A stretch of 64,000 nucleotides of DNA, taken from positions 64,001 to 128,000 of the forward strand of contig CAVYQE010000011.1 in the NCBI GenBank assembly GCA_963770565.1. Reading direction: 5' to 3'. The number at the start of each line of letters is the position of its first letter. The stretch's first letter is position 1. The translations under genes were made by a program, and so were the position numbers. This document shows positions 1-64,000 of the stretch, in pieces. The notes below the pieces were generated by a model. It searched no databases. It saw nothing but the letters and a program-made list of their open reading frames with translations, and was not told where the DNA came from. Origin of the DNA: an uncultured Actinomycetota bacterium. Its GTDB lineage: Bacteria > Actinomycetota > Actinomycetes > JAFAQI01.

Positions 1-1074
1 GTGGCGGCACTCGTCGTCGTGGTGATCGCGGTCGCGACCCGGCCGGGCAGCACTTTCGGCACCGCACTCGACTGGCAGCCACTGCGCTGGATCGGCGTGC
101 GGTCCTACAGCATCTATCTCTGGCACTGGCCGATCGCCGTGGTCACCCGGCCGGGCCTGGACACGACGATGCCGCTCTGGCTCGACCAGCTGCTCCGGAT
201 CGCGTTGACGGTCGGGTTGTCCGACGCGACGTACCGGTGGGTCGAGACTCCGGTCCGCCGGCTCGGCATCCGTACCGCGCTGGAGAACGCAGCGACCTCG
301 ATCCGCACCCAGTGGCGGCGGATCCCACCGCGGCCTACGGTCGCGGGTCCGATCGTGACGGCTGCGCTGCTCGTCGTCGGCATCCTGGTCATCGTCGTCG
401 GTCCGGCTGCACCGCAACCGACCGCGGCATCCGGAGCGAGCCATGGCGGCCGCCATCTCTCGCTGTCCGGCGGGCACCAACCTGTCGGCCCGGCCGGCAA
501 CGGTCACCCGCCCGCAACCGGCAGGTCGCACCCCGGCACGTCGCACCCCGGCTCGTCCAACCCGGGCGCGACGCACCAGATCCCGTTGCCCAAGCTCAGC
601 GGGTTCGGCGACTCGGTGCTACTGGGCGCGCGCCACGCATTGTCGAAGGTGTTCCCGGGCGGGAGCATCGACGCGGTCGTCGCCAGACAGCCGGGCCCGA
701 TCCTGGCGGACGTTCGCGCCGATGCCCGGGCCGGCCGGCTCGAGCCGTTCGTGGTCCTGCACCTCGGCAACAACGGCCTGATCCAGCCGTCCGACCTGCA
801 GCGGACCTTGCACCTGCTCTCGGCCGCCAAGCTGGTCCTCGTACTGAACGACCACCTCGATCCCTACGACCACAACTGGCAGAAGCCCAACAACGCCACG
901 ATCAACAAGGTCGTGCCGGCGTTCGCCAATGCCCGGATCCTGGACTGGAACTCGATCGCCGGTGCGCACCACAACTGGCTGTATCCCGACGACCTTCACC
1001 TCACTCTGAGCGGCGCGGTCGCTTATGCCAAACTCCTGGCGGCGACATATCGAGCCGACGTACCGCGCGGCTGA
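1..1074 (+). CDS. Acyltransferase-3 family protein with C-terminal SGNH domain (OatA-like O-acetyltransferase), 5'-partial
   Basis: PLRWIGVRSYSIYLWHWP and TYRWVETPVRR are AT3 motifs; C-terminal GDSV...GNN...DDLH SGNH catalytic motifs; Pro/Gly/His-rich linker. Confidence 0.85.
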   Translation: MAALVVVVIAVATRPGSTFGTALDWQPLRWIGVRSYSIYLWHWPIAVVTRPGLDTTMPLWLDQLLRIALTVGLSDATYRWVETPVRRLGIRTALENAATSIRTQWRRIPPRPTVAGPIVTAALLVVGILVIVVGPAAPQPTAASGASHGGRHLSLSGGHQPVGPAGNGHPPATGRSHPGTSHPGSSNPGATHQIPLPKLSGFGDSVLLGARHALSKVFPGGSIDAVVARQPGPILADVRADARAGRLEPFVVLHLGNNGLIQPSDLQRTLHLLSAAKLVLVLNDHLDPYDHNWQKPNNATINKVVPAFANARILDWNSIAGAHHNWLYPDDLHLTLSGAVAYAKLLAATYRADVPRG

Positions 1075-1102
1075 GATTTCGGGTCGCCGCAAGGGGGACG
1101 AA

Positions 1103-1735
1103 ATGCTGCCGGGTGAAGGCGCGCGCGTGTGCGGGCCGAGCGACGTCGACACGGTGGTCGAAATCCTCGTCGACTCCTTCTACGACGACACGACGTGGAG
1201 TTGGGTGTTCCCCGACCCCGACCGCCGGCGCGACCAGCAGCGAGTGCTCTGGCAGGCGCTCGTCTCCGGAGCGATCCGCTACCCGACCGTCTGGCTGTCG
1301 GCCGGCGACACCTCGGCCGCGGTGTGGATCCCGCCGGAGGGGACCGAGCTGAGCGAGGACCAGCAATCCGCGCTGGTCGAGTCGATGACCGAACTGCTCG
1401 GTGACGAGGCGCCGCGGGTGTTTCGTGTGTTCGAGGCGTTCGAGAAGGCACACCCCACCGACGAGCCGCACTACCTGCTGTCGTTGCTCGGAACAGCGGT
1501 TGCCCACCAGGGTCACGGTTACGGCCTCGGCCTGCTGGCCGAGACGTTGACAGTCGTTGATGACGCGGACATGCCGGCGTACCTCGAGGCGAGCAATCCG
1601 GCGAACGTCGCGCTCTACCAGCGGTACGGCTTCGAGTTGTGCGGGTCGTTCGCGTTGCCCGACGGCGGCGACGACGTGCCGACCATGTGGCGCCACCGAA
1701 AGAGCGAACGAAACCAGCGGTCGCGACCCAGCTGA
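1103..1735 (+). CDS. GNAT family N-acetyltransferase
   Basis: HYLLSLLGTAVAHQGHGYG acetyl-CoA motif, PAYLEASNPANVALYQRYGF; RBS AAGGGGG before ATG 1103. Confidence 0.85.
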   Translation: MLPGEGARVCGPSDVDTVVEILVDSFYDDTTWSWVFPDPDRRRDQQRVLWQALVSGAIRYPTVWLSAGDTSAAVWIPPEGTELSEDQQSALVESMTELLGDEAPRVFRVFEAFEKAHPTDEPHYLLSLLGTAVAHQGHGYGLGLLAETLTVVDDADMPAYLEASNPANVALYQRYGFELCGSFALPDGGDDVPTMWRHRKSERNQRSRPS

Positions 1736-1885
1736 TCGCAGGAACGGTCATACCCTGACCGAACCAGCGGCTGCCGACAGTTCCGGTTGGTTATCAACAA
1801 GCCCATAGGTAGTAGACCACCGCGCGGATCGGCGCCGCGAGTTCGGGCTGGCCGATCGACGCGTTTGAGCCGCTCCCGGTCCGAG

Positions 1886-1905
1886 GACGTTTCCGCGGAA
1901 ACGTC
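1886..1905. repeat. Perfect 20-bp palindrome GACGTTTCCGCGGAAACGTC
   Basis: Read directly; intergenic, ~40 bp upstream of the DinB-family gene. Confidence 0.6.
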
Positions 1906-1947
1906 TTGGGTTCCTTGTGGTGCCAAGCGGCGCCCTATCCTCGCGGG

Positions 1948-2451
1948 GTGAGCGACGATTACCTCAGCGACACCTCGACGACGGCGGGCGAGCGCGAGCA
2001 GATCGAGTCGTTCGTGCATGACTCCCGGATGGAGGTCGTCGGGCTGCTCGACGGCGTCACCGATGAGCAGGCCCGGCGTCGGCTGGTGCCGTCGCGGACA
2101 ACGCTGCTTGGCCTGGTGAAGCATGCGACGTTTGTCGAACGGGTGTGGTTCGAGGTCGCGATCGCAGGACGGACCCGCGCCGAGCTCGGCCTGCCTGAGA
2201 ACTCTGAAGAGAGCTTCGAGCTGACCGCTGAGGACACCATCAAGTCGGTACGGGCGGACTACCGGCGGGCGTGGCGGAGTGCGGAGGAGATCGCGGCCGA
2301 GCACAACCTGGACGACCTGGCGCTGCACAACCGGATGAGTCCGATGTCCCTGCGGTGGATCCTGCTCCACATCATCGAGGAGCTCGCGCGGCATGCCGGG
2401 CACGGCGACATCCTGAAGGAGCAGATCCTCGCGTCGGACGGCACCGACTAG
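1948..2451 (+). CDS. DinB/DUF664 family protein
   Basis: TLLGLVKHATFVERVWF and LRWILLHIIEELARHAGHGDILKEQI motifs; TATCCT -10 six nt before GTG (leaderless). Confidence 0.85.
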   Translation: MSDDYLSDTSTTAGEREQIESFVHDSRMEVVGLLDGVTDEQARRRLVPSRTTLLGLVKHATFVERVWFEVAIAGRTRAELGLPENSEESFELTAEDTIKSVRADYRRAWRSAEEIAAEHNLDDLALHNRMSPMSLRWILLHIIEELARHAGHGDILKEQILASDGTD

Positions 2452-2460
2452 CGGTCCAAC

Positions 2461-4485
2461 CTATGGAGCGCGCATCGACACCTTGAGGACACGCCCGCCG
2501 AGCTGGCCGGTCAAGGTGGCGCGAGCATTCTTCTGGCGGGTGTTCCAGCTCGCGGTCACCGTGCCGTTCGCAAGCGATCCCGACACGGTCCGGCCGGCAC
2601 GGTTGACGCGACCGACGGTCAGCTGACAGGTCAACGTGTGCAGGTACGGCTTCCAGATCATCGTGCCGCTGACCGCCAGGTCGCGGTCGAGGCGGTAGCG
2701 ATGGATGTGGAACCGAACCGTGTGCAACCCACCGGTGTAGGTGTACCGCCCGCCGTACAAGCCGATGCCGTGACCGGAGTAGTTGTTGTACCAGCGGTCG
2801 ATCAGGTCAGCCATCGTCTCCGCGGCCGCGGCGGCGGCGCGACGGCCGAGCACGCCGACTGCGTTGCCCAAGTCTGCAGTGGCCGGCGCCTGCTTGGTGA
2901 ACGACGGGTAGTAACGGCCGAGCGCGCGCACCGGCGGCACCTGTTTCGCGCACCGCAGGTCGGACCCGCTCAGATGCTTCGGATGCGCGACGAACGCGCG
3001 CACGATCGAGCTGCCGCACCCGTCGGTGTCGTCCTCAGCCGTCACGTGGAAGCTGTTGGCGACGATGACGTGCCGGGCGTCCGGGAACTCCGCCTTGACC
3101 AGATCGCCCTCGGCCGGCGTCGTGATCGAGTCGAGCGAGCCGGTCAGGATCAGCGTCGGCACTGACGGGTAGTGGCCGGACGGCGGTGCCGGCGGGCCGG
3201 CCTTGTGCGCGGCCGACGGCGACGGCCACTTCAGGCACCAGTTCGCCTCTGCCCAGTCCGAGTGCAGGTATTCCTCGATCGTGAACGGCGCGTAGACCTT
3301 GGGATCGGTCTTCTGCTCCTGCTTCACCGCGGCCTTGTATTGGGTGAGCCGCTCGGCCGGCGAGTCGGCCATGTCGTAGAGCTGCGGATAGTCCTCGCAC
3401 GACACGGCCGCATCGTCACCCTCGCTGTACGCCGACGCCGCTCCGTCGTAGGAGGACGAGTCGACGTTCTCCGCGACCAGGCGCAACAGCGGCGCGCGAT
3501 CGCCGTGCAGCGCCGAGCGCAGCGCGGCAGTGAACTCGCGGTAGTACTCCGGGCCGTAGGTCGCGCCGAACGCGACCGCGACCAGCGCAGCTCCGGTGAC
3601 CACGGCGTGGTGCCTTACGCCGTCTGCGTCGTACGCGATCCCGCGGTACGGCTGCTTGCGCACCTGGTCGAGCACCTTGGTCAGCAACCCGATCGGCGTG
3701 CCTCCCGCGGACTTGCAGGTGGGGGAGCGGCGGCACGCGGTGGTCATCGAGTACTGCATCGCGTGGGTCTGGGTCGGATACCACTGGGTCTCGCCGGTCG
3801 GCGGGTAGGCGCTGTCGAGGACGATGCTGCGGATCTGGTTCGGGTGCCGGCCCGCGAAGACCTGGGTGAAGAACGTGCCGTAGGAGTCGCCGTACACGTC
3901 GACCTTGCCGAGCTTGAGCGCCCGGATCACGGCCGACTGGTCGTCCGCGGCGAGCTTGCTGCCGTAGAGGTCGGCGTGGTCGCCGAGCTGCTTCGCGCAC
4001 TTCGCCGCGGCGGTGTCGTAGGCGCCGTGCAGGTTCTGCAGGCCGGGGCAGTCGATCGGTGCGCTCAGGCCGGTGCCGCGCTGGTCGATCAGCAGAAGGT
4101 TGCGCCGACGCAATAGCGCGCCGTACATCCCCGCGTAGTCGACGCCGCTTCCGGTCGTGCTGTAGCCGGGCCCGCCCTCGTGCGGTACGACGGTGCCGAG
4201 CACCGGGTCCTTCTGGTCACTCGCCGGCACGAAGGCGAAGCCGATCGACACGTCGCCCTTGACCTCGCCGCTGGGATCCCACGGCCGCTTCAGCCGACCG
4301 CAGTAGGCGTGCGGCACGACCTTGCAACGGCTGAGCACGAGCGTCCCGACCCGCAGCTGCGCGACCCCCGGCCGCGGAGCCGGCGCCGATCGAGCGGCCT
4401 GCGCCGCGACCGGCGCCGAGACGGAAACCGCCGCAACCAATGCGGCGCTGAGGACGAGGGCGCGCGTTGCGCGGGTTCCCAGCAC
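2461..4485 (-). CDS. Secreted alpha/beta hydrolase (tripeptidyl aminopeptidase/TAP-like peptidase)
   Basis: Signal peptide, GGPG oxyanion motif, DQRGTGLS, GDSYGT nucleophile elbow, C-terminal D...H residues. Confidence 0.8.
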   Translation of the reverse strand: MLGTRATRALVLSAALVAAVSVSAPVAAQAARSAPAPRPGVAQLRVGTLVLSRCKVVPHAYCGRLKRPWDPSGEVKGDVSIGFAFVPASDQKDPVLGTVVPHEGGPGYSTTGSGVDYAGMYGALLRRRNLLLIDQRGTGLSAPIDCPGLQNLHGAYDTAAAKCAKQLGDHADLYGSKLAADDQSAVIRALKLGKVDVYGDSYGTFFTQVFAGRHPNQIRSIVLDSAYPPTGETQWYPTQTHAMQYSMTTACRRSPTCKSAGGTPIGLLTKVLDQVRKQPYRGIAYDADGVRHHAVVTGAALVAVAFGATYGPEYYREFTAALRSALHGDRAPLLRLVAENVDSSSYDGAASAYSEGDDAAVSCEDYPQLYDMADSPAERLTQYKAAVKQEQKTDPKVYAPFTIEEYLHSDWAEANWCLKWPSPSAAHKAGPPAPPSGHYPSVPTLILTGSLDSITTPAEGDLVKAEFPDARHVIVANSFHVTAEDDTDGCGSSIVRAFVAHPKHLSGSDLRCAKQVPPVRALGRYYPSFTKQAPATADLGNAVGVLGRRAAAAAAETMADLIDRWYNNYSGHGIGLYGGRYTYTGGLHTVRFHIHRYRLDRDLAVSGTMIWKPYLHTLTCQLTVGRVNRAGRTVSGSLANGTVTASWNTRQKNARATLTGQLGGRVLKVSMRAP

Positions 4486-4542
4486 GGGCTGACCTTAGCC
4501 ACCGGGCCGGTGTGGTGTCCGCCGAAGTTCTTCCGGGGAACT

Positions 4543-4570
4543 ATTCACTCAGAGTATACGTCGGGTGTAT
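4543..4570. promoter_or_regulatory. Candidate tandem PadR operator overlapping the leaderless padR promoter
   Basis: Two overlapping AT(T/A)C-N7-GTAT boxes (4543-4557, 4556-4570) running into TATGGT -10, six nt before ATG 4580. Confidence 0.4.
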
Positions 4571-4579
4571 GGTGCCCGC

Positions 4580-5104
4580 ATGAGCGTTCCCCTGACCCTG
4601 CTGGGCCTGCTCGAGCGCGAGCCGAGCCACGGGTATGACCTCAAGCGTGACTACGACGCCTACTTCGGGCGCGGGAAGCCGTTGCCGTTCGGTCAGGTGT
4701 ACGCAACCCTTGCCCGGCTGGCCCGTGACGGGCTGGTCCTCGCGGCCGAGAGCGAGCCGGGCGCAGGTCCCGATCGCAAGCGGTACGTGATCACCGACCA
4801 GGGCGCCACCGAGCTCGACCGCTGGCTGACCGAGCCGGCCAAGCCCGAGCCGCACCTGCAGTCGATCTTGTTCGTCAAGGTGGTGCTCGCGCTCATGCTG
4901 GGCCGGCCGGCCGAGGAGTATCTCGACCTCCAGCGCGCGGCCCACCTTCAGCGGATGCGTGAGTTGACGGAGACCCGTCGCAGCGGCGGTCTGGTCGATG
5001 CCTTGCTCGCCGACTACGGCTTGTTCCACCTCGAAGCCGACCTGCGCTGGATCGATCTCACCGCTGCCCGGCTCGAGTCCCTAGCGAAAGAAGTGACGTC
5101 ATGA
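4580..5104 (+). CDS. PadR family transcriptional regulator
   Basis: LLGLLEREPSHGYDLK, GQVYATLARL, RKRYVIT wHTH motifs. Confidence 0.9.
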   Translation: MSVPLTLLGLLEREPSHGYDLKRDYDAYFGRGKPLPFGQVYATLARLARDGLVLAAESEPGAGPDRKRYVITDQGATELDRWLTEPAKPEPHLQSILFVKVVLALMLGRPAEEYLDLQRAAHLQRMRELTETRRSGGLVDALLADYGLFHLEADLRWIDLTAARLESLAKEVTS

Positions 5105-5787
5105 CCGCAACCGTCGAGGCCCGTGACGCGAGGCTCTCGTTCGGCGAGACGCCTGCACTGCAAGGGGCCAGCATCTATGTCGAGGCCGGCGAGATCCTCG
5201 CGGTCATGGGCCCCAGCGGCTCCGGCAAGTCGACCCTCCTGCACTGCCTGGCCGGCATCCTGGTGCCGTCCTCGGGAGAGATCTACTACGGCGGCAAGCG
5301 GATCGACACCCTCGGCGAGAACGCGCGCAGCGCGCTCCGCCGCGACCGGTTCGGCTTCGTGTTCCAGTTCGGCCAGCTCGTGCCAGAGCTCAGCGCCGAA
5401 GAGAACATCGCCCTGCCGCTACTGCTCGGCGGGGTGGAACGCGATGAAGCGATCGGCCGGGCCCGCGGCTGGTTCGACCGGCTCGACCTCGACGGGACGC
5501 AGGGGCGCCGGTCCGGGGAGCTCTCCGGCGGCCAGGCCCAGCGGGTCGCGTTGGCGCGCGGCCTGGTCGCGCAGCCCGAGGTGCTCTTCGCCGACGAACC
5601 GACCGGATCGCTCGACTCGCTCACCGGCGAGCACGTCATGGAGCTGCTGGTCGGTGCGGCCCGCGACCTCGGGACGACGGTGGTCCTGGTGACCCACGAA
5701 CCCAGGGTGGCGGCGTACGCCGACCGGGAGGTCATCGTGCGCGACGGCAAGGTCAACCAGCTTGCGCCGAGCGCCGCGCCGTCATGA
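5101..5787 (+). CDS. ABC transporter ATP-binding protein (LolD/MacB type)
   Basis: Walker A GPSGSGKS, LSGGQAQRV, ADEPTGSLD, VTH. Confidence 0.95.
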   Translation: MTATVEARDARLSFGETPALQGASIYVEAGEILAVMGPSGSGKSTLLHCLAGILVPSSGEIYYGGKRIDTLGENARSALRRDRFGFVFQFGQLVPELSAEENIALPLLLGGVERDEAIGRARGWFDRLDLDGTQGRRSGELSGGQAQRVALARGLVAQPEVLFADEPTGSLDSLTGEHVMELLVGAARDLGTTVVLVTHEPRVAAYADREVIVRDGKVNQLAPSAAPS

Positions 5788-8054
5788 TCCGCCTCGGGCT
5801 GCGGCTCACGCTCAACGGCGGTCGCGAGACTCTCCTTCGCGTCCTGGTCACCGCCGCAGCCGTGGCGCTGGGTGTCGGCATGCTGCTCATCACGGTTGCC
5901 GGCCTCAACGCGGTCAACGCGCAGAACGCGCGATACGGCTGGCTCGAGACCGGCGCCGAGCCCCCCGCGCCGGCGGCCCAGCAGACCAACGGCCCTGATC
6001 CGTTGTGGTGGCTGCTGACCGCTGACGTGTTCGACGGTCATCAGATCGGCCGGGTGGACATCGCGGCCACCGGCCCGACTTCGACAGTGCCGCCGGGGAT
6101 GTCGCGGATCCCCGCTGCCGGCCAGTACTACGCCTCGCCGGCACTCGCCGCGCTGCTCAAGACGACGCCGGCGGCGGAGCTGGCCGCCCGTTATCCAGGC
6201 CACGAGGTCGGCCTGATCGGCTCCTCCGCGCTGCCCTCGCCGGACTCGCTGCTGATCGTGATCGGGCACAGCACCGCGCAGATGAGACATCTGCCCGGTG
6301 CGCAGGAGGTCGCATCGATCGCGACGAATCCGCCGAACGAATGCAACGGACCGTGCGCCAACTTGGGGATCGACAACAGCGGACTCGATCTGGTCTTCTC
6401 GATCGCCGCAGCGGCGCTGCTGTTCCCGATCCTGATCTTCATCGGTACGGCGTCGCGGTTGTCGAGCGCGCAACGCGATCGCCGGTTCGCCGCGATGCGC
6501 CTCGTTGGTGCCACCCCCGTGCAGATCTCGGTGATCTGTGCGGTCGAGTCGACGATCGCCGCCGTCGCCGGAGTCATCTTCGGTTTCGGGCTGTTCTTTG
6601 CGATTCGCCCGGCCATTGCGACCGTCCCGTTTACCGGCACCCGGTTCTTCCCCGGTGACCTGTCGCTCAGCCTCGTCGACATCGCCGTGGTCGCGATCGG
6701 AGTGCCGATTGCCGCGACCGTTGCGGCCCGGATCGCGATTCGCCGCGTGCAGACCTCACCGCTCGGCGTCAACCGGCACGTGACCCCGCCGAGCCCCAGG
6801 GCCTGGCGGTTGATCCCGGTCCTCGCCGGGCTGGGCGAGCTCGGCTACTTCGTGTACGCCGGCCAACCCGGCTCGACGTCAGGCCAGGTTGCGGCGTATC
6901 TGCCTGGCTTGCTCGTGACGATGGCCGGGCTGGTGATCGCCGGTCCCTGGCTGACGATGACCGGCGCGCGGCTGTTGACCCGTCGGGCGCGACGCCCAGC
7001 CGCGTTGATCGCCGGCCGGCGCCTGTCCGACCAGCCACAGGCATCGTTCCGGGCGATCAGCGGCCTGATGCTCGCGCTGTTCGTTACGACCGTGGCGATC
7101 GCGATCATCACCTCGGTCAGCGCATACAACGACGGCCCGGCGTTGCCCTCCGCTGCCAAGGCCACCGTGGTCGACCAGCTGACCAGCTTCATCCCCCCGG
7201 ACCATCTGGCGACCTCGGTTCCGTCACTGCCGGCTGGATTGCTGACGCAGTTGCACTCGCAGCCCGGCGTCACCGGGGTGTCGATCGTGCACGCCCTGTC
7301 CAAGCCGCGGACCGACCGCTCCGGTCTCGTCCCTTACCAGCCCCGCGGTCTCGTCGCGTGCGACGAGCTCGCCCGAACCCCCTCGATCGGCCGGTGCCTG
7401 GCCGGCGCGACCGCGGTCGTCGTGCAAGCCCAGGCGCAGGGCACCGACAGCCTCGGCGCATCGTCGCGGACCTGGCCGACGAGCACGATCTCGCCGGCCC
7501 GACTGGCCGCGTTGCCGGTGCAGTACGTCGTCGTCGCGACCAACGGCTCGACCCAGGCGATCGAGCAGGCGCGCACCACGCTCGAGCGTGCCTACCCGGT
7601 CCTGTACTCACCCGAAACGATTGCCGAGGGCCAGTCCCTCAGCTTCACGGCCCAGCGCACCGCCGAGTTTCGTCAGCTCGCCGATGTCGTGATCCTCGCC
7701 AGCCTGCCGATCGCCGGTTGCAGCCTCGCGGTGTCGGTCATCGCGGGTATCGGCGACCGTAAGCGGCCGTTCAGCCTGCTGCGGTTGACCGGTGCTCCGT
7801 TGTCGTTGTTGCGTCGAGTGATTGCGATCGAAAGCGCGTTGCCGCTGCTCGCGACCGCGGTCATCGCCATCGCCACCGGCTTCCTGGCCGCGGGTCTGTT
7901 CCTCAACTCGCAGCTGAGCGAGAGCCTGCGGGCCCCGGGGACGGGCTACTACCTGACCGTTGCCGCCGGCCTCGCGGCGTCGCTCGGGATCATCGGCACC
8001 ACGTTGCCGTTGCTGGCACGGATGACCGGACCGGAGACCGCGCGCAACGAGTGA
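5784..8054 (+). CDS. FtsX-like ABC transporter permease
   Basis: Two FtsX repeats (RRFAAMRLVGAT, RPFSLLRLTGAP), many TM segments, ATGA overlap with the ATPase. Confidence 0.9.
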   Translation: MIRLGLRLTLNGGRETLLRVLVTAAAVALGVGMLLITVAGLNAVNAQNARYGWLETGAEPPAPAAQQTNGPDPLWWLLTADVFDGHQIGRVDIAATGPTSTVPPGMSRIPAAGQYYASPALAALLKTTPAAELAARYPGHEVGLIGSSALPSPDSLLIVIGHSTAQMRHLPGAQEVASIATNPPNECNGPCANLGIDNSGLDLVFSIAAAALLFPILIFIGTASRLSSAQRDRRFAAMRLVGATPVQISVICAVESTIAAVAGVIFGFGLFFAIRPAIATVPFTGTRFFPGDLSLSLVDIAVVAIGVPIAATVAARIAIRRVQTSPLGVNRHVTPPSPRAWRLIPVLAGLGELGYFVYAGQPGSTSGQVAAYLPGLLVTMAGLVIAGPWLTMTGARLLTRRARRPAALIAGRRLSDQPQASFRAISGLMLALFVTTVAIAIITSVSAYNDGPALPSAAKATVVDQLTSFIPPDHLATSVPSLPAGLLTQLHSQPGVTGVSIVHALSKPRTDRSGLVPYQPRGLVACDELARTPSIGRCLAGATAVVVQAQAQGTDSLGASSRTWPTSTISPARLAALPVQYVVVATNGSTQAIEQARTTLERAYPVLYSPETIAEGQSLSFTAQRTAEFRQLADVVILASLPIAGCSLAVSVIAGIGDRKRPFSLLRLTGAPLSLLRRVIAIESALPLLATAVIAIATGFLAAGLFLNSQLSESLRAPGTGYYLTVAAGLAASLGIIGTTLPLLARMTGPETARNE

Positions 8055-8077
8055 GGCGCGAGCGCGATCATTGAGCC

Positions 8078-8464
8078 ATGATCACCGCGACCCACGCCAT
8101 CATCTACGCCGAGGACGCCGAGGCGACGCGGGCCTTCTTCCGCGACGTACTGGCCCTGCCGAACGTCGACGCGCACGACGGCTGGCTGATCTTCCAGCTC
8201 CCGCCCGCGGAGCTCGGCATCCATCCGTCGGGCCATCCGGGTGACCTGCGCAACAGCGCGCCGAGCGGCCACCACGAGCTCTACTTCATGTGCGACGACA
8301 TTGAGGCGACCGTCGCGGAGCTGACCGCGAAAGGCGTGGAGTTCACCGGGCCGGTCGAATCGGCCGGCTTCGGCCTGCTGACGAGGTTCCGGGTGCCGGG
8401 GGCGGGGGAGATGGGCATCTACCAGCCTCGGCACGCGACCGCGTACGACCTCGGGACCGGCTAG
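8078..8464 (+). CDS. VOC/glyoxalase family protein
   Basis: HAIIYAEDAEATRAFFRDVL, LYFMCDDIEATVAELTAKGV. Confidence 0.85.
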   Translation: MITATHAIIYAEDAEATRAFFRDVLALPNVDAHDGWLIFQLPPAELGIHPSGHPGDLRNSAPSGHHELYFMCDDIEATVAELTAKGVEFTGPVESAGFGLLTRFRVPGAGEMGIYQPRHATAYDLGTG

Positions 8465-9540
8465 CGACGGGTCGAGACCAGCATTCCGATCGCCTTCGCG
8501 ACCTCGGCCGGTTCGAGCTGGAGGGTCGCGTCGCCGACCGACAGCTCGACCCGCTGCACGGCCGGCTCCGGGGTGGTCATGGTTCGGTGAAAGGCCCACA
8601 GCGACTCGTCGGTGGCGAGTGCCCGGATCCCGGCATCGAGGCCTTCCGGGGCGGCGGTGAGCAGCAAGTGCAGCATCGAGGTCTGCGGCGGGTCCGGGAT
8701 CACGACGACGCCTTCGATGCCACGAACCGCATCCGCGATCGCCCGCGCGTGCGCGAGGTAGGCGGGCATCTTCGGCAGTCGTGCGCGCAACAGAGTGAGC
8801 GCCGATGCCGCGTTCGGCCACAGCCCGAACTGGGTGCCGCCCATCCGCTGGCGCCACTCCCGAAGCTCCGCCGCGAACGACGTCTCGCCGACCACACAGC
8901 AACCGGGGAGCGCGCCGATTGCCTTGTAGAACGACACGTACGCCGTGTCGAACCCGGCCGCCACTTCCGCGAGTGGCCGGCCGTACCCGGCGGCCGACTC
9001 CCAGAGCCGGGCGCCGTCGAGGTGCACGGCCGCCCCGCGCTCGCGGGCCCAGCCGATCTGGGCCTTCAGGTCGTCCCAGCCCGGTTGGACCCCGCCGAGA
9101 TCGCGCTGCGGCAGCTCGATCAGCAGGACGGCGGGCGCCTCGGCGACCTCGCCGAGCGCATCGAGGTCCAGCAGCCGGTTGGCGTCCCCGACCGGGCGGC
9201 CGACCAGGCCCTGCAACCGCTCCAACGCCCGACCTTCGTGCTGCTCCAGGTGGCACATCGGGTGATAGACGACGGTCCGACGCCCGCGGTGTTCGGCGTG
9301 CAGGCGGAGCACCAGTTGCTGCGCCATCGTGCCCGTCGGTAGGAAGACCGCGGCCGGTTTGCCGAGCAGGCCGGCGACCTCGGCTTCGAGCTCGGCGACC
9401 ACTCCGTCCGCGCCGTAGCGGTCCGTGACCGTGTCGGGCGGGATCGTCGCGAGCGTCGCTGCGACGTCGACCGGGCCGTGGCCACCGAGGAATCGGGTGC
9501 AGCGCTGCTGGAGGTCGCGGGCCTCGTCGTCGGACAGCAT
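8461..9540 (-). CDS. Low-specificity threonine aldolase family PLP enzyme
   Basis: AVFLPTGTMAQ, VHLDGARLWE, YVSFYK PLP lysine. Confidence 0.85.
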   Translation of the reverse strand: MLSDDEARDLQQRCTRFLGGHGPVDVAATLATIPPDTVTDRYGADGVVAELEAEVAGLLGKPAAVFLPTGTMAQQLVLRLHAEHRGRRTVVYHPMCHLEQHEGRALERLQGLVGRPVGDANRLLDLDALGEVAEAPAVLLIELPQRDLGGVQPGWDDLKAQIGWARERGAAVHLDGARLWESAAGYGRPLAEVAAGFDTAYVSFYKAIGALPGCCVVGETSFAAELREWRQRMGGTQFGLWPNAASALTLLRARLPKMPAYLAHARAIADAVRGIEGVVVIPDPPQTSMLHLLLTAAPEGLDAGIRALATDESLWAFHRTMTTPEPAVQRVELSVGDATLQLEPAEVAKAIGMLVSTRR

Positions 9541-9651
9541 GGCAGCCGGTCTGCTCAGGGGTTCCGGACGTTACGGTGCTGAGCGACCACGATGGCAATC
9601 GGTGCGAACTCATTCGTCGTCACGACCAGGCCAGTATCTACCGAGCTCCGC

Positions 9652-10338
9652 TCAGGGTTGGAAGCGGTAGCCCATCCCGGGCTCGGTCAGCAGGTGGCGT
9701 GGCCGGGCCGGATCGGTCTCCAGCTTTCGGCGCAGCTGGGCCATGAACTGCCGCAGATAGTGCGCGGCATCCTCGTACTTCGGCCCGCGGATCGCGCGGA
9801 TCAGCTCGCGTTGGGACACCAGCCGGCCGGGGTTGCGGACCAGGATCTCGAGCAGCTGCCATTCGGTCGGCGTCAGCCGCACGTCGGTCTTGTCGTTGCC
9901 GTCGGTGTTGGTCACCCGATGCGTCTCGAGGTCGATGAAGCGGGTGCCGATCGTCGCTGACGGTGCCTCGTCGCCGACCGCCGAGCGGCGCGACACTGCG
10001 CGCACCCTCGCCAGCAGCTCATCGACGTTGAACGGCTTCGTCACGAAGTCGTCGGCGCCGGCATCCAGCGCTTGCACCTTTGCGACGCTCTGGCTGCGGC
10101 CCGACAGGATGATGATCGGTACGGTGCTCCATCCGCGCAGCCCGCGAACCACCTCGACGCCGTCCATGTCGGGCAGGCCGAGGTCGAGCACGACGAGGTC
10201 CGGATGGTGATGGGCCGCCGCGTCCAATGCCTGCCGGCCGTTGCTTGCCGTGACCACGTCATAGGACCGGGCGGCCAGATTGACGCGCAACGCCCGCAGG
10301 ATCTGGGGTTCGTCATCGACGACGAGCACCATCGTCAT
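9652..10338 (-). CDS. kdpE: Two-component response regulator KdpE
   Basis: Receiver (VVDDE, LDLGLPDMDG) plus OmpR wHTH (LRRKLETDPARPRHLLTEPGMGYRF); adjacent to kdpD. Confidence 0.93.
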   Translation of the reverse strand: MTMVLVVDDEPQILRALRVNLAARSYDVVTASNGRQALDAAAHHHPDLVVLDLGLPDMDGVEVVRGLRGWSTVPIIILSGRSQSVAKVQALDAGADDFVTKPFNVDELLARVRAVSRRSAVGDEAPSATIGTRFIDLETHRVTNTDGNDKTDVRLTPTEWQLLEILVRNPGRLVSQRELIRAIRGPKYEDAAHYLRQFMAQLRRKLETDPARPRHLLTEPGMGYRFQP

Positions 10339-12878
10339 GTCATCGCCGCCCGGGACACGTTAGGGGCCGGCTGCGCGGGGTGCGCGGCGCGAAGCTGGAC
10401 GATCATGGTCAGGCCGCCGCCCGGTGTCTCCTCCGGAATCAGCTCCCCGCCCATGGCCTCGGTGAGACCACGGGAGAGCGCAAGTCCGAGGCCGGTTCCG
10501 GTCGTGTTGTCCGTGTCGCCGAGACGCTGGAATGGCGTGAACATCCGCTCGCGGTCCTCGGCATCGATACCGGGACCGCGGTCGACGATCCGGAGCTGGA
10601 CCCAGCCCGAGTGGGCGCTGGCCGCGAGTAGCGGCGGAGCGTCCGCGGGCGAGAAGCGCACCGCGTTCGCCGTCACGTTCGCGATCACTCGCTCGAGGAG
10701 GGCGGGATCGGCCAGCACCTCGGGCAGTGTCTCAGGGATGTCGACGACGACCCGGGCCCCATCGTGACCGAGCGCGTCGAGGGCGAGCGGGATCACCTCG
10801 TCGAGCCGGGTCGGCGCATTCAGCACGCTCAGTGCCCCGGCCTGGAGCCGGCTCATGTCGAGCAGGTTCTCGACCAGGCGGCTCAACCGCTCCAGCGACT
10901 CGCGCGCGGTCGCGAGCAGCTCGTCGCGCTCCTCCTCGCCCCAGTCGATGTCGGTGTTGCTCAGGCTGTCGACCGCGGCGGTCGCCGAAGCGAGCGGCGA
11001 GCGCAGGTCGTGACTGACTGCCGCGAGAAGCGCCGTCCGCAACCGGTCGGCCTCGGCGAGCGGCTTCGCGGCGGCGGCTGCCTCGGCCAGCTCCCGCTGC
11101 GCCAGCACGGTACCGGCCTGGATCCCGAAGACGGCGATCAGCCGCTGGTCGGCCGCCTGCATCGAGGGGCCGCGGACGACGAGGACGTGCTCGTCGCCGG
11201 CCGGCACCTGCGTGTCACCTTCGGACGGGTGGTCGCAGATCGGCGCTCCAACCGAGTCCACGACCGTCCAGCGGTCACCGCCGTCCTCGGAGTGCGCGAA
11301 CAGGGTCACCGACGACAATGAAAGCGCCTCCTGGAGGCGTTCGAGCAGCGCGTGCAAGGCGTTCTCGCCGCGCAGCACGCTTCCGGCGACCGTCGCGAGG
11401 ACCCGCGACTCGGCCTGCGCGCGGGCGGCCTGCCGGGTCCGGCGAGCCGCGAGGTCCACGATGCTGCTCACCGCGGCGGCCACGACGACGAATGCGACGA
11501 GCGCGATCACGTTGTCGTGTGTGGCCACGGTGAAGCGGTGGATCGGTGGGGTGAAGTAGAAGTTGAGCAACAGGCTCGCCGCGATGGCGGCCACGAGGCC
11601 CGGATAGGCGCCGCCGACCACGGAGACGCCGACCACGATCAGCAGGTATCCCAGCAGGTCGGTGGTCAGGTTGAAGTCGGGGCGCACGTTGCAGAGCACC
11701 AGGGTGAGCAACGGCAGGGTGATCGCCGCGATCACGCCGCCGAGGATGCGCCGGCGCAGGGTCAGGCCGCCGGTCATCGCCGGCAACGCGCGACCGCGGC
11801 CCATCTCCTCGTGGGTGATGATGTGTACGTCGATGTCGCCGGAGAGCCGAATGGTGCCGACTCCGATGCCGGCGCCGGTCAGCATCCGCGACAGGCCTGA
11901 GCGCCGCGACGCGCCGAGGACCAGTTGCGTCGCGTTCTGGCCACGGGCGAACTCGATCAGCGATGCGGAGATGTCGTCGCCGACGACCTCGTGATACGTC
12001 CCTCCGAGGGACTCGACCAGCTCCCGCTGGCGGCCGAGCGCGGCGGGGTTCGCGCCGCTCAGCCCGTCCACCTTGCTCACGTGGACGGCGAGCAGAGCAG
12101 CACCGCCGCGCGCCGCGATCCGGCCGGCCCGCCGGATCAGCGTGTCGCCCTCAGGCCCGCCGGTCAGCGCGACGACGACGCGCTCGCGGGTCTCCCAGGT
12201 GTCGTCGATGTCGTGCTCGCGGCGGTACTGCGTGAGAGCGTCGTCGACCTTGTCGGCCAGCCAGAGCAGGGCGAGCTCGCGGAGCGCGGTCAGGTTGCCG
12301 ACCCGGAAGTAGTTGCCGAGGGCGGCATCGACCTTGTCAGGGGCGTAGATGTTGCCGTGCGCCATCCGCCGGCGAAGTGCCTCCGGGGTGATGTCGACCA
12401 GCTCGACCTGCTCAGCCGCGCGCACCACGGAGTCCGGTACCGTCTCCTGCTGGCGGATCCCGGTGATCTTCTCGACGACATCGTTCACCGACTCGAGATG
12501 CTGGATGTTGACCGTGGACAACACCGTGATGCCGGCGTCGAGCAGCTCGTTGATGTCCTGCCAGCGCTTCTCGTTGCGCGAGCCCGGGATGTTTGTGTGC
12601 GCGAGCTCGTCGACACACACGACCTCAGGCTCGCGCGCCAGCACGGCGTCGAGGTCCATCTCCTCGAACTCGCTGCCGCGATAGGTGATCCGCCGGCGGG
12701 GGATGACCGGCAGATCACCTATCTTGGCGAGCGTCTTCAGCCGGCCATGGGTCTCGACCAGGCCGACCACGACATCGGTGCCGCGGTCCTTGCGCCGGTG
12801 CGCCTCGTCGAGCATGGCGAAGGTCTTGCCGACGCCCGGCGCGGCGCCGAGATAGATCCGCAGCGTCCCTCGTGCCAT
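10335..12878 (-). CDS. kdpD: Sensor histidine kinase KdpD
   Basis: LRIYLGAAPGVGKT, DELAHTN, Usp domain, 4 TM helices, SHDLRSP H-box, GTGLGL. Confidence 0.97.
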   Translation of the reverse strand: MARGTLRIYLGAAPGVGKTFAMLDEAHRRKDRGTDVVVGLVETHGRLKTLAKIGDLPVIPRRRITYRGSEFEEMDLDAVLAREPEVVCVDELAHTNIPGSRNEKRWQDINELLDAGITVLSTVNIQHLESVNDVVEKITGIRQQETVPDSVVRAAEQVELVDITPEALRRRMAHGNIYAPDKVDAALGNYFRVGNLTALRELALLWLADKVDDALTQYRREHDIDDTWETRERVVVALTGGPEGDTLIRRAGRIAARGGAALLAVHVSKVDGLSGANPAALGRQRELVESLGGTYHEVVGDDISASLIEFARGQNATQLVLGASRRSGLSRMLTGAGIGVGTIRLSGDIDVHIITHEEMGRGRALPAMTGGLTLRRRILGGVIAAITLPLLTLVLCNVRPDFNLTTDLLGYLLIVVGVSVVGGAYPGLVAAIAASLLLNFYFTPPIHRFTVATHDNVIALVAFVVVAAAVSSIVDLAARRTRQAARAQAESRVLATVAGSVLRGENALHALLERLQEALSLSSVTLFAHSEDGGDRWTVVDSVGAPICDHPSEGDTQVPAGDEHVLVVRGPSMQAADQRLIAVFGIQAGTVLAQRELAEAAAAAKPLAEADRLRTALLAAVSHDLRSPLASATAAVDSLSNTDIDWGEEERDELLATARESLERLSRLVENLLDMSRLQAGALSVLNAPTRLDEVIPLALDALGHDGARVVVDIPETLPEVLADPALLERVIANVTANAVRFSPADAPPLLAASAHSGWVQLRIVDRGPGIDAEDRERMFTPFQRLGDTDNTTGTGLGLALSRGLTEAMGGELIPEETPGGGLTMIVQLRAAHPAQPAPNVSRAAMT

Positions 12879-12899
12879 GTCGCCCCTGGTCTACGTCGT

Positions 12900-13799
12900 C
12901 TACTGGCCGCTCAGCCGGTCGAGGGCCAGGTTGAGCTGGAGCACGTTGACCGCCGGATCGCCGATGAATCCCAGTGTCCGGTCAGAAGTGTATTTCTTGA
13001 CCAGGCTCGTCACCTGCGACAGCGGCAGGTTGCGCACCTTCGCCACTCGTGGTGCCTGCAGGTCGGCGTAAGCGACGGAGATGTCCGGGTCGAGACCCGA
13101 ACCGCTCGCCGTGACCGCGTCCGGCGGCACCGGGTTGTTCGGCCAGGCCTTGCCGGGCCCGTGGATCGGGACGATCTTCCCGACCGCAATGTCCTCGCCG
13201 TAGGTGGCGCAGGTCACGGCCACGCCGTCGTAGGTGGAGATGAACGGCTTTGCCGGGCAGGCCTGGTTGACGCTGACGACCTTGACCACCTTGCCGGTCA
13301 CGCCGTGGCTGCGGATGACCGACAGTACGGCGCCCACGCCACCGGTCGTGCAGTAGGGCCGCAGGCCGTTGACCCCGTTGAACTGACCTACCTCCAGGCT
13401 GCGGGTGCAGACCTGGGTCAGCAGGCTCTGCTTGCCGGTGTCGCCCTTCACCGCCGGGTTCGGCAGCGTGTCGATGATGTTCTCGGGCCCCAGGTTGGAG
13501 GCGGAGGTCGCGGTCGGGTCGTAGCCGTCGCCCGCGTCGGACGGCCGGCTCTGGAAGTACTTCGCGATCGGGTTGCCCTTGGCGTCGGTGAAGGCCTGGC
13601 CGATGACCGCGGAGCCGACGACCTTGCCGTCGAGGTGGATCAGCGATCCGTCCGCGCGGTGCTGGAGACCGGGGATCTGCGCCACCAGCGTGACGACCAG
13701 CGGGTAGCCGATGCCGAGCACGACGGTGAACACGACCAGCAGCCGTAGCGCCGCCAAGTGCTGACGGACCCAGCCGGGAAGACGCGACATCACACTCAC
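12900..13799 (-). CDS. kdpC: Potassium-transporting ATPase subunit C (long form)
   Basis: [40 protein letters not shown]. Confidence 0.93.
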
Positions 13800-15964
13800 C
13801 TGATTCCGGGGATGAACTGGACCACGAGGTCGATCAGCTTGATGCCGAGGAACGGCACGATCAGGCCGCCGACGCCGTAGATGTAGAGGTTGCGGCGCAG
13901 CATCTGCGACGCACTGCTCGGGCGGTAGCGCACGCCGCGCAGCGCCAACGGGATCAGCGCGACGATGACGAGTGCGTTGAAGATGACGGCGGACAGAATC
14001 GCCGACTCCGGCGAGTGCAGCGCCATGATGTTGAGCTTGTGCAGGCCGGGGTAGACCGCGGCGAACATCGCCGGGATGATCGCGAAGAACTTCGCGACGT
14101 CGTTGGCGATCGAGAACGTCGTGAGCGCACCCCGGGTGATCAGCAACTGCTTGCCGATCTCCACGATCTCGATGAGCTTCGTCGGGTTCGAGTCGAGGTC
14201 GACCATGTTGCCGGCCTCTTTGGCCGCCGACGTCCCGGTGTTCATCGCGACGCCGACGTCGGCCTGAGCGAGCGCGGGCGCGTCGTTCGTGCCGTCACCC
14301 GTCATCGCGACCAGCTTGCCGCCGGTCTGCTCGCTGCGGATCAGGGCCATCTTGTCCTCGGGCGTGGCCTCGGCGAGGAAGTCGTCCACGCCGGCCTCGT
14401 CCGCGATCGCCCGTGCGGTCAGCGGGTTGTCGCCGGTGATCATGACAGTGCGAATGCCCATCGCACGCAGCTCGTCGAAGCGCTCGCGCATTCCCTGCTT
14501 GACGATGTCCTTGAGGTGGATCACGCCCAGCGCCCGCGCGCCGGACGGGCCGCTCTCGGCCACCACCAGCGGTGTGCCACCGGCGCTCGAGATGCCGTCG
14601 ACGACCTCGCCCAGCTCGGCCGGAACGGAGCCGCCGTGCTCGCGCACCCAGTCCTGGACCGAGGCGGAGGCACCCTTGCGGATCTCGCGGGTGCCGCCGG
14701 ATTCGGCGAGGTCGACGCCGCTCATCCGGGTCTGCGCGGTGAAGCCGACGAACGTCGCGTGGGTGAGCTCGCCCTGCTGGCGTTCCCGCAGCCCGTACTG
14801 CGTCTTGGCAAGGACGACGACCGAGCGGCCCTCGGGGGTTTCGTCGGAGAGGCTGGACAGCTGCGCGGCGTCGGCCAGGGCTTGCTCGGTGACACCGCCG
14901 ACCGGGATCAGCTCCGCGGCTTCGCGGTTGCCGATCGTGATCGTGCCGGTCTTGTCGAGCAGCAGCGTGTTGACGTCGCCGGCCGCCTCGACCGCACGTC
15001 CCGACATCGCCAGTACGTTGCGCTGGACGAGTCGATCCATGCCGGCGATGCCGATCGCCGAGAGCAGGGCGCCGATCGTGGTCGGGATCAGGCAGACCAG
15101 GAGGGAAACCAAGACGATGCCGGTGACGCCATGCCCGTTCAGCGCGAGGGAGTTCGCGACGCCCGGCTGCTGGGCCTTGGCGAAGATCGCGAACGGCTGC
15201 AGGGTGGCGACCGCGAGCAGGAAGATGATGGTCAGCGACGCGAGCAGGATGTTCAGCGCGATCTCGTTCGGCGTCTTCTGCCGTGACGCGCCTTCGACCA
15301 GCGCGATCATCCGGTCGATGAAGCTCTCGCCCGGCCGCTGGGTGATCTCGACGACAATCCGGTCGGACAGCACCCGGGTGCCACCGGTGACGGAGCTGCG
15401 GTCACCGCCGGACTCCCGGATGACCGGTGCCGACTCGCCGGTGATCGCCGACTCGTCGACGCTGGCGATGCCTTCGACGACGTCACCGTCTCCGGGCACG
15501 AACTGGCCGGCCTCGACCACGACGTACTGCCCTTGCTGGAGCGCGGTCGCCGCGACCTCCTGCTCACGCAGGCTGGCTGGGTCGGCGCCGGGCGTCCAGT
15601 TCTCGAGCAGCCGGGCCATGGTGGTGGTCTTCGCCCGGCGCAGGGTTTCGGCCTGAGCCTTGCCGCGGCCTTCGGCAACCGCTTCCGCGAGGTTCGCGAA
15701 GAGCACGGTCAGCCACAGCCAGATCGTGGTGATGATCGCGAACGACGTGTGGTCGCGGATCGCCAGCCAGGTAGTCCAGACCGATCCGATCTCGACGATG
15801 AACATGACCGGGTTCTTGTAGAGCGTGGCCGGGTTGAGCTTGCGGAACGCGCCGGGTGTCGAGGTCCACAGCATCTTCGGGTCGAGCAGACCACCCTGGA
15901 CCCGCCGCGGGCCGTCATCGTGCGGAGCGCGCGGTGCAGGTGCGTCAAACGTTGCGGCAGTCAT
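13796..15964 (-). CDS. kdpB: Potassium-transporting ATPase subunit B
   Basis: DKTGTIT phosphorylation site, [24 protein letters not shown]. Confidence 0.98.
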
Positions 15965-15965
15965 T

Positions 15966-17627
15966 TCAGTGCAAGCCTTCCGCGAGCGGCCCTAGTGCAA
16001 GGGCCGGCAGGTAGGTGAGGGCGACGACGATCAGCGCGACACCGGTCACCATCGCGATGAACTGCGTGCGGTGGGTCGGCAGGGTGCCTTCGGAGATCGG
16101 AACCTCTTGCTGTTTGGCGAGCGAGCCACCCAGCCCGAGGATGAACACCATCGGGATGAACCGCGCACCGAGCATGGTCAGTCCGAGCGCGGTGTTGTAC
16201 CAGGCGGTGTTGACGTCGATGCCCGCGAAAGCGGACCCGTTGTTGTTCGCCGCCGAGGTGAAGGCGTAGAGCACTTCGGAGAAGCCGTGCGCGCCGTAGT
16301 TGAGCATGTCGGCCCGTTCGCCGGGTAACGCCATCGCGAGCCCGGCTCCCACCAGCACGAACGTCGGTGTGGTCAGGAAGTACAGCGAGGCGAACTTCAT
16401 CTCGCGGGCGCCGATTTTCTTCTTGATGTACTCCGGTGTTCGCCCGACCATCAGCCCAGCGACGAAGACGGTGATGATGGCGAGGACGAGAATGCCGTAG
16501 AGCCCCGACCCGGTGCCGCCGGGTGCGATCTCACCGAGCTGCATGTCGAGCAAGGTGATTGCGCCACCGACGCTGGTGTAGGAGTCGTGGAAGGAGTCCA
16601 CCGCACCGGTCGAGGTGAGGGTCGTCGATGACGCGAAGGTGGCCGAGTCGGGGATCCCGAACCGGACCTCGGTGCCTTCGGCGGACGCACCGACCGAGGT
16701 CGGAACCGTGCCGTGGTGGATGTTCTGGAAGACGTTCATCCCGACCACGCTGGAGATCCACAGGACCGCCATCACGGCGACGATCGCGTAGCCCTGCCGG
16801 TTGTCCTTCACCATCCGGCCGAACGTGCGGGGCAGCGAGAAGCCGATGACGAGCAAGGCGTAGATCTCTAGCCAGTTCGTCCACGCAGTCGGGTTCTCGA
16901 ACGGGTGCGAGGAGTTCGCGTTGTAGAAGCCGCCGCCGTTAGTGCCGAGCTCCTTGATGGCCTCCTGGCTCGCGACCGGGCCGCCGGTGAGCGTCTGCTT
17001 GCCACCCGTGAGCGTTGAGTAGGTGTGCAGCACGTGGAAGTTCTCGATCGCGCCACCGGCGATCAGCACGATCGCGATGACGAAGGACATCGGCAGCAGG
17101 ATCCGCACGCAGGTGCGGACCAGGTCGACCCAGAAGTTGCCGAGCTGGTCGGTCTTCTGCCGCGCGATGCCGCGGACCAGCGCGATCGCGACCACGATGC
17201 CGACCGCGGCCGAGACGAAGTTCTGCACCGCGAGGCCGGCCATCTGCGCGGTGTATCCGAGCGAGGACTCACCGGAGTACGACTGCCAGTTGGTGTTGGT
17301 CGTAAAGCTGGCAGCGGTGTTGAACGACTGGCTTGCGTGCATGCCGCCGAAGCCGAGGCTGAACGGCAGGTGGTGCTGCGCGCGCAAGATGACGTAGACG
17401 CCCAGGACCGAGATCGCCGAGAAGGCGAGCACGCTACGCAGGTAGGTGCCCCACTTCTGGTCGACGTCCGGGTTGACCCCGGTCGCGCGGTAGATCCAGC
17501 GCTCGACCCGCCAGTGATGGTCGCTCTCGTAGACGCGCGCCATGTAGTTGCCGAGCGGCCGGTACGACGCGGCCAGGGCGATGACCAGGGAGACGATGAA
17601 GACGATCCCCGCCGTCGTCGAGCTCAT
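15966..17627 (-). CDS. kdpA: Potassium-transporting ATPase subunit A
   Basis: [36 protein letters not shown]. Confidence 0.98.
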
Positions 17628-17716
17628 CAGAACCTCTCAGGGAACAGCAGGGCGACGACCAGGAAGATGCCGGTCGCGATCGCGAGGATCAGCCCGATCA
17701 GGTTGTCGGCGGTCAT
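17627..17716 (-). CDS. kdpF: Potassium-transporting ATPase subunit F (29 aa)
   Basis: Hand translation [29 protein letters not shown]; PERF terminus; stop overlaps the kdpA ATG; absent from the ORF track. Confidence 0.92.
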
Positions 17717-17796
17717 AGCCGCTCGGCTCCCTTCGCGATCAACGCGATGAGCGCGAACACGGCGACAGTCAGGAGGATGAAGGCAAGATCAGCCAT
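17713..17796 (-). CDS. Small hydrophobic peptide (27 aa) upstream of kdpF
   Basis: Hand translation [27 protein letters not shown]; ATGA overlap with kdpF; AAGACT -10-like element six nt before ATG. Confidence 0.7.
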   Translation of the reverse strand: MADLAFILLTVAVFALIALIAKGAERL

Positions 17797-17837
17797 GCCT
17801 GCAGTCTTGATCAACGGGTCAGGCGGCTCAAGATTCG

Positions 17838-17885
17838 TGACGAGTCCCTGACGCGAAGGCCTGCAATCTCAACGAGATCCTGACG
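17838..17885 (-). promoter_or_regulatory. Putative KdpE-binding direct repeats
   Basis: TGACG/CAACG at 17838, 17849, 17870, 17881 (spacing 11, 21, 11) upstream of the kdp promoter. Confidence 0.55.
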
Positions 17886-17939
17886 GCCCGGGCGTGATCG
17901 ATCACGGCGAGGCCGTGATCGTCCTGCGAGGGAAGAAGT

Positions 17940-19490
17940 TCAGGCGACCTTGAACTGCGCGATCGAAGCCCGCAGCTCCGCGGCGAGGGTGTTCAGTTGC
18001 GAGGCAGCGGCGGCCGACTGCTTACTGCCGACCGCATATTGCCGGGACACGTCGGACACCTGGGTCATCGCGGCCACGACCTGGTCTGATGCCGAGCGCT
18101 GCTGCTGGGTGGCGACCGAGATCTCCTTCGCTGCGGTGGTCGTCTCGTCGACCATGCCGGAGATCCGTTCGAGCGCGTCGACCACGCCGCGGGCCAGGTT
18201 GGAGCCGTGCCGGACGTCCTTCGCGCCTTCCTCGGTGGCGACGATCGTCGCGGTCGTCTCGGACTGGATCTCCGCGACGATCGCCTGGATCTGCCCGGTC
18301 GACTGCTGGGCCCGTTCGGCGAGCTTGCGCACCTCGGCGGCGACGACCGCGAAGCCGCGTCCGCCTTCGCCCGCGCGCGCCGCCTCGATCGCGGCGTTGA
18401 GGGCGAGCAGGTTGGTCTGGTCGGCGAGGTCGTTGATGACGTCGAGGATCCGCCCGATCTCGTGGCCCTTCTCGCCGAGCGATATCGCCCTACCGCCGAT
18501 CTGGTCGACGCGCGCGGCGATGGTGTCCATCGCCTCGACGCTGGCCGAGACCGCCTTGCGGCCGTCCTCGGCATGGCGGAGGGTTTCGGCGGCGTACCTC
18601 GCCACCGCTTCCGAGGTCTCCGCGATCTGCGCGGCCGTTGCCGCCAGCTCCTCGATCGTCGAGGTGGTCTCGGAGACCGCGGATGACTGCTGGGTGGCCG
18701 AGACCGCGTGCTCCTCGGCGGTCGCGAGCAGCTCAACGGCGGCGGCCACGATCTGGTCTCCGCCGCTGCGCACCTGAGCGACCAGGTTGCGCAGGTTGCC
18801 GAGGGTCTCGTCGAAGGCGCCGGTCAGGTGGCCGAGCAGCTCCTCGGTCTGGGAGTCGTTGTCGACTCGGACCGACAGGTCACCTTGGGCTGCCTTGCCC
18901 AGCGCCCGCGACAGGTCGTCGACGGTGTGCTTGAGCTGGACCGCTTCGGTTTCGGTCGTGACCCGCTGCTGTTCGAGCGAGCTGGAGACCGCGCTCCCGA
19001 TCAGCGCCATCAACGGTGAGCAGATGCCGACCAGCAGTAGCGGGCCGGCGCTCTGGCGGCTCAGGTCGTGCGCGATCCAGGTGGCAAGCACCAGGCCGGC
19101 GAACATGAACATCGCCTGGGCGACCGCAATGGTCCGGTTCGGCGCGATCACCGAAGCGCCGGCCGTAGTCAGGAGCATCAGCACCCAGAAGGGTCCGGCC
19201 ACTCCGCCAGTCAACGCCACGACCGCCACGAGGGCGACGAAGTCGACCATGCCCATGGTCAGCAGGTAGGGGATCTCGGCCCAGTCGGCGTTCGCCTTCA
19301 TCCAAGGAACGCCACCCTGCATCACGACCGAGAGCACGCCAACGCCCAGCCAGACATACAGCACGTCCCGGTGCGTGTGGGTCGGCCCATGGCTCACGCT
19401 CGCCATGACGCTGATCGCGATCGCTGCAGCGATCCACTTGCCCAGGCTGGCGATGCTCGCCTCGCGCGAGAGCCGGTTCCACGCGGTCAC
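17940..19490 (-). CDS. Methyl-accepting chemotaxis-type receptor
   Basis: [39 protein letters not shown] signalling hairpin; multi-TM N-terminus; HAMP-like segment. Confidence 0.95.
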
Positions 19491-19593
19491 GATTGCCTTT
19501 CCCGAGAGTTGTTGCCTGTTTCCTCCATCGGGTGATTCGGCATTCGGGTGAAGCGGCGCGGGGCAAATGCGCCGAATAGTCGGTAATGGCCTA

Positions 19594-20823
19594 TTACGCC
19601 GAGGGAGTGGGCGACTCGGAACGGCGGGCGGTCAACATCGGCGCCGCCGCGGCCGCCGCGAACATCCACGCCGCGGCGTAGGCGAATCCGGCCGGTGCTG
19701 ACACGGTGGCCCACAGCAGCCCGACCACGGCCGAGGAGGTGAGTGCGCCGACCCCCTGGACGACGCCGAGCAGCCCGAACCCGTTGCTGCGCAGGTGGTC
19801 CGGAAGCAGCGTCGCCACCGCCGCCGACTCGGCCGGCTCGCCGAAGCCGATTCCGGCCCCGGCGACAACAAAGCCGACCAGCAGGACGAGCGGCTGATGC
19901 GGCCCGAGCGCGAACAGCCCGTATCCCGCGACGTACGCCGTTGCCGCGAGGACCATGGCCGAGCGGGGACTGGCGCGATCGATCAGGTGGCCGGCGGCGA
20001 GCGCGGTCCCGGTTGCCGACAAGTTGTGCGCGGCATAGAGCAGGACGGCGAGGCTGGTAGCAGCGGCGAGGCTGCGGCCGTCCCGGTGCATGAGCTCGGT
20101 GGCGCGCAGGATCAGCAGGGTCGGCGCGAGGTTGCCGAACTCGAACAGCGTCGGCGCGGCCAGCACCCGGGTCAGCCCGGCCTGGTGCAGCTCGCCGAGG
20201 TGATAGGAGAGCTGCTTTCGTCCTTTGGCGGTGTTGACCCGGTCGCGGGCCTCGCGGGCCGCCACCGTGATCGCCACCGCGGCCGCAAAACCGGGGATCG
20301 CGGCGACCAGCAGGGTGGGCCGGAGCCCGATCGTCGCCACCAGGAGCGCGGCCAGCAGCGGCCCGCCGACCGCACCGAGGTTGTCGCCGGCCCGCTCGAG
20401 CCCGCTGGCGCGGCCGATCGCGCCGGCCGGCACCAATGAATAGAGCATCGAGTCGCGCGCCGGTGAGCGCAGTCCGCGGCTGATCCACGCGGTTGCTCGC
20501 AGCACCGCTACCTGCCAGACCGCCACGGCCAGCCCGACCGCGCCGGTGGCGAGAGCGGTTCCGACGTACCCGCCGGTGACCAGCCTGCGCCGCCGCGCCG
20601 GATCGGTCGCGAGCGGGCCGCCGACCAGCTTCGCGACGCCGACCAGCGCATCTGCGACGCCTTCGATGACGCCGAGCGCGCCCGGCCCGGCGTGCAGGGT
20701 CGACGTGACGAAGCTCGGCAGCACGCTGGTGGTCATCTCGTGGCCGAGATCGGAGAACATGCTGGCCGCGCTGATGCTGGCGACGCCCGGGGTGAGCCAG
20801 CGATCCGCTTCGCTCTCGCTCAC
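19594..20823 (-). CDS. MFS transporter
   Basis: About 12 TM helices; [34 protein letters not shown]; GTG 20823 preceded by TAGGGT -10. Confidence 0.88.
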
Positions 20824-20851
20824 CGAGTCGACCCTAGGGCACACTGGACTC

Positions 20852-21073
20852 ATGCGCGACGACTCGAACGACCTGGCGGACATCATTTCCCTCGACGCCC
20901 GTCGAGACGAGGGTCGCCGCGACCGCGACGGGGTCGACTCGCTGCGCGACACCGAGGCCGAGTCCGGTGACGAGGACGAGGTCAACGACCGTTACGACCT
21001 GGACCGGCTCGAGGCCCAGGAGCTCGGCGTGGCGCTCGACCGCACCGACGGCGAGACGCCGCGCCTCGACTGA
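20852..21073 (+). CDS. Small acidic hypothetical protein (73 aa)
   Basis: MRDDSNDLADIISLDARRDEG...RLD; GC3-rich codons; divergent from the MFS gene. Confidence 0.6.
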   Translation: MRDDSNDLADIISLDARRDEGRRDRDGVDSLRDTEAESGDEDEVNDRYDLDRLEAQELGVALDRTDGETPRLD

Positions 21074-21082
21074 CCGGCTGGT

Positions 21083-21167
21083 CCAAGCAATGTCACATTG
21101 CCCCGCACTTCGTGGGGGCAATGTCACAGCACCCCCAGGATGACCCAGGCAATGTGACATTGCTTGG
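21083..21167. repeat. REP/MITE-like palindromic element with perfect 20-bp inverted arms
   Basis: CCAAGCAATGTCACATTGCC (21083-21102) / GGCAATGTGACATTGCTTGG (21148-21167); partial third copy GGCAATGTCACA inside. Confidence 0.75.
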
Positions 21168-21171
21168 CTAG

Positions 21172-22968
21172 GAGACTCCTGAATAAAGCGCGTGCCGGTT
21201 CGCCGGTCGCGGGGCGGGGTTCGGGAGAATCTGTGAGTGCTGGGACGTAGCGAGGATCAGCGGGATCTGTTGGATGTTGAGTCGGTGGCGGGGCATCTGC
21301 TGAAACCGGGCAGTGTGTTCGCGTTTCTGGCTGAGCATCGCCGGGAGTTGTTCCCGGAGGAGTTGTTCACTGACTTGTTTCCGTCCTCGCGGGGCCGGCC
21401 GTCGGTCCCAGCTGAGGTGATGGCGACGGTGATCATGTTGCAGGCGCTCAACGGCCTGTCGGATTCCGAGACCGTCGATGCGGTGACGTTCGATCTGCGC
21501 TGGAAGGCAGCGGTCGGGTGGCCGATCGATGAGGCGGCGTTTCACTCGACGACATTGACGTATTGGCGTCGCCGGCTGGCCGCGTCGGATCGACCGAACC
21601 GGATCTTCGACGCGGTCAAAGACGTTGTCGCGCGGACCGGGGTGCTCAAGGGAAAGACCCGCAGGGCGTTGGACTCCACCGTGCTCGATGACGCGGTCGC
21701 CACCCAGGACACGGTGACACAGCTGATCGCCGCTATCCGCCGGGTCCGCCGGGTCGTGCCTGACGCCGTCGAGGTGGTCACCGAGTGGTGCACCGCGCAT
21801 GACTACGACGATCCCGGTAAGCCCTCGATCGCGTGGGATGACACCGAGGCCCGCGCCCGCCTCGTCGACGCCCTGGTCGGTGACGCGCTGCGACTGCTCG
21901 GGCATCTACCGGAGACCGAGCACGGTCCCGAGGCGGCGGAGGCGTTGGCGTTGCTGGCGTTGATCGCCGGGCAGGACGTCGAACCCGTCACCGGCGGTGA
22001 CGGCACCGACGGTCGCTGGCGGATCCGTCAAGGAGTCGCGAAAGACCGGGTGATCAGCGTCGTGGACCCTGACGCCCGCCACGCCCACAAGACCGTGTCG
22101 CGGCGTCAGGACGGTTTCAAGGCGCACCTCGCGGTCGAGCCTGACACCGGCCTGGTCACCGGGTGTGAGCTGACGAAAGCCGCCGGTGCGGAGACCTCGG
22201 ACGCCACGGTAGGGGTTGACCTGCTCACCCGCGACGACACGCTCGATGCCGCCGGTGGGGACGTCGAGGTGCTGGGCGACAGCGCCTATGGCACCGGGGA
22301 CGCACTCGCCGCGATCCTCGGCGCCGGGCACGTCCCGCTGGTCAAGCCGTGGCCCACAAAACCCGCCGTTCCCGGCGGTCTGGACATCGATGAGTTCACC
22401 GTCGACGAGGCAACCGGGACAGCGACCTGCCCGGCCGGGATCACCCGCCGAATCCCCCCAACCCGGCACGTGATGTTCGGCGCCGCCTGCCGTGACTGCC
22501 CGTTGCGGGCGCGGTGCACCACCGCCCGAAAGGGCCGGATGCTGACCCTGCACGACCACGACGCGCTGCAACGCGAACACCGCCAGCGGGCGAAAGACCC
22601 GCAGTGGCAAGCCGACTACCGCCAACACCGGCCGATGGTCGAACGCTCCATCGCCTGGCTCGTCCGAGGACCGAACCGCAAACTGCGCTACCGCGGCGTC
22701 ACGAAGAACAACCAGTGGCTCCACACCCGCGCGGCCGGGCTGAATCTCCGCCGGCTTATCAGCCTCGGATTGGACCACAGCAACGGAAACTGGGTCATCG
22801 CCTAACAGCGAAACCACACCCTTGCGAGCCCGCACCACCGAGCGCCAGAATGACACCGACGCGCCGGGCAAGCTCGTCGTCCAACCACGGTTGCGACTCG
22901 CGGCACCGACCGCTCATTGAGACACCCGGCGCGTCACCTTCCCGCAGAGGTCCTTATTCAGGAGTCTC
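21172..22968 (+). mobile_element. Insertion sequence, IS1182 family (1797 bp)
   Basis: Perfect 15-bp terminal IRs GAGACTCCTGAATAA / TTATTCAGGAGTCTC flanked by CTAG repeats (21168-21171, 22969-22972); one transposase. Confidence 0.92.
21237..22805 (+). CDS. IS1182 family DDE transposase
   Basis: GRPSVP...LSDSE (DUF772-like), ALDST, VDPDARH, GFKAH, GDSAYG, CRDCPLRARC, YRQHRPMVER. Confidence 0.93.
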   Translation: MLGRSEDQRDLLDVESVAGHLLKPGSVFAFLAEHRRELFPEELFTDLFPSSRGRPSVPAEVMATVIMLQALNGLSDSETVDAVTFDLRWKAAVGWPIDEAAFHSTTLTYWRRRLAASDRPNRIFDAVKDVVARTGVLKGKTRRALDSTVLDDAVATQDTVTQLIAAIRRVRRVVPDAVEVVTEWCTAHDYDDPGKPSIAWDDTEARARLVDALVGDALRLLGHLPETEHGPEAAEALALLALIAGQDVEPVTGGDGTDGRWRIRQGVAKDRVISVVDPDARHAHKTVSRRQDGFKAHLAVEPDTGLVTGCELTKAAGAETSDATVGVDLLTRDDTLDAAGGDVEVLGDSAYGTGDALAAILGAGHVPLVKPWPTKPAVPGGLDIDEFTVDEATGTATCPAGITRRIPPTRHVMFGAACRDCPLRARCTTARKGRMLTLHDHDALQREHRQRAKDPQWQADYRQHRPMVERSIAWLVRGPNRKLRYRGVTKNNQWLHTRAAGLNLRRLISLGLDHSNGNWVIA

Positions 22969-24423
22969 CTAGGGCGAGGGGGCGCGATCGAGATAGCGCA
23001 ATGCGCTGCGCGCGGCGTGATATCCGGACATTCCGTGTACGCCAGCACCTGGTGGCGTTGACGCGGAGCACAGGTAGACGCCCGGAATGCCGGTGAAGTA
23101 CGGATCCGGTGCGAGCCGGGGTCGTACGACGAGCTGCCGCCCGTTGTTCGCGCCGCCGGCGATGTCACCGCCGACGTAGTTCGGGTTGCCGTTTTCGAGC
23201 CCGGCCGGGGAGGTGATGTGCCGACCGACGATCCGGTCGCGCAGGCCCGGGGCAAACCGCTCGATCTGATCGAGGATCGGGTCGGTCGCGTCGTGCGGAT
23301 AGCCGTGGGGCACGTGGGCGTAGGCCCAGATCGGATGGACGTCGCCGGCCGAGCGGGACGGGTCAGCGAGGTACTGCTGGGCGACCAGGACGAACGGGCG
23401 GGCGGGCATCTCGCCGCGGGCCACCGTGGCTTCGGCCTCGACGATCTCCGCGAGCGATCCGCCGACGTGCACCACACCCGCCTTGCGGCACGACGGCGCG
23501 CGCCAGGGGATGCCGCCCTGGACCGCGAGATCGACCTTGAACGCGCCGGGGCCGTGCCGCCACCGCCGATAGGCCCGCCGGATCCGGGGCGGGAGCTGGT
23601 CGCCGGCGATGTCCCGGAACGCGCCGGGGGTGGTGTCGAACAGTCGTACCCCGGCGTCCGGAAGGTCGGCGAGCGAGGTGACTCGTACGCCGGTCTCGAT
23701 GGTGCCGCCGAGCGAGCCGAGATAACCGGCCAGCGCGGTGGCAATTGCCTGCGACCCGCCGGCCGCGACCGGCCAGCCGACGTGATGGCAGGCAGCGACG
23801 AGCACCACACCTGCCGACCCGGATGCCGGCGCGGTCAGCGGGGCCACCAGGTGCGCGGCCGAGCCGGCAAACAGCGCACGGGCTTGCTCGGTCCGGAACC
23901 GGCGCGCCAGCATGGTGGCCGGCAACAACCCGCGCTGGCCGAATCGGGCGAGATCGACGACGTGTCCGGGCCGATGCGCCAGCGGTTGCATGAGCTCTTC
24001 GGCGAGGGTCGCGAAGTGCGCCGCGAGCGGGCCGAAGGTGCGCCGCCAGGCCGGGCCGTCATCGCCCAGCCCGGCCACCGTGTCGTCAATCGACCGGACC
24101 ATCGACACCGCCCGGTCGCCGTCGAGCGGGTGGGCCAGATCAACCGCCGGCCAGCGCCACTCGAGCCCGTGCTCGGCGAGCGGCAGCGAGGTGAACAACG
24201 GTGAGGATGCGGCGAGTGGGTGGACCGCGGAGCAGATGTCGTGTCGTACGCCGGGCACGGTGAGCTCGGCGGTGCGGGTGCCGCCACCGATCTGCTCGGC
24301 GGCCTCGACTACGGTGACCGACAGTCCGGCGCGGGCCAGGGTCACTGCGGCTGCGAGCCCGTTCGGACCGGCGCCGACCACGACCGCGTCGATGGATGCC
24401 TCCCTTCGGGCGGTGCTCACCAT
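22969..24423 (-). CDS. Phytoene desaturase-like NAD(P)/FAD-dependent oxidoreductase (COG1233)
   Basis: VVGAGPNGLAAA, HDICSAVHP, LCSASTPPGAGVHGMSGYHAA. Confidence 0.88.
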   Translation of the reverse strand: MVSTARREASIDAVVVGAGPNGLAAAVTLARAGLSVTVVEAAEQIGGGTRTAELTVPGVRHDICSAVHPLAASSPLFTSLPLAEHGLEWRWPAVDLAHPLDGDRAVSMVRSIDDTVAGLGDDGPAWRRTFGPLAAHFATLAEELMQPLAHRPGHVVDLARFGQRGLLPATMLARRFRTEQARALFAGSAAHLVAPLTAPASGSAGVVLVAACHHVGWPVAAGGSQAIATALAGYLGSLGGTIETGVRVTSLADLPDAGVRLFDTTPGAFRDIAGDQLPPRIRRAYRRWRHGPGAFKVDLAVQGGIPWRAPSCRKAGVVHVGGSLAEIVEAEATVARGEMPARPFVLVAQQYLADPSRSAGDVHPIWAYAHVPHGYPHDATDPILDQIERFAPGLRDRIVGRHITSPAGLENGNPNYVGGDIAGGANNGRQLVVRPRLAPDPYFTGIPGVYLCSASTPPGAGVHGMSGYHAARSALRYLDRAPSP

Positions 24424-24440
24424 ACTTAGGATGTGGCGTT

Positions 24441-25802
24441 GTGACCGCGATCGAGGAACGCATGCGGGTGGCGGTCGTCGGCGCGGGTCCGGCCGGGATC
24501 TACGTCGCGGCCGCGCTGGTCGACCAGACCGACGTACCGGTGTCCGTCGACATCTACGACCGGTTGCCGACCCCGTTCGGCCTGCTGCGCTACGGCGTCG
24601 CTCCCGACCATCTGAAGATGAAGGCGCTCGGGGTGACCTTGCAGCGCACCCTCGACCACGAGCACGTGCGCTTCTTCGGCAACGTGACGGTCGGCGTCGA
24701 GGTGACCGTCGAGGAGTTGCTCGCCGACTACCACGCCGTGGTCTATTCGTACGGCGCCGCCACCGACCGGCGGCTCGGAATCCCGGGCGAAGGCTTGCCG
24801 GGCAGCCTGTCCGCCCGCGAGTTCGTCAATTGGTACTGCGATGAACCGGACGCGAGTGTCGGCGGGTTCGATCTCAGCGCCCGCAGCGCGGCTGTCATCG
24901 GCCTCGGCAACGTCGCCCTGGACGCGGCCCGGATCCTGATCCGTGACCCGGAGGAGATGTCGCCGACGGATGTCAGCGATGCGGTCCTCAACGCGTTGCG
25001 GGCCTCGCCGATCACCGATGTGCACATCGTCGGCCGCCGTGGCCCCGAGCACGCGAAGTTCACCACGAAGGAGCTCCGTGAGCTCGGCGAGCTCGATGGG
25101 GTGGATGTGGTGGTCGATCCGGCCGCACTGGATGGAATCGGAGAGATCGCCGACACCGTTGTACGCCGCAACGTCGAGGTCTTCCGTGGTTGGTCGCAAC
25201 GGTCGCTGACCCACGCACCTCGGCGGGTGCACCTGCATTTCCACTCCCGGCCGATCGCCGTCCTGGGCACCGAGTCGGTCGAGGGCCTGCGGGTCGAGCA
25301 CCCGGACGGGAGCACCGAGGACATCGAGGCTCAGCTGGTCCTGCGGTCGGCCGGCTACACCGGCGTCGCACTCGAGGGCCTGCCGTTCGACGAGGAGTCC
25401 GGGACCCTGGCGGTCGTCGACCACCGGGTCCAGCGGGAGTCCGGTGCGCCGGGGGAGTATGCCTGCGGCTGGATCAAGCGCGGTGCGACCGGGGTCATCG
25501 GCACCAACCGGTCCGACGCGACCGCAACGGTCCGGGTGATCATTGCCGACGCCGAGACCCTGCTCAACCGGCCGGTCGAGCCCGGGAGCGCACTCGGCGC
25601 GGCGGTGGCGCGCGGCGCCCACCCGGTCGGGCTCGACGGCTGGGCCGCGATCGACGCTGCCGAGGTTGCACTCGGGGCCGGCCGAAACAGCCCGCGGATC
25701 AAGCTCTCGCGCTGGGAGGAGCTGCTCGCCGCGTCCGGCGTGCTAGCCGTGGGCCACCTTGAGGACATTGACGGCGCGGGCGATGACGAGGCCGAGGGTT
25801 GA
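24441..25802 (+). CDS. Ferredoxin/adrenodoxin-NADP+ reductase (FprA-like)
   Basis: VAVVGAGPAG, PFGLLRYGVAPDH, GLGNVALDAAR, GWIKRGATGVIGTN; alternative start ATG 24462. Confidence 0.9.
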   Translation: MTAIEERMRVAVVGAGPAGIYVAAALVDQTDVPVSVDIYDRLPTPFGLLRYGVAPDHLKMKALGVTLQRTLDHEHVRFFGNVTVGVEVTVEELLADYHAVVYSYGAATDRRLGIPGEGLPGSLSAREFVNWYCDEPDASVGGFDLSARSAAVIGLGNVALDAARILIRDPEEMSPTDVSDAVLNALRASPITDVHIVGRRGPEHAKFTTKELRELGELDGVDVVVDPAALDGIGEIADTVVRRNVEVFRGWSQRSLTHAPRRVHLHFHSRPIAVLGTESVEGLRVEHPDGSTEDIEAQLVLRSAGYTGVALEGLPFDEESGTLAVVDHRVQRESGAPGEYACGWIKRGATGVIGTNRSDATATVRVIIADAETLLNRPVEPGSALGAAVARGAHPVGLDGWAAIDAAEVALGAGRNSPRIKLSRWEELLAASGVLAVGHLEDIDGAGDDEAEG

Positions 25803-26522
25803 CAGTGCAACCAGGCTCTGGACCGCCATCAGGGCCTTGACCCCGCGGCCGAGTGGGAGCGTGTCGGTGGGTGAGAACGCGACCACGTTGGTGAAGCTGA
25901 CGTACAGGTAGTCGAGGAAGCGCGGCTCCCAGTCGGCCGGCGCCAGCTCCGGGTTCGTCATCTGCGGGAACATGAAGTCCGGGTGCGGGTCGGATCCCTC
26001 GGTGCGCGCGAACGGCCCGCCCCGGTCGATCTCCCAGTACCAGAGCCCGAAGGCGATCATGTTCGTCAGGTAGATCGCCGACCCGCTCGCCAGCAGGCCG
26101 GTCGGGTCGTTGCTCGCGCTGCCGTTGAGGATGTCGTGGTCGAGCAGGACCGCGCTGATGATGTTGTCGGCCGTGATGAGCGCGACCATCAGCAGCGCGC
26201 CGTACCGGCCGAACGCGGTCCGGCGGGTCAGCCGGACCGGGTTGAGAATGGTGAGCGCGATCAACAGCGCCAACTCCATGCCGGGCAGGACCCAGCGCGG
26301 GTGCAGGCCGTACCTCTCCGGCAACGACAGCTGCAGGACGATTGCCACCGCGATCGCCGCTCCGGCGGGGAGCCGGTTCTCCGCATCGGTCGGGCGCAGC
26401 CAGGCCGGCACGAAGCGGTCTTCGGCGTGCCTGATGTCGGTTTCGACCCGGTCGGTCAGCCAGCGACCCTTCCCGCCGGTTTCGGCGCGGGCGCCTGGTG
26501 CGGTATCGGGCGGGTCGGTCAC
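25743..26522 (-). CDS. DUF1345-like membrane protein
   Basis: FGLWYWEIDRGGP, DFMFPQM, DYLYVSFTNVVAFSPTD. Confidence 0.75.
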   Translation of the reverse strand: MTDPPDTAPGARAETGGKGRWLTDRVETDIRHAEDRFVPAWLRPTDAENRLPAGAAIAVAIVLQLSLPERYGLHPRWVLPGMELALLIALTILNPVRLTRRTAFGRYGALLMVALITADNIISAVLLDHDILNGSASNDPTGLLASGSAIYLTNMIAFGLWYWEIDRGGPFARTEGSDPHPDFMFPQMTNPELAPADWEPRFLDYLYVSFTNVVAFSPTDTLPLGRGVKALMAVQSLVALSTLGLVIARAVNVLKVAHG

Positions 26523-26540
26523 GGTGGGGGGTGCGGAGGT

Positions 26541-26669
26541 CTACTGCGGCTTGGTCTCGGTCGGCCGCGTGGTGGTCGGAATGACGGTCGTGCTGACCGG
26601 AGCCGCCTTGAGCTTGGCGCTCTTCTTCGGCTTCTTTGCCTCGCGGCCGGCCTTGTTCTTGTTGCCCAT
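26541..26669 (-). CDS. Small basic hypothetical protein (42 aa)
   Basis: MGNKNKAGREAKKPKKSAKLK...; AGGAG RBS upstream. Confidence 0.55.
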   Translation of the reverse strand: MGNKNKAGREAKKPKKSAKLKAAPVSTTVIPTTTRPTETKPQ

Positions 26670-26811
26670 CGCACGGGCTCCTGTTCTTGTTGCGGCGATG
26701 CTCATCGCGGGCGTGGCAACGCCGACGGTACGCCGGTTATTGGCATTGGACCATGCCGGCATGCGACTGTAGAGGCTAACGCGCGGCCGATACGGTCGGC
26801 ACAAAGGCAGG

Positions 26812-27756
26812 ATGATGATGCAGACGTTGGACCCGCTCGACCTCATGCGCGAACTGGAACCAACCGTAGAAGCAAACCTCAACCGGCACCTGTCCATCGC
26901 CCAGGAGTGGATGCCGCACGAGTACGTGCCGTGGCGGCTCGGCCGTGACTTCGTCGGTCCCGACGGCGCGGCCTGGTCGGCCGATCAGTCCAGCCTGTCG
27001 CGGGAGGCCCAGATCTCCTTCGAGGTCAACCTGCTGACCGAGGACAACCTGCCGAGCTACCACCACGAGATCGCCACCGTCTTCGGCCGAGACGGTGCGT
27101 GGGGGACCTGGGTGCACCGCTGGACCGCGGAAGAGGGCCGGCATGCCTGCTGCATCCGCGACTACCTCCTGGTGACCCGGGCGGTCGACCCGATCACGCT
27201 CGAGCGCGACCGGATGGCGACGATGGAGGTCGGCTACTCCGCCGAGGGCAAGGGCCTAACCCGCGTGCTCGCCTACGTCAGCTTCCAGGAGCTCGCGACC
27301 CGGATCGCCCACCGCAACACCGGTCGGATCGCCGGCGACCCGGTGGCCGACAAGCTGATGGCCCGGATCTCCGCCGACGAGAACCTTCACATGGTCTTCT
27401 ACCGAGACCTGGTCCGCGCCGCGATGGACATCGATCCGGACCAGACCGTGGTCGCGATCGCCGCCGAGGTGCTGGGCTTCCGGATGCCCGGCACCGGCAT
27501 CCCGAACTTCAACCGCAAGAGCGTGCAGATCGCCAAGGCCGGGATCTACAACCTGCGGATCCACCGCGACGAGGTCATCGCCCCGGTGCTGCGGCACTGG
27601 AAGATCTTCGACCTGACCTTCACCTCGCCGGAGGCCCAGCAGGCCCAGGCCAGCCTGGCCGAGCATCTCGACCAGCTCGAGCAGCTCGCCCAGCAGTACG
27701 ACGAGCGGCTCGGAGCCAACCGCGAGCGGATCGCCGCCGGCAACGCCGCGCACTAG
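26812..27756 (+). CDS. Acyl-ACP desaturase (DesA1-like diiron protein)
   Basis: LTEDNLPSY, WTAEEGRH, FQELATRIAH, DENLH diiron motifs. Confidence 0.93.
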   Translation: MMMQTLDPLDLMRELEPTVEANLNRHLSIAQEWMPHEYVPWRLGRDFVGPDGAAWSADQSSLSREAQISFEVNLLTEDNLPSYHHEIATVFGRDGAWGTWVHRWTAEEGRHACCIRDYLLVTRAVDPITLERDRMATMEVGYSAEGKGLTRVLAYVSFQELATRIAHRNTGRIAGDPVADKLMARISADENLHMVFYRDLVRAAMDIDPDQTVVAIAAEVLGFRMPGTGIPNFNRKSVQIAKAGIYNLRIHRDEVIAPVLRHWKIFDLTFTSPEAQQAQASLAEHLDQLEQLAQQYDERLGANRERIAAGNAAH

Positions 27757-28181
27757 TGCCCGACGGCGACTGGCGGCTCGAGTCGAGCTGCGCCGGGGTC
27801 GACTGGGCGAGGGCCCGCGCCGATCTCGTCGCCGACGACTTCGACAACGGCCGGAACCCGGCCGCGCTCAGGCGATCGTTCGAAAACTCCCCGCACGTCG
27901 TGATCGCCTGGGCGGGTGATCACGTGGTCGGGATGGCCCGGTTGCTCTCCGATGGCGTGTGCAACGCCTATCTGCTCGACGTGTGGACGCATTCGTCCTG
28001 GCGCCGGCGGGGGATCGGCACGGCGATGGTGCGCCGACTGATCGAGGCGGTGCCCGGCCAGCACGTGGGGTGGCAGACCGACTCGGCGACCGACTTCTAC
28101 CTCGCGCTCGGCGCGAGATTCCAGCCGCAGTTCATGTCGATCGGGTCCGGCGAGTGGCTCGACAACGAGGCCAATCGCTGA
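27756..28181 (+). CDS. GNAT family N-acetyltransferase
   Basis: VGMARLLSDGVCNAYLLDVWT...RRRGIG; GTG overlaps the upstream TAG. Confidence 0.8.
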   Translation: MPDGDWRLESSCAGVDWARARADLVADDFDNGRNPAALRRSFENSPHVVIAWAGDHVVGMARLLSDGVCNAYLLDVWTHSSWRRRGIGTAMVRRLIEAVPGQHVGWQTDSATDFYLALGARFQPQFMSIGSGEWLDNEANR

Positions 28182-28199
28182 GTGCCCCAGCCGGCCGGG

Positions 28200-29411
28200 T
28201 CAGGTGGTGGCGGCGGCCTTCGACGGCCGGTTCGACACCGGCTGGCCCTGGTACCCGCGGGCGACCATCGTGACGTACTGGTAGACCGCGTCCTCCTCCG
28301 GCGAGAGCGGCCCCGGCTTGGCGTGCTCCGAGCTCAGCCCGCGCTGGACCGACTCGCAGGCGTGCCAGTCCTGCCGGTTGGTGATGTCCCAGAAGTCGAC
28401 CGCGTACGACGGGTCGAAACCTTCGCGCTCGACCGCCTCCGGCGCGAACGCCCAGGTGCATTCGATCCGGGTGCGGCCGGCCGCCAGCGGGGTGAGCCGA
28501 TGCACCATCACGTAGTCGGGGTGCAGGCTGATCAGGATGTTCGGGAACACGTTGAGGTAGATCACCGTCCGTAGACCCTTGGCGTCGAGGCCGCGGAGCG
28601 GGACACCGCCGCTTGCGCCGTCGAGCGACATCGTGTCCATGCCCTCGCGCAGATCCATCGTGCCGCCGACCCAGGCGCCGCTGGAGACGTAGTTGTCGCC
28701 GCTCGACGGCGGGCTCACGGCGCACAGCTCCGGGTGGATGACCGGGCAGTGGTAGCACTCGTGGTAGTTCTCGGTGAGGATCTTCCAGTTCGCCGTGGTC
28801 TCGTACTCGTGGCGACCGGCGATCCGCAACCGTTCCATCTCATAGGGCGCAACGATCGGTTCGATGTCGGCGAGGGAGTCCTCGAGGGCCGGCGCCGTTC
28901 CGGAGCCGTCAACGAAGATCAGGCCGTGCCATTCGTGGACCGGCAGCGACACCAAACCCCACGCGTCGCTGTCGAAGCCCTCGCGACCCTTGAAGCCCTT
29001 GGCCGCCCGCAATTCACCAGACAGCTCGTAGCCCCAGGAGTGGTAGGGGCAGGCGATCACGCGGCGGTTGATCGATGCGCCGCAGCCGAGCAGCTCGTGC
29101 CCGCGGTGCCGGCAGAAGTTGGCGAAGCAGCGCAGCACGCCGTCGTCACCGCGGACCAGCAGGACCCCGGCCGGGCCGACCGCCTCGGCGCGTTGGTCGC
29201 CGGGAGCCGCGACATCCTCGCTCCGGCCGACACACATCCACCCGCCGCCGAAGAAGTTGTGCTTCTCCCACTCGAAGACGGACTCGTCGACGTACGCCGC
29301 CCGAGGCAACATCCGGCTTTCACCGAACGGCAGCAGCGATTCGGCCAGCGCGGCCGGATCGATCGGGGCGGGGTCCACGGACCTGGTACGAGCGCCGTTC
29401 TGACTGACCAT
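28200..29411 (-). CDS. Rieske non-heme iron oxygenase alpha subunit (betaine/choline monooxygenase-like)
   Basis: CRHRGH and CPYHSW Rieske ligands; ENYHECYHCPVIHP; QDWHACESVQRG. Confidence 0.92.
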   Translation of the reverse strand: MVSQNGARTRSVDPAPIDPAALAESLLPFGESRMLPRAAYVDESVFEWEKHNFFGGGWMCVGRSEDVAAPGDQRAEAVGPAGVLLVRGDDGVLRCFANFCRHRGHELLGCGASINRRVIACPYHSWGYELSGELRAAKGFKGREGFDSDAWGLVSLPVHEWHGLIFVDGSGTAPALEDSLADIEPIVAPYEMERLRIAGRHEYETTANWKILTENYHECYHCPVIHPELCAVSPPSSGDNYVSSGAWVGGTMDLREGMDTMSLDGASGGVPLRGLDAKGLRTVIYLNVFPNILISLHPDYVMVHRLTPLAAGRTRIECTWAFAPEAVEREGFDPSYAVDFWDITNRQDWHACESVQRGLSSEHAKPGPLSPEEDAVYQYVTMVARGYQGQPVSNRPSKAAATT

Positions 29412-29419
29412 ACAGTCAG
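29400..29419. promoter_or_regulatory. TetR-type operator copy 1 (CTGACTG-N6-CAGTCAG)
   Basis: Palindrome overlapping the Rieske start codon and its TATCCT -10. Confidence 0.65.
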
Positions 29420-29494
29420 GATAGGCGGTGGCTTCGTACAGTGTCCAGCACCGGTTGTCCGGTGCCGATGCTTGTCAAAGTGTCCTGACTCTTC

Positions 29495-29514
29495 TAGTTT
29501 GAACGTTCAGTCAA
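29495..29514. promoter_or_regulatory. TetR-type operator copy 2 (TAGTTTG-AACGTT-CAGTCAA)
   Basis: Matches copies 3 and 4; upstream of the aminotransferase/ABC operon. Confidence 0.65.
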
Positions 29515-29531
29515 ACCCCACATCGGAGACC

Positions 29532-30953
29532 ATGGTGTCCGTCCAGACCGAACCCGTCCGCGACACCTCCGTGATGCTTGAGCAGATCATCGCCGAGCAG
29601 GAGCGGCGGTTCATCGAACGCCAGCCGCGTTCTGCCGCACTCAGCGCCCGAGCCGCCTCGTCCCTGGCCGGCGGAGTGACCTCCAGCTGGCAGATCACCC
29701 GCCCGCAGGCGGTCTGGCTGGCCGAGGGCTCGGGGTCGAAGATCATCGACGTCGACGGCAACGAATACGTCGATCTGCATGGCGGTTACGGGGCCGCTCT
29801 GGCCGGCCATGCGCACCCCGCGATCGTCGAGGCGGTGCGCGCCCAGGTGGCGCACGGCACCCACTTCGCGCAGCCGACCGAGACCGCGATCGTGGTCGCT
29901 GAGGAGCTCTCCCGCCGGTTCGGCCTGCCGCTCTGGCGGTTCGGCAACTCCGGCACCGAGGCCACGATGGACGCGGTCCACATCATGCGCGCGGTCACCG
30001 GGCGTGACCTGATCATCAAGGTCGAGGGCTGCTACCACGGCCATCACGACTCGGTGCAGGTGTCGGTCACCCCCGAGGAGGACGAGGTCGGCGACGCCGC
30101 GCGACCCAACCAGGTCCCGGCGAGCAGCGGGATCCCGACCGCGATCACGGACCTGACGTTGGTGGTCAGCTTCAACGACCTGCCTGGTCTCGCGTCCCTG
30201 CTCGAGGACTACGACGGCAAGGTCGCCGGCATGATCGTCGAACCGATCATGATGAATGCCGGCATCATCACCCCGGACCCGGGCTACCTTGCCGGCGCCA
30301 AGGAGCTGCTGCACGCGCACGGCGCGCTGCTGGCGTTCGACGAGGTCAAGACCGGCCTCACCGCCGGTCCGTCCGGCGCGACCGGCCTGGTCGGCGTGAC
30401 GCCCGACATCGTCTGCCTGGCCAAGGCGATCGGCGGCGGGGTCGCATCCGCGGCCGTCGGCGGGACCGCTGAGGTCATGGCGCACGTCGCCAACGGCGAC
30501 TACGAGCAGGTCGGCACCTTCAACGGCAACCCGCTCGCGATGGCCGCGACCCGGGCGATGCTGACCGAGGTTGCCACCGACGAGGCATACGCCCGGATCG
30601 ACCGGCTCCGCGGCAAGGTGGTGAGCGAGTTCGAGCGGATCATCACCACCTACGACCTGGACGCGCACGTTGTCGCGGTCGGCGCCAAGGGCTGCGTGGT
30701 CTTCCGCCGCGAGCCGGTTCGCAGCTACCGCGGCTTCCTCGGCATCGACGACCGCTACAACCACGCGCACTGGCTCTACCAGCACAACGGCGGGGTCTTC
30801 CTGCCGCCATGGGGCAAGATCGAGCAATGGCTGATGTCGGTGCAGCACGACGACTCCGACATCGACCGCTTTGTGGGCAACTTCGAACGCTGCGCGGCCG
30901 CCCTCGCCGGCGGTGTTACGCAACCGACGCTTGCGACCGGGGGCACCGCGTAG
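29532..30953 (+). CDS. Class III aminotransferase (glutamate-1-semialdehyde aminomutase-like)
   Basis: NSGTEAT, EGCYHG, FDEVKTG, LAKAIGGG, GTFNGNPLA. Confidence 0.88.
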   Translation: MVSVQTEPVRDTSVMLEQIIAEQERRFIERQPRSAALSARAASSLAGGVTSSWQITRPQAVWLAEGSGSKIIDVDGNEYVDLHGGYGAALAGHAHPAIVEAVRAQVAHGTHFAQPTETAIVVAEELSRRFGLPLWRFGNSGTEATMDAVHIMRAVTGRDLIIKVEGCYHGHHDSVQVSVTPEEDEVGDAARPNQVPASSGIPTAITDLTLVVSFNDLPGLASLLEDYDGKVAGMIVEPIMMNAGIITPDPGYLAGAKELLHAHGALLAFDEVKTGLTAGPSGATGLVGVTPDIVCLAKAIGGGVASAAVGGTAEVMAHVANGDYEQVGTFNGNPLAMAATRAMLTEVATDEAYARIDRLRGKVVSEFERIITTYDLDAHVVAVGAKGCVVFRREPVRSYRGFLGIDDRYNHAHWLYQHNGGVFLPPWGKIEQWLMSVQHDDSDIDRFVGNFERCAAALAGGVTQPTLATGGTA

Positions 30954-30982
30954 TTTCCTAACCCTGCTTCACCGTTGCGTCC

Positions 30983-32287
30983 TTGGAGGTTGCGCTGACC
31001 CACCATCCTCGGCAAGGCTGGTCCGACTCCGATCCGTCGGCCGGCTTTTCCAGACGCGACCTGCTCAAGCGCGGCGCCGGACTCGGCGCGCTCGCCGGCC
31101 TCGCCCCGGTGGCCCTCGCTGCGTGCAGCGGCGGCACCAGCAACTCCGGCGGCGGTGGTGGTGGCGGCGGTGGCAACACCGGCGGCAGCCTGCCTCGACC
31201 GGACGACCCGGTCACCTGGCCGATCTTCTCGGACAACAAGCCGATCGCAAGCGGCCTCCAGCCGGAGCAGAACGCCACGCTGAAGGTCTACAACTGGGTC
31301 GCCTACGTCAACCCGCAGTCGGTCAAGAACTTCGAGAAGAAGTACAACTGCAAGGTCGAGGTGACGACCTTCAACACGATGGAAGAGGCGATGCAGAAGC
31401 TGCAGACCGGGCAGCTCAGCTTCGACGTCTTCATTCCCACCGTCGACCAGCTCGGTCCGCTGGTCGAGACCAAGCTGATCCGGCCGCTCAACCACAGCTA
31501 CATCCCGAACATCTCCAACGCCTGGTCGGAGTTCGAGAACCCGTTCTACGACGAGAAGTGGCAATACACCGTCCCCTACACGATCTACACGACCGGCATC
31601 TCCTGGCGCAACGACCACGTGCCCGGCAACCCGGCGGCGCTGAAGAACCCCTGGTCGTTCCTCTGGCAGGGTCAGTACAAGGGCAAGGTCGCCATCCTCG
31701 ACGACTACCGCGAGGGCCTGAGCCTCGGCCTGATGTACAACGGCCAGAGCGACCTCAACACGACCGACGTGTCGTTGCTGACCGCGGCCGAGAAGTCCCT
31801 GCTCACCCTCTCGAAGCTGACCAACGTCCACATCGACAACAACGACTACACCAACATCCCGAGCGGTCAGATGTGGATCCACCACTCGTGGTCGGGTGAC
31901 ATCGCAGCGGCCGCGCAGTACATGCCGAAGGGCGTGTCGGTCGACGTGGTCAGCTATTGGTTCCCAGCAGACGGTCGCGGGCCGGTGGCCAATGACACGA
32001 TGGCGGTCCTGTCGGGCGGCAACAACCCGGTGCTCGCGCACCTGTTCCTGAACTACTTCCTCAACACCGACAACGCCCTGGAGAACATCAGCTACAACGG
32101 CTACATGCAGCCTCTGCAAGGAGTCACTCCGCAGCGGCTGATCAAGGAGAAGATCCTTCCGCCCAACCTGACCTCGACCGTGGTGCTGGAGTCCTACTTC
32201 TCCAAGGGCTACCACGAGCTCGAGCTGCCGGCGACGACGAACGGGGTCTGGCAGCAGGACTGGCTCGACGTCACCCGCGGGGTCTAG
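30983..32287 (+). CDS. Polyamine ABC transporter substrate-binding lipoprotein (PotD/PotF family), Tat signal
   Basis: SRRDLLK twin arginine, LAAC lipobox, LKVYNWVAYV, WSGD; exact start uncertain. Confidence 0.88.
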   Translation: MEVALTHHPRQGWSDSDPSAGFSRRDLLKRGAGLGALAGLAPVALAACSGGTSNSGGGGGGGGGNTGGSLPRPDDPVTWPIFSDNKPIASGLQPEQNATLKVYNWVAYVNPQSVKNFEKKYNCKVEVTTFNTMEEAMQKLQTGQLSFDVFIPTVDQLGPLVETKLIRPLNHSYIPNISNAWSEFENPFYDEKWQYTVPYTIYTTGISWRNDHVPGNPAALKNPWSFLWQGQYKGKVAILDDYREGLSLGLMYNGQSDLNTTDVSLLTAAEKSLLTLSKLTNVHIDNNDYTNIPSGQMWIHHSWSGDIAAAAQYMPKGVSVDVVSYWFPADGRGPVANDTMAVLSGGNNPVLAHLFLNYFLNTDNALENISYNGYMQPLQGVTPQRLIKEKILPPNLTSTVVLESYFSKGYHELELPATTNGVWQQDWLDVTRGV

Positions 32288-33210
32288 TGCCTCGCCTGTC
32301 TCGTGCGGATCGGCCGAAGGCGCCGCGCCGGATCCTGTGGGCCGGGCTGTCCACGCCGGCGATGGCGTGGCTGGTGGTGCTGTTCATCGTGCCGTTCTAC
32401 GTCGCGCTGGCGGTCGCGGGCGGGTCGATCAACGAGATCATCGGCACCCCGCAACCGGCCTGGAACCCGTTGCACTGGAGCGGGGCGGCGTACCGCGCGG
32501 TCTTCCACGAGTTCACCGGCACCGGCGCGTTCCTCGGCCCGGAGGTCTTGCGCACCCTCGAGTACGTCGCGATCGCCGCGATCCTGTCGTTGCTGATCGG
32601 CTACCCGGCTGCCTACTTCGTGAGCCGGTTCGCGGGCAAGAAGAAGGGCCTGCTGCTCGGCTTGCTGCTTGCGCCGTTCTGGGTCAGCTACATGATGCGG
32701 ATGCTGGCGTGGATCGACCTGCTGCAGACCGATGGCTACGTCAACCGGATCCTGGTCGACCTGCACCTGGTGTCGCATCCCGTGGTGTGGCTGGGCGGCA
32801 AGGGGACAACGGTCATCCTCGGGTTGGTCTATGGCTACATCCCGTATCTCATCCTGGTGCTCTTCGCGGGTCTCGACCGGATCGATCCGCATCTGATCGA
32901 GGCGGGCCGCGATCTCGGTCTGAGCCGGTTGCGGACCTTCACCAAGGTGACGCTGCCGCTGAGCCGGCAGGCGATCCTGACCGGGTTGCTGGTCACGGTG
33001 CTGCCGATGATCGGTGACTACTTCACCAACCAGATGCTCTCCGGCGCGACGAACACCGCGATGATCGGCAACACGATCGAGCAGCAGCTGTCGTCCACCC
33101 AGCTGCAGACCCAGGGCGCCTCGCTGTCACTGATGATGCTCGGCGTGCTCGTGATTCCGATGCTCTACTACGTCATCGCGACCAACCGCGCCTCGCAGGC
33201 GAACGCATGA
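32287..33210 (+). CDS. Polyamine ABC transporter permease (PotB-like)
   Basis: LIGYPAAY, PFWVSYMMR, EAGRDLG EAA-like loop. Confidence 0.9.
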   Translation: MPRLSRADRPKAPRRILWAGLSTPAMAWLVVLFIVPFYVALAVAGGSINEIIGTPQPAWNPLHWSGAAYRAVFHEFTGTGAFLGPEVLRTLEYVAIAAILSLLIGYPAAYFVSRFAGKKKGLLLGLLLAPFWVSYMMRMLAWIDLLQTDGYVNRILVDLHLVSHPVVWLGGKGTTVILGLVYGYIPYLILVLFAGLDRIDPHLIEAGRDLGLSRLRTFTKVTLPLSRQAILTGLLVTVLPMIGDYFTNQMLSGATNTAMIGNTIEQQLSSTQLQTQGASLSLMMLGVLVIPMLYYVIATNRASQANA

Positions 33211-34148
33211 GCGAGCTGACGGCGAGCCCGGCCGCGCCCGCCGCGCGGGCTGTGAAGACCGTGCCCGCGCCCAAGCCGCGCAAGTTCATCGGCAACCCGT
33301 GGCGGCGGCCGGTGTTCCTCGAGGGCTTCATCTGGTTGTACATCGCGTGGTCACTGTTGCCGATCGGGCTGGCCGTTCTGTTCTCGTTCAACAACGGCAA
33401 GTCGCAGAGCGTGTGGCAGGGCTTCTCGATGCGGTGGTACACCTCCGACCCGCTCAACTCCGTGCTGCACGACCCGATCCTGCACGCTGCGGTCGCGCAG
33501 ACCTTGAAGCTTTCGCTCTACACCACTGTCATCGCCGTACCGCTCGGAGTTGCGTTCGCGATCGGTATCGATCGCTGGCGCACCCGCCCGGCGTCGGCGG
33601 CGAACTTCGTCATGGTGTTCTCATTCGTCATCCCGGAGCTGATCTTCGGCGTCGCGTTGTTCTTTGTTTTCAATACGTTGTTCACCTCGGTCCACCTCGG
33701 CACGCTCGCCGAGACGCTTGGTCTGGTGACCTGGAACCTGAGCTGGCCAGCGATCATCGTGCGCGCCCGGCTGGTGTCGATCGGGCGGCAGTACGAGGAA
33801 GCGGCGGCCGATCTCGGCGCCTCGAAGCTCGAGGCGGTCCGCCGGGTCTTGCTGCCGATGCTTGCGCCGGCGATCTTTGCCTCTGCGGTCCTGGTCTTCT
33901 CCGGGGTCATCGACGACTTCGTGCTGGTCGACCTGCTGTCGTCGTCGGCGGCGACTCAGCCGATGTCGGTCATCATCTACGGGCAGACCCACGGCGGCAA
34001 CGGTGGTCCGGCGCTGAATGCGCTGGCCACCCTGATGCTGGTGTTCTCGTTCGTCGTGGCGGTGCTGGGTTACATCGGCTATCGCTGGATGACCCGCGGC
34101 GAGCGGGCGTCGTCGGATGAGTCGCTGGCCAACTTCGCCGGGATCTAG
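33207..34148 (+). CDS. Polyamine ABC transporter permease (PotC-like)
   Basis: FSFN...GFSMRWY, EEAAADLGAS. Confidence 0.9.
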   Translation: MSELTASPAAPAARAVKTVPAPKPRKFIGNPWRRPVFLEGFIWLYIAWSLLPIGLAVLFSFNNGKSQSVWQGFSMRWYTSDPLNSVLHDPILHAAVAQTLKLSLYTTVIAVPLGVAFAIGIDRWRTRPASAANFVMVFSFVIPELIFGVALFFVFNTLFTSVHLGTLAETLGLVTWNLSWPAIIVRARLVSIGRQYEEAAADLGASKLEAVRRVLLPMLAPAIFASAVLVFSGVIDDFVLVDLLSSSAATQPMSVIIYGQTHGGNGGPALNALATLMLVFSFVVAVLGYIGYRWMTRGERASSDESLANFAGI

Positions 34149-34152
34149 GGAC

Positions 34153-35256
34153 TTACTCCCGCTCGGCCGAGTGCCGCGCAAACGCCGGGTCCTCCGGAAG
34201 GACCCGCAACGACTGAGCCGGCAGATGCACGTTGACCGGAGTGCCCTGGGTCAACGCAACTGCCGCCTGCTCGCCGGTGAGCTGGGCCTGCAAGGACGGG
34301 CCGGCGGCGAGGCGGACGTAGACCTGGGTCGACGATCCGAGGAATACGCTGCGCTCGACCATGGCCGGCGCCCGGTTGTCACCCGGGCTGCCGTGCGGCT
34401 CCAGCGTGACGTTCTCGGGGCGGATGGACAGCATCGCCGGACCGCGTGGCTGTGAGCCGTTCGACTCGACCGACAGCACCGATTCGCCGAGCTTCACCAG
34501 GCATTTCGGGCCGGCCTCGACGACGTCGACGCTCATCAGGTTGGACACACCGAGGAAGTCGGCGACGTAGGTCGACGCCGGCGCTTCGTACACCTCGCGC
34601 GGCGAGCCGACCTGGGCCAGCTTGCCGTCGCACATCACGGCCAGCCGGTCGGACATCGTCAGCGCTTCCTCCTGGTCGTGCGTCACGTAGAGGAAGGTGA
34701 TGCCGACCCGCTCCTGCAGTGCCTTGAGCTCGACCTTCAACGCGCGGCGGAGCTTCGCGTCGAGCGCGCCGAGCGGTTCGTCGAGCAAGAGCACCGCCGG
34801 GTTCAGCACCAAGGCGCGGGCGAGAGCCACCCGCTGCTGCTGCCCGCCGGAGATCTCGCTGGGGCGCCGCTTGGCGTACTGCCCCATCTCGACCAGGTCG
34901 AGCGCGGCGCCGACCTGGCGGGTCATGTCGGTCTTGGAGACCTTGCGGTAGCGAAGCCCGAACGCGACGTTGTCGTAGACGCTGAGGAACGGGAACAGCG
35001 CGTAGTTCTGGAAGACGGTGTTGACGTTGCGCTTGTCGGGCGGCACCCGGGAGACGTCGGAACCGTCGAGCAGGATCTGCCCGCTGGTGGGTTGCTCGAA
35101 GCCGGCGATCATCCGCAGCGTGGTGGTCTTGCCACAGCCAGAAGGGCCGAGCAGCGAGAAGAACTCGCCGCTGTCGATGTTCAGGTCGATCGCGTCGACC
35201 GCGGTCTCGGTGAACCGCTTGGTGAGACCGATCAGGTCGATCTGGCCGCCAGGCAC
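34153..35256 (-). CDS. Polyamine ABC transporter ATP-binding protein (PotA-like)
   Basis: GPSGCGKT, NTVFQNYALFP, SGGQQQRVALARA, TOBE-like C-terminus; AAGGAG RBS before GTG 35256. Confidence 0.93.
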   Translation of the reverse strand: MPGGQIDLIGLTKRFTETAVDAIDLNIDSGEFFSLLGPSGCGKTTTLRMIAGFEQPTSGQILLDGSDVSRVPPDKRNVNTVFQNYALFPFLSVYDNVAFGLRYRKVSKTDMTRQVGAALDLVEMGQYAKRRPSEISGGQQQRVALARALVLNPAVLLLDEPLGALDAKLRRALKVELKALQERVGITFLYVTHDQEEALTMSDRLAVMCDGKLAQVGSPREVYEAPASTYVADFLGVSNLMSVDVVEAGPKCLVKLGESVLSVESNGSQPRGPAMLSIRPENVTLEPHGSPGDNRAPAMVERSVFLGSSTQVYVRLAAGPSLQAQLTGEQAAVALTQGTPVNVHLPAQSLRVLPEDPAFARHSAERE

Positions 35257-35272
35257 TCGATATAGCTCCTTG

Positions 35273-35968
35273 CTATGACGGGCGCGGGGACCGCGGGGCC
35301 TGGCCCACTCGCTGCCGCCGCCCGCGTGGCTTGGGCGACCAGCTGAAACCGAGTTGGCCGGCGGCGAACTCCATGCTGAGTCGGAAGGTCCTCTCGTTGT
35401 CGACGACCGGGTCACACAGTGCAATCTGGATGGCGAATCCGTCAAGGAGTGCGGACATCAGGATCGAGAAGGCGTCCGCGTCGATCGCGGCGAACTCTCC
35501 CGATGCCTGCCCTTCGGTGACGAGGTCGATGATGGTCTTGCGCCAGTGCTCGTCGAACTCCCGGCGGACCGCGGCCACCTCGGGATGCCGCGCGGCCTGC
35601 GCCCACAGGTCGAGCCAGAGCGTCCACGACACCGGGTCGCCCTCTTCTTCGGGCATGCAGGTCATCGCGACCAGCTCCTCGAGCCGGCCCGCGGCGGTGG
35701 GGATGCTCGCGATCCGGGCGATGCCCTCGGCGTACCAGCGGTCCTCGGAGAGCCGGATCGCCTCAGTCAGCAGCTGATCGCGGGTCTTGAAGTAGTAGAT
35801 GACGAGCGCCGGGCTGGTGCCGGCCCGCGCCGCGACGTCGGCGATCCGGGTCTCCGGGAAGCCGCGTTCGCCGATGACGGTCAGGGCGGCCTCGAGCAGC
35901 TGCTCGCGACGGCCGTCAGGCGGGCTCGCGGCGCTCGGGTCGCCGGCTTCGGGGGCAAGCGCGCTCAT
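35273..35968 (-). CDS. TetR family regulator (BetI-like)
   Basis: RREQLLEAA...RIADVAARAGTSPALVIYYFKTRDQLL; WLDLW and ALLDG C-terminal motifs; TAAGGT -10 seven nt before ATG. Confidence 0.92.
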   Translation of the reverse strand: MSALAPEAGDPSAASPPDGRREQLLEAALTVIGERGFPETRIADVAARAGTSPALVIYYFKTRDQLLTEAIRLSEDRWYAEGIARIASIPTAAGRLEELVAMTCMPEEEGDPVSWTLWLDLWAQAARHPEVAAVRREFDEHWRKTIIDLVTEGQASGEFAAIDADAFSILMSALLDGFAIQIALCDPVVDNERTFRLSMEFAAGQLGFSWSPKPRGRRQRVGQAPRSPRPS

Positions 35969-36071
35969 CTGCACGACCTTAGGATGAATCCTCGCTGGAC
36001 GGCAGTGGTCGGATCGTCAATAGCGTCCGATCTCCTGCACCAGATCCCTTGTCGCGGACCTTATCAGTTCC

Positions 36072-36091
36072 TAGACTGAACATTCAGTCAA
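36072..36091. promoter_or_regulatory. TetR-type operator copy 3 (TAGACTG-AACATT-CAGTCAA)
   Basis: Between divergent tetR and oxidoreductase genes; includes a TAGACT -10. Confidence 0.7.
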
Positions 36092-36143
36092 ACCGTGAGA
36101 TCCTGTCAGCACGCGGAACCGGTCGAACTCAGCGGAGACCCAG

Positions 36144-37799
36144 ATGACCAGCAGCAGTTACGACGCGATCGTCGTCGGTGGCGGACACAACGGCCTGGTG
36201 GCCGCGGCGTATCTCGCCCGCAACGGCGCCAACACGGTGGTGTTGGAGTCCCGGCACAAGACCGGTGGCGCGGCGACCACGGAGTCGCCGTGGCCCGACG
36301 CGCCGGAGTTCAAGGTCACCCGGCTCTCCTACGTCATGAGCCTGCTGCCGCCGACGATCATGCGCGAGCTTCAGCTCGAACGCCACGGCTACAAGGTCCA
36401 CCCGATGGGCCCGTACTACCAGGCCTTCGCCGACGGCGGCTCGATCAAGATCCTTGCCGACGACGCGAAGCGCAACCACGAGGAGATCTCCAAGTGGTCC
36501 AAGAAGGACGCCGACGCGATGGTCAAGTGGGACGCCTGGATGGGCGGCCTCGCCGACGTCCTCGGCCCGCTTCTGCTCACCGTCCCGCCGAAGCTTGGCT
36601 CGAAGCGCCCGGCCGACCTGGTCGACACCCTGCGGCTGGCCTGGCGGCACCGCGGCGTCGACGTCCGCACGATCGGTGACGTCACCAGGCTGATGGGCAT
36701 GAGCATCGCCGACCTGCTCGACGACTGGTTCGAGTCGCCGCAGGTGAAGGGCGCGATGGCGGTCAACGGCGTCATCGGCACCTGGGCCGGCCCGTGTGAG
36801 CCGGGTACGGCGTACGTCATGGCGCACCACTCGATCGGTGACATCGGCGACGGCCACCTCGGTAACTGGGGCTTCCCGGAGGGCGGGATGGGCGGGGTCG
36901 CCACTGCGATCGAGAACTCCGCCCGCAGCTTCGGGGCGGAGATCCGGCTCAACGCACCGGTATCGCGCCTGCTGGTCGAGAACGGCCGCGTCCAAGGTGC
37001 GGTGCTGGCCAACGGCGACGAGCTGCGCGCCCCCGTGGTCGTGTCGAGCCTGCACCCGCGCACGGCCTTCCTCGACCACGTCGGCCGGGCCAACCTGCCG
37101 TCGGACTTCGTCCGCGACATCGAGACCTGGAAGACCCGTAGCGGGGTCGTGAAGATCAACCTGGCGCTCGCCGAGCTGCCGGACTTCATCGCCGACCCCG
37201 GCACCAGCCTGCAGGAGCATCACACCGGATCGGTGGAGATGGCGCCCTCGGTCGAGTACATGGAGCAGGCCTTCCAGGACGCCCGCAACGGCAAGGCCGC
37301 GGTCCGGCCGTTCAGCGACGGCGTGATCCCGTCGACCTTCGACCGCTCGCTGTGCCCGGAGGGCACGCACATCATGTCTCTGTTCACCCAGTGGGTGCCC
37401 GAGACGTGGAGCGAGGAGCCGCATGCCGAGGAGATCGAGGCGTACGCCGACCGGATGATCGACTGCTACAACGAGCTTGCCCCGAACTTCAAGAGCTCGA
37501 TCCTGCATCGCGACGTGGTCAGCCCGTACGAGATGGAGCAGGAGTACGGCCTGGTCGGCGGCAACATCTTCCACGGCGAGCTCTCGATCGAGCAGCTGTT
37601 CCACATGCGCCCGGCCCCGGGCTACGCCGACTACCGCACGCCGGTCAAGGGCCTGTACAACGCCAGCTCGGCCACCCACGCCGGTGGCGGCGTGTGCGGC
37701 ATCCCCGGCTGGCAGGCGGCCAAGGCCGCGATCCGGGACGCCAAGGTGGCGGCCGGCCGGCAGCGGCTGTCCGGTTTGCTGCCGTCCAAGCGGGGGTGA
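36144..37799 (+). CDS. Phytoene dehydrogenase-like FAD oxidoreductase (COG1233, PYROXD2-like)
   Basis: VVGGGHNGLVAA, PEGGMG, GGNIFHGEL, THAGGGVCG. Confidence 0.88.
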   Translation: MTSSSYDAIVVGGGHNGLVAAAYLARNGANTVVLESRHKTGGAATTESPWPDAPEFKVTRLSYVMSLLPPTIMRELQLERHGYKVHPMGPYYQAFADGGSIKILADDAKRNHEEISKWSKKDADAMVKWDAWMGGLADVLGPLLLTVPPKLGSKRPADLVDTLRLAWRHRGVDVRTIGDVTRLMGMSIADLLDDWFESPQVKGAMAVNGVIGTWAGPCEPGTAYVMAHHSIGDIGDGHLGNWGFPEGGMGGVATAIENSARSFGAEIRLNAPVSRLLVENGRVQGAVLANGDELRAPVVVSSLHPRTAFLDHVGRANLPSDFVRDIETWKTRSGVVKINLALAELPDFIADPGTSLQEHHTGSVEMAPSVEYMEQAFQDARNGKAAVRPFSDGVIPSTFDRSLCPEGTHIMSLFTQWVPETWSEEPHAEEIEAYADRMIDCYNELAPNFKSSILHRDVVSPYEMEQEYGLVGGNIFHGELSIEQLFHMRPAPGYADYRTPVKGLYNASSATHAGGGVCGIPGWQAAKAAIRDAKVAAGRQRLSGLLPSKRG

Positions 37800-39907
37800 G
37801 CGCGCCCGCGCGCGAGTCCGGCCCGCTGACCTGTCTCCTGGAGCCCCGCAGCATCGCCGTCGTCGGCGCGAGTCCGCGGCCGGGCAGCTTCGGCGAGCGG
37901 ATGGTGACCGAGGTTCTGCGCAGCTCCGCCGAGGTCAGCGTCCACCTGGTCAACCCGCGGTACGCCGATCTGGCCGGCCGCCGTTGCTATCCCTCGCTCG
38001 CCGAGATCGGCGACGCGATCGACCTGGTCCTGCTCGGCGTCGGTGACCCGGCGCTCGAGACCGAACTGGAGCTCGCGGCCAAGCGCGGGGACCGCGCGGC
38101 GGTGATCTTCGGCAATGCCTACGAGGCACCGGCCGAGGGCGTCGTTCCGCTGCGGACCCGGCTCGCGACCATCGCCCGCGAGGCCTCGATGCAGGTGTGC
38201 GGCGGCGGCTGCATGGGCTTCGTCAACGTCGCCAAGGGAATCCGCGCGATCGGCTACCTCGAGCCCGACCCGATCCCGGTCGGGCCGGTGGCAATGGTCA
38301 CCCACTCGGGATCGGTCTTCTCGGCGGTCCTGCGGGCGCGTCGCGGCCTGGGCTTCAGCCTCGCGGTGTCCTCCGGCCAGGAGCTGGTGACGACGACCGC
38401 GGCTTACCTCGACTACGCCCTCGGGCTGCCGCAGACCGCGGTGGTTGCACTGGTATTGGAGGCGATGCGGGACACCGCCGCACTGCGCGCGTCACTGACC
38501 GCCGCGGCCGAGCGCGACATCCCGATCGTCGTCCTGCCGGTCGGCACCAGCGAACGGGGCGCCTCGATGGTCGCGGCGCACTCTGGCGCGGTCGCCGGCG
38601 GCACCGCCGCCTGGGAGGCGCTCGCCGACGCCCACGGCCTGCACCTGGTGTCCGACCTCGGCGAACTGCTCGACACCACCGAGCTGTTCGCGGCCGGCCG
38701 AAGGGCCCGGTCAAGGACGGCTGGTGGCGGCCTGGCCGCCGTACTGGACTCCGGCGCGGAGCGGGCCCTGATCGTCGACGTGGCAGCCGCGACCGAGGTG
38801 CCGTTCGCCGAGATCTCGGCGGAGACGACAGCGCGGATCGCGCAGCGGCTCGACCCCGGCCTGATCGCGACCAACCCGCTGGACGTCTGGGGCAACGGCG
38901 CCGACACCGAGGGCTTGTTCGGGGACGTGCTGATCGACCTGGCCGGCGACCCGGCGGTCCAGGCGGTCGCTCTCGCGGTCGACCTGGTCGAGGAGCTCGA
39001 CGGAGACGACTCCTACCGGGACGCGGTGCGCCGCTGCGCCACGGCGACCGATCTGCCGGTCGTCGTCCTGAGCCACCTGCCTTCGGCGCTCGACCTCGGC
39101 GCGGCGGCAAGGCTCCGCGGGTCCGGCGTACCGGTGCTCGAGGGCACCCGGAGCGGGCTGCTCGCACTCGGTCACCTGCTCCGGCATGCCGACCGGGCGC
39201 CCTCGACGCCGGCGCCTGCCGTCGACCCCGCGCGCCGGGACCGCTGGCGGGAGCGGCTGGCCGCCGGACCGTTGCCCGCGGCGGAGGGCTTCGCGTTGCT
39301 GGCCGACTACGGGATCGAGGTCGCGGAGGCCCGCCCGGCCGACCACGAGGGCGCGCTGCTCGCCGCCGCGGCGGAGCTCGGTTACCCGGTCGTGCTCAAG
39401 ACCGACGAGGACATCGCGCACAAGACCGACGTCGGCGGGGTAGTGGTCGGGATCGGTGACGACCAAGAGCTGGTGGAGACCTACCGCGACCTGGCCGGCC
39501 GGCTCGGGCCACGGGTGATCGTCTGCCGCCAGGTCCCGCCGGGCGTCGAGCTGCTGGTGGGTGCGGTCCGCGACCCGAACCTCGGGCTGCTGCTCGTGGT
39601 CGGGCCGGGCGGGGTGCTGGTGGAGTACGTCGCCGAGCGGGCGGCGGCATTGCCACCGGTCGGGCCGGCGCATGCGCGGACCCTGCTCGGCCGGACCATG
39701 GTCGAGCGCCTGCTGCTCGAGCCCCGGCACGGTGCGGCCGCCGACCTCGACGCAGGTGCCGGCGCGATCGCCGGGCTGTCCCAGTTGGTGACCGAGCTCG
39801 GCGACTCACTCGACGCGATCGAGATCAACCCGCTGGTGTGCAGCGTGGCCGGCGCGGTCGCGGTCGACGTACACCTCGAAGCAAGGCCGGGCGAGCAGCC
39901 GGGCTAG
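37796..39907 (+). CDS. Acyl-CoA synthetase (NDP-forming, acetate-CoA ligase family)
   Basis: PRSIAVVGAS, AAHSGA, NPLD, GYPVVLK...HKTDVGGV, EINPL; GTGA overlap with the upstream gene. Confidence 0.88.
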   Translation: MSAPARESGPLTCLLEPRSIAVVGASPRPGSFGERMVTEVLRSSAEVSVHLVNPRYADLAGRRCYPSLAEIGDAIDLVLLGVGDPALETELELAAKRGDRAAVIFGNAYEAPAEGVVPLRTRLATIAREASMQVCGGGCMGFVNVAKGIRAIGYLEPDPIPVGPVAMVTHSGSVFSAVLRARRGLGFSLAVSSGQELVTTTAAYLDYALGLPQTAVVALVLEAMRDTAALRASLTAAAERDIPIVVLPVGTSERGASMVAAHSGAVAGGTAAWEALADAHGLHLVSDLGELLDTTELFAAGRRARSRTAGGGLAAVLDSGAERALIVDVAAATEVPFAEISAETTARIAQRLDPGLIATNPLDVWGNGADTEGLFGDVLIDLAGDPAVQAVALAVDLVEELDGDDSYRDAVRRCATATDLPVVVLSHLPSALDLGAAARLRGSGVPVLEGTRSGLLALGHLLRHADRAPSTPAPAVDPARRDRWRERLAAGPLPAAEGFALLADYGIEVAEARPADHEGALLAAAAELGYPVVLKTDEDIAHKTDVGGVVVGIGDDQELVETYRDLAGRLGPRVIVCRQVPPGVELLVGAVRDPNLGLLLVVGPGGVLVEYVAERAAALPPVGPAHARTLLGRTMVERLLLEPRHGAAADLDAGAGAIAGLSQLVTELGDSLDAIEINPLVCSVAGAVAVDVHLEARPGEQPG

Positions 39908-40266
39908 AAGATGACGTACAGCTTGCGCAGCGTCTCGTGGATCTGCCACGTGCCGGCCCAGCCGCGCGGGAACACCACCGCGTCGCCGGCGCCGACCTCG
40001 AGCGGCTCGCTGCCCTCGCGGGTCACGGTCATCCGGCCGGAGATGATGTAGATCTCCTCGTGCGTCTCGAGCGTCCAGTACGACGGGCCCGGCGTGCACT
40101 CCCAGATCCCGACCTCGGCGTCGCCGTCCTTCCACAGCGTCAGGCCGGCGGTGGTCATCGGGGTGTTGTCCGGATCGGAGGCCTCCTCGAGCGGGCCCCA
40201 GTCCTCGAGCTCGCTGCCGGCCGCGATGGCGTGCAGGTGGGGAGTGCCGGTGTCGACGTGGGTCAT
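39904..40266 (-). CDS. Cupin domain protein (DUF861/EutQ-like)
   Basis: GIWECTPG, EEIYIISG, AGDAVVFPRGWAGTW, LRKLY. Confidence 0.88.
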   Translation of the reverse strand: MTHVDTGTPHLHAIAAGSELEDWGPLEEASDPDNTPMTTAGLTLWKDGDAEVGIWECTPGPSYWTLETHEEIYIISGRMTVTREGSEPLEVGAGDAVVFPRGWAGTWQIHETLRKLYVIF

Positions 40267-41471
40267 GTGGAGGAGGTCCTTTCCGGGAACGGCAGTGCGA
40301 TCGGGTCGGCGGGTAGCTTGCTGCGGCCCTCGGCGTCGAATCGGTCGAGGCCGAGGTCGGTGCAGTCGGTGACGGACGTGGTGCCGGTCAGGGCCAGGTC
40401 GGCGGCGGCCCGGGCCACGCCCGGCCCCCACATCATGCCGTGACCGCCCGGAGCGGCGACGGTCACGCCCTCGATCGGGCCGTCGGCGGTGATGCCCGGG
40501 CCGAGGATCGGCAGGTGATCGGGGGTGAAGTCGATGGTCGCCGCCCAGGCGCGGCGAAGCGCGAGCTTCTCGGTCACCGGGACCAGCTCAGCGAGCCGCG
40601 CCCGCATCCGGTCCAGATAGGGCAGGTCGATCTCGGTGGCCTTGCCCTCGGGCTCGTCGGGATTGCTCATCCCGAACAACAGGCCGCGTTCCTCTGCGCG
40701 CCAGTACAGCCCGGCGACGAGGTCGAAGACCATCGGCAGCCGGCTCGGCTCGAAATCGGGGTGCGGCTCGGTGACCGCGACCTGATGGCGGACGCCGCCG
40801 ACCGGGATCCGGATGCCCGCGAGCGCACCGACCGCACGCAGCTTCGGCCCGCCGGTGAGCACGACACGCTCGGTGGCGATCGGGCCGGCCGAGGTCTCGA
40901 TGCCCGTGACCTTGCCGGCCTGGGTCGCCAGCCCGGTGAAGGCGGTGTGCTCGCGTACCTCGACCCCGGCCTGCGCCATGGCGACCGCGTAGGCGAGCAC
41001 GTTGCGTGGCGGGGTGATGTAGCCGTCGCCGTCGAAATAGGTGCCGCCGAGGGTCATCCCGGGCGCCATCGTGGGGTTGACCCGGTCCGCCTCGTCCGGG
41101 TCGAGCCACTTGACGTCGAGACCGGCCGCGCGCTGCATCTGCATCCGCGCCTCGGCGGCGATGAGGTCGTCGGGGGTGAAGCAGGGCAGGAAGTAGCCCT
41201 GCTGGGTGAAGCCGGAGTCGATCCCGATCTCGTCGTGCTGCGACCGGTAGAAGGTGCGCGACCATTCGGCCAGGTCGACCGCCCAGCGGGTGCCACCCTG
41301 GCTGCGGACGATGCCGGCGGCGCGGCTGCTTGCGCCCTGACCGAGCTGGTCCTTCTCGACCAGGACGACCCGGTCGAGCCCGCTGCGCTTGAGGAAATAG
41401 GCACACCAGGCACCGATTGTCCCGCCGCCGACAACGACGGCGTCGGCGGATTCGGGCAGGGTCGATGCCAT
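40263..41471 (-). CDS. FAD-dependent amine oxidase (DAO/sarcosine oxidase beta-like)
   Basis: VVVGGGTIGAWCAY, GASSRAAG, TPDHLPILG, GHGMMWGPGV. Confidence 0.88.
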   Translation of the reverse strand: MASTLPESADAVVVGGGTIGAWCAYFLKRSGLDRVVLVEKDQLGQGASSRAAGIVRSQGGTRWAVDLAEWSRTFYRSQHDEIGIDSGFTQQGYFLPCFTPDDLIAAEARMQMQRAAGLDVKWLDPDEADRVNPTMAPGMTLGGTYFDGDGYITPPRNVLAYAVAMAQAGVEVREHTAFTGLATQAGKVTGIETSAGPIATERVVLTGGPKLRAVGALAGIRIPVGGVRHQVAVTEPHPDFEPSRLPMVFDLVAGLYWRAEERGLLFGMSNPDEPEGKATEIDLPYLDRMRARLAELVPVTEKLALRRAWAATIDFTPDHLPILGPGITADGPIEGVTVAAPGGHGMMWGPGVARAAADLALTGTTSVTDCTDLGLDRFDAEGRSKLPADPIALPFPERTSST

Positions 41472-41493
41472 TGGCACGGCGGGAACGCTCGCA

Positions 41494-41513
41494 TAGACTG
41501 AACAGTCAGTCAA
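41494..41513. promoter_or_regulatory. TetR-type operator copy 4 (TAGACTG-AACAGT-CAGTCAA)
   Basis: Between divergent oxidase and acyl-CoA dehydrogenase genes. Confidence 0.7.
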
Positions 41514-41532
41514 GGCCATGAGGGGACCTCGC

Positions 41533-42699
41533 ATGTATGAGTTGACAGCGGCCGACCTCGACCTCCAGGCCCGGGCCAGGAGCTTCGCCGACGAGCTGAT
41601 CCCGTTCGAGGTGGAAGCCGAGATGGCCGGTGGCGAGCTGCCGCCGTCGGTGGTCGCCGCGCACCGCGCCCGGGCCCACGAGCTGGGCCTCTGCGCGACC
41701 AACATGCCGGTGGAGCTCGGTGGGCTCGGCTGCACCTCGCTCCAGCAGGTGCTGGTGCAGGAACAGATGGGCCGGGTGACCAACGCGCTCGGCTGGGTCG
41801 CCTCCACCCCGCCGTCGTGGTTTCCCGAGGTGGCGACCGAGCACCAGATCGAGCGCTGGCTGCGCCCGACCGTGTCGGGCGACCGCGAGGAGTGCTACGC
41901 GATCACCGAGGCGGGCGCCGGCTCCGACGTCGACGACATCGTGGCGACGGCGCGCCGCGACGGCGACGATTACGTCCTCGACGGCGAGAAGTGGCATGTG
42001 ACGTCGTACAACTCGGCCGACTACGCGTTCTTCCAGGCCAAGCTGGTCGGCGGGCCGAACGAAGGCGCGCACGCGATGTTCCTCGTCGACATCCCGAGCG
42101 ACGGCGTCCGCGTCGTCCGGACGCCGGCCTATACGCACACGATCAGCCACCACCACCCGATCGTCGCGTTCGAGGGGGTGCGGGTGCCGGCCGCCAACAT
42201 GGTCGGCGCAGAAGGCGACGGCATGCGCTTCGCGTACGAGTGGTTCCGGTTCGAGCGGATGATGGTCGCGGCCCGCTGCGTGGGTGCGGCCCAGCGGCTG
42301 GTCGAGGAAATGACCGCCTTCGCCACCGAGCGGGTAATCGGCGGTTCGCCGATCGTGGCCTTCGGTGCGATCCAGGCGATGCTGGCTGACAGCCTGACCG
42401 AGCTGTTCGCGGCCCGCCTGATCACTTACGAGGCCGCCCGCGGCGCCGACCAGGGGCGCGACCTCAAGGTGCAGCACGCCCAGTGCTCGATGGCGAAGCT
42501 CTATGCCTCCGAGATGGCCAACCGGGTGGCCGACCGGGCCGTGCAGGTCTTCGGCGGCCGCGGCTACATGCGCGAGAACGTCGCGGAGCGGTTCTTCCGT
42601 GAGCTGCGGGTCGAGCGGATCTGGGAGGGCACGAGCGAGATCCAGCGCGCGATCATCGCCGGCCGGATGGCGAAGGCCGGGGTCAACGGCATCGTCTGA
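41533..42699 (+). CDS. Acyl-CoA dehydrogenase
   Basis: AITEAGAGSD, GEKWHVT, AVQVFGGRGY, RIWEGTSEIQR. Confidence 0.93.
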   Translation: MYELTAADLDLQARARSFADELIPFEVEAEMAGGELPPSVVAAHRARAHELGLCATNMPVELGGLGCTSLQQVLVQEQMGRVTNALGWVASTPPSWFPEVATEHQIERWLRPTVSGDREECYAITEAGAGSDVDDIVATARRDGDDYVLDGEKWHVTSYNSADYAFFQAKLVGGPNEGAHAMFLVDIPSDGVRVVRTPAYTHTISHHHPIVAFEGVRVPAANMVGAEGDGMRFAYEWFRFERMMVAARCVGAAQRLVEEMTAFATERVIGGSPIVAFGAIQAMLADSLTELFAARLITYEAARGADQGRDLKVQHAQCSMAKLYASEMANRVADRAVQVFGGRGYMRENVAERFFRELRVERIWEGTSEIQRAIIAGRMAKAGVNGIV

Positions 42700-42727
42700 G
42701 CCGCCTGTTGCGGCTAGGGTCGCGACG

Positions 42728-43597
42728 ATGGCTGACGATGCCGCCGCGGGCCAGTGGGCGCAGCTCCCGGTCATCGGGGCCAAGCACCCGCTGATCGCGC
42801 AGTACGTCGCGATCCAGAACAACAGCAAACCCAATCCGCAGCGGCTGATCGTGCTGGCCGGATTGTGGGAGATCGAGTCCGCCCTGGACGCCGGCCTCGA
42901 GCTGGTCGCGGCGATCGTGTCGCCCGAGCTGTTCCGGGGCAACCGGGCGTCCGATCTGCTGACCCGGGCCCAGCGGGCCGGTGCACCGGTGTACGCAGTC
43001 AGCCCACGGCTGGCGGCTCGCCTGTCGGACCGGGACTCCTCCGACGGCCTGGCCGCGATCGCGATGTCGCGGCAGTGGAGCCTCGAGGACCTCACGTCGA
43101 TGGTCGCCCGGCCGCCTGAGCCTTCGCTGGTGCTCGTCCTCGACGGGCTCGAGGTCATGGGCAACGTCGGCACCGCGGTGCGTTCCGCGCAGGCCAGCGG
43201 TGCCGCTGCGGTCCTGCTGACCAACCGCCGGGTACGTTTGACTCACCCCCGGCTGATCCACGCCAGCATGGCCGCGTCGCTGACGATGCCGATGGTCGAC
43301 TGCACGGTCGAGTCGGCGGCCGGCTGGCTGCGGGCCCAGGGCTTCCAGGTGGTGCTGACCAACTCGCGGGCGGAGTCGACGTACAAGGCGCTGCGCTATG
43401 CGGACCGGGTCGCGCTGGTGCTTGGCAGCGAGCGCTACGGCATCAACCCGGAGTGGGAGCCGTACGCCGACGCGTCGGTGTCCATCCCGATGTCCGGGGG
43501 AGTCGACTCGTTGAACGTGGCGAACGCGGCCACCATCGTGCTGTTCGAGATCGCCAGCCGACAGCGCCCGGCCGAGTTCGGAATCGCTGATTCCTGA
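42728..43597 (+). CDS. TrmH/SpoU family RNA 2'-O-methyltransferase
   Basis: GNVGTAVRSA, LGSERYGI, IPMSGGVDSLNVANA SPOUT motifs. Confidence 0.9.
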   Translation: MADDAAAGQWAQLPVIGAKHPLIAQYVAIQNNSKPNPQRLIVLAGLWEIESALDAGLELVAAIVSPELFRGNRASDLLTRAQRAGAPVYAVSPRLAARLSDRDSSDGLAAIAMSRQWSLEDLTSMVARPPEPSLVLVLDGLEVMGNVGTAVRSAQASGAAAVLLTNRRVRLTHPRLIHASMAASLTMPMVDCTVESAAGWLRAQGFQVVLTNSRAESTYKALRYADRVALVLGSERYGINPEWEPYADASVSIPMSGGVDSLNVANAATIVLFEIASRQRPAEFGIADS

Positions 43598-43678
43598 ACC
43601 CGGCTTCGTTGGGAGAGAATTCGCCCGGTCTTCAGAGTGTCGCTGCCCACCGGGCCGGAAAAATGTGGGCAGAATGGC

Positions 43679-43715
43679 GTAAGGCCCCTCCAAGTATGAG
43701 TTGGAGGGGCCTTAC
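43679..43715. terminator. Strong hairpin, probable terminator
   Basis: Perfect 15-bp IR GTAAGGCCCCTCCAA-N7-TTGGAGGGGCCTTAC; no long U-tract. Confidence 0.65.
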
Positions 43716-43867
43716 TCGGCTCCGCTGCACCGGCGGCTCCGATTGCTCGGATCACCGTGCGTTGCCTTGCCGGTACCGGTTCCTTGAGACCCGCCCGATG
43801 AGCCGGTTACCCGACTTACCTTGCGTGTCGGAGTTTCCCCCGACTCGATCTCCGGCCTCCCGGTGAC
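43679..43867 (-). ncRNA. Candidate structured non-coding RNA (~190 nt), family not recognised
   Basis: Three GNRA-capped stems, long-range helices with G-U pairs on the minus strand, upstream promoter and 3' hairpin. Confidence 0.6.
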
Positions 43868-43874
43868 AAAGCAA

Positions 43875-43935
43875 TGTCTAGTGGGTGCACGCGCCGGGCA
43901 CAAGAGGTTTCTCAAAGTTTTTTCAAGATCTTTTT
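43875..43935 (-). promoter_or_regulatory. Sigma70-type promoter TTGTGC-N17-TAGACA with AT-rich UP-like tract
   Basis: -35 at 43898-43903, -10 at 43875-43880, A/T tracts to about 43935. Confidence 0.55.
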
Positions 43936-44021
43936 GCGTCCACACGATGTCCACAACGAAGCCGCCGTTATCCCCCGGAAAGATCACCTCATCCACCGCT
44001 TCATCCACCGCGTCGTCCACA
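43936..44021 (+). promoter_or_regulatory. Array of six co-oriented DnaA-box-like 9-mers
   Basis: GCGTCCACA, ATGTCCACA, TTATCCCCC, TCATCCACC x2, TCGTCCACA compared with TT(A/G)TCCACA. Confidence 0.6.
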
Positions 44022-44058
44022 GAAGCGGGTTTTTGGGCCGGATTTCGCTCTCCGCTGG

Positions 44059-44075
44059 TTGCGACAATGTCGCAG
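44059..44075. promoter_or_regulatory. Fur-family (Nur-like) operator upstream of NiCoT
   Basis: 7-1-7 palindrome TGCGACA-A-TGTCGCA about 20 bp before the NiCoT start. Confidence 0.55.
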
Positions 44076-44093
44076 TTAGGGCAGGATGAAAAC

Positions 44094-45233
44094 ATGTCCC
44101 CGCCGGCCGCGTCCACGCCGCTTCGCGGAAGGTTGGCACAGCTTCGGGCCGGGTTGACGCCGGCCGAGTGGACCCGGCTCGGCGGCATGGTCGCGGTGAT
44201 CATCGCGCTGCACGTGATCGGCTGGTTCACCCTGATCGCGGTCGTCTCGCCCCACCACTACAGCGTCGGCACCAAGACCTTCGGGATTGGGATGGGGGTG
44301 ACGGCGTACACCCTGGGGATGCGGCACGCCTTCGACGCGGACCACATCGCGGCCATCGACAACACCACCCGCAAGCTGATGGCTGACGGCAAGCGGCCGC
44401 TGTCGGTGGGGTTCTGGTTCTCCCTCGGGCACTCGACGATCGTGTTCGGGCTGGCCGGACTGCTCTCCTTCGGGGTGAAGGCGCTGGTCGGGCCGGTGCG
44501 CAACGACCAGTCGTCGCTGCACCACTACACCGGGGTGATCGGCACCAGCGTGTCCGGTACCTTTCTCTACGCGATCGCCGCGATCAACCTGGTGATCCTG
44601 GTCGGGATCGTGAAGGTCTTCCGCGACATCCGCCGCGGTGTCTACGACGAGGAAGCGCTCGAGGAGCAACTGAACAACCGCGGCCTGATGAACCGGATCC
44701 TCCGGCCGGTGATGCAGACGATCCGCCGCCCGGCCCAGATGTATCCGGTCGGGGTGCTGTTCGGGCTCGGTTTCGACACCGCGAGCGAGGTGGCGCTGCT
44801 CGTCCTGGCGTCCGCCGGGGCGGCGAGCGGCCTGCCCTGGTACGCGATCCTGTGCCTGCCGGTGCTCTTCGCCGCGGGCATGTGCCTGTTCGACACGATC
44901 GACGGCACCTTCATGAACTTCGCGTACGGCTGGGCGTTCTCCAAGCCGATCCGCAAGGTCTACTACAACCTGACCATCACGTCGCTGTCGGTGATGGTCG
45001 CGCTGGTCATCGGCACGGTCGAGCTGCTCGGCCTGCTTTCCCAGCAACTCGGCATCACAGGTCGGTTCTGGACGGACTTGCAGAACGCCGACATCAACAC
45101 CTTGGGCTTCATCATCGTCGGGATGTTTGCGGTCACCTGGATGATCGCGCTGCTGATCTGGCGGTTCGGCCGGATCGAGGAGAAGTGGAGCAGCGGCATG
45201 CGGGTTGCCGAGCTCGCGAACAGCTCGGACTGA
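44094..45233 (+). CDS. High-affinity nickel/cobalt transporter (HoxN/NixA, NiCoT)
   Basis: RHAFDADHIAAIDN signature, FSLGHS, LFGLGFDTASE. Confidence 0.95.
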   Translation: MSPPAASTPLRGRLAQLRAGLTPAEWTRLGGMVAVIIALHVIGWFTLIAVVSPHHYSVGTKTFGIGMGVTAYTLGMRHAFDADHIAAIDNTTRKLMADGKRPLSVGFWFSLGHSTIVFGLAGLLSFGVKALVGPVRNDQSSLHHYTGVIGTSVSGTFLYAIAAINLVILVGIVKVFRDIRRGVYDEEALEEQLNNRGLMNRILRPVMQTIRRPAQMYPVGVLFGLGFDTASEVALLVLASAGAASGLPWYAILCLPVLFAAGMCLFDTIDGTFMNFAYGWAFSKPIRKVYYNLTITSLSVMVALVIGTVELLGLLSQQLGITGRFWTDLQNADINTLGFIIVGMFAVTWMIALLIWRFGRIEEKWSSGMRVAELANSSD

Positions 45234-45265
45234 ACCTCGTCGTAGCCGGCTAGTACGGTCGGCCC

Positions 45266-46234
45266 GTGCGGACCTGGTTGACCCAGCGCTTCGGGCTGGT
45301 CACCCCGGTCGTGTGCGCGCCGATGTTCGGCGCTGGCGGACCCCGCCTCGCAGCCGCGGTCTCCGCGGCCGGTGGCCTCGGCATGATCGGCGCCGGCAGC
45401 GCGACCACCGCGGACTCGCTCGCCGCCGACTGCGACCGGCTTGCGGCTTCGGGCCGCCCGTACGGCGTGGGCCTGATGGCCTGGGCGCTCGACCACGATC
45501 CCGCCCCGTTTGAGGCGACCCTGGCCGCGGCACCGCCGTTGGTGTCGGTCAGCTTCGGTGCGTATCAGCGCTACGTCGCCCCGCTGCAGGCGGCGGGTGT
45601 GACGGTTGCGGTGCAGGCCGGCACGCTCGACGAGGCCAAGGCGGCGGAACAGGCCGGGGCCGACCTGATCGTGGCCCGCGGCGGCGAAGCCGGCGGGCAC
45701 GGGCGCAACGAGGTCGCGACCTTGCCGCTGCTGCAAGCGGTGCTCGACGCGGTCGAGACGCCGGTAGCGGCGGCCGGTGGCGTCGCCAACTCGCGCGGCC
45801 TGGCTGCCGTGCTCGCCGCCGGTGCGGTCGGCGGGTGGTGTGGCACGGCGTTCCTCGTCTGCGTGGAGGCGGAGACGACCCCCGCCGCGCGGGCCCGGCT
45901 GCTCGACGCGGTCGACACCGACACCGCCTACGGCCGGGTGTTCGATGTCGCGCAGCGGCTCGACTGGCCGCCTGAGTTCGGCGCCCGCGGGTTGCGCAAC
46001 CCGTTCTTCAGTCGCTGGGCCGGTCGTGAGGACGAGCTCGCCGCCGATGATGCCGCCCGGCAGGAGCTCGCCGATGGCCGAGCGGCCGCCGACTACGACA
46101 TCGCGTTCGTCTACGCCGGCCAGGGCGCCGCCCTGCTGGGCGAGCAGCGCACCGCCGCCGACGTGGTGGCCGAGTTCGCCCGGGCCGGCGAACTGCTCGC
46201 CCGGGCCGCAAGGATGGCCGAGGAGGCACCGTGA
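45266..46234 (+). CDS. Nitronate monooxygenase family flavoprotein
   Basis: CAPM, SAAGGLG, GGEAGGHG, AAGGV, GTAF, YAGQG. Confidence 0.88.
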   Translation: MRTWLTQRFGLVTPVVCAPMFGAGGPRLAAAVSAAGGLGMIGAGSATTADSLAADCDRLAASGRPYGVGLMAWALDHDPAPFEATLAAAPPLVSVSFGAYQRYVAPLQAAGVTVAVQAGTLDEAKAAEQAGADLIVARGGEAGGHGRNEVATLPLLQAVLDAVETPVAAAGGVANSRGLAAVLAAGAVGGWCGTAFLVCVEAETTPAARARLLDAVDTDTAYGRVFDVAQRLDWPPEFGARGLRNPFFSRWAGREDELAADDAARQELADGRAAADYDIAFVYAGQGAALLGEQRTAADVVAEFARAGELLARAARMAEEAP

Positions 46235-46575
46235 AAGGCGTCGACCTCGAGGACATCCGCGCGATCACGTCGACGCTGCCGCGCAGCGAGGAGCACCTGA
46301 TCCGGGAGAGCGTGAAGTTCCGGATCCGCAGCCTGGTCTATGCGGCGGTGTCGCCGGACGAGACGACGATGGGGTTCGCGTTCCCGAAGGAGGAGCGCGC
46401 CGCGCTGGTCGCGGCCGAGCCGGAGAAGTTCCTGATGCCGGTGAAGTCCGACGAGCGCTACAACTGGGTGCGGGTCCGGTTGGCGGAGATCGACGAGGTG
46501 GAGCTCCGCGAGCTCGTGGTCGAGGCCTGGCGGATGTGCGTGCCGAAGTTCATCTCCGCGATGGTTCCCGGATAG
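46231..46575 (+). CDS. MmcQ/YjbR family DNA-binding protein
   Basis: KFRI...WVRVRL...ELVVEAWRM pattern. Confidence 0.8.
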   Translation: MKGVDLEDIRAITSTLPRSEEHLIRESVKFRIRSLVYAAVSPDETTMGFAFPKEERAALVAAEPEKFLMPVKSDERYNWVRVRLAEIDEVELRELVVEAWRMCVPKFISAMVPG

Positions 46576-46588
46576 CGCCCGCGACGAC

Positions 46589-47746
46589 TCAGTACTGCAG
46601 GCCGCCGCGGCGGATCAGCTGCCGGACGATGACATTGCGCTGAATCTCGTTGGTGCCCTCGCCGACGATCATCAGCGGAGCGTCCCGGAAGTAGCGCTGG
46701 ACGTCGACATCGGACGAGTAGCCCTGCGCGCCGTGGATCCGGATCGCGGTGAGCGCTGCCTCCATACAGATCTCCGAGGCATACAGCTTCGCCATGCCGG
46801 CTTCGAGGTCGCAGCGCTCGCCCGCGCCGAGCCGCTGCGCCGCGTCGTCGATCAGCAGCCGGGCCGCGGTGATCTTGGTGGCCAGGTCGGCCAGGTAGTT
46901 GCCGATCGACTGGTGTTCCCAGATCGGGCGACCGAAGGTCTCGCGCTGCTGGGCGTAGGCGAACGAGTCGTCGAAGGCGGCCTGAGCGACTCCGAGCGCG
47001 CGTGCCGCGACCTGGATCCGGCCGAGCTCGAGGCCCTTCATCATCTGCGCAAAGCCGCTGCCTTCTTCGGCACCGAGCAACGCGTCGGCCGGGATGCGGT
47101 AGTCATCGAAGAACAGCTCGCAGGTCTCGACTCCCTTGTAGCCGAGCTTGGGCAGCGGGGCGCCGACCGTGAGACCGGGGCCTTTCTCGACCAACAGGAT
47201 GCTGATGCCGCGGTGCGCCGGCTCTGCATCGGGATCGGTCTTGCACAGCAGGGCGATCAGCCCGGCGTGCTGGGCGTTGGTGATCCACGCCTTCGTGCCG
47301 TTGACGACGTAGGAGTCGCCGTCGCGACGGGCGACGGTGCGAAGGGCCTGCAGGTCCGACCCGCCGCTCGGCTCAGTCAGCGCCATCGCGGCCCGGATCT
47401 CGCCGGTTGCGAGTCGCGGGAGGTAGCGCTGCTTCTGCGCGTCGGTGCCGAACTGCACGAGCAGCGTCGAGACGACTGCGTGGGTGCCCATCGCGCCGGC
47501 CAGGCTCATCCAGCCGCGAGCCAGCTCGGCGGTGATCCGGGCATAGCAGGGGATGGATACCAGCGCCGCGCCGTACGGCTCGGGGATGGCCAGCCCGAAG
47601 ATCCCCATCTCCTTCATCGCCTCGATCAGGGCCTGGGGGTAGACGTCGTCGCGTTCGAGGTCGTGGGCGACCGGGCGCACCTTGTCGTCGACGAACCGGC
47701 GGACGAGTTCGACGATGCTGCGTTCGTCGGCGCTCAGCTCGTTCAT
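46589..47746 (-). CDS. Acyl-CoA dehydrogenase
   Basis: ALTEPSGGSD, NGTKAWITN, KLGYKG, RIHGAQGY, GEGTNEIQR. Confidence 0.93.
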   Translation of the reverse strand: MNELSADERSIVELVRRFVDDKVRPVAHDLERDDVYPQALIEAMKEMGIFGLAIPEPYGAALVSIPCYARITAELARGWMSLAGAMGTHAVVSTLLVQFGTDAQKQRYLPRLATGEIRAAMALTEPSGGSDLQALRTVARRDGDSYVVNGTKAWITNAQHAGLIALLCKTDPDAEPAHRGISILLVEKGPGLTVGAPLPKLGYKGVETCELFFDDYRIPADALLGAEEGSGFAQMMKGLELGRIQVAARALGVAQAAFDDSFAYAQQRETFGRPIWEHQSIGNYLADLATKITAARLLIDDAAQRLGAGERCDLEAGMAKLYASEICMEAALTAIRIHGAQGYSSDVDVQRYFRDAPLMIVGEGTNEIQRNVIVRQLIRRGGLQY

Positions 47747-47833
47747 CTGCTCCCCTCACGCTGCGGCGGCTTCATCCTGCCGCAGCCCGGCGTGAGAGCC
47801 TGGGCCGGTGGTTCGGCGGCGACGAGCTCGGTG

Positions 47834-48832
47834 ATGGCCGAACTCTCGCCGGCCGACATTGACGCCGCGGCGCAGCGGTTGCGCGGCCACGCCCATCGAA
47901 CCCCGGTGCTCACGTCGGCGACGCTGGACCAGTTGGCCGGTGCCGAGGTCTCGCTCAAGTGCGAGAACTTCCAGCGGGCCGGCGCGTTCAAGTTCCGCGG
48001 CGCCTACAACGCGATCGCCTGCCTCGACCCGGCCGCGCGCGCCCGCGGGGTCGCGACCTTCTCGTCCGGCAACCACGGGCAGGCGGTCGCCCTTGCCGCC
48101 CGTGAGTTCGCAACGACCGCGACCGTGCTGATGCCGCTCGACGCGCCGGCCGGCAAGGTTGCCGCAGTCAAGGAGTACGGCGCAGCCGTCGTCACCTACG
48201 ACCGCTACACCGAGGACCGTCGTGCCCTGACCGAGCAGCTCGCGGCGGATGCGGGACTGGCGATCGTCCCGCCGTACGACCATCTCGACGTCATGGCCGG
48301 GCAGGGAACGGTCGGGCTCGAGCTGCTGGAGCAAGCCGGCGGGCTCGACGCAGTCGTGGTGCCGCTCGGCGGCGGCGGCCTGATGGCCGGTGTCGCGACC
48401 GCGGTGACCAGCCGGAGCCCGGGCACCGCGGTGATCGGGGTCGAGCCGGCCGCCGGCGACGACCACTGGCAGTCGTTGCGGGCCGGCGCCCGGGTGCGGA
48501 TCCCGGTGCCGCACACGATCGCCGACGGCCTCGCCGTCGACATGCCGGGCGAGCTGACCTTCGCGGTCAACCGCCGACTGGTCGACGAGGTGGTCCGGGT
48601 GAGCGACGCCCAAATCGTCGCGGCGATGCGCTTCCTGTTCGAGCGGATGAAGATCGTGGTCGAGCCCAGCGGCGCGGTCGGGGTGGCGGCGCTGCTCTCC
48701 GGCGCGCTCGAGCCGCCCGGCCGACGCGTCGGCGTCGTGATCTCCGGCGGCAACGTGGACGCCGTACGGTTCGCTGAACTGCTCGAACCGTTGGAATCAA
48801 ACGGGTTTGCGCATCCGGAGGTGGAGCAATGA
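47834..48832 (+). CDS. PLP-dependent serine/threonine dehydratase family (hydroxyaspartate ammonia-lyase-like)
   Basis: KCENFQRAGAFKFRGA, SSGNHGQA, GGGGL, SGGN. Confidence 0.9.
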   Translation: MAELSPADIDAAAQRLRGHAHRTPVLTSATLDQLAGAEVSLKCENFQRAGAFKFRGAYNAIACLDPAARARGVATFSSGNHGQAVALAAREFATTATVLMPLDAPAGKVAAVKEYGAAVVTYDRYTEDRRALTEQLAADAGLAIVPPYDHLDVMAGQGTVGLELLEQAGGLDAVVVPLGGGGLMAGVATAVTSRSPGTAVIGVEPAAGDDHWQSLRAGARVRIPVPHTIADGLAVDMPGELTFAVNRRLVDEVVRVSDAQIVAAMRFLFERMKIVVEPSGAVGVAALLSGALEPPGRRVGVVISGGNVDAVRFAELLEPLESNGFAHPEVEQ

Positions 48833-49326
48833 CCGAGCGGGCCGGTTGGCAGGGGCGATTCTTCGAGGACTTCGAGGTCGGTGACGTCTACCGCCATCCG
48901 ATCGGCCGGACGGTCACTGCGACCGACAACTCCTGGTTCACCCTGCTCACGCAGAACACCGCGCGGATCCACTTCGACGAGCACTACGCCAGCCAGACCG
49001 AGTTCGGCCGACCGCTGGTCAACTCGGCGTTCGCACTCGCGCTGGTGACCGGGCAGTCCGTCATCGACATCTCGCAGAACGTCTTCGCGAACCTCGGCTG
49101 GGACGAGGTCCGGCTCCCGAACCCGCTGTTCGAGGGCGAGACGGTCTACTCGGTGTCCGAGGTGCTCGCGGTCCGTCGTTCGCAGAGCCGCCCGCAGGCC
49201 GGGATCGTGACCGTGCAGACCACCGGCTACACCGCCGAGGGCAAGGTGGTGATCACCTTCAAACGCACGGTGATGGTCTATCTGCGCGGGCACGGTCCGA
49301 TCACGCCGCCACCGCCGGCCAGATGA
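48829..49326 (+). CDS. MaoC family (R)-specific enoyl-CoA hydratase
   Basis: GRFFEDFEVG, DNSWFTLLTQN...IHFD, ANLGW. Confidence 0.9.
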   Translation: MTERAGWQGRFFEDFEVGDVYRHPIGRTVTATDNSWFTLLTQNTARIHFDEHYASQTEFGRPLVNSAFALALVTGQSVIDISQNVFANLGWDEVRLPNPLFEGETVYSVSEVLAVRRSQSRPQAGIVTVQTTGYTAEGKVVITFKRTVMVYLRGHGPITPPPPAR

Positions 49327-50132
49327 GCTGGCAACCGCCGGGGCCGGCGCTGCTGTTCTGCCCGGGAGACCGACCGGACCGATTCGCGAAGGCGGCGGCG
49401 ATCGCCGACGCGGTCATCGTCGATCTCGAGGACGGTGTTGCGCCGGCCGACAAACCGGCGGCCCGGCTCGCGTTGGCACCGGCCGGGCTCGATCCGGACC
49501 GCACAGTGGTCCGGATCAACCCGGTCGGTACGGCGGACCATGCACTCGACCTGGCCGCACTCGCCGGCACGCCGTACCGCGTGGTGATGCTCGCGAAAAC
49601 CGAGACCGCAGAACAGGTTCAGGGCCTTGCGCCGCGAGCGGTGGTGGCGCTCTGCGAGACTCCGGCCGGCATCCTTGCCGCCGCCGACATCGCGGCGGCC
49701 TCGGCCGCAGTGATGTGGGGTGCGGAGGACCTCATCGCCGGGCTGGGTGGCCGGTCGAGCCGGCGCGCGGACGGCTCCTTTCGCGACGTCGCATCTCATG
49801 CCCGTTCACAGGTGCTGCTGGCGGCCGGTGCGGCCGGGGTGCCTGCGATCGACACGATCCACGTCGACTTCACCGACCTGAGCGGGCTGGCCGCGCAGGC
49901 CGATGACGCGGCCGGCTCAGGGTTCGCAGCGTTGGCGTGCATCCATCCGCGTCAGGTCGATGTCGTTCGGGCCGCCTTCCGGGGCACCGACGAGGAAATC
50001 GCGTGGGCCCGCCGGGTGATCGGCGAGGCGGCCGGCCGGCCCGGCGCGTTTCGCTTCGAGGGACGGATGGTCGACGCGCCGGTCCTTCGTCACGCCGCGT
50101 TGATCGTCGCGCGGGCCGAGGGCCGCAGCTGA
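49323..50132 (+). CDS. CitE-like CoA-ester lyase (HpcH/HpaI family)
   Basis: DLEDGV, VRIN, ETPAG, WGAEDL, IHPRQV, GRMVDAP. Confidence 0.9.
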   Translation: MSWQPPGPALLFCPGDRPDRFAKAAAIADAVIVDLEDGVAPADKPAARLALAPAGLDPDRTVVRINPVGTADHALDLAALAGTPYRVVMLAKTETAEQVQGLAPRAVVALCETPAGILAAADIAAASAAVMWGAEDLIAGLGGRSSRRADGSFRDVASHARSQVLLAAGAAGVPAIDTIHVDFTDLSGLAAQADDAAGSGFAALACIHPRQVDVVRAAFRGTDEEIAWARRVIGEAAGRPGAFRFEGRMVDAPVLRHAALIVARAEGRS

Positions 50133-50162
50133 CCGGTCTGATCCAATCGGTCGGGGGTCTGC

Positions 50163-50930
50163 TCAGCCCATCCGTACGGTCGCCGAGGTGCCGAACCGTT
50201 GCGCCACACCGATCTTGAGGCTGGTCAGCCGTTCTTTCGTCAAGGCGCTTCCGGCGACGACGAGCGCGCGTTGCGCCGCGCCGTCACCGCCGAACGCCTT
50301 GATCGCCAGCTCGGGGTAGACGTTCGCAACTGCGAGGAGCGCTCCGGCACAGCCCAGAGCGCCGGCGACCAGGGTCAGGCTGTGCGCGCCGGTGTAGATC
50401 GCGCCCGGGAACGTCTCGAGCTCGTCGTAGAGCCGGCCGATGTCGCCGCTGGAGTCCTTGATCCCGGCCACCGGGAGCCCGGCCAACGTGTCGACGCCGA
50501 TCCCGGGCGCGGACGCGAACGGATAGTGATAAGCGAGCAGCGGCGTCGAGCCGGCCGTCTTCGCCAGCGCCTCGTAGTACGGCCTCGGGTCGGCGCTTCC
50601 CGGTGGGGACAGCGCGAGCACCGCATCGGCGCCGGCATCGCACACCGCAGTCGTGATCTCGACGGCTTGGCGGGTCGACGGCGCACCAGCACCGGCAAGG
50701 ACGGCGACTCCGGCCGGCAGTGCGGCGCGCACCGCACGGACCAGGTCGGCCCGCTCCTTGAGGCTCAGCGAGCCTGCTTCTCCGGTCGTGCCCGCCACCA
50801 GGAATGACACCAGGCCGGTCTCGGCGAGCTGCGCGGCGAGGTCGGCGGTGGCTTTGGCATCGACCTCGCCGGCCGGGTCGAACACGGTGACGAGCGCCGC
50901 TCCCACGCCGGCTGGAAGTGCACTCGACAT
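50163..50930 (-). CDS. Dihydrodipicolinate synthase/NAL family aldolase
   Basis: GTTGE, YHYP, GIKDSSGD Schiff-base lysine. Confidence 0.88.
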   Translation of the reverse strand: MSSALPAGVGAALVTVFDPAGEVDAKATADLAAQLAETGLVSFLVAGTTGEAGSLSLKERADLVRAVRAALPAGVAVLAGAGAPSTRQAVEITTAVCDAGADAVLALSPPGSADPRPYYEALAKTAGSTPLLAYHYPFASAPGIGVDTLAGLPVAGIKDSSGDIGRLYDELETFPGAIYTGAHSLTLVAGALGCAGALLAVANVYPELAIKAFGGDGAAQRALVVAGSALTKERLTSLKIGVAQRFGTSATVRMG

Positions 50931-50989
50931 CCGCGGACCCCCTTCGCCCACTCGCATCGGGATTGTCGCAATTGCGCTCGACGGATCCC

Positions 50990-51060
50990 TTGACACCGGA
51001 CCTGCCGAGCGTTAAACCGTCAACACGCAAAATAACAACTTTATAGCCGACTTAGTTGAT
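50990..51060 (+). promoter_or_regulatory. Putative promoter TTGACA-N17-TAAACC with AT-rich operator-like region
   Basis: -35 at 50990, -10 at 51013; imperfect IR AACAACT...AGTTGAT downstream. Confidence 0.45.
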
Positions 51061-51086
51061 CACTGGTCGAGGGGGAGTTGCCGACG

Positions 51087-51869
51087 ATGGGAAAACTTGA
51101 CGGCCGCGTCGCGATTATCACCGGCGCGGGCAGCGGGCAGGGGGCCGCTGCGGCCCGGTTGTTCGCGAGTGAGGGGGCCGCCGTTGTCGTCGCCGAGGTC
51201 AACGAGGAGACCGGCAAGCAGGTCGCGGACGAGGTGACCGGCGCGGGTGGTACCGCGGTCTTTTCGCCGTGTGACGTCTCCAGTGCCGAGCAGGTCAAGG
51301 CGACCGTCGACCTCGCGGTCGGCGAGTACGGCCGGCTCGACGTGCTCTATAGCAACGCCGGGCTGTGGTTCTCCGCGCAGGGCAACTACCGGCCGGGGAT
51401 CACCGACGCCCCCTCTCCGCTGCTCGAGGAGAACATCTGGAACCGCACGATCGATGTCAACCTCAAGGGCACCTACCTCGGCGCGAAGTACGCGATCCCG
51501 GAGATGAAGAAGGTCGGTGCCGGCTCGATCATCAACGTTTCGAGCATCGCCGCGCTGCGGGTCGGCTCCGGCGCCTCGGATGCCTACACCGCCGCCAAGG
51601 GCGGGATTGCGACCATGACCAGGACCCTGGCGATCGAGCACGCGGAGTTCCAGATCCGGTGCAACTGCATCTTCCCCGGCGCGATCAAGACGCCGCTGGC
51701 CGGGCCGTTCACCCCCGAATACGAAGCGGCGGTCAAGAGCCACGTCCCGCTTGGCCGCTGGGGTCAACCCGAGGACGTCGCGAAGATGGCGCTGTTCCTC
51801 GCCTGCGACGACTCGTCGTGGGTGACCGGCCAGTTCTTCGTGGTCGACGGCGGCTACACCGCGAAATGA
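51087..51869 (+). CDS. Short-chain dehydrogenase/reductase
   Basis: TGAGSGQG, NAG, YTAAK, PGAIKT, VDGG. Confidence 0.95.
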   Translation: MGKLDGRVAIITGAGSGQGAAAARLFASEGAAVVVAEVNEETGKQVADEVTGAGGTAVFSPCDVSSAEQVKATVDLAVGEYGRLDVLYSNAGLWFSAQGNYRPGITDAPSPLLEENIWNRTIDVNLKGTYLGAKYAIPEMKKVGAGSIINVSSIAALRVGSGASDAYTAAKGGIATMTRTLAIEHAEFQIRCNCIFPGAIKTPLAGPFTPEYEAAVKSHVPLGRWGQPEDVAKMALFLACDDSSWVTGQFFVVDGGYTAK

Positions 51870-53341
51870 GCGCGGTGGTGACCGATCTCGACGGCGGGCG
51901 GGCCACCGCGCTCCGCATCGGCGGCGAGGATGTCGGGCCACTGAGCGGGCGAACGTACGTCGTTGACAACCCCGCGACCGGCGGTGTGGTCGCCGAGGTG
52001 GCCGATGCCGGCGCGGCCGATGTCGACCGCGCGGTCGGGGTGGCGCGGCGCAGCTTCGTCGAGGGCGGCTGGCGGCGGCTGCCGGCCCCGCGCCGCGGCG
52101 AGATCCTTCGTGTCGTCGCGGGTCTGCTCGAGGCCCGCGAGTCCGAGCTCGCCCGGATGGAGTCGCTGTGCTCGGGCAAGGCGATCGCCGACTGTCGTGC
52201 CGAAGTGCTTGCGGCGGCTCGATACTTCCGCTTCTACGGCTCGGCGGTCGACCATCTCACCGGGCAGACCATCCCGGTCAACAACACCGGTCTCGAGATA
52301 ACCCTGCGGGAACCGATCGGGGTCTGCGCGCTGATCGTCCCGTGGAACGGGCCGATTGCGGTCGCGGCGAAGAAGGCCGCGCCGGCACTCGCGGCCGGCA
52401 ACTCCGTGGTGCTCAAGCCGGCCCCGCCGACGCCGCTGACCGCGTTGGAGCTGGAGAAGCTCTGCCTGCAGGCCGGCGTGCCGGCCGGGGTGTTGAACGT
52501 GCTGACCGGATCGTCGCGGGAGCTCGGTCAGGCGCTCGTGTCGCATCCGGACGTCGCGAAGATCAGCTTCACCGGCAGCACGGCGACCGGGGTCGACATC
52601 CTCACCCGGGCCGCTGCGGGCATCAAGAGCGTGAGCCTGGAGCTCGGCGGCAAGTCGCCCAATGTCGTGTTCGCCGACGCGGACGTCGCAGAGGTTGCTG
52701 CCTCCGCGATCGGCGCGGTGTTCGCCAACTCCGGGCAGGACTGCTGCGCGCGCAGCCGGATGATCGTGCAGCGCCCGGTGTTCGACGAGTTCGTCGAACG
52801 GCTCGCGGAGCTCGCGAGCTCGGTCCGGCCGGGCGATCCGCTCGACCCGGCGACCCGGATCGGCAGCCTGATCTCTGCGGCTCAGCGCGACCGGGTGCTC
52901 GGCTTCCTGAGCCGGGCGAAGACGGACGGCGCCCAGGTGCTCTGTGGCGGGGAGGTCGTCGATGCGCCGGGACTGGAGGCGGGCAACGCGGTGTCGCCGG
53001 CGGTCGTGATCGACGCCGCTCCCGACGGCGAGCTGGCCACGGAAGAGGTCTTCGGCCCGGTCGCGACCGTGTTGCCCTTCGACGACGAAGCGGAGGCGAT
53101 CGCGCTTGCCAACGGGACGAAGTACGGGTTGAGCGGGTCGCTGTGGACGCGGGACCTCGGGCGGGCGATCCGGGTGGCCCGCGAGATCCGCTCCGGACTG
53201 CTGAGCATCAACTCCGATTCGAGCTCCTACATCCAGGCCCCGTTCGGCGGATACCAGCAGAGCGGGCTCGGCAAGGAGCAGGGCATGGCCGGGCTGCACG
53301 AGTTCACCGAGGTGAAGAGCGTCTATGTCAGCGACCACTAG
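51866..53341 (+). CDS. Aldehyde dehydrogenase
   Basis: IVPWN, FTGS, LELGGKSP, NSGQDC, EEVFGPV. Confidence 0.95.
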   Translation: MSAVVTDLDGGRATALRIGGEDVGPLSGRTYVVDNPATGGVVAEVADAGAADVDRAVGVARRSFVEGGWRRLPAPRRGEILRVVAGLLEARESELARMESLCSGKAIADCRAEVLAAARYFRFYGSAVDHLTGQTIPVNNTGLEITLREPIGVCALIVPWNGPIAVAAKKAAPALAAGNSVVLKPAPPTPLTALELEKLCLQAGVPAGVLNVLTGSSRELGQALVSHPDVAKISFTGSTATGVDILTRAAAGIKSVSLELGGKSPNVVFADADVAEVAASAIGAVFANSGQDCCARSRMIVQRPVFDEFVERLAELASSVRPGDPLDPATRIGSLISAAQRDRVLGFLSRAKTDGAQVLCGGEVVDAPGLEAGNAVSPAVVIDAAPDGELATEEVFGPVATVLPFDDEAEAIALANGTKYGLSGSLWTRDLGRAIRVAREIRSGLLSINSDSSSYIQAPFGGYQQSGLGKEQGMAGLHEFTEVKSVYVSDH

Positions 53342-53376
53342 CCCGGCTCACCGGGCACACCGGGAGGGGGTCCACC

Positions 53377-54051
53377 GTGTGTGAGATTCTCACCGTCTCC
53401 TGGCCGGACCCGCGTTCCTTCACCGAGCTGGCCGGATGGGCGCGGCTGATCGAGCACTATGGCCAGGGCCACTTCGGCTGGGGCGTCGCCTGGCTAGAAG
53501 ACGGCGCGGTGCACCACTACCGCGATCCGGGCCGGATGACCGCCGACCCGGACGGGTTGGACTACCTCGCGACCGTCTCCTCGACCCGGTTCCTGCTGCA
53601 TTTCCGTCGCCCGAGCAAGCTCTCGACGATCGGCTTGCCCGACACCCAGCCGTTCCTCGACGACGACCGCACCTTGGCATTCGTGCACAACGGCGGCTTC
53701 GCGCTCGAGCGGGAGCACCGCCCCGAGTACGCCGACCGGCTGGCCGGCAAGGCGGACAGCGAGCTCGGCTGGGTGATGTTGCAGGACCTGCTCGAGACCG
53801 GCGTCTCGCTGCCGGACGGGCTGGCGATGATTCACGCCAAGCTCGGCGGCAGCGCCAACCTTGTCACCTTAGACAGTGAGGGCACCTTCGTCGCCTATTG
53901 CGGTTATCCGGGCAACCGGTTCTGGCGCTTCCGCCTCGACGGCGCGGAGATGGCGGCCACCCAACTGCACTCGGCCGACGACTCGTTGTTCGACCTGGTC
54001 TTTACCGGTGCCACCGATCGATCGACGTTCGAAGGAGCGCTGGTGCTGTGA
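53377..54051 (+). CDS. Class II glutamine amidotransferase / Ntn hydrolase (EgtC/YafJ-like)
   Basis: Starts M-C (N-terminal Cys nucleophile) after a GGAGG RBS; GWGVAW, TQPF, HNG, DSE. Confidence 0.8.
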   Translation: MCEILTVSWPDPRSFTELAGWARLIEHYGQGHFGWGVAWLEDGAVHHYRDPGRMTADPDGLDYLATVSSTRFLLHFRRPSKLSTIGLPDTQPFLDDDRTLAFVHNGGFALEREHRPEYADRLAGKADSELGWVMLQDLLETGVSLPDGLAMIHAKLGGSANLVTLDSEGTFVAYCGYPGNRFWRFRLDGAEMAATQLHSADDSLFDLVFTGATDRSTFEGALVL

Positions 54052-54857
54052 GCGCTGCCGGGGCGCCGCTGGGCGAGGTGTCGCCCGTCGACGTCCGGTC
54101 GACCGCGGCCACGGTCGGCCACGTCGGCCCGCGCGGTACCCCGCCGTTGCGCCAGCGCCTCGGCGAGCAGGTCGCCGGCCTGTTGCTGACCGCGATCCGG
54201 CTGTACGAGTTCCTGCCCGACGAGCGGCTTCCTTCCGAGGCCGAGCTGTGCAGCCAGCTCGGGGTCAACCGGATGGCGATCCGGGAGGGATTGCGCTGGC
54301 TCGAGGACCAGCAGTACATCCAGATGAGACGCGGCCGCTACGGCGGTGCCTACGTGATCGCCACCGGCCTCGACGTCGCGGTGGAGCGGATCCGGGGCAA
54401 GGCGGCCAACCTCGCCGAGCTGCTCGAATACCGCCGGGCGATCGAGCCGGTTGCCTCCGGGCTGGCAGCGACCCGGATCGGCGAGCGCGAGCTGGGTCGG
54501 CTCGAGCGGCTGCACGCGCAGGAGACCCAGGAACCGCCGATCGACCGGAGCCGGATGCGCGCGGTCGACGTCGCGTTCCACAAGATCATCGTCTCGGCGA
54601 CCCGCAACGAATATCTGATCGCCGCGGTCAAGGACATCCGGATCTGGATCGCGCCCGGCCTCGACCTGCTCGACCGGTCGCCGGAACGCGGCCGCAAGTC
54701 GATCGAGTGTCACGGCCGGTTGATCCAGTGCCTGCGCGACCACGACAGTGCCGGCGCTCAGGCGGTCATGTCGGAGCACATCGCCGTGACCGAGCAGGCG
54801 GTCCTCGACGCTCTGGTTGCCCAGGGCCTCACCGAGGAGCACGCCAATGAGCGTTGA
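54048..54857 (+). CDS. GntR/FadR family regulator (FCD domain)
   Basis: LPSEAELCSQLGVNRMAIREGL; DVAFH...N...H...H. Confidence 0.92.
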   Translation: MSAAGAPLGEVSPVDVRSTAATVGHVGPRGTPPLRQRLGEQVAGLLLTAIRLYEFLPDERLPSEAELCSQLGVNRMAIREGLRWLEDQQYIQMRRGRYGGAYVIATGLDVAVERIRGKAANLAELLEYRRAIEPVASGLAATRIGERELGRLERLHAQETQEPPIDRSRMRAVDVAFHKIIVSATRNEYLIAAVKDIRIWIAPGLDLLDRSPERGRKSIECHGRLIQCLRDHDSAGAQAVMSEHIAVTEQAVLDALVAQGLTEEHANER

Positions 54858-56223
54858 GAGCCTGCCACGTCGGATGGCCGCCGAGTCCGCGAGTGCCGCT
54901 CCCGCGATCATGGCGCGGATCGCGGCCGCGGGCATCTCCAACGTCCGGCTCGTGATCACCGACATGTACGGCGTACCGCGCGGGAAGGTCCTCAGCATCG
55001 AGCGCTTCGAGCGCGCACTGCACGAGGGGCATCCGTGGGCGATCCCGTTGCTGGCCTGCAACCTGTGGGAGCAGCACTCGCCGGGTGAGCGGACCTTCAG
55101 CGACGACATCGGCTATCGCAACGGGGTGTTGTACTGCGATCCGCGGACGTTCACGGAGCTGCCCTGGACGCCCGGCACTGCGCACGTGCTGACCGACCTC
55201 TTCGACGCGGACGACGAGGTCATGCCGACGCCGCGATCGGTGCTTCGCCGCGTCATCGACGACGCGCGGGCCAGCGGCGTCGAGCCGGTGTTCGGCAGCG
55301 AGCTGGAGTTCTACGTCTTCGAACCCGGCACGGCGGGTGAGTTCGTCCCGATCCTCGGGCCGCAGTCATGGTTCTCGATCCACGCCGTCGGCGTTGCGCA
55401 GGAGTTCGTCGACACCCTCGAGCGAACGCTGACCGCGATGGGGCTCGAGGTGTACGAAATCTTCGCCGAGCACGGCGCCGGGCAGTTCGAAATCAACTTC
55501 GAGCCGGGCACCGACGTCCTCGCGATCGACCGCGTCGTCGCGGCCAAGATCGCGATCAAGGAGGTCGCGCGGTCACTCGGCTTGCGGGCGACGTTCATGG
55601 CCAAGCCGACCAACCGGGTCGACACCCCGCCGAGCGGCTATCACCTTCATCAGACCGGGCTCGGCCCGGCCGGCGAGAACCTGTTCCGGGACGACGATGC
55701 GCCGGACGGCCTTTCGGTGATGGCGCACCACTACATCGCCGGCCACCTCCTGCACGCGCCGGCGATGACCGGCGCGGTCGCGGGCACTGTCACGTCGTAC
55801 AAGCGCTACCAGATCGGCACCTGGGCGCCGGTGCAGATCGCCTGGGGCTGGGAGAACCGGACCGCACTCGTGCGCGGCCTCCCGGCCGGTGCGAACACCC
55901 GGATCGAGAACCGGCTCGGTGGCTCGGACACCAACCCCTACACGCTGGCCGCGGTCATGGTCGCCGCCGGCATGGACGGCGTGCGAAAGGGCCTGGACCC
56001 CGGGCCACCGGCACAGGCCAACTTGTTCAAAGAGATCACTTTCCCGCGCCTGCCGGCCAACCCGATCGAAGGTCTCGACGCCTTCCTGGCCGATCACGAC
56101 CTCGTGCAGGCGCTGGGCGAGACCTTTGCCACCACCTACGCCGAACTCCTCCGCTTCGACTGGCAGCGCTACCTCAGCCACGTCAGCGACTGGGAGATCG
56201 ACGAATACCGAGAAATGCTCTGA
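54847..56223 (+). CDS. Glutamine synthetase-like gamma-glutamyl ligase
   Basis: ELEF, GQFEINF, FMAKP, SGYHLH, ENR; GTWAP replaces the GYEAP flap of true GS. Confidence 0.88.
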   Translation: MSVESLPRRMAAESASAAPAIMARIAAAGISNVRLVITDMYGVPRGKVLSIERFERALHEGHPWAIPLLACNLWEQHSPGERTFSDDIGYRNGVLYCDPRTFTELPWTPGTAHVLTDLFDADDEVMPTPRSVLRRVIDDARASGVEPVFGSELEFYVFEPGTAGEFVPILGPQSWFSIHAVGVAQEFVDTLERTLTAMGLEVYEIFAEHGAGQFEINFEPGTDVLAIDRVVAAKIAIKEVARSLGLRATFMAKPTNRVDTPPSGYHLHQTGLGPAGENLFRDDDAPDGLSVMAHHYIAGHLLHAPAMTGAVAGTVTSYKRYQIGTWAPVQIAWGWENRTALVRGLPAGANTRIENRLGGSDTNPYTLAAVMVAAGMDGVRKGLDPGPPAQANLFKEITFPRLPANPIEGLDAFLADHDLVQALGETFATTYAELLRFDWQRYLSHVSDWEIDEYREML

Positions 56224-56234
56224 GGGGAACCGCG

Positions 56235-57428
56235 ATGTCCGACGTTGCAGCCGCGCGCGAGGTGGCGCAGGGTGGCGCGCGCGCTCGGGCCGAAGCGGTC
56301 GAGGCTCCGATCAGGGTGGCGCACGCCGAGGTGTTCATGCTCCGGCTGCCGTTGATCCGCGCCTTTCGCACCGCGTACGGCCCGTCGTCGACGGTCAAGC
56401 GGACGATCGTCGTCCGGCTCGAGGATCGCGACGGAGTGGTCGGCTGGGGCGAGGCACCGATCTCGGAACGCCCGTTGTACGGCATCGACACCCCCGAAGG
56501 CACCTGGTCCGCTCTGGCAGACCTGCTGGTGCCGATGATCGTGAACGAGACCTTCGACCGACCCGCTGAAGCGGTCGGGACGTGGTCGGCGATTCTCGGC
56601 CAGCACTACGCCAAGGTCGCCCTCGAATCGGCGATCTGGGCGATCGCGTCGGCCCGGCTGGAGACGCCGCTGGCCGCGCTGTGGGGTGGAGTCCGGGCCG
56701 AGGTCCCGGTCGGCGAGAGCTATGCGATCTACGACAGCATCGAGATCCTGCTGAGCGAGGTCGCGGCTCGCACCGCAGAGGGCTTCGCGCGGGTCAAGCT
56801 GAAGATTGCACCGGGCTGGGACGTTGCTGCGGTCCGCGCGGTGCAGCAGGAATTCCCGGATCTGCCGGTGTCGGTCGACGCGAACTGCGGCTACGACCGG
56901 GTCGAGGGCCCTTGGCAGGAGTTGGACGAGCTCGGGCTGATCATGATCGAGCAACCGCTCGCCGGCGACGCCCTGCTCGAGATGGCGCGGCTGCAAAGCT
57001 CACTTCGCACGCCGTTGTGCCTGGACGAGAGTGCATCGACCTTCAACACCACCCGCACCGCGTTGCAGCTGGGCGCGGGCCGAATCGTCAACATCAAGCC
57101 GCCCCGCCTCGGCGGCCTGTTGTCGAGCATGTCGGTGCACGACCTCTGCGTCGCGCAAGAGGTACCGGTGTGGTGCGGCGGGATGCTCGAGACCGGAATC
57201 GGACGTGCCTTCAATCTCGCGATCGCCGCACTGCCCGGATTCACGATGCACGCCGACATGTCTCCGGCCCGGATGTTCTACGAGCGTGACCTGGTCGAGC
57301 CGACCTTCGACGTCACCCCGAACGGGCACATCCCGGTGCCGACCCGAGCCGGCAACGGGTTTCCGGTCATCGAGGCTCGGGTTCACGACTGCGCGATACG
57401 GAGGTGGGCCTATGACCGGGGCACCTGA
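56235..57428 (+). CDS. o-succinylbenzoate synthase (MenC-like) / N-acylamino acid racemase, enolase superfamily
   Basis: KLKIAPGWD, VDAN, IEQP, LDES, NIKPPRLGG, WCGGMLETGIGRA. Confidence 0.88.
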   Translation: MSDVAAAREVAQGGARARAEAVEAPIRVAHAEVFMLRLPLIRAFRTAYGPSSTVKRTIVVRLEDRDGVVGWGEAPISERPLYGIDTPEGTWSALADLLVPMIVNETFDRPAEAVGTWSAILGQHYAKVALESAIWAIASARLETPLAALWGGVRAEVPVGESYAIYDSIEILLSEVAARTAEGFARVKLKIAPGWDVAAVRAVQQEFPDLPVSVDANCGYDRVEGPWQELDELGLIMIEQPLAGDALLEMARLQSSLRTPLCLDESASTFNTTRTALQLGAGRIVNIKPPRLGGLLSSMSVHDLCVAQEVPVWCGGMLETGIGRAFNLAIAALPGFTMHADMSPARMFYERDLVEPTFDVTPNGHIPVPTRAGNGFPVIEARVHDCAIRRWAYDRGT

Positions 57429-57537
57429 CGTGCCAACGGCGTAGCCGCAGCGGGAGAAGACCGGGGGATCGGGTGCCCGGTGGCAGAAGGCAATGCGGAT
57501 CCAGTCGAAAGATCGTCAGTCGGGTGAAGGGGAATCC

Positions 57538-59043
57538 ATGACCACCAGTGAAGCGGAAGGCAGAGCCGACCAGGACCTGCTGACCAAGTTCGGATACAAG
57601 CAGGAGCTCAGGCGCACGCTTGGGTTGTTCTCGATCTTTGCCATCTCGTTCTCTGTCATTTCGGTGACCACCGGCATCTTCACCAACTTCAGCTTCGCGA
57701 TCGGTGAGTTCGGAACGGCATCGATCTGGCTGTGGCCGGTTGCCGCAACGTTCGCAATGATCCTTGCGTTCGTGCTCGCCGAACTTGGATCGCGGATCCC
57801 GCTCGCGGGCTACTCCTACCAGTGGGGCGGCCGCCTGGTCGGACCAGGCTTCGGGTGGTTCGTCGGCTTCAACCTGCTCTGTGCCTTCACGCTTGCCAGC
57901 GGCGGCGAGACTCTGTTGCTGCTGTCGCCGACGATCGGCAACGTTCTGAGCCTCAACGACAACAACCAGAACCTGATGATCTTCGTGTCGGTCATCGTGC
58001 TGCTGCTGGCCGGGCTCATCAACGTGGTCGGTGTCCGGCTCACCGCCAAGATCAACAACTGGTCGTTCGCGACCGAGATCCTCGGCACCTTGGTGCTCGG
58101 GATCATCGTGATGACCGCGTTCCTGATCAAGACGCCGCACATCCACGGCGCCGGATTCATCTTCCACCACGGCCCGCTGCACGGACAGGCTGCGTGGTAC
58201 GCCGCGTCGCTCGCGCTGCTGATGGGTGCCTTCACGATCGGTGGGTTTGAGTCCTGCGCCGACCTCGGTGAGGAAGCGATCGGTGCGCAGCGAACGGTCG
58301 CGCGCGGCATGCTCGGCGCGGTGGCGATCTCCGGCGTCGTCGGAATGGTCACGCTGGTCCTGCTCGCCTACGGCATCCCGAACGTCGCGAACACCGCGGC
58401 AAGCGGTACTCCGATCGCCTTCATTGCGAACTACTGGTTCGGTTCGGCGTTCACCCGGATCTTCCTGGTGACGGTGGCCTACTCGGTGTTCGCGCTGATG
58501 GTCGTCCAGATCGCGGCGATCGGCCGGCTGATCTACTCGCTGTCGCGGGACAACATGTTCCCGGGCTCGTCGTACTTCAGCAAGGTCAACCACGACACCA
58601 GGACACCGGTCAACGCGCTGACCCTGACGACCGTGCTGTACATCGCGGTCATGGTCTACGCGGCGAAGGCCGGCGATGCATACTTCTCGCTGATCGGTGC
58701 GACCCCGATCTTCGCCAGCATCGTCTACATCCTGATCGTGGGGGCATACGCCTGGCGCCGCGACCACATCGAGAAGTCGCCGTCGTTCGACCTCGGCAAG
58801 TGGGCGAAGCCGCTGATCGTCATCTCCATCCTCTGGGAGCTGGCGCTGATCATCGACTTCACGCTGCCGGAGATCTACCACAAGGCCGCGAAGATCGCGA
58901 TCGTCGGCCAGCTCGTCGCAGTGTTCTGGTACTACGTCCCGGGCGGTCTGCGGACCCGGCTGAAGGCCGGCACCGCGGGTCAGGCGCTTGCGCAAGGCCA
59001 GATGGCCGGCACCGAGGAGCTCGCGACCGCGGGAGGGAGCTGA
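57538..59043 (+). CDS. APC family amino acid/amine permease
   Basis: FGYKQELRR, FAISFS, AELGSRIP, GFESCADLGEEA, SRDNMFP. Confidence 0.93.
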   Translation: MTTSEAEGRADQDLLTKFGYKQELRRTLGLFSIFAISFSVISVTTGIFTNFSFAIGEFGTASIWLWPVAATFAMILAFVLAELGSRIPLAGYSYQWGGRLVGPGFGWFVGFNLLCAFTLASGGETLLLLSPTIGNVLSLNDNNQNLMIFVSVIVLLLAGLINVVGVRLTAKINNWSFATEILGTLVLGIIVMTAFLIKTPHIHGAGFIFHHGPLHGQAAWYAASLALLMGAFTIGGFESCADLGEEAIGAQRTVARGMLGAVAISGVVGMVTLVLLAYGIPNVANTAASGTPIAFIANYWFGSAFTRIFLVTVAYSVFALMVVQIAAIGRLIYSLSRDNMFPGSSYFSKVNHDTRTPVNALTLTTVLYIAVMVYAAKAGDAYFSLIGATPIFASIVYILIVGAYAWRRDHIEKSPSFDLGKWAKPLIVISILWELALIIDFTLPEIYHKAAKIAIVGQLVAVFWYYVPGGLRTRLKAGTAGQALAQGQMAGTEELATAGGS

Positions 59044-60215
59044 TGGTTCTGGCCGGCGATGTGCTCAGCCGGTTGCGCCGGGACGAGTTCCCAGTAACGC
59101 AGCACAAGGCCTGGTTCAACACCGCGACGTACGGACCCTTGCCGGTCTCGAACGTCAACGCGCAGACCAGGCTGCTGCAGGAGATGTCGCACGGGGAGGG
59201 GCCGGCCGGCCTCGGGCACTGGTGGGAGGGGGCAGCCAGTGTCCGGGGCAAGGTCGGTGCCTTCATCGGGTGCTCGCCGGACGACGTGGCCCTGCTCCAC
59301 AGCACCGGAGAGGGGCTGGGCCTCGTCGCCCTGGGCATGGACTGGCGCTCGGGCGACGAGGTCGTGGTCTACGACAACGAGTTCCCGAGCGGCGTCTATC
59401 CGTTCATGGCGCTGGAGAAGAAGCACGGCGTAAAGGTGCGGTTCATCGAGGACCGCGGCCGGCACCGGTTCGACCTCGACGACGTCGCGGCGGTCATGAC
59501 CGATCGAACCCGGGTGGTGTGCATCAGCCTGGTCAACTGCTACCACGGCTTCCGCGCACCGGTCGAGGAGATGGCCGCACTGTGTCGCGAGCGCGGCGTC
59601 TGGTTGCTGTGCGACGCGGTGCAAGCGACCGGCGCCCTCACCGTCGACGTCGGCACGCTCGGCGCGGACCTGGTGTCGGCGCACGGCTACAAGAGCCTGT
59701 GCTCCGGCTACGGGATCAGCCTGTGTTACGTGTCGCCGGCGTTGCGGGCCGAGCTGGAAGTAGTGTCGCCGGGCTGGAAGAACATCGAGAACGCGCCGAT
59801 CCTCGCCCAGCAGCTCGACTACAACCTCGAGTACGCCGCGACCGCGCGGCGTTACGAGTCGAGCGTCCAGAACCTGGCCGGGATGTACGGGCTGGGGGCG
59901 AGCATCGACCTGTTCATGACGTCCGGGATCGACCTCATCAACGACTGGGTGCTCGGGATCAGCCGCACGATCGTCGAGGACCTGGAGGAGATCGGCTACC
60001 ACACGGCGAGCTCGACCCGGGCTGGGGAGATGTCGGGGATCGTGTCGTTCGAGGTCCCTGGCGGCGATGCCCAGGCGGTCTGCACCACGCTCGCCGAGCG
60101 TGGTGTGATGTGTGCGGTCCGCGACGGGAGGCTCCGGGTGTCGTCGCACGGGTTCAACGATCGGGGAGACATCGACCGGCTGGTCGAGGCGCTGCCCAGG
60201 ACGGGGGCGGTGTGA
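59043..60215 (+). CDS. Class V PLP-dependent enzyme (C-S lyase/epimerase-like)
   Basis: FNTATYGP, DAVQ, HGYK PLP lysine, LRVSSH. Confidence 0.88.
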   Translation: MVLAGDVLSRLRRDEFPVTQHKAWFNTATYGPLPVSNVNAQTRLLQEMSHGEGPAGLGHWWEGAASVRGKVGAFIGCSPDDVALLHSTGEGLGLVALGMDWRSGDEVVVYDNEFPSGVYPFMALEKKHGVKVRFIEDRGRHRFDLDDVAAVMTDRTRVVCISLVNCYHGFRAPVEEMAALCRERGVWLLCDAVQATGALTVDVGTLGADLVSAHGYKSLCSGYGISLCYVSPALRAELEVVSPGWKNIENAPILAQQLDYNLEYAATARRYESSVQNLAGMYGLGASIDLFMTSGIDLINDWVLGISRTIVEDLEEIGYHTASSTRAGEMSGIVSFEVPGGDAQAVCTTLAERGVMCAVRDGRLRVSSHGFNDRGDIDRLVEALPRTGAV

Positions 60216-61201
60216 CGGGAGGCAACTCGCCGGTCCCGGTCATCGACCTGGCGCCGTGGTTCGCCGGCACCGCAAACGGTCGCGCGCAGGTCGCCGCGGA
60301 GGTCGATGCGGCGCTGCGTGACATCGGATTCCTGCTCATCGTCAACCACGGCGTGTCGGCCGAGCTCCGGGATGCTGTCCGCGCGGCGGCGCAGGCCTTC
60401 TTCGCGCTCCCGGAGCCGGTCAAGGCGCAGTACCGGATGCGGGTCGGCGACGGCAGTTGGCTGCCCCGCGGCTGGACACCGATCGGCGGCGAGGCGAACG
60501 CGAACTCCGATCCGGGCGTCGACGCGCCACCCGATCTCAAGGAGTCGTACGACGTCGCGTGCTTCGAGCCGACCGGCGACCCGCAGGTCGACCGGGAGTG
60601 GTTCACCGACAACATCTGGCCGGCTGAGGTGCCGGAGTACCAGGTTGCGGTCACGGCGTACATCGAGAAGATGCGGTCGCTGGTCGACGAGCTGTTGATC
60701 ATCGCGGCGGTGGCGCTCGGGCTGCCGGAGACGCAGTTCCTCTCCCATGCCGGGCATCCGACCTGGTCTTTCTACACCCATTGGTATCCCGCGCTGCGCG
60801 ACGTCGGAGTGCCCGTTCCCGGCCAGCTCCGGATCGGTTCGCACACCGACTTCGGCACCTTCACGATCCTTGACCGCCAGCCCGGTACCGGCGGGCTGCA
60901 GATCATGGGCAAGGACGGCGAGTGGGCGGATGCGCCGTGGCTGGAGGGCGCGTTCACGATCAACATCGGCGACATGATGGCGCGCTGGACCGGCGACCGC
61001 TGGGTGTCGAACCGGCACCGGGTGCTGGCCCCGGATTCGGCCACGCCCGACGAGGACCTGATGTCTCTGGTCTATTTCCACGAGGCTGACCCGACCGCCG
61101 TGCTCCACAGCGTGCCGCCACCGATCGGCACGGTTGCCTACGAGCCGATCACCGCCGGCGAGTACCTGCGGGCCAAGCTGGCCGCGATCGCGGTGGTGTA
61201 G
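60212..61201 (+). CDS. Isopenicillin N synthase-family non-heme Fe(II) oxygenase
   Basis: VPVIDL, GFLLIVNHG, DLKES, HTD...HRV triad, INIGD. Confidence 0.9.
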   Translation: MTGGNSPVPVIDLAPWFAGTANGRAQVAAEVDAALRDIGFLLIVNHGVSAELRDAVRAAAQAFFALPEPVKAQYRMRVGDGSWLPRGWTPIGGEANANSDPGVDAPPDLKESYDVACFEPTGDPQVDREWFTDNIWPAEVPEYQVAVTAYIEKMRSLVDELLIIAAVALGLPETQFLSHAGHPTWSFYTHWYPALRDVGVPVPGQLRIGSHTDFGTFTILDRQPGTGGLQIMGKDGEWADAPWLEGAFTINIGDMMARWTGDRWVSNRHRVLAPDSATPDEDLMSLVYFHEADPTAVLHSVPPPIGTVAYEPITAGEYLRAKLAAIAVV

Positions 61202-61365
61202 CGCCCACGGGCCGATCCGTCGTCCACCGCCGTTTGCCGGGATCCGAAGACGGGCAGATAACTCGGCGGCAATGTGCCAAGTTGTCGAGATACCTACCGC
61301 GAGGTAGCGTCCGGGGAAAGGCGCGTCCACCCCAGCTTCGCGTATCGCTTCGAAGGGACAGTTCA

Positions 61366-62127
61366 TTGAGAATCCACAAAGCCGTCGCCGCAACGATGAT
61401 GACGCTGGTTGCGGCCGGCTCGCTCATCGTGGCGAGTGGCGCGCCGGCGTCCGCCATCACCGGGATCACCGTGACCTCCAATCCAAAGGCCAACCTGGTG
61501 GACCTGCAGAAGGTCAAGATGACGGCGACCGCGCCGAGCGGCCAGAACTTCAACAAGACCGCGACCCTGTACTTCGCTGAGTGCTCGCCGCTGGCGATCA
61601 AGAAGCTCAGCGAGGACTACTGCGACACGACCAACGTCGTCGCGGTGAACAACCCGAGCGGGTCCACGGTCAGCGCGACAATCACCATCCACGCCGGCTC
61701 GGACTTCAAGGCGAAGAACTCGGCCGGTGTCTGCGGTGTCGGGGCAGCGCTGAAGTGCGACCTGCTCGTGGTCGACAGCATGACCGTCGCAGACGTCAAC
61801 TTCTTCGGTGTCGCAAACGTCAGCTTCAAGGACCTGCGCACTCCCACCAAGACCAAGGTGAGCTCGAAGAAGACCGTCAAGGCCAAGAAGTCGCTCACCT
61901 TCAAGGCGGCTACCACCCACACCAAGGGTTCGACCAAGCCGACCGGCACCGTGCTCTTCAAAGACAACGGCAAGAAGATCGGCAAGGTCAAGCTCAGCTC
62001 GACCGGCAAGGCAACCCTCAAGCACAAGTTCAAGAAGGCCGGCAAGCAGCACATCACGGCCACCTACAGCGGTGACAACACCTACAAGCCCAGCACGGGC
62101 AAGGAGACCATCACCGTCAAGAAGTAG
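61366..62127 (+). CDS. Secreted protein with neocarzinostatin-apoprotein-like domain and Lys-rich bacterial Ig-like domain
   Basis: Signal peptide ending APASA; four-Cys beta domain; PTGTVLFKD...G..ATL...HITATYSGD; AAGGGA RBS before TTG. Confidence 0.75.
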   Translation: MRIHKAVAATMMTLVAAGSLIVASGAPASAITGITVTSNPKANLVDLQKVKMTATAPSGQNFNKTATLYFAECSPLAIKKLSEDYCDTTNVVAVNNPSGSTVSATITIHAGSDFKAKNSAGVCGVGAALKCDLLVVDSMTVADVNFFGVANVSFKDLRTPTKTKVSSKKTVKAKKSLTFKAATTHTKGSTKPTGTVLFKDNGKKIGKVKLSSTGKATLKHKFKKAGKQHITATYSGDNTYKPSTGKETITVKK

Positions 62128-62137
62128 TCCATCGCGC

Positions 62138-62180
62138 GAGGGACCCGCAACGACGAGTTGTCGTTGCGGGTCCTTTGTTT
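62138..62180 (+). terminator. Intrinsic terminator
   Basis: 14-bp stem GGACCCGCAACGAC/GTCGTTGCGGGTCC followed by TTTGTTT. Confidence 0.85.
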
Positions 62181-63391
62181 CAGGACCCGCTGCGGCTTCC
62201 GGGCCGGTCCCAGCAAACTGCCAGCATCAGCCGGCGCTGGTTGTCCGGCTCGTCCAGGCTCGGCCCGAACAGCGTGCGCAGCTGGCCGAGCCGGTAACGC
62301 ACCGTCTGCGGGTGTACGTGCAAGGCGCGAGCGGTGGCTTGCTGGTTGCCCATCGCGGTCAACCAGGCGCCGAGGGTTTCCTCGAGCCGACGCCTGGTGG
62401 TCGGTGCGACCCCGGCGAGCGGGGCGAGAGCCTGCTCGCGCAGATGCTCGAGCAACCAGCCGTCGCGAACCACCATGATCGTGTCGTAGTGATCGGCCAC
62501 AAAGATCGGGTCGCCGGTCAACACCCCCGCGCCGGCCAGCCGGGCACCGGCTTCGGCCACCCGCACCGAGGACGGCAGCTGGGCCGGCGGGACCGTCGTA
62601 CCGATTACGGCGCCGAACCCGCGCAGAGTCTTGGCGATCACGGCGCGCCGCCCGGGCGCATCGGGATCCGGAAGGATTCCGCCGGTCACAGCGCCGTTGC
62701 GGACCGGGAGGCACTGCGGGTCGAGCCGGTCGAGGGCGGTGTGTGCGGCCTCGTTCGACCCGTCGATGAGGATCAGGGCGGCGGTGGCCGGAACGGTCCA
62801 TCCGGTTCGCAGCGCCATCGCGCTCACCAGGGTCGAGTCCGAACGGTCGGACAGGAGCAGCTCGGCCAGCTGCGCCCGCAGTCGCTCCCGCTCGGCCGAG
62901 GTGGTCCGCTGCTCGTCGACGTACCCGTGCGCGGACGCCGAGGACAGCTCCTCCATGAAGACGAAGACCGCCTCGGCGAGCGATGCGACCGACGCCGGGT
63001 CGAGGCCGAGCTGGACCCCGGTGTGGGAGATGTGCCGCCAGGCGACCCGGGCGCCGGCTCGGTACGCCGACAACAACGACGCGAGCGAGCGGCCTTCACG
63101 CCACTCGAGCCGGCCGACCTCCTCGAAAGCCTCGTGCTCGGCCGGGTCGACCGGGGCGGCCGATTTCGTGTGCGGCAGCTGCTCGGCGATCTTGACCAGC
63201 CGGTGCAGCGCGATCTCGGCGATCCGCAGGCTGTCCTCGCGGTCTTCGGCGACGAATGCCGCGTAGTCGGGCCAGTCGTCGCGGAGCAGGTCGACGACCT
63301 CGTCGATCATTTCGGGCAGCTCTTCGGTGAGCTTGGGCAGGACGGCGCGCAGCCCGATTGGCCCGATTGGCGCGGTTGCCACGTCCGTCAC
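62180..63391 (-). CDS. PucR/CdaR family transcriptional regulator
   Basis: LLSAYRAGARVAW N-terminal segment; C-terminal LEETL...ATARALHVHPQTVRYRL HTH; start uncertain. Confidence 0.88.
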   Translation of the reverse strand: MTDVATAPIGPIGLRAVLPKLTEELPEMIDEVVDLLRDDWPDYAAFVAEDREDSLRIAEIALHRLVKIAEQLPHTKSAAPVDPAEHEAFEEVGRLEWREGRSLASLLSAYRAGARVAWRHISHTGVQLGLDPASVASLAEAVFVFMEELSSASAHGYVDEQRTTSAERERLRAQLAELLLSDRSDSTLVSAMALRTGWTVPATAALILIDGSNEAAHTALDRLDPQCLPVRNGAVTGGILPDPDAPGRRAVIAKTLRGFGAVIGTTVPPAQLPSSVRVAEAGARLAGAGVLTGDPIFVADHYDTIMVVRDGWLLEHLREQALAPLAGVAPTTRRRLEETLGAWLTAMGNQQATARALHVHPQTVRYRLGQLRTLFGPSLDEPDNQRRLMLAVCWDRPGSRSGS

Positions 63392-63501
63392 TACTTCTTT
63401 GTACATCAATGACAAAACTGAGCGTGATGACTACGCGAATCGGCGCAGAATTGCCGCCCTGTTGCGGATGAGGATGCAGTGATTGGAATCGAAGGAGCGT
63501 G

Positions 63502-64000
63502 GTGAGTCAGCTGACCGGAGCGGCTGGCGACGTGGCGGGCCGATCGCAGCCGCCGTTGGGTTCCTGGACGCGCGAGTCCGACGAGAACTTTCCGGTCGCG
63601 ATGCGGGTGCTCCCGGTCGGCCTGCGCCGCGACCTGCGCGCGATCTACGGGGTCGCTCGTGCGGTCGACGACCTCGGCGACGACGCGCCCGGTGACCGGC
63701 TGGCCCTGCTCGCGGACTTCGAGACCGACCTGCGGCGGGTCTGGGCCGGCGGGTCGCCCGAGCGCGATGTGCTCCGCGCGCTGGTGCCCACGGTCCGCGC
63801 GCACCACCTCGCGATCGACCCGTTCCTCGCCCTGGTCGAGGCCAACCGGCTCGATCAGGTGCGCACCGCCTACCAGACCTGGGCCGACCTGCGGCACTAC
63901 TGCACGCTGTCCGCCGATCCGGTCGGCCGGATCGTCCTGGCCATCGTCGGCGCCACTGGCGAGGACCTGGCCGCGCGCTCCGACGACGTCTGCACGGCGC
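63502..64000 (+). CDS. hpnC: Squalene synthase HpnC-like, 3'-partial
   Basis: Hand translation ENFPVAMRVLP, IYGVARAVDDLGD, EANRLDQ, YCTLSADPVGRIVL; AAGGAG RBS; absent from the ORF track because it runs off the window. Confidence 0.85.
   Translation, partial: MSQLTGAAGDVAGRSQPPLGSWTRESDENFPVAMRVLPVGLRRDLRAIYGVARAVDDLGDDAPGDRLALLADFETDLRRVWAGGSPERDVLRALVPTVRAHHLAIDPFLALVEANRLDQVRTAYQTWADLRHYCTLSADPVGRIVLAIVGATGEDLAARSDDVCTA

What the first reader, a model, noticed from the sequence alone, without database searches (positions are those of the whole stretch)
43679..43903. Candidate unannotated ~190-nt structured ncRNA with its own promoter and terminator
Seen on the minus strand: promoter TTGTGC-N17-TAGACA, predicted start G43867, and a perfect 15-bp 3' hairpin (43679-43715). 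Three stems are capped by GNRA tetraloops: GUCGGGG-GAAA-CUCCGAC (43844-43827), AGUCGG-GUAA-CCGGCU (43816-43801) and CCGA-GCAA-UCGG (43750-43739). Enclosing helices are GUCACCG/CGGUGAU (43867-61 with 43757-51) and GAGGCC/GGUCUC (43859-54 with 43791-86). The G-U pairs and GNRA loops work only on the minus strand, which suggests selection on RNA structure. There is no credible ORF inside, and no gene downstream on that strand, so it does not look like a riboswitch leader. I do not see tRNA, tmRNA, RNase P, SRP or 6C signatures. Inference: a stand-alone multi-branched RNA.
Basis: partly seen in the sequence, partly recalled or inferred. Interest (0 to 1): 0.85.

Follow-up and report, generated by a model that had tools for sequence, protein, structure and literature searches.

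The report
Widespread unannotated actinobacterial small RNA
This is a real, strongly folded and highly expressed small RNA gene that many soil actinobacteria share but no RNA catalogue lists, and its promoter sits under a row of binding sites for the DNA-replication starter protein DnaA.

Summary
The finding holds. Window 43867-43679 (minus strand) encodes a ~190-nt structured RNA. It has a conserved sigma-A-type promoter and a 15-bp terminator hairpin.

- **Structure:** 91% of cells pair in 14 relatives and 89% in 79 distinct relatives. 26 of 68 and 65 of 67 pairs show compensatory changes. Slid controls give 27-45%.
- **Expression:** soil metatranscriptome contigs from three studies cover only 43691-43854, at word depths up to thousands. 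The flanks read zero.
- **Known families:** no Rfam 15 family matches. RNase P, SRP, tmRNA and 6C lie elsewhere in the genome. 6S was not found.
- **Distribution:** the model hits 59 of 151 genomes of the class and 1 of 150 others in the phylum. Gene neighbours vary.
- **New here:** six same-orientation DnaA-box-like 9-mers lie upstream, the densest such cluster in the 4.4-Mb assembly. The terminator loop CUCAUAC is invariant and nearly copies the tRNA(CAU) anticodon loop.

Function is unknown. My best guess is a DnaA-controlled, trans-acting RNA. Ms1 synteny is not met, but the supplementary lists of Ms1 candidates could not be read.

The parts
43936..44021 (-). Array of six DnaA-box-like 9-mers, all in the RNA's orientation: TGTGGACGA 44021-44013, GGTGGATGA 44009-44001, GGTGGATGA 43997-43989, GGGGGATAA 43976-43968, TGTGGACAT 43955-43947, TGTGGACGC 43944-43936. 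Spacings are 12, 12, 21, 21 and 11 bp.
   Evidence: One search lists them. In one search this is the densest [TG]GTGGA[CT] cluster of the whole assembly (5 in 84 bp against 0.49 per kb). Only 5 clusters reach 4 or more in 200 bp, and one of them lies beside dnaA. The boxes are column-conserved in 12 relatives while the spacers vary.
43917..43935 (-). A/T-rich element AAAAAGATCTTGAAAAAAC between the last box and the -35 hexamer. It may be an UP-like element (inferred).
   Evidence: Relatives carry AAAGAATCTTGAAA at the same place. Within G000 it matches only here at up to 2 mismatches when followed by a promoter.
43875..43903 (-). Promoter: -35 TTGTGC (43903-43898), a 17-nt spacer, -10 TAGACA (43880-43875).
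   Evidence: In A7 the TTG.GC of the -35 and the TA.A of the -10 are invariant in 12 of 12 sequences. A TTGYG-N16-20-TAVAHN pattern was found in 83 of 109 related loci. The strict sigma-70 scan found nothing.
43773..43867 (-). 5' domain. P1 is 43867-43860 with 43779-43773. P2 is 43852-43847 with 43791-43786. The junction carries hairpin P3 (43844-43827, loop GAAA) and arm P4 (43825-43792, apical hairpin 43816-43801, loop GUAA).
   Evidence: MFE fold. Pair counts on A1 and A4. P3 has 5 of 7 pairs with changes on both sides in A1.
43717..43772 (-). 3' domain: a long irregular hairpin with conserved internal loops (GCAACGCA and GGUGCAG in close relatives) and the apical hairpin CCGA-GCAA-UCGG (43750-43739).
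   Evidence: helices 7-8, about 91% paired. The apical hairpin gcCGaGcnAuCGg is one of only three sequence-conserved blocks in 80 relatives.
43679..43715 (-). Terminator hairpin: 15 bp with the loop CUCAUAC (43700-43694).
   Evidence: It is single-copy in G000. The stem varies with compensatory changes while the loop is the same in 32 of 32 distinct class-wide hits. The loop equals 6 of 7 letters of the anticodon loop of the three tRNA(CAU) genes of G000.
43666..43678 (-). Weak U-containing tail CGCCAUUCUGCCC. The 3' end probably lies here (inferred).
   Evidence: Relatives show CAUUUUGCC-like tails at the same distance. The 3' end was not mapped.
43691..43854 (.). The stretch covered by contigs of soil metatranscriptomes.
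   Evidence: X1 covers 43691-43852, X2 43706-43854 and X3 43702-43854 (depth 2040), each with 0 mismatches. X4 pieces fall within 43710-43854 (summed depth up to 23480). All bins outside 43679-43865 read 0.
42503..43597 (+). Convergent neighbour: a SpoU-family RNA methyltransferase. This is context and not part of the element.
   Evidence: PF00588, E = 2.5e-31.
44094..45233 (+). Divergent neighbour: a NicO/NiCoT nickel-cobalt transporter. This is context and not part of the element.
   Evidence: PF03824, E = 4.7e-102.

Best explanation
Window 43867 to about 43667 (minus strand) is a stand-alone gene for an abundant, compactly folded ~190-200-nt small RNA. It belongs to a large family found across the class Actinomycetes (the name rests on the record titles). 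No Rfam model covers this family.

**Shown**
- The fold has two domains: a junction closed by P1 with two GNRA hairpins, and a long hairpin capped by a GCAA loop. A G+C-rich terminator hairpin follows.
- Covariation supports this fold.
- The promoter hexamers are conserved.
- The RNA is expressed as a discrete species.
- The gene has no fixed neighbour.

**Inferred mechanism**
- Transcription starts from a sigma-A-type promoter.
- DnaA sets the promoter's activity by oligomerising on six phased, same-orientation boxes at about -70 to -155. RNA level would then report the replication-initiation state, as DnaA does at some Bacillus promoters (recalled).
- The RNA acts in trans.
- The GNRA-stapled body serves as a stable scaffold.
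- The invariant loop CUCAUAC on the terminator is the recognition surface for a very conserved partner. It has a U-turn (YUNR) shape like a tRNA(CAU) anticodon loop. I think a protein or the ribosome is a more likely partner than a set of mRNAs.
For: **Structure**
- z = -7.3 for the minus strand.
- On A1, 91.1% of cells pair and 26 of 68 pairs have changes on both sides. No shuffle of 500 reached this, and slid controls give 27-44%.
- On A4, 88.9% of cells pair and 65 of 67 pairs are compensatory, with slid controls at 37-45%.

**Family**
- BLAST hits in 26 of 61 relatives.
- 80 model hits at E <= 1e-10 in 70 loci.
- 59 of 151 genomes and 41 of 96 genera of the class, against 1 weak hit in 150 other genomes of the phylum.

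**Expression**
- Contigs from 3 studies are confined to 43691-43854.

**Stand-alone gene**
- The top neighbour families are ABC_tran in 10 of 92 upstream ORFs and DHDPS in 11 of 106 downstream ORFs.
- No family recurs in more than 2 of 31 flanking ORFs in the class-wide set.

**DnaA boxes**
- This is the densest cluster in G000, and the same core marks the dnaA-adjacent region.
- The boxes are column-conserved.
- At least 2 same-orientation boxes lie upstream in 75 of 109 hairpin loci, against 3 of 109 in the opposite orientation.
- In the class-wide set the figures are 14 of 32 against 0 of 32.

**Loop**
- It is invariant in 32 of 32 hits over at least 10 stem variants.
- It equals 6 of 7 letters of the tRNA(CAU) anticodon loops of G000.
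Against: - No partner, target or phenotype is known, and nothing here tests DnaA binding.
- Boxes are lacking (0 strict cores) in 30 of 109 hairpin loci and 10 of 32 class-wide hits. Some of these are hairpins behind unrelated genes or hits with misplaced 5' ends.
- Distance to dnaA is not conserved: 91 kb, 382 kb, 1.27 Mb and 1.3 Mb in four genomes.
- The GC skew does not turn at the locus.
- The same hairpin also ends unrelated units in some genomes. It may simply be a favoured terminator.
- Loop invariance is partly an ascertainment effect. The pattern scan fixed the loop, and the model and BLAST both lean on the hairpin.
- Contigs give no strand and no ends.
- The consensus scan saw no promoter or terminator.
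Confidence: 0.55

Rival explanations
1. It is a functional analogue of 6S, Ms1 or CoRP. Under this reading it is an abundant RNA that binds RNA polymerase (core or holoenzyme) and stores or blocks it.
For: - G000 has RNase P, SRP, tmRNA and 6C elsewhere but no 6S match.
- The Ms1-syntenic spot beside the HAD-IB hydrolase and 6C is filled by a small membrane-protein ORF. No IGR is left for an RNA.
- The RNA is very abundant in RNA libraries.
- Passages of PMC11077062 propose that each species has one abundant RNAP-binding RNA, and that unknown classes exist in actinobacteria.
- The discussion section of PMC9130861 reports neither Ms1 nor its synteny in Frankiales and Geodermatophilales. Record titles here include Frankiaceae and Geodermatophilaceae.
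Against: - The covariation-supported fold has no closing stem joining the two ends and no central open-promoter-like bubble.
- There is no Rfam match of any kind at E <= 10.
- The family also occurs in taxa for which PMC9130861 lists Ms1 candidates (Kribbella, Jiangella, Streptosporangiaceae; its Table 4). That would give those genomes two such RNAs, unless the two are the same thing.
- DnaA boxes are not a known feature of 6S or Ms1 genes. No mention was found.
Confidence: 0.2
2. The functional unit is the DNA: a DnaA-titrating or DnaA-modulating box cluster, like datA, DARS or the Bacillus box clusters. Under this reading the RNA only reflects the transcription that tunes the site.
For: - This is the densest box cluster of the genome, denser than the one beside dnaA.
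- Tandem arrays of up to four units exist, and the first three each have their own boxes, in G042. That would add up to a large DnaA sink.
- The boxes are as conserved as the promoter.
Against: - A by-product RNA would not keep 65 of 67 base pairs through compensatory change, three GNRA loops and an invariant loop.
- About a third of family members lack strict boxes.
- The position relative to dnaA is not conserved.
Confidence: 0.1
3. It is a base-pairing sRNA. The U-turn loop presents CAUAC to GUAUG(AG) sequences around start codons of target mRNAs and represses or activates them.
For: - The loop fits the YUNR U-turn motif of antisense recognition loops (recalled knowledge).
- The loop is invariant.
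- GTATGAG occurs 107 times in G000, and in 13 cases the ATG opens a long high-GC3 frame.
Against: - A seed of 5-7 nt is short.
- 107 sites is close to what composition alone would give (my rough estimate is about 190), so there is no enrichment.
- No conserved target was identified.
- Complete invariance over a whole class fits a protein or ribosomal partner better than co-evolving mRNAs.
Confidence: 0.1
4. It is a cis-regulatory leader (riboswitch, attenuator or autoregulatory operator) of a downstream gene, for example metG.
For: metG lies 90-100 nt downstream on the same strand in 9 stored loci, which represent about 7 distinct places. These are L120/L013, L011, L136, L025, L021, L010/L207 and L091. 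The hairpin loop copies the anticodon loop that MetRS reads.
Against: - In the window the next gene is convergent.
- Downstream genes vary. DHDPS is the best at 11 of 106, and MetRS is found in 3 of 106 in that set.
- Where metG follows, it has its own TAGGCT -10 and a leaderless ATG after the terminator, as it does in G000, where no such RNA precedes it.
- All metG cases have MetRS proteins 84-100% identical to each other, so they may be one inherited arrangement.
Confidence: 0.03
5. It encodes a small protein. Candidates are the plus-strand ORF 43609-43866 and the minus-strand ORFs that overlap it.
For: Open frames of 40-172 aa overlap the region on both strands, as is usual in DNA of about 65-70% G+C.
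Against: - Homolog lengths differ by non-multiples of three: 189, 186, 188, 184, 187, 194, 193, 167 and 209 nt.
- The longest open frame changes strand and phase between homologs.
- Substitutions are paired across helices and do not follow a three-base period.
Confidence: 0.02

Closest known systems
Ms1 RNA (MTS2823, scr3559) of Actinobacteria
   Same: It is an abundant stand-alone sRNA of 230-300 nt in the same class. It has a sigma-A-like promoter and a terminator hairpin, and it is weakly conserved in sequence outside close relatives (PMC4191392 passages; PMC9130861 sections).
   Different: - Ms1 is defined by its position beside a HAD-IB hydrolase, one gene from 6C. Here HAD-type domains appear in 2 of 106 downstream ORFs, in none of the 25 most frequent families upstream, and not among the listed families of 31 class-wide flanks.
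- In G000 the HAD-6C locus is on another contig.
- Ms1 is described as a long hairpin with a central bubble, which this fold is not.
- Ms1 candidate lists are in supplements that I could not open.
6S RNA (Rfam RF00013)
   Same: It has a similar size (about 185 nt), high abundance and a housekeeping-like distribution. It is the one common stable RNA not found in G000.
   Different: There is no match to RF00013 in the region at E <= 10 or anywhere in the genome. The 5' and 3' ends do not pair and there is no central bubble.
raiA motif RNA
   Same: [quoted passage not shown] It is very abundant and its function is unknown (abstract of PMC12968392 as listed). Its size of about 200 nt and its occurrence in Actinobacteria are recalled.
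   Different: No Rfam family, raiA included, matched at E <= 10. The architecture here ends in an invariant anticodon-like terminator loop, and the gene carries DnaA boxes.
DnaA-box clusters outside oriC (E. coli datA and DARS; Bacillus subtilis clusters such as the one upstream of sda; recalled knowledge)
   Same: It is a dense array of same-orientation DnaA boxes away from the origin, placed upstream of a promoter.
   Different: Here the array belongs to a structured-RNA gene and travels with it to different genomic contexts and into tandem copies. DnaA binding was not tested.
Anticodon-arm mimics in mRNA operators (E. coli thrS operator; recalled knowledge) and YUNR recognition loops of antisense RNAs
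   Same: A hairpin loop copies the 7-nt anticodon loop of a tRNA. Here it is CUCAUAC against CUCAUAA of the tRNA(CAU) genes.
   Different: The stem is 15 bp and doubles as a terminator. The RNA is not a leader of the synthetase gene. Position 38 is C and not A. No binding was tested.

Membership tests
Any Rfam 15 family | A covariance-model match at or near the family's gathering score | tested here: not met
   The whole window at gathering score gave only ASdes at 27133-27200. Region 43400-44300 at E <= 10 gave only chance-level miRNA and leader hits of 12-18 bits on the hairpin. 16 and 20 related loci at gathering score gave only tRNAs.
6S RNA | A match to RF00013 | tested here: not met
   No match in the region or in the 4.43-Mb assembly, which is 94.9% complete.
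6S RNA | A closing stem that pairs the 5' and 3' ends, with a large central bubble | tested here: not met
   The covariation-supported fold is a 5' junction domain, a 3' hairpin domain and a terminator.
6S RNA / Ms1 RNA | Binding to RNA polymerase holoenzyme (6S) or core (Ms1) | not testable with these tools
   This needs RIP-seq, a pull-down or a gradient co-sedimentation.
Ms1 RNA | Gene lies beside a HAD-IB hydrolase, one gene from 6C (PMC9130861 sections; PMC6582537 passages) | tested here: not met
   The window's neighbours are SpoU and NicO. G000's HAD (PF12710) and 6C lie on contig C1. PF00702 (a HAD-type hydrolase domain) appears in 2 of 106 downstream ORFs. No HAD family is among the 25 most frequent upstream families of 92 ORFs, nor among the 25 listed of 47 families in 31 class-wide flanks. 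No 6C lies within 1.5 kb in 20 loci.
Ms1 RNA | A long hairpin with a central bubble and two short end hairpins (PMC4191392 passage) | tested here: not met
   Searches support a different fold.
Ms1 RNA | Sequence identity with the published Ms1 candidates of 824 species | not tested
No Ms1 sequence was on hand.
Riboswitch / cis leader | A conserved downstream gene class on the same strand | tested here: not met
   The window has a convergent gene. The best downstream family is found in 11 of 106 loci. metG, where adjacent, has its own leaderless promoter.
Intrinsic terminator | A G+C-rich hairpin followed by a U tract | tested here: inconclusive
   The 15-bp hairpin is present. The tail has only AUUCU here and AUUUU in relatives. 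The scan, which needs at least 5 T in 8, found none. RNA contigs stop inside the hairpin region.
DnaA-box cluster | Several close matches to the DnaA-box consensus (a recalled 9-mer) in a short stretch, using the motif that the same genome uses beside dnaA | tested here: met
   Six 9-mers have 1-2 mismatches to the consensus. This is the top cluster of the genome, and the same core clusters next to dnaA at C2:801939-802149.
DnaA-box cluster | Bound by DnaA | not testable with these tools
   This needs EMSA, footprinting or ChIP.
tRNA anticodon-loop mimic | A 7-nt loop with pyrimidine-32, U33, a three-letter anticodon and purine-37 | tested here: met
   The loop C-U-C-A-U-A-C compares with CUCAUAA in the three tRNA(CAU) genes of G000. 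This is a sequence likeness only. I estimate a chance fit to the general Y-U-NNN-R pattern at about 1 in 16.

The most novel reading that the evidence does not exclude
The RNA is a replication-gated tRNA(CAU) anticodon-arm decoy. DnaA sets its level. Its invariant CUCAUAC loop is read by a factor that normally reads the Met or initiator anticodon loop, such as MetRS, a loop-modifying enzyme, an anticodon nuclease, or the 30S P site on AUG. This would link the state of chromosome replication to translation initiation across a whole class of bacteria.
Probability: 0.1. Interest if true: 0.92.

Novelty: new variant of a known kind. Interest (0 to 1): 0.78.

Why it matters
Stable, abundant structured RNAs shared by a whole bacterial class are few: RNase P, SRP, tmRNA, 6S/Ms1, 6C and raiA. 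Each has turned out, or is expected, to touch a core process. This family was found in 41 of 96 sampled genera of Actinomycetes, is among the loud signals in soil RNA libraries, and is in no RNA catalogue.

Two features make it directly testable.
- A phased DnaA-box array is tied to the gene. To my knowledge this has not been described for a structured sRNA. It offers a handle on how actinobacteria couple replication to other processes.
- A single invariant loop nearly copies the tRNA(CAU) anticodon loop. This names a short list of candidate partners.

It may also fill the '6S/Ms1 slot' in lineages such as Frankiales, where no such RNA has been found. Cultured carriers exist (Kribbella), so knock-out, pull-down and RIP-seq experiments are feasible.

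Tried and rejected
- **Known RNA families:** Rfam gave nothing at gathering score or at E <= 10, here or in related loci.
- **Divergent RNase P, SRP, tmRNA or 6C:** all four are found elsewhere in G000.
- **Origin of replication:** the cumulative GC skew of contig C11 keeps rising through the locus, and dnaA is on another contig.
- **Mobile element, plasmid or phage origin:** blastn found no match in 72,556 plasmid or 50,697 phage records.
- **Ms1 by synteny:** not met.
  - I looked at the HAD/6C regions of four genomes from families without a model hit. Rfam found only 6C there. With filters off, the model gave one weak hit (20.7 bits) in an intergenic region of L227 that has one DnaA box. 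I could not tell whether it is related.
- **Conserved targets for the loop:** GTATGAG sites in G000 show no excess. This was not followed into other genomes.
- **Coding test by longest ORF:** uninformative at this G+C content, apart from the length differences.
- **A/T-rich promoter element as a general regulator site:** it is unique to this locus in G000.
- **Literature:** full-text searches found no description of this RNA, of a DnaA-box-linked sRNA in actinobacteria, or of the hairpin's letters. One search turned out to be about mass-spectrometry 'MS1'.
- **Metatranscriptome limits:** the parts of the RNA not covered by contigs (43855-43867 and 43679-43690) are not evidence about its ends.
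Full report
**1. What is in the sequence**

Read on the minus strand, the region holds, in order:
- Six 9-mers that resemble the DnaA box, from 44021 down to 43936.
- An A/T-rich stretch, AAAAAGATCTTGAAAAAAC (43935-43917).
- TTGTGC (43903-43898), 17 nt, then TAGACA (43880-43875).
- Seven nt later, G43867.
- A 189-nt stretch that ends in a perfect 15-bp hairpin (43715-43679, loop CUCAUAC).
- The tail CGCCAUUCUGCCC.

As RNA, the minus strand folds at -104.8 kcal/mol (z = -7.3, 0 of 200 shuffles as good). The plus strand folds at -87.5 kcal/mol (z = -4.1). The simple consensus scan reports no promoter or terminator here. Its criteria (a TATAAT-like hexamer ending in T, and at least 5 T after the stem) do not fit actinobacterial signals of this type.

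The flanking genes are on the plus strand:
- a SpoU-family methyltransferase ending at 43597, convergent with the RNA;
- a NicO/NiCoT transporter starting at about 44094, divergent from it.

**2. Is it a known RNA?**

Rfam 15 gives nothing for this stretch. At gathering score the window has only an ASdes match at 27133-27200. At E <= 10 the region gives only chance-level hits on the hairpin.

The assembly is 4.43 Mb in 11 contigs and 94.9% complete. It has RNase P RNA, SRP RNA, tmRNA and 6C elsewhere. It has no 6S match.

**3. Relatives and structure**

BLAST over 61 related genomes found the stretch in 26. It is full-length in the same genus, in other genera and in one other family.

An alignment of 14 such sequences (A1) gave an RNAalifold structure in which 21 of 49 pairs have compensatory changes. 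Mapping the window's MFE structure on A1 gave:
- 91.1% of cells paired;
- 26 of 68 pairs with changes on both sides;
- 0 of 500 shuffles as good;
- 27-44% of cells paired when the 3' partners are slid.

A covariance model (R1) then aligned 80 hits from 70 loci, 79 of them distinct. On this alignment 88.9% of cells pair, 65 of 67 pairs are compensatory, and slid controls give 37-45%. This alignment is fitted to the model and so leans towards it.

The supported fold is:
- P1: 43867-43860 with 43779-43773.
- P2: 43852-43847 with 43791-43786.
- Two arms capped by GAAA and GUAA.
- A second domain (43772-43717) capped by GCAA.
- The terminator hairpin.

Across the 80 relatives, only three blocks are conserved in sequence:
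- ccGGGnraCcGg;
- gcCGaGcnAuCGg;
- the terminal hairpin gaGGCCCCUCCAnCUCAUACnUGGAGGGGCCuc.

The median length is 187 nt.

**4. Distribution**

- **Pattern scan:** All 80 titles shown are Actinomycetota: Streptosporangiaceae, Kribbella, Frankiaceae, Jatrophihabitantaceae, Geodermatophilaceae, Jiangellaceae, Ornithinibacter, and Pseudonocardiales, Mycobacteriales and Propionibacteriales MAGs.
- **Full-length family members:** the model found full-length matches in most of the first 100 of these loci.
- **Class sample:** in an even sample of the class it hit 59 of 151 genomes, 57 of 149 good-quality ones and 41 of 96 genera.
- **Family pattern:** it is nearly all-or-none. Examples are 7/7, 6/7, 6/7, 6/7 and 4/4 against 0/7 in four families.
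- **Rest of the phylum:** 1 of 150 other genomes gave a weak hit.
- **Caveat:** the model comes from one clade, and large runs use stricter filters, so these figures are lower bounds.
- **Copy number:** the RNA is single-copy in G000. Several genomes carry tandem copies 0.4-0.7 kb apart, up to four in G042.
- **Plasmids and phages:** no plasmid or phage record matches.

**5. Expression**

Sampled words of the 501-nt query were found in soil, leaf and wood-decay metatranscriptomes. Contigs of four runs from three studies were laid on 43560-44060.
- X1 covers 43691-43852.
- X2 covers 43706-43854.
- X3 covers 43702-43854. It is flanked by adapter letters and has a word depth of 2040.
- X4 gives many pieces within 43710-43854, with summed depths up to 23480.

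The main contigs have no mismatch. Every bin outside 43679-43865 reads zero, including 120 nt of the SpoU gene's end and 190 nt of the upstream region.

The stretch is therefore present in RNA libraries as a short, very abundant species while its flanks are not. Contigs give no strand and no exact ends.

**6. Stand-alone gene**

- Among the ORFs nearest upstream in 92 loci, the commonest Pfam family is ABC_tran (10 of 92).
- Among the ORFs nearest downstream in 106 loci, the commonest is DHDPS (11 of 106).
- In 31 flanking ORFs of the class-wide set, no family occurs more than twice.

Both ORF sets were picked by a GC3 rule in my script. Loci without such an ORF within reach were left out.

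This pattern argues against a leader or riboswitch, and against the Ms1 locus.

**7. Ms1**

Ms1 is defined in the papers by three things (sections of PMC9130861; passages of PMC4191392 and PMC6582537):
- RNAP-core binding;
- a long hairpin with a central bubble;
- a gene beside a HAD-IB hydrolase, one gene from 6C.

In G000 the HAD gene (PF12710) and 6C lie on contig C1. The space on the far side of HAD is taken by a small membrane-protein ORF, and that ORF is conserved in relatives.

HAD-type domains are rare next to this RNA (2 of 106). No 6C lies within 1.5 kb in 20 loci. On the features I could test, this is not Ms1.

Two cautions apply.
- PMC9130861 found its candidates in 109 genera by sequence similarity of intergenic regions. 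That needs a very conserved block such as the one seen here.
- Its candidate lists are in supplements that I could not open.

I put the chance that part of this family already sits in those lists at about one in five.

**8. The DnaA boxes**

The six 9-mers have 1-2 mismatches to the DnaA-box consensus, which is a recalled 9-mer. All point the same way, with spacings of 12, 12, 21, 21 and 11 bp.

The core [TG]GTGGA[CT] occurs 2189 times in the assembly, or 0.49 per kb. Only five places have 4 or more in 200 bp. This locus is the densest (5 in 84 bp), and another of the five lies next to dnaA.

In 12 relatives from at least seven genera and two families, the boxes, the A/T element and the two promoter hexamers are conserved column by column while the spacers drift.

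| Set | n | >=2 same-orientation cores upstream | >=2 opposite-orientation cores upstream | >=2 downstream |
|---|---|---|---|---|
| Hairpins with enough flank | 109 | 75 | 3 | 5 (tandem copies) |
| Class-wide hits (not chosen by the pattern) | 32 | 14 | 0 | not tallied |

About a third of members lack strict boxes. Some of those are hairpins behind unrelated genes.

The locus is not the origin. The GC skew does not turn, and its distance to dnaA in four genomes ranges from 91 kb to 1.3 Mb.

**9. The loop**

In 32 of 32 distinct forward hits of the class-wide sample, the 7-nt loop is CUCAUAC. The stem beneath it changes by compensatory pairs in at least ten variants. Detection leans on the hairpin, so variants may be under-sampled.

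The three tRNA(CAU) genes of G000 all have the anticodon loop CUCAUAA. The RNA's loop is therefore the same in 6 of 7 letters, with U at position 33, CAU as the anticodon and A at position 37. It also fits the YUNR U-turn motif (recalled).

In some relatives, metG follows the RNA by 90-100 nt. There metG has its own -10 and a leaderless start, as it does in G000, and the cases may share one ancestor. I record this adjacency but do not lean on it.

The same hairpin also closes unrelated units in a few genomes.

**10. Reading**

*Shown:* a conserved, structured, expressed, stand-alone sRNA gene of a large family absent from Rfam.

*Inferred:*
- DnaA controls its promoter.
- It acts in trans.
- The invariant loop is the contact surface.

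*Rivals:*
- an RNAP-binding analogue of 6S/Ms1 (the open slot in this genome, though the fold is unlike);
- a DNA-level DnaA sink with an incidental transcript (contradicted by the covariation);
- a loop-seeded base-pairing sRNA;
- a leader;
- a small ORF.

**11. Verdict**

The element is a new family of a known kind (a stable structured sRNA) with two unusual features. Interest is high. The main risk to novelty is an unseen overlap with published Ms1 candidate lists.

Genomes G043 and G051 (unpublished) appear only as rows in tallies.

Noticed in passing
window 27133-27200 (-): This is the only Rfam gathering-score match in the window: ASdes (RF01781), 41.4 bits against a cut-off of 40. It is presumably antisense to a desaturase gene.
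   Followed up: no
L221 (G042:C1:1888927-1892086); also L226, L014/L028, L047, L082, L104, L116, L146, L097, L125: Tandem arrays of two to four copies of the RNA gene sit 0.4-0.7 kb apart. In G042 the first three copies each have their own DnaA-box group.
   Followed up: partly
L033, L081, L142, L044, L045, L065, L106, L107, L112, L124: The same hairpin, with the same loop, stands behind sequence unrelated to this RNA. In some cases this is next to ABC/FecCD transporter genes, with no DnaA boxes upstream. It may be a reused or bidirectional terminator, or the remnant of a lost RNA gene.
   Followed up: partly
L120, L013, L011, L136, L025, L021, L010/L207, L091: In these relatives the RNA lies between an rsmI-like TP_methylase gene and metG (MetRS). 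metG starts 90-100 nt after the hairpin from its own TAGGCT -10 as a leaderless mRNA. This is curious given the CAU anticodon-like loop, but it may be a single inherited arrangement.
   Followed up: partly
L016 / L144 (G011): In this variant the 5' domain is joined directly to the terminator hairpin and the whole 3' domain is missing. The 3' domain is therefore dispensable in at least one lineage.
   Followed up: no
L185 (G000:C1:529000-547000), 7217-7660 (-): The Ms1-syntenic place of this genome (HAD-IB hydrolase, 6C RNA, CpaE/CpaF-like genes) holds a conserved ORF of about 145 aa for a small membrane protein, where mycobacteria have Ms1.
   Followed up: partly
L227 (G039:C18:37500-49500), 2128-2366: This intergenic region near 6C belongs to a genome of a family without model hits. 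It has one perfect DnaA-box-like 9-mer, a possible short RNA with a terminator hairpin, and a weak R1 hit (20.7 bits). Whether it is related is unclear.
   Followed up: no
L069, L071, L074, L080, L133: This sub-group has the A/T-rich element, promoter, RNA body and hairpin but no strict DnaA-box cores upstream. These genomes often carry two copies.
   Followed up: no
G000:C9:16045-16156; C1:1556239-1556443; C2:620080-620245: These are three further clusters of four DnaA-box cores in 200 bp or less in the assembly. They were not examined.
   Followed up: no
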